Assembly: GCA_026023565.1 (NCBI GenBank)
Contig: JAPETS010000014.1
Location: forward strand, 310,001 to 374,000
Direction: 5' to 3'
DNA: 64,000 nucleotides
From: Cirrosporium novae-zelandiae
Lineage: Eukaryota
This document shows positions 1-64,000 of the stretch, piece by piece. Below the pieces are notes generated by a model. It did not search any database and was not told the origin of the DNA. It saw only the letters and a list, made by a program, of their open reading frames with translations. The position numbers and the translations under genes are program-made. The number at the start of each line of letters is the position of its first letter. Within the stretch, counting starts at the first letter, position 1.

Positions 1-226
1 TACACAGAACCACAAACCACTCAACTCCCCCCCCCCGCTCTCTATCTTTGCCAACCACCCTATCCACAGACAGCAAAAGTAAAGTGCACATTCAAAGGGC
101 GTGACGCCCATCGGAAAAGTCCAAAGAGCCCAAGCCGACAAAAATCCCCACCTACCGTAATCCACCCACCCACTAAATCTAACTAGTTAAACCAACCAAC
201 TCAACCCAACAATTAAATACATGCCA

Positions 227-227
227 C

Positions 228-258
<31 letters not shown>
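227..258 (+). repeat. (TAG)n microsatellite
   Basis: About 10 AGT units. Confidence 0.9.
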
Positions 259-2495
259 AGAGGGGGATGAAGAAGAAGAAAAAGGAGCGATTAGTCTTCC
301 CAAACCCACGATCGTGATTGTTCGATGCCGATTCGATATCGATTAGTTCGGTCCAATCAATGACGAGGGACAAGAACACCCAAGCCCCCCCTCCCCGCCA
401 AGCTAATGCCAAGAATTAAATGTAAGTGGACCCTTTGCAACACCAACACCAAACATTCAACAGCCAAGAGAAGAAAAAAAACCGTTGCATACATGCATGC
501 ATGGAGGTAGGTGGATAATACCCCTTCTTCCCCGCCCGTCGCCCCGCCCCACATACACACACAAATACCACACAAATACCACACAAATACCACACATACA
601 CCATACATACACATACCCAACCATAAATACATACCATACTCATACCTCATGCGCGCATAATTTTTTCTCTTGGGAAGGGGGCGTGGGTCGGGGAGTTTTA
701 GGTTCTGGGTTTTTGGGATTGACGGATCAGACAGCTCATCATCATTGATGCTAGCGGCTATTGGCTAAATTCGTTCATTTAGATTGGTTGGTTTGGTTGG
801 GCTTGTTAGTTAATTAGTTGGGTGCCGTTGTTGTTATTGTTGCTGCTGCCGCTGTGATGGTGTTAATTGATCGGTAGGTTTGTCGGTCAGTCGGTCGGGA
901 CCATCCATTTTATTCATTTCATTTATTAATACAAACGGTCAAAGCAAAAATCGAGTCAAGCCAAATCAAGTTGTCGACGTCAGCAGGCGAGGGAGGTTTT
1001 TATCTGGTGATCTGAATGGCTGACTGGCTGGCTGGCTTGGTTGGTGGTTCCCCATTATCATCAATTCGAATCCCAGGAAGGGCAAAAGTAAACACAACCT
1101 TCGCTCGGGCGAATACAGAAAAGAAAAAAAAATAAAAAGAAAAATAACCCGTCATTGTTTCATAGATACCTAGGTAGGTAATTGTCTCGTCCGCTGATAG
1201 AAGCCAGAACAAAATTTCAAACCAAAAAAACAACCCCTCGAACTAATAAGCGACGGTCTGTCCTGCCCGTTTATTCTGTCTGTCGGTACCAAAGCCCAGC
1301 CCAAAAGGCTAGGTTTTATTACGTTCGGGCGCAAATCCTTCCAATCTCATCGCTTCCCACATCCCCCATAAGTCAAAATGGCTCGCGTAAACTTACCGAA
1401 AGAAAGAGAAAACAAAAAGTGGCCATCTTTCCCCCCCATCGGCATCGGAGCGGCCCGTCATCCCGCTGGGAAAATTAAACGAGAGAAAGAAAGAACATTG
1501 GAAAGCAAAAAAGGGAAAAATAGATAGGAAGAATCCCCCCCCCCAATTGACTAGACTGATTAAGTTGAGTTGGGTAGATGTGGGTTCGTTGAGAGAGCAG
1601 CGGGCAGCGGGAAGTTAAATTTTTTTTGGATGAACTTGAGGAGAAAGAAATTGGTTGGGGTTTGATTTTTTTGGAGATTTTTTCATGCGGGCGTGGGTTG
1701 GATTTGGTATGGAAATAGAGATGGTTGTGATTGGAGTTTAGATATCCTGGGAGTTTGGTTTCTGGGATGTTAGTTGGTTGGTTGGTTGGATTGGATGGGT
1801 TTAGATGGGGAAGATCGGGTTTTATTTATTGTTCCTTCGTTTCCTCCCCCTGGAAATGAGACGATCACCATGCGTCATTATACGAGATTAGGTAAGCTAG
1901 AACGAGGAGAAACGGAGAATTTGAGTGAAGATCCCCATCAGCATGTCACAGCCTTCGGACTTTTGATTTTGTTTTCGGTTAGGAAAAAAAACTATCGGAT
2001 CGTGGATTAATAAAAGAATGTTTTCGCAAGGTCAAGGGAATGGTCGGGCAAGGCTCCCTCCACGTTTATTCAAGAGCCTTCCTGATCATCAATACCATGC
2101 ACACATGTACACGTTCTTGTACGCTTGTTTGTCTGAGATGTAGTAAATTTTTTGAATCAAAATGAAACCAGGTTTGCCTCCTTCCAGGGTCCCATCAGTA
2201 AGCCAAGCCAAGCCGAACCAATTCAATTGCTGAAGATCGAGAATGAGCTTTCGAGTCGTAAGTGCGTGGAATCGTGGAATCGAACATGATCGACCATGAA
2301 GGGAATCCAAACAACAACGACAGGTATAAAAGCAAAAGAAAGGTGCAGGAAGTGGTATTGGAATTCATTGGGGCCATAGTATTCGTAACGTTCGTCAGTG
2401 TTAAGATGGGTAGAGCAATCAGGACTCGAATCGAGTTGCAATATATGATGTGAGATGAAAACATGGTGCTAGCTAGATGGTTCGCAAAATAGATG

Positions 2496-3591
2496 TCATG
2501 ATCGGTGTTCCCCCAGCCTCAACGCAGCTAATTTCTCCTGCACCCTTTTAACAACTTCAGGGTCAGGCTCGGGCTTGACTTTCTTCGGTCTGTAGAAAAG
2601 TAAGCGAATGTGTGCGAAGCGAAAATTCAAAAACTTACGGGACCCTTGGACAGTTAGGACAACGTTGGTGGTTACAATTCGCACAGGTTTTTGAGTGCGC
2701 AATGAACGTGGAATTGCATTCATGACACAACCATCTGACCCTCATTCTAATCTTCTTATATTGGCGATTTGGCACTCGAGGCCTAAGTGGCATCTCCGCT
2801 TCACTCTCTCCATAGTCAACATCTCCTGGATATCCATGGGGAAATTTCTTAGGTTTGGCTCTAGAATATTGATTAGCAATTTATCCGAGGCATAGGCTTG
2901 AGGGGCCATACGGGTCACGCGGGCATTTGCTGCAACGAGCATGGCCACACTTCTCACACTGCTTCGAGTGTACTGCAAAGCTGGTTTTACATTCGTGACA
3001 AGTGCGGTGGATTCTTTGCACAACGGGATGATAGATGCGGTCTTGACCACCAACTTTGGCAGGGATAGAAAGAACGCCCTTCTTCTTCGCTTTTTCCGCT
3101 GCAGTCAAAGGCTTCTTCTTAGGAGGGTGACGAGGACACTTCTTGCAAAGATGATGCTGGCATTTTGAGCAAATCTTGTCACCGCCAAAGGTAGTGTTGC
3201 ACTTATGGCACTGGCGTCGCACCCTGAGACGGATAGGCTTTTCCACCCTCTCAACTTTGTCACTGAGCGAGGCCGTCCATTCACCGGGATCAAGTGTCAG
3301 GCCATATTTCTCCATGAGTTTCTTAGCTCTCTCCTGCTGTACTTCACTTCGGCTAAGGACCTTTGGCTTGGCCAAGCTGGAGACACCACCGATGGGTGGA
3401 AGCTGAGGTGCCTCCTTGGATACATGTGTAACAGGTGGTTGCGTAGAGGATGGCTTGGAGCTAGATGATGCCTTGCTTGGCTCTCCCGAGCTCTTCGATC
3501 TTCCTTTCCTCAACAATAGGCTTGCCCTCCTCAATGCCTTGTTGAAACTCGACTTCTTCTCCGCAGGCTTGGATGAGGTTGGCTCAGTCAT
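2496..3591 (-). CDS. Fungal protein with three tandem Cys/His (CxxC..CxxCxH..CxxC) zinc-finger-like repeats, 3 exons
   Basis: ATG at 3591. Introns 2911-2861 (GTATGG..GCTAAT..CTAG) and 2638-2590 (GTAAGT..CTACAG) join three frames into one ORF ending ...LRLGEHRS* at 2496. Repeats: CHKC..CSKCQHHLCKKCPR, CHEC..CEKCGHARCSKCPR, CHEC..CANCNHQRCPNCPR. Confidence 0.85.
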
Positions 3592-5649
3592 CTTGACAGC
3601 CGTGGGTCTTGAATTGACACAATGGTTTCGATTGGCTTTCAGTTTAGATATGTCAGGTTGTTGGTGTAACGATTACTGTTGCAGCCAGGAATCTATCAAG
3701 CACAATTCGGTAATAGGCTTCTCATATAATAGCAATGCGATCTTTCACACTCGTGTTGATTTTTTACCAACAACTTTCCATTGCAGGTGTTTGATAGATG
3801 GATACACAACTATGGCAATCCAAGATCATGGAAGATTGGAAGTGCAAGTTGCTGAGAATTGTTGATTGAGGAATGGATAGCTGTAAGTAAAAAAGAACCA
3901 GAAAGCGAAGCGACGGCAGGCTAATGTAGATAGGACGCTTGTGATAGGGTCTGTTCACCTGATAGATGTGAGGCGGAATACAAGGCGAAGCTAGATGGGG
4001 GAGGTTAACTGGCAATTGACAATGGATAATTGGTAATTGCAGTACTCTCGAGGCTTCCGATTTCGCAAAAAATAGACGGAGTAATATTGTCGTGGGCGTC
4101 CAGATGAGGTAGCGAAAGGGTTATAAAAAAAGAATGGAATAACAGGGGAAACAGTGAAGATTTATCGTAGGAGTTCCAATTCCTTGTCAGGACTCAATAG
4201 CGCATTGAGATTATCGAAGGAACATCAGAGGTAACCAGTTGAAGTAGAATCGAAGATTAGCGCATTGGGTGTTCAGACGTTCAAGACAAGCCGATTGTCC
4301 GTTGTTGCGTAGGTTTAGGTAGCGGTGGTAGCCTGCGTGTGTTGCATGTATCGTTTCGAGCTTGATGGCTTTCTCGGGTTGTCCGTGGGCCGTCAGATCC
4401 TAGGTTGGCGGGCAGGTTTTGGGGCGGTAGGAACAACTGGAACCCCGGTGACTGCAGTGGTCTTTTATTTTTTGGTGTCAATACGGATCAATTTCAATGA
4501 GTATGGGGGGATGCCAGTGGGAGGGAAAGCCGGCAATGATAGTCTATGGACAGTGCATGCAGAAAGGGACCTAGAGAAGGGGACCCAACCCAACATCCCA
4601 AGTTTCCAAGTTTCCAAGTTTCCAAGCTTTTTTTACATACAGGTATACTAAGCCCCGGTCGCGTAAAAAAGACATGACAAGCCTTTTACTGGAATTTACT
4701 AGCATTTACTAGCATTTAATGTCATCTGGCAGGGATCAGGGATACACTGCAGATATGACATTACTGTTTTCGGGTCTCCCGTTGCATCTAAAAGTCTATA
4801 AAGGGTTTAATGGGTTTCCGGTTATTCATTTAAACTCTATTAGTATTTTATCCGAGGCCCAACTAACAATCGTCCGTTTGGTTCACCTGTATTGCTGTAA
4901 TCTAATCCTACCTTGGATCGGCTAATCCTTTCTTTCGGTAAAGGTTGGTTCTCTTTCTCCCGGGGCTCTGGGAGAAGGACGGGAACATCATTAATCACTA
5001 ATTAACCAAAGTACAAGAACCATACACGTGTATACAATACAAAAAGGTGTTTTGTAATACAGTAGGAAAAGGTCCCTCCTTTTCTGTCTTCTTCTCTGTT
5101 TTTGGTGCTACCTGATAAGTTGGGTTGGAGAACAAACCTAAGAATTACGACGGATAGACACGTTATTGCACGTTTCTCTCTTTCTCTAGCTTCCCTAAGC
5201 TTTGGGAATTAATCATGGTACTAACCAAAGGGGATGTAGTGATGCAGGATTCAAATTTGAATTTGAATTTGTTGAATATCCAAAAGTATAAATATTAGTG
5301 TGCCGGGGTGCGTACGCTGATAAGAAAAGCCCCCAGTGACCCCCATGATTTCTTAAGTTCAGGCCTAACTTCTCGCCCACCTCGGCATTGATCCCATTTA
5401 AGCTCTGGCACTGAGGAATGGTGAGAAGTTAACGCGGACATCATTCCGCACCATACCTTAAACCTCTGTAACTTCCGTCTTGACTTCCACTAAAAATTAC
5501 TAACAAATACTAAAATTACTAAAATTACAACCTCCTGAAATTCCCAATACCATCAAATACGTCTAATACTTCTACTCCTCCAGAACAGGGCGCCGCTCCC
5601 GTTCATTGCTTAATTCCCGATGCCTCAGTTATCTAGCATTGGGGCCAAC

Positions 5650-8600
5650 AATAGGCTTGTGCAGTGCTGATGCAGCAGCCCCTTGGAACTAACTCCTAAA
5701 TAATCTCTGGAACGGCATGTCTGCGTACCTGCGAGATTGCTTGTTGATGTTATGATCTGATGTTGTTTCTTTACTTGATACTTGGCTCTTGTGCCAATAC
5801 AGAGAGTAGGAATTGCTGTTACGGGCATTATTATACTTCCCAAAGTGACACAAGCTCTCAATATCGGGTCTGGTCTGATGAAAAATTCTCCTGGCTCACA
5901 GCATCATGACCTTTCTTCGGATACCAACACCGTACATCATCTACATCAACAATACTTGTTACCCTTAGATGACATTGTATCATGACAAATGTCGTCACCG
6001 GCGCGTATCTTCACCATAAGTGATAAAATGGCTCTTGTATTGCCGTACGTGGTGCTAAAGCTCGGTCGGCAACGGGCTTGCGAGAAGCTGATAGTATCCA
6101 TCTAGGCATCTATATCCTTCCTTTTCATCAACTCTTCGGAAATCGGAATGCCACATCCACTGTATACTTTCTCAACACAGGAATTATCCAGACTTTTGGA
6201 TCCCTCATTAATTCATGAATGCCAGAGTGACATTGCATCAACCGGAATGAGAGGAGAGAAATCCGTGAGCGATTTTCCGGATAGATACCCGTTTTGTGGG
6301 GGTCTCCACTTCGAATTTCGACCGAATAAGTCCCACTTGTACGAGTTTTGTTTTCTTCAAGGTCCCATCGACGACATTAAATTATTAACAACTTGCCATT
6401 TTATTTTTGTCCTACGTTGGGCCCTATGCGAATACGGTTTCTGCTGTCAGATAATGTTTTATTTCGAAAAAGATGGCCAAAGTCAAAGGTGAAGAACCAC
6501 AGATGATTTCTTCGTCCCGAACCTTCTCTGCCGCTACAACCAGGTTCTCGGACATCTGACAGTTTGTGGATAATATCCGTCAACAAATCTAGCCGACATC
6601 ACGGTACTCTGTGTCAACAATGTTTCGACTTCCGCTTTGCTAAGGTTTTCTTGCAAGTTCTACTTCCTTAAGGAGTATTCTCTACTTAATATTCATTACC
6701 TTATCCAACATTGATATTCCTGTCGCAGCCTTGCTTTCCCAAGACGCGTCCGTTCCCAATAATTACCTATTTTCAGTGTTGACAATATGCTTTTGCATGA
6801 GCAGAATTTTGTTACATTGTTACTTTTTAATTGTGTGCTTAATCGAGTGAGAACATGTGAAGCTTGGTAAAAGCTCATGTCTTCTAGAGGCTGCGAATAT
6901 TTTCTGCTATGGTCGGCAGTCATTGTCGGCATATATCTTTCCTTCAATGAATGACTCTCACTGATGGTCCACCAATAGCGATTGAAATAAAATCGACTAC
7001 ATTTTAGGTTAGAGTCATTCTGATAGTTGCTAACAACCCGCTGAACCTCTGTTGTCAGCACTGTTGTTCAAGGCTTTCTCAATATGCCGCTTCGAGACCT
7101 ATAAGTTGAAATTACTTTAATAGGCAATTCGATTCTCTGCGTCCCTGATAACAATTATCAAAGGACTCAAGTTGCTCAGGCAAAAAATGAAAATATCCGT
7201 AGTCAATGTGATAGCAGGACACAGAGGAAAAGGATAGAAGGGGTCATTGTTGTAGGATTTGAAGGACAGATCGGAAGAGGCCCTCGTGTAACGAAACGCT
7301 TTCATCGGAGTAATTCAGGGGGCTCTCTGTTGGCTACGGAAGATATTCGACTTCCTACTCTCTATGACTCTATTCATATAGGTTTTCGCTTCCGCTACTA
7401 TATTTCGCATATCGCAGTTATCTACCTGTCCTACCCAGCAGCCTTTATTCCTCAAGTCTCATATATTTACCTCAAAGCATCAAGATGCTAACCTCATCGT
7501 CCTTCGCTTCACCCTATGTTATAAATACTGACTGATAGAAATGAACCCTAGCACAAAATAAACGAGCTCCTATGATTGATATATCAATTGCTACCACCCA
7601 AATAGAGTGTAGATAAAGCGAAAGCGAAAATGTGAAATAGGTATTGCAAAGCAGACCACCCCTTAGAGTCGATGAAATAATTGAGCACTAGTATGCTGTG
7701 CTTGGATGGCGTAGCAGGCACATACGATTCTATTGATGGACGGGTAGCGACCGCTGCGAGGTGTTCATAAATAGCTAATACCTCAATGCTGTGACAATTC
7801 CATTCGTAAATAAGTTCTAGAGACGGCTAGCAAGGTCGTAACCTTTTTTTGTAATAGACCTTATGGCAAACAGGCCTACCTCATGACTAAAGAAACTTTG
7901 ATAGCCATGAAGGCTTCTCTTTACATCGTATCTATTTCATAAGAATAAGAATTTATTTAATATTTACATCATAGCTGTTTTAATTGCTGCCGAGATGCCG
8001 CTGAACTAGGCAGTAAATATCCATGTACGGGGAATCGGAGAGTGCGGACCGGCCCGATGACGCGAAATAACTCTCCCGAGCTACCGAGTCAACCTCAAGC
8101 CTATCGAGCGGAATAGAGGACCCAACTATCACCCCTGCCAAACGTATCCGCTCACACTTCAAGACTCTCTTCTACGATCGGAACTATGAGACGAAGAGAA
8201 AGGGTCTAAGAATCCTCCGTCTTCCAATCGGCAGTTATTGCGGCGTATCCTGCACAAGAATTGTCACAGTCTCTAGGGATCATTTAATGGAACTGTGATA
8301 AAGAAGACGAAGGTGGAGTTGACTTGTGAACCATTGATAATTTTACAGGGTGTTAGGAACGCAATGCGGTAATAAATATTAATGCCTGTAAGTCAGCTCA
8401 TCAATGTCACTCAAGATCCTTGACTAACACGGCAGCGATAATCCTAGGAAAGCGCAAAGCATCACGTTTGAGGATTTCGGAGTGTCAATCTATTATATAA
8501 CATTGAGAATAGGCAAGGAAGAATAATAATCTCTTCTAGGAGCCAGCAACTACTGTGTCAGGGCTAGAAAATGGCGAGATTGTTCTCAGTCGTCCGCGTA

Positions 8601-10540
8601 CCCGAGAAGATTCAAACTAAGAATTGACCTTACATATATGGAAAATATGTGGTACCGACAGCAATTCATTATAATGGACAAAACTTGGAAGCAAAAGCGG
8701 AAAAATCTAGAAAATCAAGTCATCTTTCTTTGCGTTGTATGGAACAATCTACATGGCCAATGAGCTTGGAGTTTTGCCAGATGAATGGGAACGCTCCGAT
8801 GAAACTCAAGATCTAGGCTAGCTTGCTAATCCGGATGATAGTTTTTTTGTCTTCCCCTTAAAAGAATGTCAGGCTTGGTTTGAAGGTTCCTAATTGATCC
8901 ATCAAAGTGGCTGCCGTGTGGTAGATGAATCCTGACCCGTTACTATATCCTTGAGTTATACTAATGTGAAATTTATTTGGGTTGATAGCATTAAAACTGA
9001 TGAGATAGTGACTCCGGGAGCGAAATATCTGAATTTGTCACTGCTAATAGACCTCTATCTCAGGACAAGCTATCCGCCCAAATACAAACACTAGCTTCGA
9101 TGGGGCGTGATGGTACTGGGAAAGATATTTCTGAAGGGAGCTCTAAATACATATCGTGCTTGGTATAAATCCATCATCAAGGAAGTGGAATTGTCGCTTT
9201 TCAAATCAAACGACGTTCAGATACCATTCCTCTCAAAGAGCACTGACAAAAGCTGTAGTGGGCCCAGAACAGCAACAACCTAAAACTAATAACTTATCCA
9301 AGCATCCTAGAGCTCCTGCCGATTCTACGCGTAATAATTACGATCCTGCCCATTGATAAAGAATTCACTAGATGAAACTGCTTCTACAACAGCCCTCGCA
9401 AGGCTGGCATGCATTGCGAAAGTGGCGATTCTAATGGTTGATAAACCAAGGCAAATTTCAATACGAATGCAAAATTTGAATCGGGCTCCCCTGTTAGATC
9501 AGGGCTGTAGTAATTGTGCCAGCTTGGATAGGCAGGCGAGGCATATAATGGAAATTCTACAGAACCCCTATTTAATTGCTAAGATTTTGATCCTTCTCTT
9601 TTCTTAGAAAAAGGTATGTAAATTACAGAACAGGTGTCAGGGTCGACATAACCGAGAAATCTCCGAAATCTGGATTGGAATCTGTAACCGAACTTACGTC
9701 TACACATGAACCATTTGCAGAACCTGTACTAGCCTTCAGGTAATGAGAACCGGAAAGCTGTGACCAAGAACACCAAGAAAGTAATGTGAGCAATGTCCAG
9801 TCGAGGAGTCATTGAAGGCAAAATCTCTATCTTCAAGAAATCAACAACAGGTTATTTGTTTGGGGCGACTGAGATGCAACCGCTAGAAGCAACGCGAAGT
9901 CAAATAGGATAATGAACTCTGGGGTAACCCCAAAGCCAAGATGAGAATCCATGCCAGATCGTGCTACTAAGCTCGAATATAGATTAATCGTGACTTAAAA
10001 GAATGGAAGGTATGGAAGAAAGATACGGAAAAATACCAAATGAAACCAAAACTCTCAGCCCTCGATTATGATCCAGGCAATTATTGGATTATCTGTCCAG
10101 GTGAGATCGACCCTTCCGAAAACTAGAGCCTTTTTTCCTTTCTTCGTCGCGTCTAGGGTTCAATAAACATACGACACGCCACAGAGCAGGTCTCTCAATT
10201 CACAGAATACTATGAAGAGTCAAGGAGTATATTTGCCTCTTCTGAACAAGCCTGCGGCAGTAATCCAATAGACTCTGCTGGTGTATGGCGTCATTTTTCT
10301 GAACGCGGCAATGAAGATAGTCCAATTGTGGCTATAGGTCTCCCTTATCGATGATAATGATTTCTCCATTCCTTGTCTCAATGAACTTGAACCTCCTCGT
10401 AGCAACTCGAAGATCGCCTTGCTCGAAATCCAATAGCCATGCAATAGCACGAAGAAACATTCTTATCAAACCTTCCTCAACTTCCTTCCATGTAGAAGCA
10501 CGAGCATGAAGAGCATGAACTCCTTCCCCCCCAAGTTAGC
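5650..10540 (-). pseudogene. Degraded NLR-like gene: SesB-like alpha/beta hydrolase - NACHT - WD40 repeats
   Basis: Minus-strand remnants in the expected order, with many stops and frameshifts: FFVLLHGYW (~10450), ILILALGLPQSS (~9930; cf. IIFLGTPHxGS), EKRRIK (~9590), PAYPSWHN..LTGEPDS (~9510; eroded Walker A), PVPSRP (~9110), LAKLQAHWPCRL..RKM..FCFQVLSII..CR (~8780-8655), VNI*DLRNKGC (~7460), YSDESVSLHE..VLQIL (~7290). Boundaries approximate. Confidence 0.6.
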
Positions 10541-12492
10541 GGTGAAGAAACCACATGGGATAATCTATATTATTTTTTTTAACTTCCGAACAGTCGCTAG
10601 TGTTAGTTTTGACTCAAAAAACATAACAGACAATATGAAGCAAAAGTGCGTAACGAAATATCGACTAAAGGTCTTGATTGCCTTACCCCAGTGGTTCTAC
10701 CAACTGAATTCCTAAGTAGGTATTCACCCTTGCCTTGGTTATTATTCTGCCTACTCTATTCTGACATTTTTTTTTGCCAGTTACGAGAGTATTCCACATC
10801 CTCATCACACCCACAGACAAATATTACCATAGTACCATACACATATCCTCCAACCTACAAAGCCATTCCCAAGTTCCACTCATCAAGACACCAATATATA
10901 GCTACAGAAGTCGTTACTCAAGCAAACGTTTTCTTAAACAGCATCGCCCCCTTCCCCCTGCGGCCAAGGACAGCACAAGAAAGAAAGAAGGAAGATAAAT
11001 CACACACCCATATATTCTCCTTGGAGGAGATGAGAGATAAGAGATAGAAAGGCTAAGAAGGATAAAGCGACTTGACCAATTTGATACTTTGATACTTAGG
11101 CATGGAAGGATATTCAGCAATCAAGCAAACTTCCCTAAGCAAGAAAAAAATGGGGGAGGGTATTCATATTCTTCTCCCTACAGAAGTTGCGTTGCGTTTC
11201 GTTTCATTCCGTTCCCATCCAGTTTAGTCCGGCAGGATGATGATGATTTATTTTTATTGTCCGTATGTCGCTTCTAAGCTATGGCAGACATATGCAACAT
11301 GTACATGTACCTATGTAAGTAAAGCTAATAATGTTATATATCTAGGTATCTAATATTTGACAGTACACATACATATAGATAGATAGATAAATATGCATAT
11401 ACATATAACAATATCAGTATCCAAAATTTTTTTCCCAACACCCATCACAATCATCACCATCAAACCCCCCCACACCCCCATGCCCCCATACTTCCCGTGG
11501 ACACTTACCAAGCACCTACCCACCTACCTATCCACCCCCCTACTACCATCAGCACTCCCCTTTCCCACACTTTCCCACAAAGCATTTATTTCTCACCTTG
11601 TTACGTCCACCGAGTACGGGTTACGAGTACTGGGTACCTACCTACCTATCCCTAGTTAATGGACGTATATTAGTGAATAGTTGAGGTATGTTGTAGAAAG
11701 AACGAGGAAGATGGAGAGGGAAGGGGAAGGGGAGGGTCTCTGAGGATGAGGAATAAAAAAAAGGGACAGGGGGGGAGGGTTGCATGTGAGTGGATATGTT
11801 AGTTATTAGTTATTAAGCTTTTTTTTTTCTTTTCTTCTCTTGAATTGGAGTTGCACATAGTTGCGTTACATTGAATAAGAAAAAATAGTAATTAAATAGA
11901 TCTAGAACTTTGATTTTTTTAATCCGTAGCAGCAGTGGTGGTAGTGATGGTAGCCATCTCCACATAAAACTAAAAAAAAGGTTTTTGCTCTACTAATAAG
12001 TAGGAAGGGTTTTTTTTTCTTTCTCCCCTTCCACTTTCAAAATAAATACATGAAGGAAAAGTGAAAAGAAACAAAAAAAAAATTCCCTACTGTTGTCGTC
12101 GTCGTCTTCATCTTCATTTATTTTCTTCTTTCCCCTATACGATTCGAGTTTTTTCTATTGACAGCTTCTCGTCCCCCCCCTTGGGGCTTGGAAACCTTAC
12201 CTCATTGATATATAATTGCCCCCAGCTACCCCCCCCCCCCCATTCAATTGTGGGTACAAGCTTTGATCACTGAATGGTACTTATCCGCCTCGACTCTCTC
12301 TCCCTTGTGTCTATTTCATCATCCCATTCCAAAGACGTCGCCTGCCTTTCCGATCCCGTTGCTGTTTGATCCCGTAATCCAGTTCCATACCCATCAGAAG
12401 CGCCTCTAGAAGCCATCATACAACCGTAAATCCTCAATAAAAAACATTTATCCTTAGACCTTTTTAATTAATGAGGGTATGTCTTGATATGT

Positions 12493-14618
12493 TCATTTCA
12501 AGCCTAGGAACTTCTTCGAGTTCTCATATGTCACGTATGTGATCGATACAGCGGGTGCGACCTTCAATAAGTTGGGGGTGATTCCTCGGAATAAACCACG
12601 GATTCCTTCTTTCTTGATAGTTTTGACTGTGACATCCCAAATGCCAGTGTAGGTAGGAGGGTGTACGGCTGTTCCTTGCGCTTGTAACCTTGTACGTAGT
12701 AGATTCATTGGATAAACTACCGAGGCACTCATGGCGCCACTAAAAGCCCCAATAACAGCAGTCTCAAAATTCCCCGGTGCCGCATCATCTTCATGTATCT
12801 TTTTCCGACGGGCATTGTAGAGAGTAAGGTAGCGTTTTAGGTATTCAAACGTCGCAAGATCAATGGCCGCATATGGGAACATACCCGCGAGCCCCATTGG
12901 GAGTCCTCGATAATAGGAAGTGAAACCATTTGTCCTCCACATCTTCTTTGCCGTAGCTATGATAAGGGAATTTCCGTGAAGCCCGCCTTCAACCGTTTCA
13001 CATTGCATGCGACTAATATAATTTATCAGTATAATCTTATTAGGAGGGTAGAAAGACTTACAATTTCAAAGTATCGAGGGGATATACAAAACATCTAGCT
13101 ACTGTCAGATAAGTATTAATAAGTGATAAAAATATGCTCTTACTGTGCAACCATTCCGCCCATTCCACCCGACAAGAATTGAGATGTTGGACTTAGACTT
13201 CTTGGATCATTGTGTCCTTCTAGTGTTGCAAAGAACCGTTTGGATGCCTAGGGAAGTTTTGAGTGAGAATCGCTCCGACAGAAAGACTGAAATTGTACCT
13301 CATAAGCCCCGAATTTTATTGCCGACTCTGGCATGACCTTGACAACATTCAAGCCATTACCTTCAAAATTAGTATATAAGTCGTCAAATGTGATGTTATA
13401 CTATACCTGCGAAGAGACTGCGCATTCCACCTACACGCCATAATTCTTTTGTCGCATTAATTAGGGGTCGTGTTGCAGATTTTGCAACTTGGATGGGTGC
13501 GCCAGACTTTGCCGCATTTAATGATTCTTTTCTCGTTGATGTCTGGGCGATCAGATACACTTTTAATCGATCAAGAGGTGCTGTTGCCGTTCGCGAAACA
13601 ACGCCTGCAATACCGCCAGCCAGAAAATACCCTGGATGTGGCAAGGCGTCCGTCAGCACATGTAAATCCCACTGCGGTTTGTCCTCTGGGTAAGGGACTT
13701 CAGGTATTGGAAGCCATTCCACATCGGACATGTCTGAGGGGAAGTTCGAGGCGAAGTCTTGATAATGATAACCCATTATAGAGCCTTGCTTCCAGAAAAG
13801 CCATGCGAATGGAAGTTTTAGCGTCAATGGTATTCGGTGTACAAGAATGCTGGCGATAACTGCAACAAGAGCTGAAGGAAAAAGCGGCGCAGTACCTAGG
13901 TTATCCACAGCTCCATTCACATGAACATCTCCTTCAGGATTCACTGTGACTGTTGAGGTATAGTAGGAGAGGACTGCCTTGAGGTTTGGTGTAGACGCTG
14001 GGATAAATAACAGAAAGTTCCTGGTTGTGTTTAGCATTCATCTGTTATATTTCCAAAATCCAATAGAATTATGTCACCTCCACTCATCAAAGCTAATGAC
14101 CCCGTCATGGTTGGTGTCCACCTCTTCGAAAAATTGGTTCAACTTTGCATTAGAGACGATCAACCCAGCCATCACAAATGCAGTCCTAAGCTCTTCTTTA
14201 TCGATATGACCATTCTTGTCATGATCTATTGTCTTGAATAGACGCCATAACTCTTTTTCTGTTTGCGCAACAAAAGAATGGAATTCTGTCACCAAGCAAT
14301 GAGCATCGTTTGTGCTCGTCTGCGGCCAAAGTGAGACATACCGTGGTAATGTATAACTCCATCCCCATTGGTATCGACGGCCTTCAAGATGTCTTTCAGG
14401 AAGTTATCGGCGTTTTTCAAAGCTATCGGAGCATATCAGCTCTGTTCAATTTGCCGAATAGATTTTGGGATGTATCGCCTACGGTGATCCATCTTCCTCA
14501 ATCCCCTTTTCAATCCCTTCAGGTCCAAGTGACCTTCCTTCTTGGTGTCCAATGTCCTCCATAATTCCTCAATCCTCCCATCGAGGGAGTTTTGCGACTC
14601 GTATTGCGCCATTTGCAT
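12493..14618 (-). CDS. SAL1: Calcium-binding mitochondrial ATP-Mg/Pi carrier (EF-hands + mitochondrial carrier repeats), multi-exon
   Basis: EF-hands DTKKEGHLDLKGL, DTNGDGVIHY, DHDKNGHIDKEEL, DTNHDGVISFDEW. Carrier signatures TAPLDRLKV, YPLDTLK and YPMNLLRTRLQ. Canonical introns, e.g. 14482-14423. Confidence 0.92.
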
Positions 14619-15134
14619 CGCGTAGAATTCTTAGCTAGCAGTCTGCATGGCTGCCGCAAAGGACTTGAGAATTGAAGCATAAATGCTCGGAACAGCTGGA
14701 AAGTGACCTAGAAGAGGACACCAGGGAGTTTAGATTGTCTTGTCGGCCTCAGGACAAGAGACACGGTTTCCCGTGTAGGAAAATGAAAGAAAAGAATTCA
14801 AGTTGGGGTTGTTGATCCAGAACTGGGCTCCCCTGCGAAATGGTCCTTGCAAATGACGTGGGGCAGCGGGCAAGTGGACAATAAGCCTTTCTTGTGATTT
14901 GCGAAAATCTGTCCAACATCAAACCCGAACCCCGAACCGACTTCCGGCCCCTATGGCTTACCGTGCCTACTTTCTATGTAATAACCATAATCTTGGGGTA
15001 TATCTTATTGCCTTATGATAGATTCACTCAACATCTGGACGGTTTAGAGATCAAGACGGATATGCGTTTCAAGAAACAACATCCTATTCTAATTACAGTT
15101 TTTCCCCGCGTCGTATGTAATAGTTAGTGCTAAC

Positions 15135-16168
15135 ATGGCAGCAAATTACTGGTCTTCAACACAACGTCGGTTCTGGCTGTTCAGCAAAGAAGAACTTCAA
15201 GATATCAGGGAGAAGCTGGAAAATGATGACAAAGGCCTTGTCCAACAGTATCCTCTTCCCGATCGCAGACTTCTCAGTATTTTCTTCCGAGAACGTATGC
15301 TTATCTGTTTCCCAAAACCAGTTTTCAGCTTGCTAATTTGTTTGCGTTCTAGAATTAGGCAAACTCGGAAAGAGAATGAATATTCGACAACAAGCTCTAG
15401 CAACAGCGCAGGTCTATCTACGAAGATACTATACTAAAGTGGAAATTAGAAGAACAGACCCGTATCTCGTCATGGCGACATGTTTCTACTTGGCTTGTAA
15501 GATGGAGGAATGCCCACAGCATATTCGTATCGTCTTCTCTGAAGCTCGGAATCTTTGGTCAGGTCAGTCGTTGTCTATCTAGCAGACCTGAATTATAACT
15601 GGCATCCTACTAACATATACAAGACTTTAGTGCGCCCGATGCTTCCAAGGTCGGGGAATGCGAATTTTCGTTGATTTCAGAAATGAATTCACAGCTCATT
15701 ATACATCATCCGTATCGCACTCTTACGGAGCTTTCTTCAACCTTTCCACTGTCTCATGATGAGACCTCAATCGCATGGTCCATTATAAATGATAGCTACT
15801 TGACAGATCTCCCACTACTATACCCTCCCCATTCCATCGCGATTACCGCTATATTCCTTGCTATCGTTTCAAAGCCTAACCCAGAAGGCATCCGTGGAGC
15901 TATATTGACTGTAGCAAACATTGCGAGTTCCCTTAATGCTGGAAAGGAACCTGCTCATAGTGGAACGGCTAGTCAATCCGTCAATCCTCCTCTTTATCAG
16001 AACAAATTGCAGAAACTGGTGTCATGGCTGGCAGAAAGTCAAATCAGCATCGACGCCGTCATCGATTGCACCCAGGATATCTGTTCTCTTTATGAAATAT
16101 GGGAACAATATAACGACGGGGGAAGAGTTTGCAAAGACCCAATCCAACGAATGCTCAAGTGTCGGTAA
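15135..16168 (+). CDS. ssn8: Mediator kinase-module cyclin C (Ssn8/Srb11)
   Basis: [73 protein letters not shown]. Introns 15295-15352 and 15563-15623 keep the frame. The exact C-terminus is slightly uncertain. Confidence 0.93.
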
Positions 16169-18034
16169 TTGGGGAGTGGATATATCCAGAATTCTACACC
16201 TAGTTCTTCACCCATCACACCTCGGCACTGGTAAGATGTTAGGCCTGAGAGGATACAAGTAATTAAGGCTGCCTTTATACAGACATAAAGCCTGCACATC
16301 CTTCTCGGAGGTGAGAAACTGCGCGTTGGGTTGTATGAGCCGGATCCAATCCAGTGCCCCTCTAGCTTATTGATAGTATGATATATTCTACTACTTAGAA
16401 GTATAAATAAGTATAGTGATTATCGCGAAGGACGGCAGGTAACTGGTGTCCAAGGTAACTGGGTTGAATCGTTGAAATCACAGGGTTCAATTCAGTTTGC
16501 AGCTGGCAAAAGCATGGGCTCCCGAGTTGACGTTAAAGAGGATAGCGTCTAGTGAGAATGGGTCATTGCATCTAGATATCTGGGAGGTGTCCATGTCAAA
16601 CCAAAGCCATGAGTCTACTGTTTCGGGTATTTTGTTAGCTTGAGCCACGAAGTATAATAACTGCCACAGGCCTTTTCCGAAGTGATATTTCCTTTTTTTT
16701 TGCCATCATGGCACAACTGTAAGGCGTGTTGGATCAGGTGCAATTGTTTGTAAAGATGGCCACCAAGGTAGACATAGTCGATTACCGGGTCCGGCCGTGG
16801 ACATGAACAGGTGGTGAAAGGTCAGACAAGAACGGAATCATGAGGGTTTGAATGAAGTTTGAAGTTTGAAGTTTGAAGTTTTGATGATCGATGGGACTGT
16901 TGATGAGATCTCAGGTCCAAGGATGTTGAGCATCAAGGAACTAGTTTCGATGGTGTTTTGAGTTGGGCAGTGCTTTTATTTTTTTTTTTGATTTTTTGAT
17001 TTTTTGATTTTTGGTTGATGTGCAGGTGGTCCTAACTCAGCAGGCAGGGAAATTGGGGCAGGAAATGGGGCAGGATGGCACGATGGGCAGTGAAAGATAG
17101 TAGGGGGGTGTTCGGCTAGCAATGGCTACGTATGTAGTTAGGGATAAGGATAGATGACAATGATGCACTTTCCAAGCATGTGGCCGAAAGCTGAGTGACA
17201 AAGCGAATCAACGTTAATTGATGATTGGGTGGGATTAGAAGGTCAGGAACAAACTATCCCGTCTGATCCAAACCGGATTTCAGCCACCACCGACCTTGCA
17301 CCGACTAGACGAGTATTCTCCATTGTACTCGTGTACTCGAGTATACCTAGATACCTAGAGCCCTTATATAATTAACCACCTTAGGCCAAAATGAAACAAA
17401 ATAAAATACAATAAAATCATAAAACGGTCGACGATCCTTTCATCAGATCTTCTTTTGGTCCCTGTGTTTTGTTGTTCTTTGGTGTTGGTGTTGTTGTTAA
17501 TTAGTTATATTTTATTGTTGTTCTAATTGTTATTATTGGGCTTTTTAGTTTTAACGCCGATCTAAACGCTAAAAGATCCCTCCAAGGCCCAGAATGGTAA
17601 GAGCGGGTCTTGCCACCTGCTCTCTAGACTTCAGTGGCCGACTCCACTGTCCTTGTTGTTCATTCAAGCCGAGAGGAATGCAGTAGCCCGTCTAGTCCGC
17701 ACCCTCCCTCTTCTGCTCCTCCTTCTTTCAACAAATACCCTTCCAATCTCTTGTTTCCAAGCTTCTCCATTTCATCCCTCATCCCTCATCCCACATCCAC
17801 CATCTCCCATACTTATCAATATTATCCTCATTCTAAACTACTCTTACCTTTCTTTTTGAAAGCCCCCCCCCTAAACAACTTAATTATCCAACCTTCTTCA
17901 CTTCAACCAATTTTTCTTTGTTGTTGTTGTTGTCGTTAAACATCCCAGTACACTACACGTACAAAGCCCTTTGAACGGTTCACCGCTTACCGCCTGTCAA
18001 CCCAAAACTATTGCAAAACATTCAACGGTTCAAC

Positions 18035-18669
18035 ATGTCAACATTCTATCTACATCAGGCTCAACAGCAGCGACAACTGCAAGCCTCTTCTCATCCGTCG
18101 ATGGGTACACATCATCATCATGGTCCTCGTTCGCGTAGAGCTCCTCGTCCCCCATCCTCGCAAAACTCCCACCGTCAGTTCCGTGGCGTCAAAAGCATGA
18201 AAGAACTCGCTGTTTCTGAACCACCTTCTGTTATTGCTTTCCGATCTCGTTATGAATCTGCTAGGTCCTTTGATATCGATGATGATTTGGAATTTTGCCC
18301 TGGACTCTTGACCGAGGACGATGTAAGTTGATTTCACGGTGACAAGATGACTGTAACACGGTTATTTTGTTTTGGCAGCCGCCCGTTCAGGGATACTGAT
18401 GTTTGTTCATCCAGCTCCAATCAATCTCAAGTTCTTCGGATCGATCATCCCTTTCCAGTGGATCCCCTGATTCGTCCCCACTTCAGAGTCAATCTCGACC
18501 ACAAATCACTCCTTCCTTTTCTCTCTCTTCTCCATCCAGCAATCCATATACTTTATCTTACAACAGTGATGGGCAGATGCCGCCAATGAAGATTCACCAA
18601 CCATCGGCGATACGTGCAAGAAATGCTATCCCAATCGTTAATCCAACGACGGGATTACGGGCAAATTAA
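18035..18669 (+). CDS. Small Ser/Pro-rich conserved fungal hypothetical protein, 2 exons
   Basis: ATG 18035 and intron 18323-18414 (GTAAGT..ACTGAT..CCAG). Motifs QFRGVKSMKEL, RSFDIDDDLEFCP and RNAIPIVNP resemble a conserved Pezizomycotina hypothetical family (from recall). Confidence 0.8.
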
Positions 18670-19871
18670 ATTCTGTTGTTGCATAGGGATTGCATGGTTG
18701 CGAAACTCCGGTTGATCTGCCCATCATTGTTACTGCTTTTACACGTTACGTTACGAAAATACCAAAAGATACCCTGGAGGTCTCGTCTATATAACTATAT
18801 CTCCTAGTTAAGCATTGGCGCTTTGATGTGTGGTGTATTTGTGGAGGGCTTCGTATCCAGGACATGCGACGAAGTTTAAGAGGAACAATGGCTGCGGCGA
18901 GTCACATTCGGAGTTTTTCGCGTCTTGCGTCCATACATGCTACAGGTTTAGACTCAGCGGCGTCTGTTTGTCTCATAATGGCCATGGATTTTTTTATTCG
19001 GGGGGTTAGGTTGTTCCAAGCAATGGATGCTTGTGGAAAAATATCTGGTGTTTGGGAAACATAACCGGCTCTGATCTGCTGGGTGGTAAGGCTCGTGGAA
19101 CGGGAATACACATATGAGCCATCATGATGATATTTGACCTAGCATAGCCGGAGGGTGGGGATTGTGCTTGTATTTTGTTTGGTTTTTAGGTTAGGAGACG
19201 GGCTATGACCTAGATATCCATCAGTGGGGATTTTTGCTTTTGAACAAAGGCTAACGACTATATTCTTCAGTGGGCTGTATTCTAGTGTCTGGTACCAAAT
19301 GCAAAGTTTATCAACTTATTGCAACATTCATTTGCGAGTTTCCTTTATGTGGAATCCTTGACGTTGTCAGCCAAAGAGGTTTTCTTTCTGTTGGGTTTTG
19401 AAGTGTCTATGATGAACCATGGTTTTCTTTTCTTTTTTTTTCTACTTTTGGCAATTGAAATGTATACAAACAGACAAGCAGGAGAGACAGACAGAAGACA
19501 AAAAGAGACCTAAGAATTAAAGATTAAAGATGTATTATTAATATACTACAAAGTGTGTTTTTATTCCATGGTATCTTGAAATATATATATAGATTATAGA
19601 TGTTTTGTCTTGTATAGTAGTTTGTTGGTATTGTACATGAGGGAGAGGCAGAGAGTACCTGAGTTGTTCTATGTTGTGTGGTTGGTTTATGTGCATATGT
19701 AGGTAGGTAGGTGTGCATGCATGCATGTAAGATGTGGCTTTGGATGTATGGGGTTTTCGCTTATTGGTTTTTGCTTTTGATTGGCTTATTGGAAGGAGAT
19801 TGGGGGGATAGGGAGGGAGGCTATGTACGTATACATGTATACATGTGTATGGAAGTATGGAGGCATGTGGT

Positions 19872-19909
<38 letters not shown>

Positions 19910-20544
19910 TTCCTTTGTTTGTTTGGTTGCTTTTTTTTTCTTCTTCTCTAATTGGTCATGGTGGGGGTACTGTAGCGGTGAAGGAGGGGGGTTGGGGGTT
20001 GTGGTAAAGAAGGTGTGGGAGTGAGAGGGAGAGGGAGAGGGTAATTGTGAAGTTGTGAGGTATAATGGATAGGAGGTGAGAAGAAAGAGAGAGAGTATAT
20101 TTTTGAATTAATTATCTTTTCTATTTATTTAGTCTAGTTGATTGTTTGATTAATTATTTTTTATAGCTATATACATAAGGAATTAATCAATAAGTTAGTC
20201 ATTCGAAAAGTTCTATAAAAGAAACGATAACGACAATGAAGATATAAGATATATAAAGAGATGGAGAGAGAGAGGGAGGGATGGATATTAGTGTTTATTT
20301 TAAATGATCTACATTGAAATGGAATGGAATGGGGAAAGATATTTGGTGAGAGAGTGAGAGAGTGAGCCGGAAGGAGAAGGGGGGATGGTGCTTTGATTTG
20401 GGTATCTAATTAATACTTAGGTATGTAATTGATATTGTTATTTTATAGTAATAAGAATATGGCGGGAGAGAAGGAGGGGAGGGGGAGGTACTTGGTACTT
20501 AATAGCAATTATCCTTCTTTCCTTTCCCCCTCCCCCTGGATATT

Positions 20545-20584
20545 TTTTCTTCTTCTTCTTCTTCTTCTTCTCCTTCTTCTTCTT
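20545..20584 (+). repeat. (TTC)n microsatellite
   Basis: Direct observation. Confidence 0.85.
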
Positions 20585-21692
20585 TATTAAGGGAATACTA
20601 ACTATAATTATCATCAACCCCCCACGGTTTAGAAGGTGGATTTTTACTACGTCCATGTTTTGGTAGTTCTATATAAATTGACAATAAGTGAGTAAGTAGA
20701 TGACGTTTAAGCGGATGGGGAAAATATGGAGTTTAGGGAGGGAGAGATATCTTTGAGATAGTTAGTTAGGGCATTTCTTCAGGGACGAGTGGTTGGTTGG
20801 GTGCTATGGTGATGATTCTCTATTTTCTGGGTGTAGTGGCCTCAGGGGGTCATAGTAAAGAGAGAGAAGGGGGGAGGAGACGACACAGTAGAGTAAAACA
20901 AAGTCTTGTCTATCTTCGAGTGATGTAGTAGTAGCCAACCACCACTTCCTCACCACAAAACGGAATATAAATCAGAGTGTTCAGGAGGGTGAGGACATCA
21001 CAGTCTTGATCCTTCATCAGCGAATTGGAAAAGATGACTCCCTTTGAAACGGATCATCGATCCAGACTGGAGGCGGTGTTTCTTTTCCTCCTCTTTCAAG
21101 TGTTGAGTGAAACTTGTTAATTAGATTTAAGTAGTGAGTGCATGGTTTTTAAGACATTATTCTTTAATTCTAATACCAGTATTTAAAGGGCGCTCTGAAT
21201 GACATTCCTGTTTTCCTGTTTAAAAGTCTTGGAACAGATGGAAATATATGAAACTTCTTTGATCTCTTGAAATTCTTTGGCACCTCTTAGGGATCGAACC
21301 TCACCTTGGATTTATGCTGGCAAGACGCCCGATTGGTCTATTAGGCGTCGTTCATAAGTGTGTTCGGATAGGTCGATACTATATCAAGGCTATAGTTCAT
21401 CAATCGCGTCAAGTCGTTTAGATGTGTGGACAAGGCTAGATGACCCAATGATGGGCGACCTATCTAAAACCAATAGTAAGACCTAAAGGCTCTTTGCTGA
21501 TTTCCTTGGTCTTAGGCGGGGTATTTATCACTTGTAGACTGGAGCCTTATGGATACCTGCTCTCCAGCACGTTCAAAATTCTTTATGTAGACATTTGTAT
21601 GAGTACAGTTATCATCTTATGCCAGCTCAAGCAACAAGGGATTATCCTCACAGTTGAAGCGTGTTTGAGCTACCATGGCGAGGAGGGTCGTT

Positions 21693-23297
21693 ATGGAATG
21701 GTCGTCTCTTCGCAATCGTTTGGAAAGAACAGATCTAGATGAACCATCTCCGCTTTGCCCAGAAGAGAACCAGACACCCAACGATCCCCTAAGCCCCGAA
21801 AAAGCAGCCGAACGAGTGGAAAGGTGGAAAAAGGGTGAGGATATATAAAATCCCTGTCCATCTACAAAGTTGACAGGACTGATAGCCTCTAGTGCTAGAT
21901 TATTTTGATCCCAACAAGGAACCCTACGTTTATAAAAAGGCATACCCTGAATATATCTATCGAGCTTTCTCGAACTCGGATCTAGCTGGGTTTTATAAAA
22001 TGAGATACCTCATTCCAACTTTCGGATCGGACCTATACTCGCCCAACCTTAGAGGGAAACTTCGCCTCCCAGAACAAGAAGGTTGGAGTGTTTTTCGTTT
22101 CGCTCGAGTTCTTCGAAGGAATACCCGGAAGAGAAAGGAAGGTTGGAAGACGGCGCTCGTCTCCGCTAGTGGTAACCTGCAATGGACTGTACATCGGGCT
22201 GGACAAAACGATAGGTACAATAAAACAGAGGGTAAGAAAGAAGAAGATGGTTGTCTTGCGGTCTTTCGGTTTGACAAAATCAAGAAAGAACTCGGAACCT
22301 TTCTCTATGATGCTAGTGACATCATTGACTACATCGACCCTCATCTGCAGTTCTTCAGTTCGGAGGAACGAGCATGGGCAATTAGTAGCCAGGAATATAT
22401 TGCATGGGGCTACATTCCAACCTCATCACTTGTTCACTGGACCTTTTGGAGTGACCTCTATAGCCCACAGATTGGATTCTTACTTCCAGCCTTTGAATAT
22501 TGGTTCAAGCTGGGAGACTTTCACCGGAAACACATTGCTTGCGAAGTCGATGCGGAGGAATATATCAAAAGGACGGTGAAATTTGCTTATAAAATCGCAG
22601 GGCCTGATTGCAACGAGTCTCTGCTAAAGACCATCATTGGGTGTGTAGAGAGCCCTAGCTGCTGGGGTTATATATTACCGAACGATGAAAAAGAAAAATT
22701 CATTGAAGAACGTCCACTAATGAGGAGAGCTAAAGTACGATCGATGATAGAATTGAATGAAAAAATAGCTTCCCTTGAGTTGGTATGCGTCCTCTCTCGA
22801 TGAAATTTCAGTATCGTTCTCTGGCGATGCTGATAGTTGTCTAGTCGCACCGTGAAGCGAATAACATGGTAGAATTGCAGTCTTCATCTGGAAGTATCGC
22901 GCTGCCCTTGAGTGATACTGATCCGTCTAGTGGTGCCGGGGAAAATCATAGATGCGCACAATATATAGCGATGTCCATCACTGCTCTTTTGGGACTAAGA
23001 GAAAACATAAAGCGCTATACTGATGGTCGTGCTCTCAAGCAAAGGGAGTCGAAATTGAGTAAGCCTGTAGAAGCCTGTGAGAATCAGAAGTCGGCGCAAC
23101 TTATAGAAGAGGCTCAAGAAGGTATCAAACAAATGCGTGAGCTGAGTGCTTCTAAATCTGAGGCAACATTATCTAGTGTATGGGACCTATTCCATATAAT
23201 GGAGCCTGAATATCATGAGAGGGTGGGAAAAGAGCTGCTAAAAATGAGTGGTTACGAGTATCAGCATCGCGAATACGTGGGATTTGGCGACAAATAA
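21693..23297 (+). CDS. Hypothetical protein with ADP-ribosyltransferase-like (DUF7587-like) domain and helical C-terminus, 3 exons
   Basis: ATG 21693. Introns 21835-21892 (GTGAGG..ACTGAT..CTAG) and 22783-22844 (GTATGC..GCTGAT..CTAG) join an upstream exon, the 303-aa ORF and the 143-aa ORF in frame. Motifs YIYRAFS / LVSASGNLQWT / QEYIAWGYIP. Confidence 0.7.
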
Positions 23298-23890
23298 GAC
23301 TTGTCTTTAGAAACCAATGCCATCTTTAGTTCCTTAGACCCCTAAATCTCGTACATGTACTTTACAATAAGGCTAAAGGCATCTTCAAGAGAAACGCGTG
23401 AACCGGTAGTCTAATTATATATTCCGCTCTTCTTGCCTCGCTAATACTCCTAGCCAAGTTTTCTGGCCTTAGGCTAATAATAATAATAATAATAATAAAG
23501 GGACCCACCCACTACGCCACAACCTAAGGCGCTTGGTATATCTAGATATTTATAATTAAAAATTATCCGCGCTATGATGATGATAGATCCTTTAATTTAG
23601 AATTAACATCACACTCACCTAATTAACGAACTTTCACCTAGCGACTACCGACTATTCTTTTTGCTTGCTGTAGTTGTATATATACGTTTGGTTTGGTTTG
23701 CTAGGGTTTATTATCTAGGTTCTAGACCAAGAGATTTTATATATATTTGGGGATGTTTAATGTTGTTGTATACACTTGTAAATAGGTAGGTATAGATAGG
23801 TATAGTAGAAAGTAATGTGTTTTTATTTTCATTCCGATTGTTTATTCATATCATATTATAATCACTATACTAATCCAAAACCAAGATAAC

Positions 23891-26800
23891 CTAATAAGCT
23901 CCCTCTCTCTCCTCCCATTCCGGACTCTCCGTTATCTCAACGGTGCCCAAACCAGACTTAACAGCCGTCAATTCCTCTAGCGTGAACCCACCTAGCTTCG
24001 CCCCCCCATCTCCCTGCGCCCACAGCATAACGGCGAGGTAGTTTGTCCCGTGGTAGTCTAAGATACCTTCAGGGACCGGGTAGCTGGTCTGCGGACCAAC
24101 ATTGTTGACGTATTTGCCAAACTGCCAGCCGTTGACGTAGAATTGGGATCGGAAATCGGATACGGTTCCGTTGGCAGTGGTGTTGGTGTATACGAAGGCG
24201 AGGGGGATATCATAGCCCGATGGCATATCGAGGGTGAAAGAAGTGGTGTAGAAAGCAACACCGGCTTTAGCGATGCCGTCGAGTGGGGATGAAGTTTCCC
24301 AGGTTGAAGAGGGAGGACTGGGTAGGTGGTAGCCATTTCGTTCTGCGTAGATGCCGCCTTCGTTTAGGGGACCTCGGGTTTTGTCGAGGTAGTCTTGGCC
24401 ACCTAGGGTTCCGGCTAGCTTCCAGGTGATGGCGGATTTGGAACGAGAGGAGAGGGTGTAGTCGAGAATTCCACGAGGGAATTTCATTTCGTCAGGGCCG
24501 ACATACCAGTTTTCTTCTTGGCCCATGGTGTCAACGACGACGGTGATGGTGTAGGGTTTTCCGGAAACTAAGTTGGGCAGTGTGAAGGTTTGGTTGTAGT
24601 TTGAGTCGACATCAATGCCTGTCCAAGAGCCGAGGAACGTGCTGTTTAACCAGACGGAATGGCCGTAGGCGGATCCACCTTGTGTAGAGAGCTCGAAAGT
24701 TGACTCATTTCCTGTCGCGGTGAAATGACCACGATAGAGAATTTGTCCCGAATAGTATCCATATTCGGCAGCGTAGAGGACTGTGGGTGTTTTCAGAGTC
24801 GTTGGGTTGTTCGTGGATGTCTTGTTTGCATCCGTCCATAGTGGGTCATCGTACGAGGACTGAATTTCTGGAAGACTGTCTATGTATTTCCAACTCAACT
24901 CGGAGAGAGTGGGAAGGTCTAAACTCGGGGTGGTGAAGTCGATCGATGCAGTGACGACTCCATATTTATCCTGCGAGAAAGATATGCTTTCGCCGTTAAA
25001 CGTCACGGTAGAGGTATTGGACGGGGCCCCGAAGATCACCTCAAGTGGCGTAGTAGCATTCACATCGCCTGTTAGTGCTAGAGTGCTTCCCGAGACAGAG
25101 ACGGTACGGAGAAGGTATCCGGCTTTGGCGACAACTGAATTTAAATTGGCGGTTGATACCGTGTAGTTACCTGATACGCCCGAAGAAGGGATGTCGAGAG
25201 CCCAGTAGTCATATGCAGAATTACGATCGAGCAGATAGACGTAGAGGTTAGAACCAACTTTGACGACGGTGCGCGTGGAGGAAGCAGTCCAGTTGATGAT
25301 GAGGGAACCGTTCTTGGTTGATTGAGTAGGAGCGGCACCTTCGAGAGTAGTGAGATTAGTGACGCCCGTGAATGCGGCCTCGTTAGTTTCGCTCGAAACA
25401 CCATAGAGGACGAGAACAGTCTTGGAAGTGGAGTTCTTCCTGTTGCGTAGAATGGAGATGTCAGTATGGGATAGATAAAAGAAGATAATGAGCTAGAAAG
25501 AGGAAATCAAAACGAACCAAGTGAATACTTCAGCAGATGAGTATAGCAGCGTGTAGTCTCCTATGTTGTAATCAGTAACATAAATCTTCGAGTCGCGCCC
25601 GTTCAATGTCAACGTTCCATCCAATTGTGGGATCGTCACCGACCCCTTGGTCGTGTCGACAGTGATGCTATAACTTGTTGATGCGAGACTGTTGTACGCT
25701 GTATGCCTCACCACATAAAAGTTTGTATCGGTTCCATTTCCAATCAAGGGTGACACGGTGATGGCAGAATTGTCTGTGTATGCAGTGCTATAGCTCTTGG
25801 GAGTTGCTGTTAAGAACGCGGGAGACACTTTCAACATGTTGGCTTCGAGCTTGGCTTCGCTATATTTTTCACGGGTAATGGTGCGATCTTCGGCGATGGC
25901 AGCGCCATAGTCATATGATGTATATCTAGGATACATTAGTTGAAAAAATTAGCTGTAGGTAAGCGGGAGATGTTACCCTCCTGGATGGCCGAGATTTCCC
26001 CAGTTTGTACCACCGTAGGTCTGAGAGTATTAGCGTTGACTAGAACCCATGGATTTAGCACCCTAGAACTTACCATGTAAACACTAAAAATGGTGTTTCC
26101 AAAACTATATTGATTTTTATAGAATACTCGTTCGAACTCGTTATTCAGCAGAATTGAGCATTTATCAAAGCCATTTCCACCCCAGGGGTCGAAGGCGCCA
26201 CTTGAAGGGGTTAACATATTTAAGTTTCAATTGTGGAATATCATGACTCATGGGACTTTTATGGTGCAGGAATACTAACCCTTGAAATTCGGGGACCGTA
26301 TAAGGGGTCGAGGGACTCTGCGCTAGATGCTTCGTTAAGAAAGTTGTTGGAAGGCCGCCGCTAGCCCAGGTAGTAGGATTCGCGCAGTCAAAATCCATAG
26401 GGTATGAATCATGACCATAGATATCGACTTCGCCCACACCGGTGCCAGGAGCATTGTAACCATTAGCGGCAGCATCATTATTCATGAATGGAACCACAAT
26501 TCCTGCAGCCCGATACTGGTCTTCAACGGCTTGCATATATTCGTTATCAAGGCTATATCCATCTTCAACCTCGGAATATTCATTTTCTGGCTGTAGCAAA
26601 ATGACGGGTCCGCCATTGGTGATCTGAGCCTTGGCAACAATGGCACCGATTTCTGCGACGTAATTGTCGGTGGATTCCATATAGGACCCTTCTCGAGTTC
26701 GAAGAGTTCCATTGATCGTTTGAAGCCATCCAGGGAAACCACCCCCAGATACTTCTGCATTGATATAAGGCCCAGGTCGTGCGATGAGGTATATTCCAGC

Positions 26801-27268
26801 CTCACTCGCCGCGTTGAAGAATGGTTCCCAAGCGAAGACTCCTTCAGCAGTAAAGTCCCCAGGCTTGTCTTCATGAAGAGCTATGGACGTTTAACACGGA
26901 ATCCATGGTTGGTATTCTGATGTTTTGCTTACCCCAATCAACGTAAAAAGAAACTGCGCTATAACCTAGAGCTTTGATCTTCTGGAAGATATCTAACCAA
27001 AGCGAAACAACTGGAAGACGGAAGGGATGGAATTCTGCGCTGAATACCATGATCCGCTCACCGCGGACAAAGAGAGAATGTTCATCCCATGTCACCTAAC
27101 TTGGTTAGGAATTAATTCACATTATGCATTAGCAGAGAATATGCTAACAATATCTTGAAGAAGTTCTCGCTTGTAGGGCTTAATAGGAAGAGGATTGGTC
27201 GACCCCAGATGGGGAAGACAGAACAAAGCCAAATAGAGGAAAGCAAAAAAACGATTGAGCAGCGCCAT
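23891..27268 (-). CDS. lacA: Secreted GH35 beta-galactosidase, multi-exon
   Basis: Signal peptide [43 protein letters not shown]; catalytic QPENEY and [38 protein letters not shown]. Confidence 0.93.
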
Positions 27269-27527
27269 ATTGTTCTCCCTGCCTTTCAGCGCAAATAACA
27301 AGAAAACCAATTGAGAAGAGGCATCTTAAATAGTACAAGAAAGCGGGATCTGAGACCGGACATCCCCCTCTCTCAAAAGATGTCGCGAGATTGGACGGGA
27401 AAATTAATGGTAGGAAATAAAGAGGATCAACATTGTTTATTGGAAGAAGATTTAGCTTCCAAAGGCCTGTCAGGTACAGACCGAGTTAGGAAATTGGGAA
27501 GCGAATGGTGTTGTTTCTGGAATATTT

Positions 27528-27619
27528 CTGGGGTATCATGATTGATGGTTGTAAAAACGTTGGGGGATGACATGGGGAATCTTTCCATCTCCTGCGGGGT
27601 TCTCGGAGTTACCCCGGAG
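27528..27619. promoter_or_regulatory. Cluster of putative CreA/Cre1 (SYGGRG) catabolite-repression sites upstream of the beta-galactosidase
   Basis: CTGGGG 27528, GCGGGG 27594, CCCCGG 27612 (reverse) and CCGGAG 27614, all 260-350 bp upstream of the lacA ATG. The motif is short, so chance matches are possible. Confidence 0.4.
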
Positions 27620-28160
27620 AGGAAATAGGCCAACGGCACAGGGGAACAATAACAGGCATCCGATCGACAATCATCCACAATTAACGGTTAAATGCACCAA
27701 CTACCTTGTACAATAAATCCATCTATCTTATAGAATCTCGAGATAGATCAAATATCCTGTGACGTTAAGTTGCAACTGTCCTCGGCCCTCGGTCCTAAAA
27801 TTACATGAATTCATCTTGGAATAATTGGACGTCATTCCGGTGGGAGAAATCGAGAAATCGAGATTCCCTCATGACGGTTTGGTTTGTTTGTCAGCCTCAA
27901 TCACTATTATTTAGATGGTGAATATTGCGGTGTTTGAGCTCTTTCAATGGTTAATGTGGGGGGAGATTAAATAATAATTGCCTAGTACTCTGCATAATCA
28001 AGTCATCCGACATTCATCCTCTTCTATTATCCCCTCTTTATCACCCAGAACCTCTCATCCATCGTTACAAAAGTAAATATGCTGTTAGTGTTGCTAGGCC
28101 CAACCCGAGAGGGCTCCTTACCTGTTGATATTCCTAACCTTCGATCTGTAGTTTTCCAAA

Positions 28161-29152
28161 TTACTCTGTTAATGTTTGGACAATGGAGAGTCTGGATGAA
28201 GGCCTGTTAATAGATCTTCGATAGTGAACGGGACGAGTTGCCTCCTTTACTTCCAGAGTGTCATCCTCCATCACATCGTCTACATTATCTTCTAAAATCC
28301 TCTCAACATCCTTCGATCCTCGAAATGAGAGACCGTTTAGTGAAGGCAAAGGGCCACCAGGCCCCTCGTCTAGATAAACCCCACCACCGCCATTCGCCAG
28401 TCCCTCAAAAACCCAGGTTCCGCATGCTTTGTAGAACTTGAACGCTCGGCCGTTGACTGCTTTCTGGAATGAAGAGCCGTGAAGACGGGTTAGAAGTGAT
28501 GAGGGCCCTTCGTACCAGATGGGATCGATATGAGTGAGCGCTTCGGCTAAGATGGTACGTAGGTGAATAGTGTCGCGGCGGAGGTTCTTTGGGGGTGTGA
28601 AGATGAGCCATAGGGATACTTCTGGGGGTGTAGTGTTGGGTGGGGCTGGTGCATTAAAGTAGTTTAGATGGTGTAGTGATGGGAGCTGGGTTGATAATGC
28701 CTGGGAGTCGATATTAGGGGTTATAGGTTGCTCTTGGTTATGATATTTCTTTTGTCTTGTCTGAGTCCCGATAGTTGAACTATTATTCTGACCAACTGCA
28801 AGAGAAGTAGCAAGTAACTTAGAAGGCACCAGTTCTTCAATCTGGTGTCGTGGATTAGGTTCTTTGGCGGTTGATGGAGAGTTCCAAGGCCGCAAATTGA
28901 TTTGTCGAATGCTATCCTCTGGCCCATCATTCCACTCCTCTAGTGGTGCAAATAATTCTTCAGATAATTTTGGGTATTCAGACTCATTATCGGAAGACTT
29001 TGCGTGCTACAAATTATTTAGTAGAAAATATATAAGGTCAGGTATGTAATAATTACCTTGCTCTGGTTCTGCCAGCCGGGCTTGCTACTCTTAATATTCC
29101 AAGTAGAATTGGGGTTGAGTTCTTGCAATGGACAACGCAATTCGCTGTTCAT
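28161..29152 (-). CDS. Hypothetical protein (~310 aa), 2 exons, divergent from the HeLo gene
   Basis: MNSELRCPLQELNPN..NQSK is joined by a ~50-nt GTAATT..TTGTAG intron (~29056-29007) to an open frame continuous with ORF 28161-28895. No family recognised. Confidence 0.55.
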
Positions 29153-30413
29153 CGACGGAATCGTGATAAGCGGCCGCGAATGAAGGGTCCTGGAGGGATT
29201 CCACAATAAGAGTCAATCGGTTGGAGCTTTGTCTTCTAAAAGCAACAAGGCACATTGCTACTCGATCAAGCCGTAGGCTTTGGGTAAGTCGGGCTTCGTC
29301 GTCGCTATATAGAAATAGTATTACAAGGCGTAATGGTTATTGTAAAAATTTCAGTGTTTTGTTATAGAATTAGAGTTAATGTTCATCACAAAGGATATAG
29401 AGAAAGTGTTCAAGGCCTCCATCTCGAAATAAGAAGGATAGAAAGAAATAGAAAGAAATAGGCAAAGCTAGGTTGAATTCCTGAAGGAGGGAGCCAATCT
29501 GGTCTCGAAGGAGAATCCAATCCGCCAAACGGATGGTCAGCTTTGTTGTCAAGCAGATTGCAATCCTAAGAAAGCCAGTGAGGTATCATCTTCCTATCAG
29601 AAGCAAATGATACCCTGCCTACAGTTAGCTAAGAGCCACTTTTCTTGATTTTCTGTTGGAAGTGATGGATGATAATAGGGATGAAGCGCTTCCTGATTAG
29701 GTATTGGAAGAACACCTGGTAAATTGTTATATTGAAATGTCTACAAATCAGAAGAGAGACATGAAAGTTCGCGACGACCGCGTCGTTTCGTGAATATCAC
29801 TAATCTACTTTGGGAGTAGTCTATTGCACTACACGGTGCGTGTCGCGTTCGTGTGAGGCAGATAATCCTTGGCAAGGCGGAGCTGAATCTCCCGATCACA
29901 TACCCTCCTACACCCTTTTCACGCAATTGTTGTTTTATCTTACTAAATGCACTTCTCCACCTCATCTGCATCTATCAATAAGGAATTAGGATTAAACGCT
30001 TTATTTTGGTATGGAGACAACATTAAGACCTGATTTAGAAATATGATTCTCTCTCGTTGTGTCTCCAGCCTTAGATATGCTCATTTGTTGGTCGGAAAGT
30101 ATATACTTTATCTACCCGCTGGCGTTCTTGTATCGCCTACCGGGCAATTAACTTAGAAAGGGGCATCGGCGGCAATGACTTATACCCCTCTATTGCATCT
30201 ATGATTAGCGATTATTTCTCCTCAGGTGGAATATCAAGTATAAAACTGACTCTTTTATTCCTCCATCATGTATAATACTCTAATACTCTGTCTTCCTAGT
30301 CAAAACCCAAGTCTTCTTTAAATTTTTAGCATGCTTGTTATGAATTGACGTATTTTATGATTTTCCATTAACCGAATACAATCTAAAATTTCAACATTCT
30401 CCAGCTTTCAACT

Positions 30414-31193
30414 ATGGAGTCAGCAAGGCTCGCTAGCCTTTTTGATAATGCTATCGACAGCTTCGAATATGTCTACCTTGGCCGGACCTTCAACAAAAAC
30501 TTTCAAATAAGTTTACTTCAGCTTGATATCACGAGATTACGGCTCTCGCGATGGGGCCAATCTATAGGATTAAGCCCCAATCTAGATAATGCAAATGTTC
30601 TGGATCGGGGTGTGGTACCAAGAGAGCTTGTGAAAAGGTCCGAGATGAAACTTGGCCAAATTATGGAACTCTTTACCGATACTGAAAGGAGATGTGCAAA
30701 GGTCAATGGCAAGGCCCCTGACAACACGAACCTACTAGTATGCAATACGGAAACCGACTTGGACTCTGTGGGAGCATCACTCCACCACAAGATACGTGAC
30801 CACTCAATCAAACGGCAGAACGGAGCTCCGTTATCGAAAAAAACTGGATGGGCCTTATACGAGATTAATCAGTTCAGGAGGATGGTTAAGGACCTCGGTG
30901 GTCTAATCAGTGATTTAGAAGAGCTCTTTCCAGCTGCGCAGCCATTTCGAAGTGAACTTTGTGACATCGAAATTTCGGAAATCGGTACAGGTGACTGCCT
31001 TCGACTTTTGAAAGAAATTGTTGCCGATCAAGATTGGAATTTGGAGGTTGCTATTTCAAAGGCCATAAAAAACCGCGAGGGTGGTCCGTTGAATGTGACT
31101 TTTTCAGGAAACAACAATCATGGTCTCCAAGTCGGATATAATTACGGCACGATGAGTAACCTGCGTTGGGGGGGTGCTGGCCTATCAGGATAG
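30414..31193 (+). CDS. HeLo (HET-s N-terminal, prion-inhibition/propagation) domain protein with C-terminal PP-type amyloid motif
   Basis: LASLFDNAIDSFEYVYLGRTF..LQLDITRLRLSRWG and KKTGWALYE..F..MVKDL..LISDLEELFPA match the HeLo pattern. The tail NVTFSGNNNHGLQVGYNYGTMSNLRWG fits the NxGxQxGxN PP motif. Intronless, 259 aa. Confidence 0.9.
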   Translation: MESARLASLFDNAIDSFEYVYLGRTFNKNFQISLLQLDITRLRLSRWGQSIGLSPNLDNANVLDRGVVPRELVKRSEMKLGQIMELFTDTERRCAKVNGKAPDNTNLLVCNTETDLDSVGASLHHKIRDHSIKRQNGAPLSKKTGWALYEINQFRRMVKDLGGLISDLEELFPAAQPFRSELCDIEISEIGTGDCLRLLKEIVADQDWNLEVAISKAIKNREGGPLNVTFSGNNNHGLQVGYNYGTMSNLRWGGAGLSG

Positions 31194-32049
31194 CTAAGTT
31201 GGGAGATCCGATCCACCCAAGTTCGTTATCTTTTCACATATCTGGATTGACGGTCTTTCGGATGCGGCTAGTTGAGCGGTTGATTTAGCTAAACAGTCTA
31301 TTTTATTTTTAGAATGTAAAGATGGCATAAATCATTCGACAACCTAGCAGCAATACCAAAGACAACACTCTACTCTATCATGCAACATAGAAATGGTAAA
31401 TTCTCATTGCCTTTCTCAATATGTCATGTTATAACAAGCCCGTTATGCTGTAGGATAAAATAAGTATATGAAGTTAAAGACATCAACCAAGTTTATAGCA
31501 TTTAGATTGCTCAGCTGAGGCTAACGTTATATCAGACTATCATAGCACGCCCGAAATTACTTGGCCATCTCTTGCCATACATGAGAACTTATTAACTTCC
31601 ATATAGATGAAATACTGAATGCCTTGGGTAACTTGGATGCCTTTATCCTAACCAGGATTAACGCATAGAAAGTCATTCAGTCCAGGGAGGTCCCAGCGAA
31701 CAATTACCAACCTAAATTTTCCGACTATGTATGCCGCTATTATCATGATGAAGTTGGCAAAGTTTGTGATAAGTGTGCCTGATGGGGTACTCTCGCATTC
31801 ATTAAACCCATTGAGAATACAGTATGTCAATCCCAAGACCAGATCCCTAAGCACTCATTTACGACCCTTCGAAAGAGCCCCTAGTTATGACTTAGTTGGT
31901 ACTACTTGCTTCTCCGAAGTATCAAAGAATATAAGAAGATAGATGTCTGGGTCGGTTTTATTTTGATTATTAGGAAATAATCTTTCTGGGAGATCTAAGG
32001 ATAATATGAATAAGAGAAATAGTATGGGTAAAGCAACGACATGACTGTT

Positions 32050-32700
32050 AGAACCAGACGGCAGACTGAATTCTTAAGATCTTTCAACATATACCCCCAT
32101 GACTGTATTTCCTTCTAACTCCAGCCGTCTCCAACCTCTATCATGAAACTTTACCCCAATTTGATCGCACACACCCATTCCCCTAGTCTACTCCATCTTT
32201 CTCATCCTTCAGCATCCCGTCCGATGCTCCTAGATATCATCCAATTATTCCCCCACCCTCTGGCATTGTCTCAGGAGAACCTCTTCTCTTCTTCCTCCCC
32301 AACGATCGCACCCACATCTATACATCCTCCAAACCCTGACATGGAACTCCATCACCCTCTTCCAAAACACCATTAAGTCAAATGAGCCCAGTACTTCTAT
32401 CCTCATCGTTCTCATAAAACCCCCAATCTCCGAACGGCCTATAGATCTTGAGGACTCAGAATCTAATGTTTCGCTCAAATCTTGATCCCCAAGACTTGGT
32501 CAGGGGCTCGGAATTGCCGCCATACAGGACCGGTTCAATGTGACGGAGTGCTTGAGATAGGGGGACTCGGGGATGGAACGGACAGCTAGTATGGACCATG
32601 ATTTTATTGCCTGTGGCGGGATTGGCTCGTGGTCGTAGGGGATGATGCCCGAAGTACACGACCTTTAGCATTCGATTTGCAAGTTCTTTTCGGGTATGAA
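32050..32700 (-). pseudogene. Possible decayed aminoglycoside-phosphotransferase/kinase-like gene
   Basis: Weak remnants: KVVYFG..HTSCPFHPRVP, PLTKSW, RPFGDW and SHGGIC*KILRI, in roughly APH order. Frameshifted. Confidence 0.2.
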
Positions 32701-34189
32701 GGGCGTCTTAGTTTATCAGAGAGCCACTCGCGAGAAAGAAGAGCTAGATGGAAGTTTCTGGCCTTGTTGAGTTTATTCTTTTCATCCTCTCTCTGAAGAT
32801 ATTAAGATGGTGGTACTTGTCTTCGTCTCCATGCTTTTCATGCTTTCCGTCTTCAGCACCTGGGGTTTCTTCTCCAACTCTTCCTCTTTTTGTTGGATAT
32901 GAGCTTTCCTATTCTCTCACTTGGTGATGATTGGGTTCTATCGAGATGTTTGGTTCTCGTCTATCATGTCCGGACTGACTCTTGTATCCTAGCTCATCTC
33001 CAAGTGCATCACTGACTTGGGAATCCTCCATATTCGCTCACTCCCAATAGGTGATAGGAAATAATAAGTATTATCGAAGGTTAGGATATCGAATAGCAGG
33101 GGCAATGAATAAAAGACAAGAGTGAAGAATCCGTAAGATTAGTTGGTAGCGCTCAAGATGAAGAGAAGGACTCTAATTTTTTTTCTTTCTTTTCGGAAAG
33201 TGGAGGATGCGTAAACAGAAAGAATAGAACAATTTTCAAAAACATAGTGATGGGATCATGTCCCACTTGTTGACTCGACGATAGCAGCCTCCCACACAAC
33301 CAAAAATAAAAATACATTATAATCAGCACTCCTAATACCCTAACACCAAACACATTTTCATAGCCATGAAAAGCCTCGTGGATTGTTGTACAGCTCTATA
33401 TAACTTCGTTAAAAAGCAACTTCCATTTCATATATCTTAACTTTCCTCCCAGCTCCTCGCATCCCGAAATCAAACAGCCCATCCACCAGTAGCACCCATT
33501 ACTTGTTACTCGTTATCCCCAGGAGCTATTACACTCACTAAAGGTGATCAGTCATGTCAGGAACTGCCCTTTCTTTTCCTCTTCCTTAACGATCCCCCTC
33601 GATAGCACTCCTCTTCTGCCATTTGACTCGTCGCTGCTGTTCTGCTTGTTAGCTCTTTGCTTCCTATGCTTTCCATACCCTACTCGTTTTTTGCATGATT
33701 CGCAGACCTGGCCTAGCGGCCGCTAACCCTTCCACTGGGGTTTCGTAGCTTCACCACCAAGCCTCCCATTCCACGAACCGATATTTGGGTCTCTTTGTAC
33801 GTACTTACACCTATCTCCACTCCTCCACGGTCCACATCCCATCTATTTTTCTGCAAGGTATATTTCACTGTATATTCGTCCATGTTTGTGCGATTAAACA
33901 TGTCTTTCAAGATCATGGTCTTCTATTCCTCCGACGCATTACAATGTTGGAAATAGTCCTTTGGAATCTCATCTGAGGGGGAGCCAGCTTCTGGAACAAG
34001 AGTGTGGGCTTGCTGTTGTCGCAGACGGCACTTTCCAAGGCTGATCCCTGGAGGTATTTGAGCGGTGCCAGGTTCCCGGATTTGTAGATGACCGGGTCTT
34101 TGTGCATGGAAGCTTCCCTGAGAACAATACGGTCGTGTAGACTTTCGAGTTTCTTGTGCGGTGAATATGAACTAGAAAGAAGTTTCTGG

Positions 34190-34323
34190 GGGCTGCGAGA
34201 GTTGCGATGCGGTCCCCATCCAGTAGTCTAAATGTGCCGTTGGAATCAAGGTAATAATAAACAATGCGGTCGGCATCACCATCAAAGGAGGCGCAGCGTT
34301 CTAGCAGAGCTGGTTTCGAAAAT
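34190..34323 (-). pseudogene. Isolated fragment of phosphoacetylglucosamine mutase (AGM1/PCM1-like)
   Basis: The minus strand translates SKPALLERCASFDGDADRIVYYYLDSNGTFRLLDGDRIATLAA, the metal-binding DGDADR loop region of PAGM. No flanking PAGM sequence is recognisable. Confidence 0.85.
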
Positions 34324-35747
34324 CTGCAAAGCTTAGCTGAGAGAGAGAAGGAGGATAATGTTTCCCAGCAGGAAAACCAGAGGTATTTATATATTTTGAG
34401 AGATGCTTACATTGAACTCAACCAACGGCAGTTGCGGTAGTTCCTTTTGAAACTCAACCAAAGGTCCGAGAGCAGTATGGAAACGAACGTGCACATAGCA
34501 TCCAACTACAAAATCACACTCAGAAAGAACAACTTGCAAGTTTCCATCAAAATTTTGCATGCAAGTACGTATCAAGTTTGTCACTCCCCTTTGCTCGATT
34601 TAATCCAACCCTACCTTCTCAAAACAAAAAACCCAGTTTGTTCTGAAATCCAATAAACAAAGCATATGAAATAGTTCTTCTTCCTCTAGCAATATCCAAC
34701 ACAACCCTATCATCCATCATCCATGGCACCTAACCAACCCGAAACAAAAAAAGATATGAACATTAATCCTAAATTTATATAGATAGAGATACCACTCTTC
34801 CAGCACTCAACAGTGAAAACTGTGGTGTCCTACAACGGAGCGGGACGGAGGGTAGATAAATGGGTTCCCAAAAGAACATGGTTGAGGGTCCGGGATCAAG
34901 TACAGGGTATAAGTCGTGTTCAAGAAGAGATGGACGTATATACCTAGTAAAATAGATAAAGAGGGGAGGGTGGAAATGGATAATACAAAGTTTATCAATT
35001 GCGAGACATTACAAGCATACATGCACACATACAATCGATATGTTGTAGATCAACCATAGGAGAAAGAGAAAAAATACCAAGAAATAATTACAAGCCTAAC
35101 GAAGAACATCATAGGAATACTAACGGAGAACTAAAAAAAAAATGATAGGACTCACCAGCTACCAATTTATATGTTCGTGATTGCTTCAAACCAAAAAAAT
35201 AGGGGTTTGATAAGAATTCTGTGCTCGAGTTTATAATCCTTGTTAGGGATAGCTTCTCTTGGCTTGCGGTCGGTAGGAACTGAACTCCATGCGTACCTCA
35301 GTAGTTATATAGATCCAGCCAGGTAAGCCTATGATGATCAACCGACCGGCTATAGATGTTTGTTGGTTGAAAGGGGGCTTTCTGTATATAAAAAAATAAT
35401 AGCAGGGTTTATTCATTTGAATAATTGTCTCTTCCTCTCCCAAAGCTTGTATGCAAAGGCATGATTTGTTCAATAACTCATTAAAAAGAGTGCCCTACTA
35501 ATCAGTCAACACGAATAATCAGACCTAAGCAACAATACCAACCCAACATCTCAACACTTTAGTTCTTGTTTATTTATTTGCCTCTTCAAAGATCTTTCTC
35601 TCGATCTGCAATGCTGTATACCAATCACATTCTATCAGACCACAATACCTTCAAGCTTATTCCTGCCTCCTAAACTAACTTGGAACTAATCAACTTGCTA
35701 CTATCTTTCCTTGCGCTGTCCTTTCTCTCCTAAAGGTTGATACCAGA

Positions 35748-38245
35748 ATGGCTTGCACGTCTTTCATGAAATCAACAGCCTCTTGCTCTCGTCCCGATAG
35801 AAACAAGGCAATTCCCAACTTCCATGAGATCATAAAAGTCAATGATCATTAACTGTTAAACAGGAGACCAATAAATTGCGATATGACCATGTTGACCTGT
35901 CTGCAGTGGACCTCCATTGTTCTCATAACCTAGCATTTATCAAATCTCGCGACCACGAAGATAGTGATACCCACAATACGAGTCATCCAGAAAGGTTTTC
36001 GCCTGTGAAGATCATATTCTATCCAGCGACTACAAAGAGCAACATAAATCGTATAAAAGAGTCTGGCATCAAATCCAACCTAGCTAGTACGGATGATAAC
36101 CCCAGACACCTTCAAGGCACCTCTTCGGCCATACCCACAAAGCCTCAAGCCTCTCCGGTCGGAACTGATGCTGTTGATATACACAGTGGGGATGATGACA
36201 GCTTCTCTCAGTACTTTCTAGATCTTGAAGAAGATATCCTCAATTATCTAGAAAATGTAATGGGGATTGAAGCCAAGATTTTGCAGCGCTACCCAGCTGG
36301 GACAGAGACCTTTGAGAGAGACACTGGCCAGCAATATCCTTGGACATTACTTGAAGACATCAGCTTTAAATGTATGGAAAACCTGAGAAAGGTTCGAGAT
36401 GAGGTTCCATGTTTTAATATACCTAAAATACAAAAACCGGACCAAGAAAGCGAAAGCTACTGGAAAATTCCTATTGCAAGGCTCGAAGGTTTCGATACCT
36501 ACCGTATCGAAAACCTAGCCTCGATTCAAGATAGCGTTCTAAAGGTACATGTGGCTGTTATGGGAGAACTCCTTCAAAGGAGGGGGAACCAAGGAGCTGC
36601 TACCATATCATTGAAAAATGTCAACATTGACTGTATACAGAGCCACACCTTGAAAGAAGACAAAATCCTACAATCTCATGTGACAATTCGTAAAGAGCTT
36701 AGCCAACGAAACAAAAACCATTCCACTGCTCCCTTTACTCGGGTTGAAAACGACAATACTGAACGTCTAGAAAGTCTGGCCCAGGTACAAGATAAAGCAT
36801 TGCAGTCTCATTTGAATACGGTTAGGGGACTAGACCAAAGGAACGAAAAGAATTACACGATATTCTCTACACGGCTTAGAAGTAACAACATCGAACGTCT
36901 ACATGACGTAATTTTTATTAGGCACGAACAAATAAGAGGGTTTTCTTCAGAAAAGGTGGACACTCAGTCGAGCTATCAGAAGAACGATGAAAGGTATAAA
37001 GAACTTCGCGAAGAGAGCATGTCGCCTATCAAAGTAGCAAGCCTGCAGAGCAGGCGGGCCAAACAGTCTCTTGCAACCATTCAAACTACAAATGACAAGA
37101 ACAAAATCTTTCCTCCAAGCCTCGACGATGGCTCTATGCTAGACTCCTCTATCTGTCTTTCAGAATCCGACTCCACCTCCAAAAGCACCGATGAGAATCT
37201 CAGTGCCGACAATGACTTGTACCTAAATATCGGCATACTGCACGAATTTGATTTGGAAGAGGATGACTGTTTAGAAAGTTCATTCCTACCATCTAATCCA
37301 CATACCTCCATCCCGCCTCCACCGTCTAAGAAGTGCACATCTACCAAGTTGCATTCCAACACCACATCCACTGAGGAAGTAGAGAGTTCTCCCGACATCC
37401 AACCACCCCCACCGTCATCGTCACCAAGAACCACCTCAATATTTCCATCTCACAGGGAAACCTCCCTCGATACATCCACAACCTCCACCACCACCTCTTC
37501 TTCCATCCAACAGAACGAAAATATCTCAGAAATTTTTCCACAACATCTACAACCCGTTATCATCATCATCTGCAACCCCTTCAAACCCAAAGATCTTCTT
37601 GTTTCCCTCAACTCCAACACCGAGAAGCCAAAAGGGCCTCCCTGCCAATCCCGATTACAAACAGAATCATCCTCGTCCGACAACTCGAACCCTACGCCCC
37701 TCTCCACCCACAACAGCAAAGTAAGAGCCCCCTTAAAGCTTCCCATTGTATCCCCACCCACCAAGATCCGCCCACCACCCGAAGCCAACAAGCATAAGTA
37801 CTCACCCAATCCCAAACTTAACCCCAGGTATGAAACCCTCGACGCCATCATGGCAAGAATTGAGACCCTAAGCCAGAAGCTTCGTTCCGATTCTCTCCCT
37901 ACCGCAAAAGAGTACCAGTTACCTTCCGCAAACTCACCATCGCCCTCCAAGAGAAAATCGCCCTCCACATGTCTCGAAGACACGACTCTCGTGCCCTCAT
38001 CGCCACCATCACCACCATCACCGCTCACATCGCTCACATCGCCACCCACATCACCAAAACGAACATTCTCCCCCCCCTCAACCCCTCCAATCTCTCTAAC
38101 CCCAACTAAAACAACAACGACACACACTAAATACATCCCAGGATCAAATTCATACCCGAACCCAACCCCATGGTTCTACGAAATACTATTCCTATTCCCC
38201 TTTTTCATAATCTTCCTCCGCGATATGCTCTCCACCGCAGTCTGA
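35748..38245 (+). CDS. Orphan ~810-aa protein: ~43-aa internal repeats, long S/T/P-rich region, C-terminal hydrophobic anchor
   Basis: 2.37 kb stop-free ORF (35864-38245). The likely first exon starts at ATG 35748 and is joined via a GC-AG intron 35808-35863. C-terminus WFYEILFLFPFFIIFL. Confidence 0.65.
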
Positions 38246-39991
38246 TTCTAAGTCCAGGTTGGATTGTATTGTTGAACTGTATTGCTGTATAAGGGATATT
38301 TATAAGTGTGTAGGTAATGAAAGTTGATGTGGATGGATGGATTGATGGATGAAGGAAGCGGTTTCTGGACATATTCTTATATGATAGTTCCACACGGATA
38401 CACGGACACAATACATTATATGTACAGTACAACACTCCCTCCCAACTCCTAACTCCAACTCGTCAAACTCCCCCCCCCAAAAAAGAAACCATCATCATCA
38501 GCTACTCGCTTCCATTAAAAGGGAAAATGGTATTTACGGTATTTTTAAAGTAGGGGTACAGTAGGGGGGAAGTGATGTACTCGAGTATGTGGATAGGTGG
38601 ATTATTTAGTTATTTAGGTATTTGATCCTATAAACTAGTAATTATGGCACAGTATAGCTAGTTCTATACAGATATACGCACGCACAATATATTATATATA
38701 TATGTATGTATATATATACAGTACAACACCCCCTCCCAACTCCCAGCTCCCAACCCCAAATCCCTCATATAACCAAATCTCCAAATTCATCCAACGAAAA
38801 ATTAGATATATAACAAAGGCCATCATCATTATCAAAGCTGCTGCTCGCTCCTATTAAAGGGAGGGAGGGGGGAGGATAGTTAGTTAGTTTGTTAATGTTA
38901 ACATTAACGTCAATCTAGAAAAGAATAAAATGAGATAAATAAGTGAATGAATGAATTTGTATGTGCGTGTGTGTGTGAAAGATAGAAAGACGTGAATGGG
39001 TGTTTCCCATGCTATATTACCATTGCTATTTGCTATACTCTGCTCTTGGTATAGGACCAAATACCCAAATAATCCATATTCCACATATATATATCATTTC
39101 TCCTTCTTTCCTTTCTCGCCCTTCTCTTACCATATCTCAACCCCAACTCCAACCTCTACTTTGAAGGATCATTTGATATCGTCCCCCCTTCCCCCTCTCC
39201 CTCCCACACTCTTTCTCCGATATAATGCTCAGCTAGTACTGTATATATACAACATTCCTTCCCAACTCCCAACTCTTAATTTTTAATCTTTTCAACTCTC
39301 AATTTTTAACACCTAATTTTTAATTCCTAAATTCTAATTTTTTATTCTTAATTCTCAAATTTTTAATGCCTAATTTTCGACTCTCGCCTCCTAACCTCAA
39401 ATCCCGAACTCCTAGCTCCCGACTCCTATTTCCAACTCCCCAAACTTACCCAATAAAAAAAAATAGATATATAACAAAAGCCATTATCATCATTACCATT
39501 ATCATCACCATACTCGCTCCTATTAAAGTGGAAAATGATATCTTCGTAAGGGTTTGGGTTGGGAGTGGGATACGAGAAGGGGGGGAAGGGAAAAGGAAGG
39601 CAAAGGAAGGGAACGGCGAAGGGAAGGGAAGCGAAAACGATATATATGTATATGTATATGGATTATTTAGTTATTAAGTCCTATACCAATACCGATACCA
39701 GAGTATAAGCTTAGCCTGGCACAGCACAAGAACCCCGTCCTCCCCATTCCCGCTTCCTCATCCATCCATCCATCTCTCCTTCACACACACCTGCCAAAAA
39801 AATTCATTCATCTCATCCTAGCTTTCCCCAAATTACTATCAACATTAACATCAACATTACCAATATTTGCATCAACATTAACATCAATATTAACATTAAC
39901 ATTAACAAACTACTCCCCCCCTTTCTCCCACCCCTCCTTCCCTCTGATATAATATACTCAATTAGGGTCAGTGTTAGTAAAAAGCCGATTC

Positions 39992-40078
39992 CTTTTTTTT
40001 TTTTCTTCTTCTTCTTCTTCTTCTTCTTCTTCTTCTTCTTCTTCTTCTTCTTCTTCTTCTTCTTCTTCTTCTTCTTCT
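39992..40078 (+). repeat. Poly-T followed by long (TTC)n microsatellite
   Basis: Uninterrupted TTC run of ~75 nt. Confidence 0.95.
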
Positions 40079-40084
40079 CACCAT

Positions 40085-40335
40085 CAGAACCAGAACCAAG
40101 ACCACAACCAGAACCTATGGCTATAACCAGAGCCAAGGTTACAACCAGAGCCAAGATCACAACCAGAGACAAGACCACAACCAGAACCAACATCGAAACC
40201 AGAACTATGATCACCACCAGAGTCAAAGTCACAACCAGAACCAGGTTCACAACCAGAACCAGGTTCACAATCAGAAGCAAGATCGCAACCAGAATCAAGA
40301 TCGCAACCAGAACCAGGACCACAACTTCAACCAAG
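40085..40335 (+). repeat. Degenerate minisatellite built on ACCAGA hexamers (~18-nt period, e.g. ACAACCAGAACCAGGTTC)
   Basis: Repeated CAACCAGA(A/G)CCA(A/G)G units visible directly. Confidence 0.85.
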
Positions 40336-40975
40336 ATTATTATTATCACGACCCCGACTAAGGACATGACCATAACCACGGCTGAGGTGATTGATGGGCC
40401 CGTAATATACAATTAGGTTAATACATAAGACGATAGATATAGATGATAGATGATAGATATAAATATAAATCCAATATAAATAAGATACAAAATAGATACA
40501 ATACAGTACAGACGTGAATATATACCTAACTTATTACCTATAGCTTATAGCTATAGATAATAAACATAGATCAACACAAAATAAATAGATAACAATATAG
40601 ACGTAGATATATATAACATATAACGTAAATTCCCTAGTCTACAGTTAATCAACTAATTACTATTACAGAATGCCAAGCCACATGATTACACGTGACATCA
40701 TGTGATATGACCTACTGTATACTTAGAACCTCAAGTCATTAACTGATATACTACAAATAGAATCTACACCAAGTTATATTCTACACCTTAGATAAGAGAG
40801 CCCTCACTGAGCCTATATACAGTATCTCCAAGCAAACGTAACAAACCAAAACTGTTATTGCGTATATATCTATATATTTTTTTATTAATATTTTTTTGAT
40901 TGTATGTATGTATGTATGTATAGCGTGTGTTTGTTAGAAGAACGCTTGGGAAAAAATTCTGATTAATTAATTAAC

Positions 40976-41117
40976 TGAGTTTGCAACTGAGGGCCCTGAC
41001 TGACTGAGCTCCTGACCGAGCTTGCCACTGAGGCATTGCACTGAGGTCCTAAACTGGGCCTCAGTTACAAGCTCAGTCGAAAAGCTCAGTCAGTCACAAC
41101 GCTCAGTCGCAAACTCA
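40976..41117. repeat. Imperfect inverted repeat (~60-nt arms, ~23-nt loop) made of CTGAG/CTCAG sub-repeats
   Basis: Left arm TGAGTTTGCAACTGAG..TGACTGACTGAGCT..GAGCTTGCCACTGAGGC (40976-41034) is near-complementary to the right arm 41058-41117. Confidence 0.85.
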
Positions 41118-42667
41118 ACTAGAGGCCCTGACCGAGCGAGCGAGCTTCTGACCGAAGTTTCTACTGAGGCTTCTACCGAGACCCTGACTCAGGCTCCTCC
41201 TCCTGAGCTTGTATCTGAGGACTTGCATCTAAAAATTTACAACTAAGACTAGCACCTAAGATTCCTCCTAAACCTACATTAAATATTTCCCTAAACCTTA
41301 TATAAAATATGTGAATTAAAAACTCTAATTAATCTATTACTTTGTATTATTTTTTAAAAAAAAAAAAAAAAAATTATTGTAATTAATTAATAATAGGAAA
41401 ATGGTTGGTGAAGAAGAAAAAGGCATAAGATACAAGAAGTTGGATTTTTTTTTTGGTGGGTGGAACAACTAAACTCGAGGTCAACTTGTGTTATAAGATA
41501 TAATAGTATAGGACGCGGATATATATATATAAATAAATGATAGAGATATATATATATGAGGGGTATACATAAACAACAACACCAATAATAATAATCCCTC
41601 CTAACCAACCCATCAACCACCCACTTCTCCCTTTCCTCTCTTCCTCTCTACATTATTACAATATGTAGACTATCCCTTTCCTTTCCTTTCTACACATACA
41701 CACACACATACACGTACACACAAGAAGGGCACAAGGCACAACACTCATATAATTAGAGTTAATGAAATATAGATATAAATCAATCAATCAATCAGTTCAA
41801 TTGACATAAGATATATATATATATGAGGGCATACATAAACAACAACCAATCCCTCCAAACCACCCACCCCCCCTTCCTCTTTCCTCTACATTATTACAAC
41901 CACATAGCCTATCCCCTTTCTACACCTACACACACACAAAGCACAAGGCACACACACACTCTCGCATGAACATCTCAAAAAAGGAGCACAGGTTCCCCAT
42001 CCTATTCGGACCTTTCTTTTTATCAATCAAAAACCCCTCAAAAACTTCAAAAGTAAGTTTTACGAGGGAGAGAGAATTGACAAAAAAAAAACTACCTAAA
42101 AAAAAGATAAAAAAAACACGCTCTTCTTTCCTAGAAAAACCCTAAACTATCGCTCGTACACACTATACACAATTCCCAATCCCGCCATCTCTACCCCGCC
42201 TTTCAATACCCCTAAAGCTTTAATCCCCCTTCCCTCCCTCCCACCTCTCCAGGAAAGTAATAAAAGAAGTAGACAACTAAAAAAAAGGAATGAAAAAAAT
42301 TTGTTATTGTTCAGCAGCGTTAGCAGCGTCTGTCAGGATGGTCACCAATACTCGCTTCTCCGATGACTAAATAAAAAGAAAAAAATCGGCCGTCCTGACA
42401 ATAGAAGAATGATAACGCCAAGATTCCATCATCGTGAGTAAAAAGGGGAAATTATGGTATAAGAAACGTTTGAACAGAGAGTGACCGAGAGAACAGAAAA
42501 CTGGGTATGGTATATAGAGAATTCAAGCCAATCTCCCTCCCGAGAATGGAATTTCACCAAGTTGTTTTTACAATAAAATATGTCCGAAAACTCATCGTCT
42601 CCATCAAGGTAATGGTAATGACCTTTACCTTGTTATGATGAACAGACTATGTTCCTCTTTTTGATCC

Positions 42668-45643
42668 CTAAGGTCCTACCATCTTAGCAGTCGTGGGCCT
42701 GGTCATATCACTGATAGGTTGCTTTTGAATCTGGCTAGCATCAATGCGACCATCCTCGCTAGCACCATCCATGTCCGACTCTCCGTCTTCAGCGATCCTG
42801 GTGGGTAAATCCCCTTGGGCATATTGCTGGGACGAACGTTCGGGTGTTGTGGAGTTGCTTACTATCGACATAGAAGTGCTCGATCGGTTATGGACTAGAT
42901 CCGGCGTCGGAGGGATACTTGACATGGTATTCCGATCTGGTGAGAGCATTGCACCATCTTCCCCCATTTCACTGATATCAGTGCGGATCGATTGCGGGTG
43001 ACCATCGTCGGAAGGGGCTTGCGTTTGCATACTCTCTCGGTTGTTCCTCGACATGTCGACATCTTCGTCTTCAACTTCTTCGACGGCACTCTGGGCTAGC
43101 GAGAGGCCTTCAACGGCGGCGGCGCACTGTTCGCTTATGTTCCGGATGATATTGGCGATCGCATCGGTTTTATCTCGGAGACTTCTGTCGGCCACGTCTG
43201 ACATACTCAACTGAGAGAAGCGCTTACTTTGACGAGGACTACTATTAAAGAACCTCCTTTCCATTTCTGGAGTGATGTGCCCTCTATCGCTAATGGATCC
43301 AGAGGCAAAATCCTGTTCCTTGACCCCCCGAATGTACTTGGTCCGTGATGACCGTCTGCTTGTTGGCTTTGGGGGTTCGACGTCCAGTTCGTCCGATGCA
43401 CCGTCCTCGAATCCGGTTTCGCCGAATCCGCCGATTTCCGAGGGTTTGTTGAGATTCCGGATGATGTGCTCCATGTGGTGGGTTTGTCCTTCGATGAGAC
43501 TTCTGAGATGAACAACAACACGTTGAGCCTCGTCACGTTGTAGCATGAGAGTATTATTGGTGTGCTGTAGAGCCGAAAGGTCCTTCATGTTTCGTTTGCG
43601 TTCACGTTCGAGTTCTTCAGCAATTTCTTGTTGCAAGACAAGGGCCTCAAGAGCATCATCACGTTGCTTCTCAGTTCCAGAAAGGCGAACAGTAAGTCGA
43701 GCAGAATCGTCCTTTTGTTGATCGATGAGCTGCGATAGACGACGATTTTCCCGTTTGTGTGTCTCGATCTTGACCTTGAGGTCTTGCGTCTCTTTGGTAA
43801 GTTGCTCGGCGAATGCTTGGAATTTGAGAAACTAAACTTGGTTAGCTGCGTATTCAAATCAGAGGTTACTGATGCTACCTGTTGTTTCCAGCTTTCAAGT
43901 TCATCAACAAGGAAGTTGTTTCTCTTGGTGACCTTGGTCAATTCGGTGTCCATTCTCCCTTTGAGATTGATAAAGTCTTGCCATGCTTCAAGAGCATCCC
44001 TAGAGTATTGATTCCGCTCGCGAACGATTTCGTTAAGATGTCTCATCGAGACCTTGGTCATCAGAGGTTTCTTGGTAGATCCTCCGAAGATGGCCTTCAT
44101 GCCAGTATTGCGGCCCTAATTTATTCTCAGCCTTGTAAACAGACCACCAGGAGAACAACACTTACTAATTTCTCGCAAACGTGATCCATGACAGCCATGA
44201 CGCCGTCTTGGTTCCACCAGGATGGATCCTGGATACTCTCAACCTCGCCCTTCATCACAATGATTTGACCGGCTGGGATGAGCTTTCCTCCCCCATAGGC
44301 AGACCGGAGATGCTGTGGTACGCCAGATGGAGCCACATCTCCATTAAGAGCTTGTGTCATGCGGTTGATCATCTTGTTTCGTTGTCCAGGAGTCAAGGCC
44401 GTTGGTGGATCGTTGGTCAAAACAAAGTTTCGATCCAAGTCGATAACAAGAGCATCCGACGGAGCTGTAAAAAGAGAGCGACACTCTGCAGTGACGCCTA
44501 GAATATAAGGACCGGGTTCTTGAACCAACTCCTTGACATGGCGAGCATGGACAACTGGGACATAAAGTCCGCTCCATTCATAAACGCGAACGAAGAACCG
44601 AACAGTCTCGGCAGCAACCGTAAGCATTGCTGCGTGCTGCGTTACAAAGATGATACGGCGAGTTGGAGACACTGCTGCTTCAACAACGCCCACTATATTG
44701 GGAATCGAAAGACAGGTGAACAAAGGCCACATGGCAAAGTTCTGGAAACCAGTTGGGGATGAAGGGAATTGATAACACAAAGCATAATCCTTCATATCAA
44801 TTCGGACCAAATCATTCAACCTTGGAGCTGGAAAGCTTAGAATTCGCGACACCTCTTCAGCATGAAACAGGTTGGTTGCCTTATTCCAGTGGATCCACAT
44901 TCCACGCAGGTAATCACCAAGAAGGTTGTACAGAGGGTATCTAGAAAGGAAACACAAGCAGTATGGAATCCAATATGTCTCGCTTGTGGTATCATAGAAA
45001 TCGGTTTCGGTTCGTTTTCGCAGATCGCGAATGGTTTCGGCACGTTTCTCATCGGCTCGGGACCACACTCGAAGTGCAATACCGTACAAAGTATGAGAAG
45101 AGTCCTGCTGAAGAACAAAAGAGTGATGGACGCAATGAGGTTGTGTTTTGCCGGTGCAGATTTCCACATCGTGGGGAAAGGAGGCCTGCAATTAAAGATT
45201 AATACTAGTTCTTTTATTCCCAGATGGTAGTAAATATTAAACTAGAACCTAAAACTTACCCTCATTGCTGAATGAAGAGCTCTCGCAATATCATTGTCTT
45301 GCTCCAACCGTGGACTGCTTCCCAAGATTTCAGGCAACCAAAACTGGCTTACTGCCCCTTTCATGTGTCCGATTTTACCTTGTACTGGAGCTGGTGCTTT
45401 AACCCATTGTGATGGTTCTCTTCCCACTCCGCAAACCATATAGGCATGTGTAAGAGTTTTTGGCGATCGTTGCGATGGCTGTTTCATGGTCAATGTTGAG
45501 GGAATGGGTTGGGTAATCCGGGAATGAAGAGATGAGGTGCGACTGGGAATCATCAGAGCCTCGCCCTGATCCCTTGTCTGAGGCCTGTCCCTGGTGGCAG
45601 GACGCAGCATCGAGTTTGAATGATCTCGAATAGATGGAGGCAT
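42668..45643 (-). CDS. DENN-domain protein with C-terminal coiled coil (putative Rab GEF), 4 exons
   Basis: MPPSIRD.. start at 45643; intron 45259-45186; HHSFVLQQD..LYGIALRVW, YWIPYCLCFLSRYPLY, YVPVVHA..PGPYILGV..VIDLDRN; heptad-rich segment ~43450-44000. Confidence 0.9.
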
Positions 45644-48600
45644 TTTGATGACCTGACAGTTATAAAGCTTGGACGCTGTCAAGTTTTAGGTTTTGGTGAA
45701 TTGGGAGGTGGCCTTTTTTGGCAAAGCGATCAAAAAGTGATGAGGATAACTTTTTTGTGTTTCTGAAGAGAATGGAATTAAGTCTCTGGGTAGCTCCGTG
45801 CCTGAGACAAGGTGTTGAAAATGACAGACTTCGTGTGTTGATAAAGTGATAGGAGGCGCGACGAAATTGAAGAGACCATCAATGCCTCCAATTACCTTTT
45901 GTTTTTAACCTTCCACAACGACTCGATTGCAGAACCTACTCTTCTTCCTGGAAGAGGAGTAAATATTGGGAGGGGCACGGCAAAAGGAATGAAAGAGTGA
46001 AGTGGGCGAGAGAAAGAGAGTAAATAGAAGTGAGGAGTACCCAGTTACGAGCAGGTCAAGGTATGCGACGCTCAAGTTTGTCTCAGGAGGACTGGGGGGA
46101 TGAACAAGCAGGTAAGCAAGCAAACAGCAAGCAGTTAGTACTGAGCGAAAAGCTTAGTGGAGGGAACGGCGAAAGGTCGGATTGAGGGATGGAGGAAGGA
46201 TTGAATTGGAACTAAATGAATGCTAACTCCCAGGCACAAAAGTGACCAAGAAAATGACCGACCTGCCGATAGGAAGTGTGGGAACCACTGAGAACCACTG
46301 AGAACCACTGGACAAGAAACATGGATGAATTGAAGATGCAAAATAACTTCAACCAAGACCCGAAGTCAGGAAACTTTGGTTTTGTACCTTTGGCCCTTTT
46401 GCTTATCAGGTTAAAGCATCCCACAATCTCTGTTGATAATTATTCCTTTCCGGGGACTGGGATCTTTTTGAGTATTTTTTACGAAGCCATCTACTTGGTT
46501 CTACTTTCCACCAGGATTTACCTTAAAGCATTAACAAACTATGTTTTGAAAGTTTTGATGTGACATTCAACGCCTGAGGTATCTTTTTTGTTTGTTGGTA
46601 GTGACGAGGTCAACTAAGCCAAGAGCACATAATGCACACTGATAAACAACTCGGAGCATGTTAATGAGTACAGTAGTACAGTACAGGGGTTACGAGGTGG
46701 TTAAACTTGTGGGCTGCCTCGTGGAAGACTAGGCTACACCTGCACTATGCACGGCCTGATAAGACTGGGATTAAGAGGGGTCACCTTGGGACTCTTTGGG
46801 CCGAAGCTTCCTCTTTCCATGTTGCTCTAAGCAAAAAGAGGGGAAAAAAGGGAAAAAAGGGAAAAAAAGGAAAAAAGGTACTTCTCCTCCAATGATCATT
46901 CTGTCACTTTCTGTTCAGGGGTATAATCAATAATCAATAATTAGCAGTAGATTATAGCCGACTGACCTAATCCTGACATGGTTGCTTCAGATATTCGCTT
47001 ATCCTACTTTGGTCCAGGAAAAAGATGTCCGAATCTATTAATTGCAGTAGAATAGATTATTAGAACAATCCTCTCTTCTTTTTGCCTACTACGTAACTAC
47101 TGCTTAGTCGTTCATACGAGTCAAGTCAAAGAACTGTCTTCCGAGAACATTCGACTTGTTTGCTAGATTCTGAGTTGTTTGCCACATAACTACTCAGTGC
47201 AAGTACAGTACAATAACAATTTATCTGATGAGCACTACCTTGGTAGTCTAGAAAACTATCAAGCCAAGTAGTTAATTGTTGATCGACAAAGACGCAATTT
47301 CGGTTCCCCAATTCTCCAGCAACGTTTGGTGCGCTGTGCACAAATCTTGATGGACTTTAATCTTTTGATTTTTTCTTCCAAATTTCACTCTAGAAGACCC
47401 TTTGAAGGGTATGAGAACCATTGGCATAATAGCTTTTGAGATTTGAACGGCTGATCGGCAGTCCCGAACCAAGATCATGCATGCAGAGCAACCCAATTTC
47501 TATCTCAGCCTCACTAATCAATCTTTACTTTTATTCTCTCCGCAATATACAACCCATCATATATTCATAAGAAGATCGGATACCTGTAATTTCCTACTTC
47601 CGCGTCAGCCAAATTGATATCAAAACCCAAAAAAATCTGTGCCAAAGTGACAAGGTTAATCATTAACTCTAATATCCGTATACCCAGATTGACTATTCCA
47701 AAGTCATCTTTGCATTTTACATAATGATATCTGTTGGTAGCTTTCAAGGACTTGAAAGATCCTTGGCCTCATTTTCTAATTTGTTGGGTCATCTTGTTTT
47801 CTTTTGAAATGTTGATATAACAATCATCATTCCCACCAACGGTAACTCTACAGCAACAACCTGTGGCTGATCACTTTATCGTCTTATTTTTGCATATGCT
47901 TTCTTCCACTTGAACCCAAAATATATCCCGAGGACGCACAATTCTATCATTTGAAATTATGCACCTTCCCGATATGAAGATACCTTCCTTCATCACTCAC
48001 CTTATTAGATGTTGATTCATATAGATTTTATTCCCGCTCTGCAGATGGCTGTTGATGTTGTCCACTGAAAACTTCAATCTTGCATGTATCAAACAAATTG
48101 ACCACTAGCCTCATAGGGTTGCCACCTGATTTCAACGTAAAGGGAAAAAATTTCCATGAAAACAAAAGGGCAAGTAAACAACAATGCAAGGTAATGCCCT
48201 ATCGGTATCCGAATAGACGCCACCCTCATGAAATATGCATCATCGGCCTTTGGGGTTTCGGAATTCGATCTTCACTAGCATTTGGAACCCGATTCCAACT
48301 ATACAAGATCATCTAATCAATGCCGGATGCCGTTGGCTATGCGAAGTGGATATATTACTTTATGTCTTTGGATAAAACCTCGTCTCCATACTTGATTTGT
48401 ACAGTACAATTTACAAGATTGCATATATTTTTTGGGCTGCAGTGACACTTATCCATGAGTTCAGAGGTTGAAACTTCACTACCTAGGTGCTCTAGATGGG
48501 GTACATGCTTGAATAAGATTGGACTTGTAAAGCTTCTAAACCCTTGATCACCGGTGTGCGGCTAATTTTGCTTGATGAAATACTTTCAAAAGTATTGCAC

Positions 48601-49058
48601 ATGTAATTTATGATATAGTGAGCAGGTCACCTGTATATATTGACCAACATATGATGCAATATTTTTGATCCACTCCCCAGCCAACAGTGAGGCTTTGAAG
48701 TTTGTGTTCCCGATATGCATGTATGATGTGCTTCATTTTCAAACCCAACTTCATCCAACCATTTCGTAGAATCTTGTCACTAGCGTCTTCTTATCGATAA
48801 GACCCAGGCTGAATTGTGAAGCTACCTTTTCAAAAAAGTTTATCCAAATGCACCTTACGACCACTAGAATCAACAAATTCCAGCATCACTGACCACAATT
48901 ATCTCCAACAATCAATAATCTCTACAATTAACAAGCTCAATTTATTATCTCTACTCGATTAATAATATACTGAATATTTTCTGCACCCACAACTAATCTC
49001 TTTGTAACACCTTTACTCAATCGCAAACTTTTATCGAACTCACGGAGCTCCAGTGAAA

Positions 49059-50328
49059 ATGGCAGACCCCGAAGCAGACACACCTCTCACTCAGCTCTGT
49101 AGTATCTGTCACGCCGTCCCTCCCAAATACCGCTGTCCTCGATGCAATACCCGTACCTGCTCTCTCCCCTGTGCCCGCCGGCATAAACTCTGGTCTTCCT
49201 GCAACGGTGTCCGCGACCCGAGTTCTTATGTCCGCCGGTCAGACCTCCTAACCCCTTCAGGAGTTGATAGAGATTTCAATTTTATTAGCGGGATAGAACG
49301 GGGAATAGAAAGAGCGGGGACAGATATCGAACAGCGAGGTATGGAGTTTGGGGCTGAGGAGGAGGATGGAAGTGCGTGGAAAAAGCGAGCGAGGGTTTAT
49401 GAGAAGGGAGAAAAAAATTTGGAGGATGCGTTGCAGAACAGGGAAATCAATTTGAAGAGACTTCCAAAGGGGATGGGAAGACGGAAGAATAATAAGACTA
49501 TGTGGGTTAAAAGGTATATTGCTATCTCCTGGTAAATTATCCGAGTTGAATGGACTTTGCTGATCGCACTCTGTTTTTGCTAGACTCAAATGTCTTTCCT
49601 GGACCATTGAGTGGATTGTTGCAGACTCCAAGCCTACACTTTCCTCGTCCCTGGAATTGTCTAAGATTGAGGAAGCATTCTCGACGTATATGAAAAAGGA
49701 AGATGGTAAAGGAATAGAACCAAGAGGGATGAAAAGGAAACTAAACGAGGACCACAAACATCAGTCGACAGGCCTCTCCCCGAGGTCTTCAAGCATCGAG
49801 ACATTCACCACCTCGGATCAAGATCAACCATCCTCTTCAGCTTCACTCCAACCCTCCAATCCATTACCACCACCCTCAACAAAACCAGAAACACCAATCC
49901 AACCACCCACCACCACCCCTCCGTCCCCATCCCCATCCACATTCGCACCCATCACACCCCCCCTATCAACTCCTCTCCACCATTTCTACCTCCACCGTCC
50001 CCTCGTCCCCTCAAAACCCAAAGTCCTAATCCCCCTCTCCCCAACCACCACCCTCAGCGCCTCCCTCCAATCCCGCACACTCCTCGAATTCCCAACCATA
50101 TATGTGCTGCCATACCCACCTTCATCTCTACCATCTGAACACTACATCATGGAAGAAGAATTCTGGCGGTTGCGGGGAGTGGAGGAGAGGGGTGAGAAGA
50201 TAAAGCTGGTGGGGGAAGAAGGTGTTGGTGCGGATGGGGTGGATGGGAATGAGTTGGGTCATGATATCAATGTTGATGTTGATCATATAAAGGTATTGGA
50301 GGTTCTGAAAAAGGATTTGTGCGTTTAA
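49059..50328 (+). CDS. BCD1: Box C/D snoRNA biogenesis protein (zf-HIT + BCD1 domain)
   Basis: CSICH..PKYRCPRC.TRTCSLPCARRHK....CNGVRD, DRDFNFISGIER, LPKGMGRRKNNKT; intron ~49514-49582; WTIEW and LLEFPTIYV. Confidence 0.88.
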
Positions 50329-53300
50329 TTATTTCTTTTCTATCTTCCTATCAACAATCCAACCAATTCCTAAAAGAAAAATATTTTTGCGTTTAAATTA
50401 TTTTTCTCTTTCTATATCTATATTTATCATCATCATCATCAATCAACCAAGTTCCTCAAGAGAGAGACCAAGGCAAGAAATAAATTCTAACACATCATCA
50501 TTCTCACATTTCACACCTCACTCATATGTATATACTTACTATACATACCCTTATGTCCTATATCCGCCATAACCTAACCTAAAAGCAACATGATACGAAT
50601 AATGAAATAAAATGAATAAAACATCATCATATACTTATGTACTGTACAGTACATGCACATCCCCACTTTCCTACCCTTCTATCCATTCCATATTTTACAC
50701 AGCTCGCAGCTCGCAGCTCACCAAATATTTATGAGGATAATGAGTATAGGGATATGGGGATATAGTATAAATATCCAAGCCCTGAATAACACCTCCTAAC
50801 CATATCGCACTATACGTTATATCAAACCATTTAATCCTTTAAATCTTATATTTTATATACATTTTTATATACATGCATGTATGCATACATACATACACAT
50901 CCACTTTTCCATCTTTTTATTTTTTCTATTTTCCATCTTCCCATTCATTCATTCATCGTAATATCTATTATATACACAGCCCCACCAGTCAGTCAATCAA
51001 TCAGTCAATCCCCATACCTCTCTCTTATTTAACCCCACAGCCCACCCAGCAAGCAGCGAGCGGTTCGGGGGTTTACTAAGCATAGGGGTATATAAGGATA
51101 TAGGGGATATATAATAGGAAGGGACACTTCTTGACCAAACTTCCCATCTCCTTATATCTTATATCGCTTTTTTTTTTTTTTCTAGATAAACCAACTTACC
51201 CATCCGCCCAGCCTCTTCCCCCTTTCCCTTTCTCTTTCTCTTTCCCGAAGATAAATGGAGGGGTGGTTGTGTGTATATTATATCTTTCCTCTTTATATAA
51301 GTAATCCATCCCAAAATACGAATAAAAAATACAAACTAGATCGCATCGAGTAGATTAAACTAGACCAAGCCGATACAATCCATAATCAAACTAATGTCTT
51401 TACAGCTTTACACCACCTTGAAACTATTTGTTTTTTTGTTTTTTTTGTTTTTTTTTTAGCAATATCCTCTTCTCTTCTCCGTGTGGGGGGAGGGGGGGGA
51501 TAGAGATGTAAGATATAAAATAATAATAATGGTATTAAGGATTGAGGAGGATTGGGGTTATTTTGAATTCATCCATCCATCCATTCGTATATCCCTAGAG
51601 AGGCGACATGAACATAATTACAGTCTATAGATCTATAGATACCTAGGTTAATAGGTAATAAAATGAATCGTCATTATATTCATATCTAGAACTACGCAGA
51701 AGGTCTCTCTAACGAACCCCCCCCCCCAGCGAACGAATAAAAACATGTAAGCAACCACAACCACTTACCTATACTTTACCCATACATACACATCGATACA
51801 TCTATACCTATACGCCTATACACATACCCAGGTACCCACCATCACCACCCCCTTCTTTTCACAATTTTCACAATATATGAAAAACGAATCCCGAACCCTG
51901 AGCTTAGAGCCTATATTATTTTTGTTTTTTGTTTTTTTGATATTTTGAGTATCTTGAAACAGGATTGTCCATAGACCATTTCCCATATACTATTTCCGAA
52001 TAATTCTAAAAAGGGGGATGAGAGGGATATATTTATAATTCTTACCTTAACTTAGCTTACCGTAGCTTTACCATTCACTTTTTTTTGAAAAAAAAGGGGG
52101 AAAAAGAGTCGGCTTCGGATCTTAGATCTGAGATCGGGATTCTTTGGGGGTTTCGTATTCGGGTTATTATATCTCTTTGTGTGTGGTTCATTCATTCATT
52201 CAGGAATTTAATCAATGGAGATAAGGCGATGGATGGAGATAGCTTACCAATCAACTAATCAACTACCTAACAAACCAACAAACTAACCAGTCAATTGAAA
52301 TCGAAATCACGATCAAGATCAAGAAAAAAAAGTTATTTAATTAAGGGGGATTTTTTGTTTTGTTTTGTTTTGTTTTTTTTTGTTCGTCTCTTCCTTCGTT
52401 CGCACTGTGTACTTAGGTAATTAATTAGATAATTAACAATTTCCTTTCTTTGAAATTTTGCGTTATTTACCCAGGTAGTTAGTTTAAACCCCACTGCGCT
52501 CCACTCCACCCTACCCTACCCTACCCTAATCCACCAAACTCCATCGAAGAAGAAAAAAAAAACCAGAAAAAAAGGAATAGCTGAGCTTTGACTAAGAATC
52601 CTTCATTCCTTTATTCCTTCATGTGTTTTTTGAGGGGCTAGTTGGATTAGATAGATCAGTATAGATAGCTACATAGTTAGACACCTAGATACAACTATCT
52701 ATCGAAGGATTTGTTTAACTGAGAGAGAAGATAAGAGATGGGAGATGGGAGACGGGAAATAGGATTTGGATGATAGGAGAATGAGAAAGGGGGAGAGACA
52801 GAGAGAGATAGTGAGAAAAAACAAAAAAAAAGAGAGAGAGTGTGTGTGGATGATCGTAGGGTTATGTATTTTGCACCATATGTGATATATACCCAAACAC
52901 TAGGTACTGCCCCTCCCTTCCCCTCTCCCACTTGGGTATTTGAATTTTGAATTTAGGTGGTAGGAGTGCTGTTGTTATTGTGGTTGTGTGAAAAATTGGA
53001 GGTTTGGGTGAGATGGGGGTTTAGGGATTAGATGATAAAAGGAGGAAGCATAGTAAAGTAAGTAAAGTGAAATAAAGTAGGTAGGGTGGGGTGTGGGTTA
53101 TAAGCAGGAAGAATTACTTAGTTTCGGTGAAGACTTTGGAAGAGAGGTAAGAGATTATGGAGTAGATTGAGTTGAATAGGGCTGAGATATCGGATGGATA
53201 TAGATAGATGGAGAGATAGAAAGACGTGATGTATTCGCTTGTGTTTGGACCTTCTGAAGTAGTTAATCTTGGTAAATAGGTAAATAAATAGTCCTAAAAA

Positions 53301-53904
53301 ATAAAAGAGACCAGAAAACTTGAAAACTTGAAAAAAAATCGAAGAGAGAAGAGAAGAGGGTGGGTGGATAACATAACATAGCATAATTCTAGACACACGT
53401 ACACAGCTGTATAGAAATATATAGACACGTTTGAAAATCAGAAGAGATGTGCTATTTGTTGGTTGTGTGGTTAGTTCATTGGATGGTTCGGAAGACGAGC
53501 TAAGCCATGTTAAGGAGGATATATCTAGAGATGTATTGGTGAACTTGAGACTTGAGCAGATGGGATAGGATAGGTAGGTGGGTAGGTAGGTAGGTATTTA
53601 ATGTTGGAGTATGCGTATAATCAATCTAGTTGCGTCGCCATTGACGGTTGTGGAGATGAAAAGAAATCAATAGAAATAAGAAAAGAAGGAAAAAATAGGA
53701 AGATAAGGATGAATGATAATTTATTTTGTATGTGTGTGTTGTTTGCTTGTTTAATTGTTCCAATTATCATATTTTTCGTAATAGTAATCATAAGTCCAAC
53801 CAATGTAATGTAGAGAGCTTGAGAGATGCAGAGACAAAAATCTAGATGGAATTTCATACTTGTAAATAATCGTGTGCGCTTATCAAGAATCGGATATCAA
53901 GACC

Positions 53905-54934
53905 TCAGACCACTGCCGACACCACCTCAGGCACGATCTCATTCTCCAACACCACTACTTCCGCAACATCCTTCCTATTCTCACCCTGCTGCTGTTTCAT
54001 CACCGCCACAGAGCCAGCAGCACCACTTGCACTACCCCTACCTTTCTCCCCTGCCTCCACCGCCTCCCCCTCCAGCCCAACCTTAACCATAACCATCTTC
54101 CTCAACCCCTGTAGGACGCCAACCTTCCTCGGTCTCACCATCAACCCATACTCGGAATAAAATCTACCCTGGGAGATCTTGGCATCCTCGACGACCCGGA
54201 ATCCGAACTTGGAATAGAGGAGTTGGCCCATAGCCGAGGCTTCGATCCACGCGGGGAGGAAGAGGTGGTCGGCAAGTGTGCAGCCCCATTGGAGCATTAG
54301 TCGTCCTGCGCCTTGGTGCTGGTAGCTAGGGTTTGTGAACATCATGTTGAGACCTGTGATTCCACGCAGGGGGGAGGTTAATGGGTTAGTTTAGGTTTTT
54401 CCCTTGAGATATAGATGTATGCATTTGTCCGCCATAGCTTTTAAGCGACATGCAGAAATAAAACAATGACTTATCATCATAGGTGTATGCATATATATAC
54501 AGATGGATGTATTGAAAGCAATATGGAAACAAGGGGAAAAAATGCGTACAAATATGCCCTTCCTTCACATGTCTCCACTTCCTCTCGTGAACGTTTTCAA
54601 TCACCTTCTTCGCATCCGCCTGTTCCTTGCTTCCCTCTGGCCAGCATTTGATCACCACCTCTCCCTGAGGCCTTACAAAATTCGGCCGAATAAACCACTG
54701 TGCCACGCTGACCAGGTCTCCAGTCTCTTGATCAACAATCTTCAGCCATTTTATCGTGGGATCATTTTCAAGGGCTTGTTTCATGTCGGATATGGACCGC
54801 GTGATGTTTTCGGCTGTGGGCTCGCCGCAGAGACTCTGAACGTACCCTTCGCCAGCAAATACTTCGAACATCATGGGCACTATGGCGTCGAAATCGGTGG
54901 ACGGATCAATCGGGGTGAGAGTGAAGACACCCAT
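53905..54934 (-). CDS. GNAT-family acetyltransferase, 2 exons
   Basis: Intron 54549-54354 (GTACGC..CACAG). Motif A TNPSYQHQGAGRLMLQWG and WIEASAMGQLLYSKFGF. Confidence 0.85.
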
Positions 54935-56896
54935 CTTGTCTGCTCTTTCAATTGGAGGGTTGATGTTCGGGTATTTTGTTGGTGTTTGTCGAGGAATGAC
55001 AGAAAAAATGTAGATGAGACAAGGCTGAGTTGATAAGAATATGCTTGATTGCTTGCCTGTGTATATGTGTTGGGGGGAAAGTTGAGAGTTGAAAGTTGAA
55101 CGTGGAATGTAGACTGAAGAAAAGGACTTAATAGATCTTTGATTTACCCTCTTTTCTTTCTTTTTCTTTCCGCAAGTAAGCTCAAAGTAGTAATATGGTA
55201 AGGCGGAGCAGGGGTTAGTAAAAGACCTGTCAACTTTGTCTCTTATATAATATTAAATGCAGTCAACACAAATTCGGATCTACGACCGACCGACTAGCTT
55301 CCTCCCAAATGGATTGACTCAAAAGGTGTGAAATTTCTTCCCAGGTGTTGTGTGCAATGTAAGAAAGAAGATTGAAAAATAAAATCAAGGACCAAAATGC
55401 CTCGAAAGTTAGGAACTTCATGTCAATCCCCCCCACCTTTGCCGGTAAAGCGGGACAGAGACTAACCATCCGGGCCATAAACACCAAGAGGTAAGCTGCT
55501 AAAAAAACAACACGATCGAGAATGGTTTTTTTTACGGAGATGAGTGTAGAAATAGGAGCAATAATATGCATACCAATGTACAAAATTGCACAGCAAACCG
55601 AAGAAAATGAACTTGATGACTATCAAAATCGGTGAATGCTGATTGCAAAGAACCGAGGTTACGTACTTAGTATATACAATACTGGATGGTGCAGATTACT
55701 TGTCCCCTGTTGCATGATACAGTTAAGGTTCGGTCCCTGTCAGCTTTCAAAGTTCCAGGTCTTGGGTTTATCTCATCCTGTTTATGGTAAGGAATGATAG
55801 GGCAGACGATCATCCCCTTTTCAATATAGTTCAGTGTCACCTCAATCATTCAAAGAACACCAAACCAAGGAAATATATTAATGAACAAACCCACCTCTGT
55901 GTTTTCGAAAAAGATGGCTTCTAACCCCCGAGATTAAGTAATAGCTGATCTTTCAGCCCTGGACTATAAAAGTAATGTTTGATCGGCTGCCTAGGTGTTA
56001 ATCATTCTTCTACTTTGATATTAAATCCATTATAAACCTATTCACACAGTCGTTGTATTATTTCCCTCAAACGGATATCTACGGCTATCATACCAACTCC
56101 TAACACTTCTCCCTTCCACGGTGAATCCCAGTAGCAAAAGTACTGTACCTCTGTATCTTAGCTAAACACATGGAATCTCCATTCTAATTCGATGGTGACC
56201 TTTTCTCGTGGCAGGTGAAACAAAGCTGAGTTTCTCTTTCGGACGACGCTGTGACTGGCAGCTGCGCATAAGACGGAAAAAAAATGCCTACGTAATGAGG
56301 GTTGGTGTCGTACGATTCCAAGTCTAGATTCCAAAGGTAATTACCGCTACTTCAGCGCCTTGTTTTTTTCTTTTGAGTCTCAATTTTTTATGATTATCAT
56401 CCGAGATGGCGGGGACGGTTTCACCGTTATGGTCATCCACTCCAGCTCGGTTAACACGCGTGGCGTAGTGGCTTAACATTATCCTCCATCTACTTACATA
56501 TGAGCTTGTCTTCAGGCGAGAACGCTATTTCATCCATTAAAACTGGATACCTTGTAGCATTTACCATATTAAAATGCTGACGACCTATTTTGGGGAAAAA
56601 AAAAAAACCAAATGGGAAAAAGAAATTTGGGTTTCAAAAGGGTTTCTCCGAAAAGTTTGTTCCATGCGTGCCCACTTCACTGGGTTTATTTGAGTTTGAT
56701 AGTTAAATGTCCCTTCAAATCACAGGGTAGAAAGTGCAAGGAGACCATTTACTGTACACGTTCAATGGTGTTGTGATCATTATCCATTGCTTTTGGGTAT
56801 ATTTTCTTAGATTTGCACCACAATGATCCATCATTCATAACCCCTCGAAAACGCCACGCTATCAATATAGACCAACCCAATAATCCTGGTTAGACC

Positions 56897-58262
56897 TCAA
56901 ACCGACCGTTGGCTCGGTCCTTGTTCCTCCGTACCGTCGTAGCGAACTGTCCACCCCTCGGTCTTTCGAATAATCATCTTATCCGATCCGCTGCTTGTCG
57001 TAGATTGTCCACTATCTGGCCTCTCGTGGCTGAGGGAGGCTCGAATGTTGGCTGAAAATTCTGGATGGTCGGGCCTCCAGTTGCTGTTGGACGTGTCTTT
57101 CCCCCTTATGGCGGAAGACATTGTATTCATGGCGTAAGTTTGACCGGGGCGTGCATAGCCATCGGAAGAAGAAAAGTAGCCTTGTGTGATATTGTTTCCT
57201 AGATATCCTGTGTCAAAGGCTTGCATGAAGGGTTTCATGCATGGCATAGTAGCTGCCATCAATCCATAATGAATTTCTAGCTGCGATAGGATAGATGTCA
57301 TAGTAGCATCCACTACCATGTCACCAGTTTTCAGGAAGTTGTAGATATATTTAAGTCTGTAAACCTCAATGATTATAACCCTATTACCGATTAGCCCCTA
57401 TCAATACTGTAAATGAGAATGGCAATACCAACCCTGCTCGTACCGAAAAGGCAACAGCAACAGCGATCTTAGGAGCCATGCGCATTTGAAGCCTCCAGAC
57501 AAGAACCAGAGGCATCACCAAAAGGAAAATTTCGGTGGTAATATCCCAGGCGGCCAAAACTTCTTGTCGGCGATGCTGACTCTATTAGACAAGAATATAT
57601 GCAATTTTCAAGGCTCTACTTACTAAATCCTTACATGTAAGAGAGAAACTCCATGGCGCAGACGTATCGCACTCGATAGCTACCGCAAAGATACAAGCGA
57701 TCCCCCAAACACCACATAGTACGGCTACTATGTTAGCCCCTAGTAGTTGACCCGAATTTCGGGTTAAGCGCGTTATCAACATTATTAGGGATATCTTGGA
57801 ACAGATGAGGGATGCAATAAAGACAATCTGCGTCGCGTAGATGACCTAGATGAAAAACCCCACCATTGGTTAGATGGCCATGTATAAATCTGAGTAGGTA
57901 TATAGATTACCTTCATGACATTTAATAACTGTGAGGCTGTTAATTTGGCCCTACTCTTGCCGAATCCATCAACATTGACAGATCCGAGGATCATACCGGA
58001 ATGGACTATTCCTAAGACCTAAGGCACAATGGTAAGTCAGTAGCTGATCATCAACCAGGTAACAGTGTTAATTTTTTCTGACCGTGCCAACTGTTAACCA
58101 AATGTCGTCGCGGCCAAAAGGTCCATTGACTTTGGTTCTTAGATATAAACGAATGCCAAAAAAGAGTACAGAATAGGTCATGGTCAGCCATGCTGCCACC
58201 ACAAGAAATCCTCCATGGTCGTCTGCAGTGATGTAATATGGGCGGGGCCCCTCGGTAGACAT
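56897..58262 (-). CDS. PTH11-like (fungal rhodopsin-domain) integral membrane protein without CFEM domain, multi-exon
   Basis: ITADDHGGFLVVAAW..IRLYLR...FGRDD; hydrophobic exons; C..SAPW; WDITTEI..VMPLVLVWRLQM; QLEIHYGLMAATMPCMKPFMQAF; SDKMIIRKTEGWTV. Confidence 0.85.
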
Positions 58263-60654
58263 GACCTTGGATAAAGAATTGCTGTTGGGTAATGGAACTG
58301 GTAACTTTGATGTATGAAAAAGCGAGAGACGGAACTTTGAAGTCTATATGTTGATCTGCGATGATAAGAACTGGATAAGATTAAGGACGGGGAAAGATCG
58401 CTACAGCCATTCCGGACAAGCTACTTGAGGCTGAAGATTTTGTCCTTTGTTTTTTTTCTGTTTTTTTTTGCTTTTTTATGCGGGCGGACAATATACGTCT
58501 CAAGTATTAAACGGTGATAGGCCCCAAGGTAGAAGAAGATAATATGAAAGCTATAATTACAGCCTAATAAATTTGCGATTGCATAGGGGAAATTCTGTGT
58601 AATATGTCTAAACCCCGGATGCTTGCAGTTTAGGACGCAACCCTCTTTGGCCGAGCACGATGGACACCATGATGGATTCAGAAACAATAGGAAAAGAAGG
58701 ATTGATAGGGAACTGGCGCACGAATGAATGATGAAGCTTGGCCAGACTTGGCTTTCCAGGTATAAACGGGTAGTAAACGGGTAGGATAGCATCTGGGAAG
58801 TAATTAATTTGGAGGGAAGAGGGATAGAAGAGAAGGAAACATGACCTTTCCTGGTTAACCCAATCGATCGGACCGCATTGGAAGAGGAGTTTGGGCGAAG
58901 TGGGCGAAGTAGGTTGGCGAAGCGACAGTAGCTGAAGGGGGGCAATACTGTGGTAGTTAGTGGTAATTAGTGGTAGTAGTGGTAGTAGCGGTAGTAGTGA
59001 TAATAGCCCCCGAAGATGCTCCGGGTCCGGAATATATCATCGAGATCCGTGATTGGGCAAAACACAACTTCCATTATAACTCACGGTTCGCATTGATGCT
59101 GATGCCTGGTTCATCTCCAATGAAAAAGAGATTCTGAGATTTATCACTTGACAGGATTGAAAATCTCTTTCTACTTCAAGTACTTTTCTTTCTCTAGACT
59201 TTACTTTATGGTTGCCACATGGCATATCTATCCATCTATCTATCTGATCACCAGGAACCTAATGTTTTGTCTCAGAGGAATATTTTCTGGAGAAGATTAT
59301 CCTTTTTTGATGATAAGGATCCAAGTATCTAGAGTTTTTAAGATAGTTTCATCTCAAAGAAAGGAAGAAATAATATTCCCACCATCTCGGTTGAGGCCAG
59401 AAGTTCTTCTCGGACGGCTTAGTCATAGAACGTAACAGGAAGACAGAAACGATCGGAAATGGAGATTCGGAGGTTCCGGTGTGACCTGCCAATTCCCGAG
59501 TTTAAAATGCATTAGAATTTATTCGAATAATTCTTTCCAAGTCGATACTAATATCCTATTCAAGCTAGTAATTATGATTTTATTTTTTATATCCATCCCT
59601 TTTGATACCATGAGATTTAGGCTATATGCACAGTATATTGATTGCAGGGCAACCAACTACTGCATGTAGAACAGTGACATGGAAAACAAAGTTGAAATCT
59701 AGAGTTGTTTGATCCTGGACCAAGGTGATACCTGTGAGTAAAAACAAAACAGGGTGAACTCATGGTTGAAAGGGTCAAAATTTACATAGTCCACAGAATG
59801 TGCTCAGGCAAGACTGTGGTTGGACCATTGCTTCATCCGTGATCAATGCCGCCCAACCGACCAGGGAGGCGGGAAGGAGGAGCTCGAACATCTCAGATGT
59901 CAAACATAGTTTCATCGACTTTGAAATTCCTTCCTTCTAAGGTATTTAATTCATTATCAGTTAGTTCATTAATGTCCACCTAGGTCCCTTGGCACCAAGT
60001 TCCAGAGGCTGAATTACAGTTCAATCTCTGGTGCATTTGGTCCAGGACTTGTGCGTCAACGACCCACGTACTTACCTGTTAGTACAGAATGCATAGAATG
60101 TATCCAATATATCCAATTTGCATATCGCATTGTAATCTCGTATCCAAACCTGGGGCCAATCCACTTGGTCTAAGCTTGACCGTCTTCACTCTCAACGCCT
60201 CAAAGTCTCTCCATGTTGTTACTAATTAGTTTGCGGCAAGGCACCGAATATCGCAAACACCTCCGTTGACGTTGCGCAACTCACCAATACTAAACTTCAT
60301 TATTAGAGCTTGCACACAATGTAATACTGCCGCAACTACAGTCGGGCTGGTTAGGCCTGATCCTTGCTATTGCTTGCGCATGTTGGCTGCTGTTAAACCA
60401 AAGGTCCATCCCACTTGGTGCTATCCTAGTGACCGTCTTTCTTAACTGGAAGCTGGTTATTTTCTACCCTATCCAGTTCTGGCCTGCATCAACTGTAGTC
60501 GGTCTGATATCGTCTTCTCCCAATTCTGTTAAATTGCTTGCAGTGTCCTACTTCTTCCTCGAGTGTCGAGGATAATCTGTTGGATCAGCATTCCCACCTT
60601 TAACTCGATTTCCTTTTTGGGGGAACGCCCGCATTGAAGCACACAACTTCGACC

Positions 60655-62609
60655 ATGGCAACGGCAACTCAGTTAAGTCAAGCTGACCTGGAAACGGCCA
60701 AAAAGGACATGGCGGTTGCCTTTGTCTCCGAGGGCAGCGAGGAGACTGGAGGAGCTGATCCTATATCGGAGAAGTTGGGAACTCGTGCTGATCAGCTGGA
60801 GATGCAACGGTTAGGGAAGAAGCAACAGTTCAAAGTAAGAAGAACAAACATCTTCCAATGGAAGGACATGAGTTGACGATACAACCAGAGAAACTTCCGA
60901 TTCCTCTCCATCCTTGGTTTCACCTGTACTCTAATGGCAACCTGGGAATCAATGTTGGCGTACGTATTCAAGATCGATAGGATTGATCAATGGAACTGAC
61001 ATTTCCCAGGGTCAACTCCTATGCCCTCATCAACGGTGGTTTCTCTGGATTCATTTATATCTACATAGCCAGTTTTGTTGGGTTCTTTGCTGTGGTTCTT
61101 ACAATGGCAGAGATGGCATCGATGTTTGTTCACCATTTCCTTTTTATGATGGACTTGAGCTAAATATTTTATATAGGGCACCTACAACTGGAGGTCAATA
61201 TCATTGGGTTTCTGAATTCTCACCGCCGAATATGCAAAAGTTTCTGAGTTATATTGTTGGTAAGCGACCACTTCAAAAGAGATAACCTGTTCTAGTTCAG
61301 CAACTCACAACAATAACAGGTTGGGTTTGTGTACTTGGTTGGCAAACTGGTACCGCTAGCACGGCGTTCATTGGAGGAACCTTGGTCCAAGGTCTTCTAA
61401 CCCTCAACGACCCTTCATATGTGGCGCAAAGATGGCACGGAACTCTCATCGTCATCTTCATTAGCTTCGTTGCCGTGCTCTTCAACACCGTGCTCGCGAA
61501 ACGGCTTCCGCTAATCGAGGGTATCATTCTGGTGCTCCATATCTGCGGATTCTTCGCCATCATAATCGTCCTATGGTGTATGGCCCCGAGGACCTCATCA
61601 CATGAAGTGTGGGGAACTTTTCGGAATGAAGGTGGGTGGGACACTATGGGCTTAGCGGTGCTGGTGGGAATGCTTTCACCCATCTATGGCTTCGTCGGTC
61701 CAGACAGCGCAAACCATATGTGTAAGTTGCATATCCATTTTATCCAACCACAAGAAAAAGAAAAAACTAATACCCCTCATCAGCCGAAGAAATCAGAGAC
61801 GCCTCCGTGGTAGTGCCCCGATGCATGATGTGGACAGCGATACTCAATGGAGCGCTCGGATTCATAATGGTCGTAACATACTGCTATTGTGCGGGTGGTT
61901 ACGCAACAATCCTCGGGACGGCAACGGGATACCCCTTTGTAGAAACCTTTTACATCGCCACCCAATCCAAAGCCGGTGCCACCATCATGACGTGCATCAT
62001 CGCACTCATGGAAATCTGTTCGTCGATTTCCATCCTCGCCACGGCATCGAGACAGCTCTTTGCTTTTGCCAGAGATAACGGGTTGCCGTATCCCAATATC
62101 TTTGCCTATGTTCGTACTTCCCATTTTTCATCATCATTATCATACCTCCCAAACTAACCACCCCCCTCCCTCTACAGATCCTCCCCGGCTGGGACATTCC
62201 CATAAACGCAATCATGGTATCCTTTATGGTCTCAGTCCTCCTCTCCTTGATCAACATTGGCTCCACAGCCGCCTTCAACGCTGTGGCGTCCCTCTGCTGC
62301 TGTGCGCTCTTCACGTCGTACTGGTTCTCCATCTCGTGCATAGTGTGGCGCCGTCTCACAGGCGCTTACCTCCCGCCCGCTCGATGGTCCCTCGGGAAAT
62401 GGGGCCTCCCCCTGAACATCTTTAGCGTCCTCTGGCTGACATTCGCAACCATATTTTTGTTTTTCCCGACGTACAAGAATCCTACGGCCGAGAGCATGAA
62501 TTGGGCTATAGTCATCTTCTCTGGGGTTATCGGAATCGCGTTGATTCTGTACTGGTTCCGGGGGAGACATGTTTATCAAGGTCCGGTGGTTTTGGTCAAG
62601 AGGGAGTAG
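60655..62609 (+). CDS. APC-family amino acid/choline/GABA permease, multi-exon
   Basis: MQRLGKKQQFK.RNFRFLSILGF, MAEMASM.APTTGGQYHWVSEF, GWQTG, GPDSANHM.EEIRDA, SRQLFAFARDNGLP, INIGSTAAFNA, MNWAIVIF. Confidence 0.92.
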
Positions 62610-64000
62610 GGGATGGAAAAGACTGTACATGTGCAAGCAAATATATCAAAAGAAGCAAAGAGAGCAGAAATGTCAAAATGTTCAAAAGGTGAAAAAAAGG
62701 GCGAAAAATGTTAAAATGTCAATGGCTTTTAGGATGTTATGATGATATATATAATCCAAATGTCGTTTATACATATGTATATATGTGTATATAATAATAC
62801 AGTGCAGTACAGTAAATTATTCGTATAGAATAATGTATGGGTATATATAACTAGGGTGCCGGTACCACTTACCTACCTTCTTTCCATGCTAGAATCAACC
62901 AATCACATAGCTAAACTTACATACCTGCCTACGGACGGAATCCACCCACCTTCCTTCTCGGATTCTAGATAGAAAATAAAAAATGGGGAATAGAAAAATG
63001 AAAAAATAACCCAAACGAATCAATAAAACAAGGCTCTCTCTCCCCTTCCCCCTTCCCTTCTCCTCTCCCTCTCTCTCTCACTCTTACTCGCATTCAAATT
63101 CATATTTATATACCCAAAATTTGATTTAATCTAACCTAAATATTTTAAAAAGTAGACCTTAAAGCAAGAAGTATGGAGGGGAGGGGGGGGAGAGAGAGAG
63201 GGGGAGGGAGGAATAGGGAGAAAATGCACGTCCTCCCCCCCCCCCCCTCCCTAAATCCCAAATAAATAGGAAATAAGTAAATAAATAAAGGTCAATCTAT
63301 CTACATACCTACCTACCTACCTACATACTTACCCACAGACAGAGAGGATTCACCTACCTTCCTTCTCGCGCCCCTAAATGAGAAATAAAAAAATAGAAAG
63401 CAAAAAATAAAAAAATAAAAAAATAAAAATAACGATCGAATCAATAAACCTAAGACTCCCCTCCCCTTTCCCTCCTCTATCCCTCCCTCCCTCCCTTCCC
63501 TATTACAACCCAGCCAGGTTATATATTATGTGTTACACATTATACATTATATATCATAATCATAATCATAATCCTAATCCTAACACTGCATACATATCCA
63601 ATATCCCTTTGTCCTTTATCCTTTTAGCTTAGTTAGATAAAGAAAGGAAAAGGAAAAGAAAAAGGAAAGGGGAATGAATATTCAATAAGTTTGATTTGGG
63701 TTTTTTTTTTTTTTTGTTTTTTTTTGGCCCCTCCGGGGGGGGGGGGGAAGGGAAAGGGAAAGGGGATAGGTAGGAATATGAACTTAAAGGAATACCTTGG
63801 AAATAGGCTTTAAAGCAGGAAGCATGAAAGAAGTTTCCCTCTTCCTCTTTCCCTTCCTCTTTACCCTCCCGACCCCAAGGTTATTTTTATTTTTTTCCGA
63901 GTTTCGGGGGAAGGTGATGCGTTGTTTTGATTTTTTGATTCTTGAGTTTTCTGGGATATGGGAAATTTTTGGTGGGAGATGCGGAGGGAGGATGGAAGGG

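Follow-up and report, generated by a model that had tools for sequence, protein, structure and literature searches.

The window analysed here, a stretch of 64,000 nucleotides from Cirrosporium novae-zelandiae, contains a gene whose product joins a HeLo domain to a single PP motif, with no NLR gene beside it. This raises the question whether such an orphan still encodes a cell-death effector, has become a protein of the HET-s type or is on its way to being lost. The gene and its two domains are located as follows.

30414..31193, + strand: HeLo-PP coding sequence, a single exon of 259 codons plus stop (open reading frame list; Pfam HeLo and Ses_B/PP matches).
30429..31010, + strand: HeLo domain (Pfam envelope, residues 6-199), the helical body continuing to about residue 222.
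31092..31172, + strand: PP amyloid-signalling motif and conserved tail (residues 227-253; NxGxQxGxN core at 31116-31142; Pfam PF17046).

Profile search of the 259-residue protein bore out the assignment of its N-terminal domain to HeLo: PF14479 matched with an E-value of 3.1e-37 (128.8 bits, gathering cut-off 23.2). The closest solved structures in a sequence search of the PDB were the N-terminal domains of HET-s and HET-S (2wvn_A, E 3.9e-27; 2wvo_A, 5.6e-27; 2wvq_A, 6e-26). The AlphaFold2 model, computed on an alignment with 30 HeLo-PP relatives (alignment A1), had a mean pLDDT of 77.2 and a pTM of 0.76 and was all-helical up to residue 222; the last HeLo helix comprises residues 208-222, and the PP motif lies C-terminal to it. 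When the model was searched with Foldseek, the four best matches were HET-s/HET-S entries (2wvn, 2wvo, 2wvq; E 9e-11 to 5e-10, TM 0.70-0.88), and the fifth-ranked match had an E-value of 0.28. An independently assembled Logan contig of a public sequencing run (X1), which is possibly derived from the source sample itself, showed no difference from the window over 29462-31600. Two other runs of the same study (X2, X3) gave no match to the locus at 80% likeness, which is no proof of absence. No RNA data set turned up for this stretch, which says nothing for or against expression. The gene is real, and it is homologous to the HeLo and PP families.

The C-terminal motif was also recovered. PF17046 (Ses_B), which is given as 'PP (misnamed SesB)' in PMC12261475, matched residues 227-248 (nt 31092-31157) with an E-value of 2.1e-10 and 40.7 bits, above its cut-off of 23.2. 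[quoted passage not shown] Written as a degenerate DNA pattern, NxGxQxGxN occurs once in the window (0.07 expected), and at least one match appeared in 7 of 100 shuffles. All nine of the tail columns that are conserved in at least 90% of the relatives are kept (9/9). The tail is disordered in the AlphaFold2 model, with pLDDT below 50 over residues 240-259. A search with tail residues 216-259 against longer proteins returned three candidates, none of which scored; this search is weak, as the method needs shared 5-mers. HELLP(214-271) and PNT1(1-31) are reported to be prion-forming in Podospora (PMC7885112).

The sequence-only reading had treated the combination of HeLo with a single PP motif as unusual, but the architecture is already known. 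Daskalov et al. (2012) based their definition of the PP motif on HeLo proteins from two species of Arthroderma, the genes of which adjoin NB-ARC/TPR STAND genes (PMC3321046). A large protein collection with precomputed annotation yielded 105 homologues other than the query itself (E 1e-3 or lower), 47 of which carry both PF14479 and PF17046. The strict PP core pattern was present in 29 of 106 proteins (query included), and 39 of 106 had a G-x-Q-x-G core somewhere in their final 70 residues. Named homologues come from the lichen-forming genera Toensbergia, Xanthocarpia, Gyalolechia, Flavoplaca and Dirinaria, from Coniosporium and from many Dothideomycetes; the highest non-self identity was 51-53%. 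Some close homologues (P0014, P0070, P0078, P0082, P0084, P0098, P0100, P0102) end in Asn/Gly/Gln-rich tails of a non-PP type; here the same effector domain may have acquired other amyloid signalling motifs by exchange.

A receptor gene was sought throughout the window and above all upstream of the HeLo-PP gene.

29007..30413, no strand: upstream intergenic region, empty here; 14 of 17 assessable relatives have the start of a divergent PP-bearing NLR gene at this place.

Neither a second PP-like pattern nor a Walker A/P-loop motif (G..G.GK[ST]) was present in the six frames of the 64-kb window. The 36 largest of its 115 stop-to-stop open reading frames of at least 90 aa had no Pfam match to NACHT, NB-ARC or TPR; their matches were to mitochondrial carrier, DUF7587, GH35, DENN, zf-HIT/BCD1, GNAT, a fungal-rhodopsin fragment and amino-acid permease. 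Closer to the gene, 145 peptides of at least 24 aa, from 27.2-33.5 kb but outside the gene itself, gave no match to Ses_B, NACHT, NB-ARC or TPR at E-values up to 1. As a positive control, the PF17046 model was run on related loci, where it found 12 of 12 NLR-side PP motifs at E-values up to 0.021, nine of them above the gathering score. No NLR relic was detected by tblastn with 12 NLR open reading frames of related loci, nothing in the window scoring better than E 0.46. By motif, Pfam and tblastn alike, the claim that no PP-bearing NLR lies within about 30 kb on either side held for the whole 64 kb. A neighbouring NLR gene degraded by RIP was ruled out, since between 20 and 42 kb TpA/ApT is about 0.8 and (CpA+TpG)/(ApC+GpT) about 1.2, and no relic came up with tblastn.

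The nearest sizeable upstream open reading frame (28164-29006, - strand, 281 aa) could be assigned to no Pfam family, gave no usable Atlas match and is not NLR-like. The largest one in the window (35846-38242, + strand, 799 aa) is Ser/Thr/Pro-rich and likewise has no Pfam family. No flanking genes are common to the window and the paired loci at E 1e-4; therefore deletion of the NLR gene and relocation of the HeLo-PP gene are both possible.

What the normal neighbourhood of such a gene looks like was established from metagenome contigs, a scan of which yielded 52 loci with HeLo relatives. We regarded as assessable the 17 loci in which the HeLo gene carries a PP tail itself and is preceded by 300 bp of sequence or more. 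Fourteen of these (L001, 2, 4, 7, 11-16, 40, 41, 42, 46) have a PP motif on the other strand, 228-723 bp upstream. The remaining three, L005, L009 and L010 (the last two being the same sequence), have no upstream PP motif, and their HeLo N-termini are normal. The upstream PP motif is also present in L035, 36, 37 and 52, whose own tail is cut by the contig end. Loci with too little upstream sequence (L006, 8, 29, 38, 44) were left out, and the rest of the 52 are HeLo relatives without a PP tail. DUF7779 was found in all 11 upstream partner open reading frames that were scanned and TPR_10/TPR_12 in eight, the other three being cut by contig ends; the nucleotide-binding module of these 11 was represented in Pfam only by sub-threshold NACHT matches, in two of them.

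The partner-less state is thus a minority among the relatives, and it has precedent. Among published HET-s-type effectors only 98 of 155 adjoin an NLR gene, 57 being unlinked, and the clustering is described as 'common but not systematic' (PMC4518210). The description of the gene as an orphan therefore stands as far as the lack of an NLR in cis is concerned, but it does not mark a new state, because 3 of 17 related loci and 57 of 155 published effectors share it.

The related loci offered some further observations. In the partner-less L009 and L010 the HeLo-PP gene is followed, at a distance of about 2.4 kb, by a TPR_10/TPR_12 open reading frame without a detectable PP motif (10599-11573, + strand, in L009), which may represent a receptor that was rearranged or lacks the motif. 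A number of HeLo relatives without a PP tail (L003, L018-L020, L023-L028, L032, L034, L045; about 230-250 aa) stand head-to-head with NLR genes of another type, which have a G-T/S-GKST P-loop and of which three scanned open reading frames match NPHP3_N and NACHT. One HeLo clade appears to be wired to two receptor classes. DDE_1 (Tc5/pogo-type) transposase open reading frames lie directly 3′ of HeLo-PP genes in L007 (2735-4612, + strand) and L013 (1549-3168, + strand), and in L007 the transposase is followed by another NLR-type PP motif (4867-4959, + strand). This suggests that mobile elements reshuffle HeLo-PP clusters.

The HeLo domain had been described as intact and canonical. Alignment with its relatives contradicted this at the N-terminus.

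30414..30470, + strand: shortened N-terminal helix (residues 1-19), about seven residues missing between residues 4 and 5 (nt 30425/30426; alignment A1).

In alignment A1 the first residues of the window protein align with the family start, whereas about seven residues of a Gly-rich hydrophobic segment are absent before a conserved Phe. The number of residues ahead of this Phe is 10 in the window protein as opposed to 14-18 or more, mostly hydrophobic, in 93 homologues in which the segment was detected by this anchor. Together with six homologues judged by eye, the hydrophobic segment was seen in 99 of 105. The N-terminus of the other six could not be read, four being fragments and two having long (mispredicted) 5′ extensions. 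The 10-residue polar version of the window protein occurred in none of the 105 homologues. Among the 52 related loci the canonical HeLo start was found at 48, the other four being unreadable. Eight of 22 conserved N-terminal columns are changed in the window protein, and its Pfam HeLo match leaves out the first 8 of the 205 profile positions. What the sequence-only reading missed is an in-frame loss of about seven residues at the hydrophobic start of the predicted membrane-insertion helix.

The loss is reflected in hydropathy, although this is only a rough guide: over the first 45 residues the highest-scoring Kyte-Doolittle window of 19 residues reached 0.44, compared with 1.39-1.81 (median 1.61) in the 30 relatives. 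Pore-forming effectors of the HeLo class are characterized by a hydrophobic stretch of some 30 residues at the N-terminus that is predicted to cross the membrane (Seuring 2012); the window protein does not have one. In HET-S, residues 1 to about 34 make up the expelled, liposome-protected segment that is predicted to span the membrane (PMC3531502). The D23A and F25S substitutions remove the predicted transmembrane helix of HET-S and make the protein HET-s-like, and such single substitutions abolish toxicity, according to the same source. These point-mutant rules cannot be transferred one-to-one, because in the alignments the position equivalent to HET-S residue 23 is normally Asp or Glu in the HeLo-PP family. 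AlphaFold2 still predicts a helix over residues 2-19 (pLDDT about 83-85), and in this model the residual helix might be able to enter membranes or to oligomerise. An upstream exon or another start codon supplying the hydrophobic segment was ruled out, there being no candidate exon within 3 kb upstream.

Relatives with a similarly reduced N-terminus were looked for with phmmer among 1.84 billion cluster representatives. The search returned 1019 proteins at E 1e-3 or better, and the best 150 of these were inspected. Short or polar N-termini were found among these 150 in P0233, P0263, P0248, P0290 and P0365, so the window gene is not unique in kind. P0233 and P0263 are JGI proteins from short contigs and have no initial Met, P0248 is from NCBI, P0290 is from Lasiodiplodia theobromae and has three cluster members from separate records, and P0365 is from Ampelomyces quisqualis. 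The PP core is kept in P0233, whereas P0248 has lost the G-x-Q-x-G. In P0233 the PP tail is followed by additional tandem G-x-Q-x-G-like units, which look like a repeat expansion of the amyloid core.

In a quick tree of 52 rows the window protein, P0233 and P0248 fell into one clade of eight rows (SH-aLRT 95) together with five canonical proteins. Their end branches (0.75, 0.56 and 0.96, respectively) were longer than those of the canonical clade members (0.13-0.39). The short-N label required seven changes on this tree, at least five of them forced by the starred branches. A more careful tree of 23 rows gave no resolved placement of the window protein. A single origin of the window protein, P0233 and P0248 was not rejected (p-AU 0.337), and it had no support in the bootstrap (0 of 200 trees). 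Our literature searches brought up no description of naturally N-terminally truncated HeLo or HeLo-PP effectors.

The changes in the window protein extend beyond the N-terminus. Of 94 columns that at least 90% of the relatives share, 26 are altered in it; each of the 30 relatives themselves is altered at 1-9 of 84-90. All 26 fall among the 85 conserved columns of the body and none among the 9 of the tail, a modest contrast (Fisher p 0.059). A maximum-likelihood tree gave the window protein an end branch of 0.88, where the median was 0.18, and flagged no other branch as long. The neighbouring GH35 beta-galactosidase deviates at 10 of 149 conserved columns; its own 30 relatives have a median of 2.7% and a maximum of 7.9%, so that it lies within their range and the excess divergence is specific to the HeLo gene. 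The best matches of the GH35 protein (Teloschistes, Pleopsidium, Caloplaca) are 54-61% identical; by these the organism is probably an ascomycete of the lichen type, and it has no close sequenced relative. Neutral simulations, in which only substitutions were introduced, left the coding sequence free of stop codons in 2%, 5.75% and 12.75% of runs at 27.7%, 20% and 15% of residues changed (400 runs each). Long neutral decay is unlikely, because simulated coding sequences so rarely stayed open. Distant HeLo-PP representatives with normal N-termini (n=19), scored on the columns conserved in alignment A1, had deviations of 0.04-0.46 with a median of 0.31; the window protein scored 0.30. As these representatives deviate equally, divergence alone is no proof of acceleration, and the long branch may in part reflect a distinct lineage.

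The reading that we prefer, tentatively and with slightly less than even confidence, is that the window gene encodes an amyloid-competent HeLo-PP derivative which has lost its receptor in cis and whose membrane insertion is impaired, analogously to HET-s. The divergent PP-bearing STAND/TPR receptor gene that normally lies a few hundred bp upstream would have been lost, and an in-frame deletion has taken out about seven residues of the hydrophobic segment whose counterpart in HET-S inserts into the membrane. [quoted passage not shown] The disordered PP tail could then be templated into a cross-beta fold by an unlinked PP-NLR, by another PP protein or by its own prion form, and the refolded HeLo domain would no longer expose a segment spanning the bilayer. 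The outcome would be aggregation without lysis, or with much weaker lysis, as in HET-s relative to HET-S. The prion or regulatory role that we infer might be that of a prion-competent non-lytic derivative or of a sink for PP signalling. The protein had earlier been proposed as a candidate prion; this stays possible, because the membrane-insertion segment of HeLo is truncated and inactivation of that region lets HET-s propagate (PMC7885112).

It is also conceivable, if rather unlikely, that the gene is a functional cell-death effector activated in trans, an unlinked PP-NLR templating its tail and the shortened HeLo domain still damaging membranes. The intact reading frame and PP motif and the confidently predicted HeLo fold would fit this, and so would the three partner-less relatives with normal N-termini and the many published HET-s-type effectors without an adjacent NLR; moreover, several effectors may be served by one NLR (PMC5485727). 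Short N-termini can persist, as P0290 from Lasiodiplodia occurs in three cluster members from separate records. What speaks against continued lytic activity is the N-terminus of the window protein itself, with its hydropathy far below that of all 30 relatives and more than a third of its conserved columns altered, and the loss of HET-S toxicity upon single substitutions that remove the transmembrane helix. The same alterations, taken with those in the rest of the domain, the long end branch, the missing cis partner and the absence of any synteny with the paired loci, would be expected of a non-functional relic decaying under relaxed selection after loss of the NLR, with its frame not yet interrupted. 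Two clade-mates in the quick tree point the same way, P0248 having lost G-x-Q-x-G besides being short at the N-terminus and P0233 starting without Met. We nevertheless consider a relic improbable: the 259-codon frame is open, which neutral simulations with substitutions only seldom reproduced (2-13%), the conserved residues of the PP tail are complete, the deletion is in frame with the start codon kept, and there is no RIP signature. That the true gene has a normal N-terminus and the short one is an artefact of assembly or annotation could be argued from the fact that the sequence is known from one sample only, of which the supporting run X1 is possibly the source. The probability of this is very small, since the independently built contig is identical over the locus, the deletion is internal to a continuous open reading frame whose first residues align with the family start, and no exon that could replace them was found upstream.

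Under the preferred reading of a HET-s-like derivative the locus would bear on a broader matter. [Het-s] is so far the only natural prion known to have arisen from a fungal amyloid-signalling effector whose killing domain became inactive. Whether HET-s-like derived forms exist for other motifs is a question asked by Bardin et al. (2021), and HET-s-like PP derivatives, if true, would answer it. One could speculate that HeLo-PP proteins without the membrane-insertion segment (the window gene, P0233 and possibly others) are natural non-lytic, prion-competent HET-s-like derivatives, which may serve as prions or as dominant-negative buffers of PP-NLR signalling, or may be partners in allorecognition for an allele or paralogue of full length, and which arose once or repeatedly in lichen-forming and rock-inhabiting ascomycetes; as a general proposition we regard this as doubtful. 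An open, partner-less HeLo-PP gene with a complete PP motif and a lost helix start is in any case a concrete and cheaply testable candidate. If the gene is merely drifting, or is an orphan that is still lytic, the finding is an ordinary one, as the architecture and unlinked effectors have already been described.

Compared with known systems, the window gene lacks two canonical features of a signalosome, the adjacent NLR and the hydrophobic N-terminal segment. With the metazoan RHIM of RIPK1/RIPK3 it shares the G-x-Q-x-G core, the protein context (kinases) being unrelated. Homology between the PP and RHIM motifs has been proposed in the literature. Partial cross-seeding between the [pi] and [Rhim] prions is reported in PMC7885112. 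HELLP/PNT1 (and SBP) of Chaetomium globosum and Podospora anserina resemble the present case in having the PP motif at the C-terminus of the effector, and their PP regions, for which the N-terminus of the NLR acts as template, form the [pi] prion (PMC7885112). They differ in that the effector domain is HELL (HeLo-like, related to the MLKL 4HB) rather than HeLo, and in that the genes are clustered with the NLR.

The closest counterparts in architecture are the HeLo-PP/STAND-TPR pairs of Arthroderma otae and A. gypseum (PMC3321046), in which HeLo is likewise followed by one C-terminal PP motif. Their head-to-head pairing with a PP-bearing TPR STAND gene is seen in the relatives of the window gene, whereas the window gene itself has no adjacent STAND gene and its hydrophobic HeLo N-terminus is truncated. 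In this last respect it comes nearest to HET-s of Podospora anserina ([Het-s]), a HeLo protein with a compromised transmembrane-helix region and an amyloid-forming C-terminus, which in the window protein is a putative amyloid. In HET-s this combination is reported to permit prion propagation without self-killing (PMC3531502, PMC7885112). HET-s differs in that it has a two-repeat prion-forming domain, was inactivated by point changes and not by a deletion, and is encoded by an allele of het-S adjoining nwd2.
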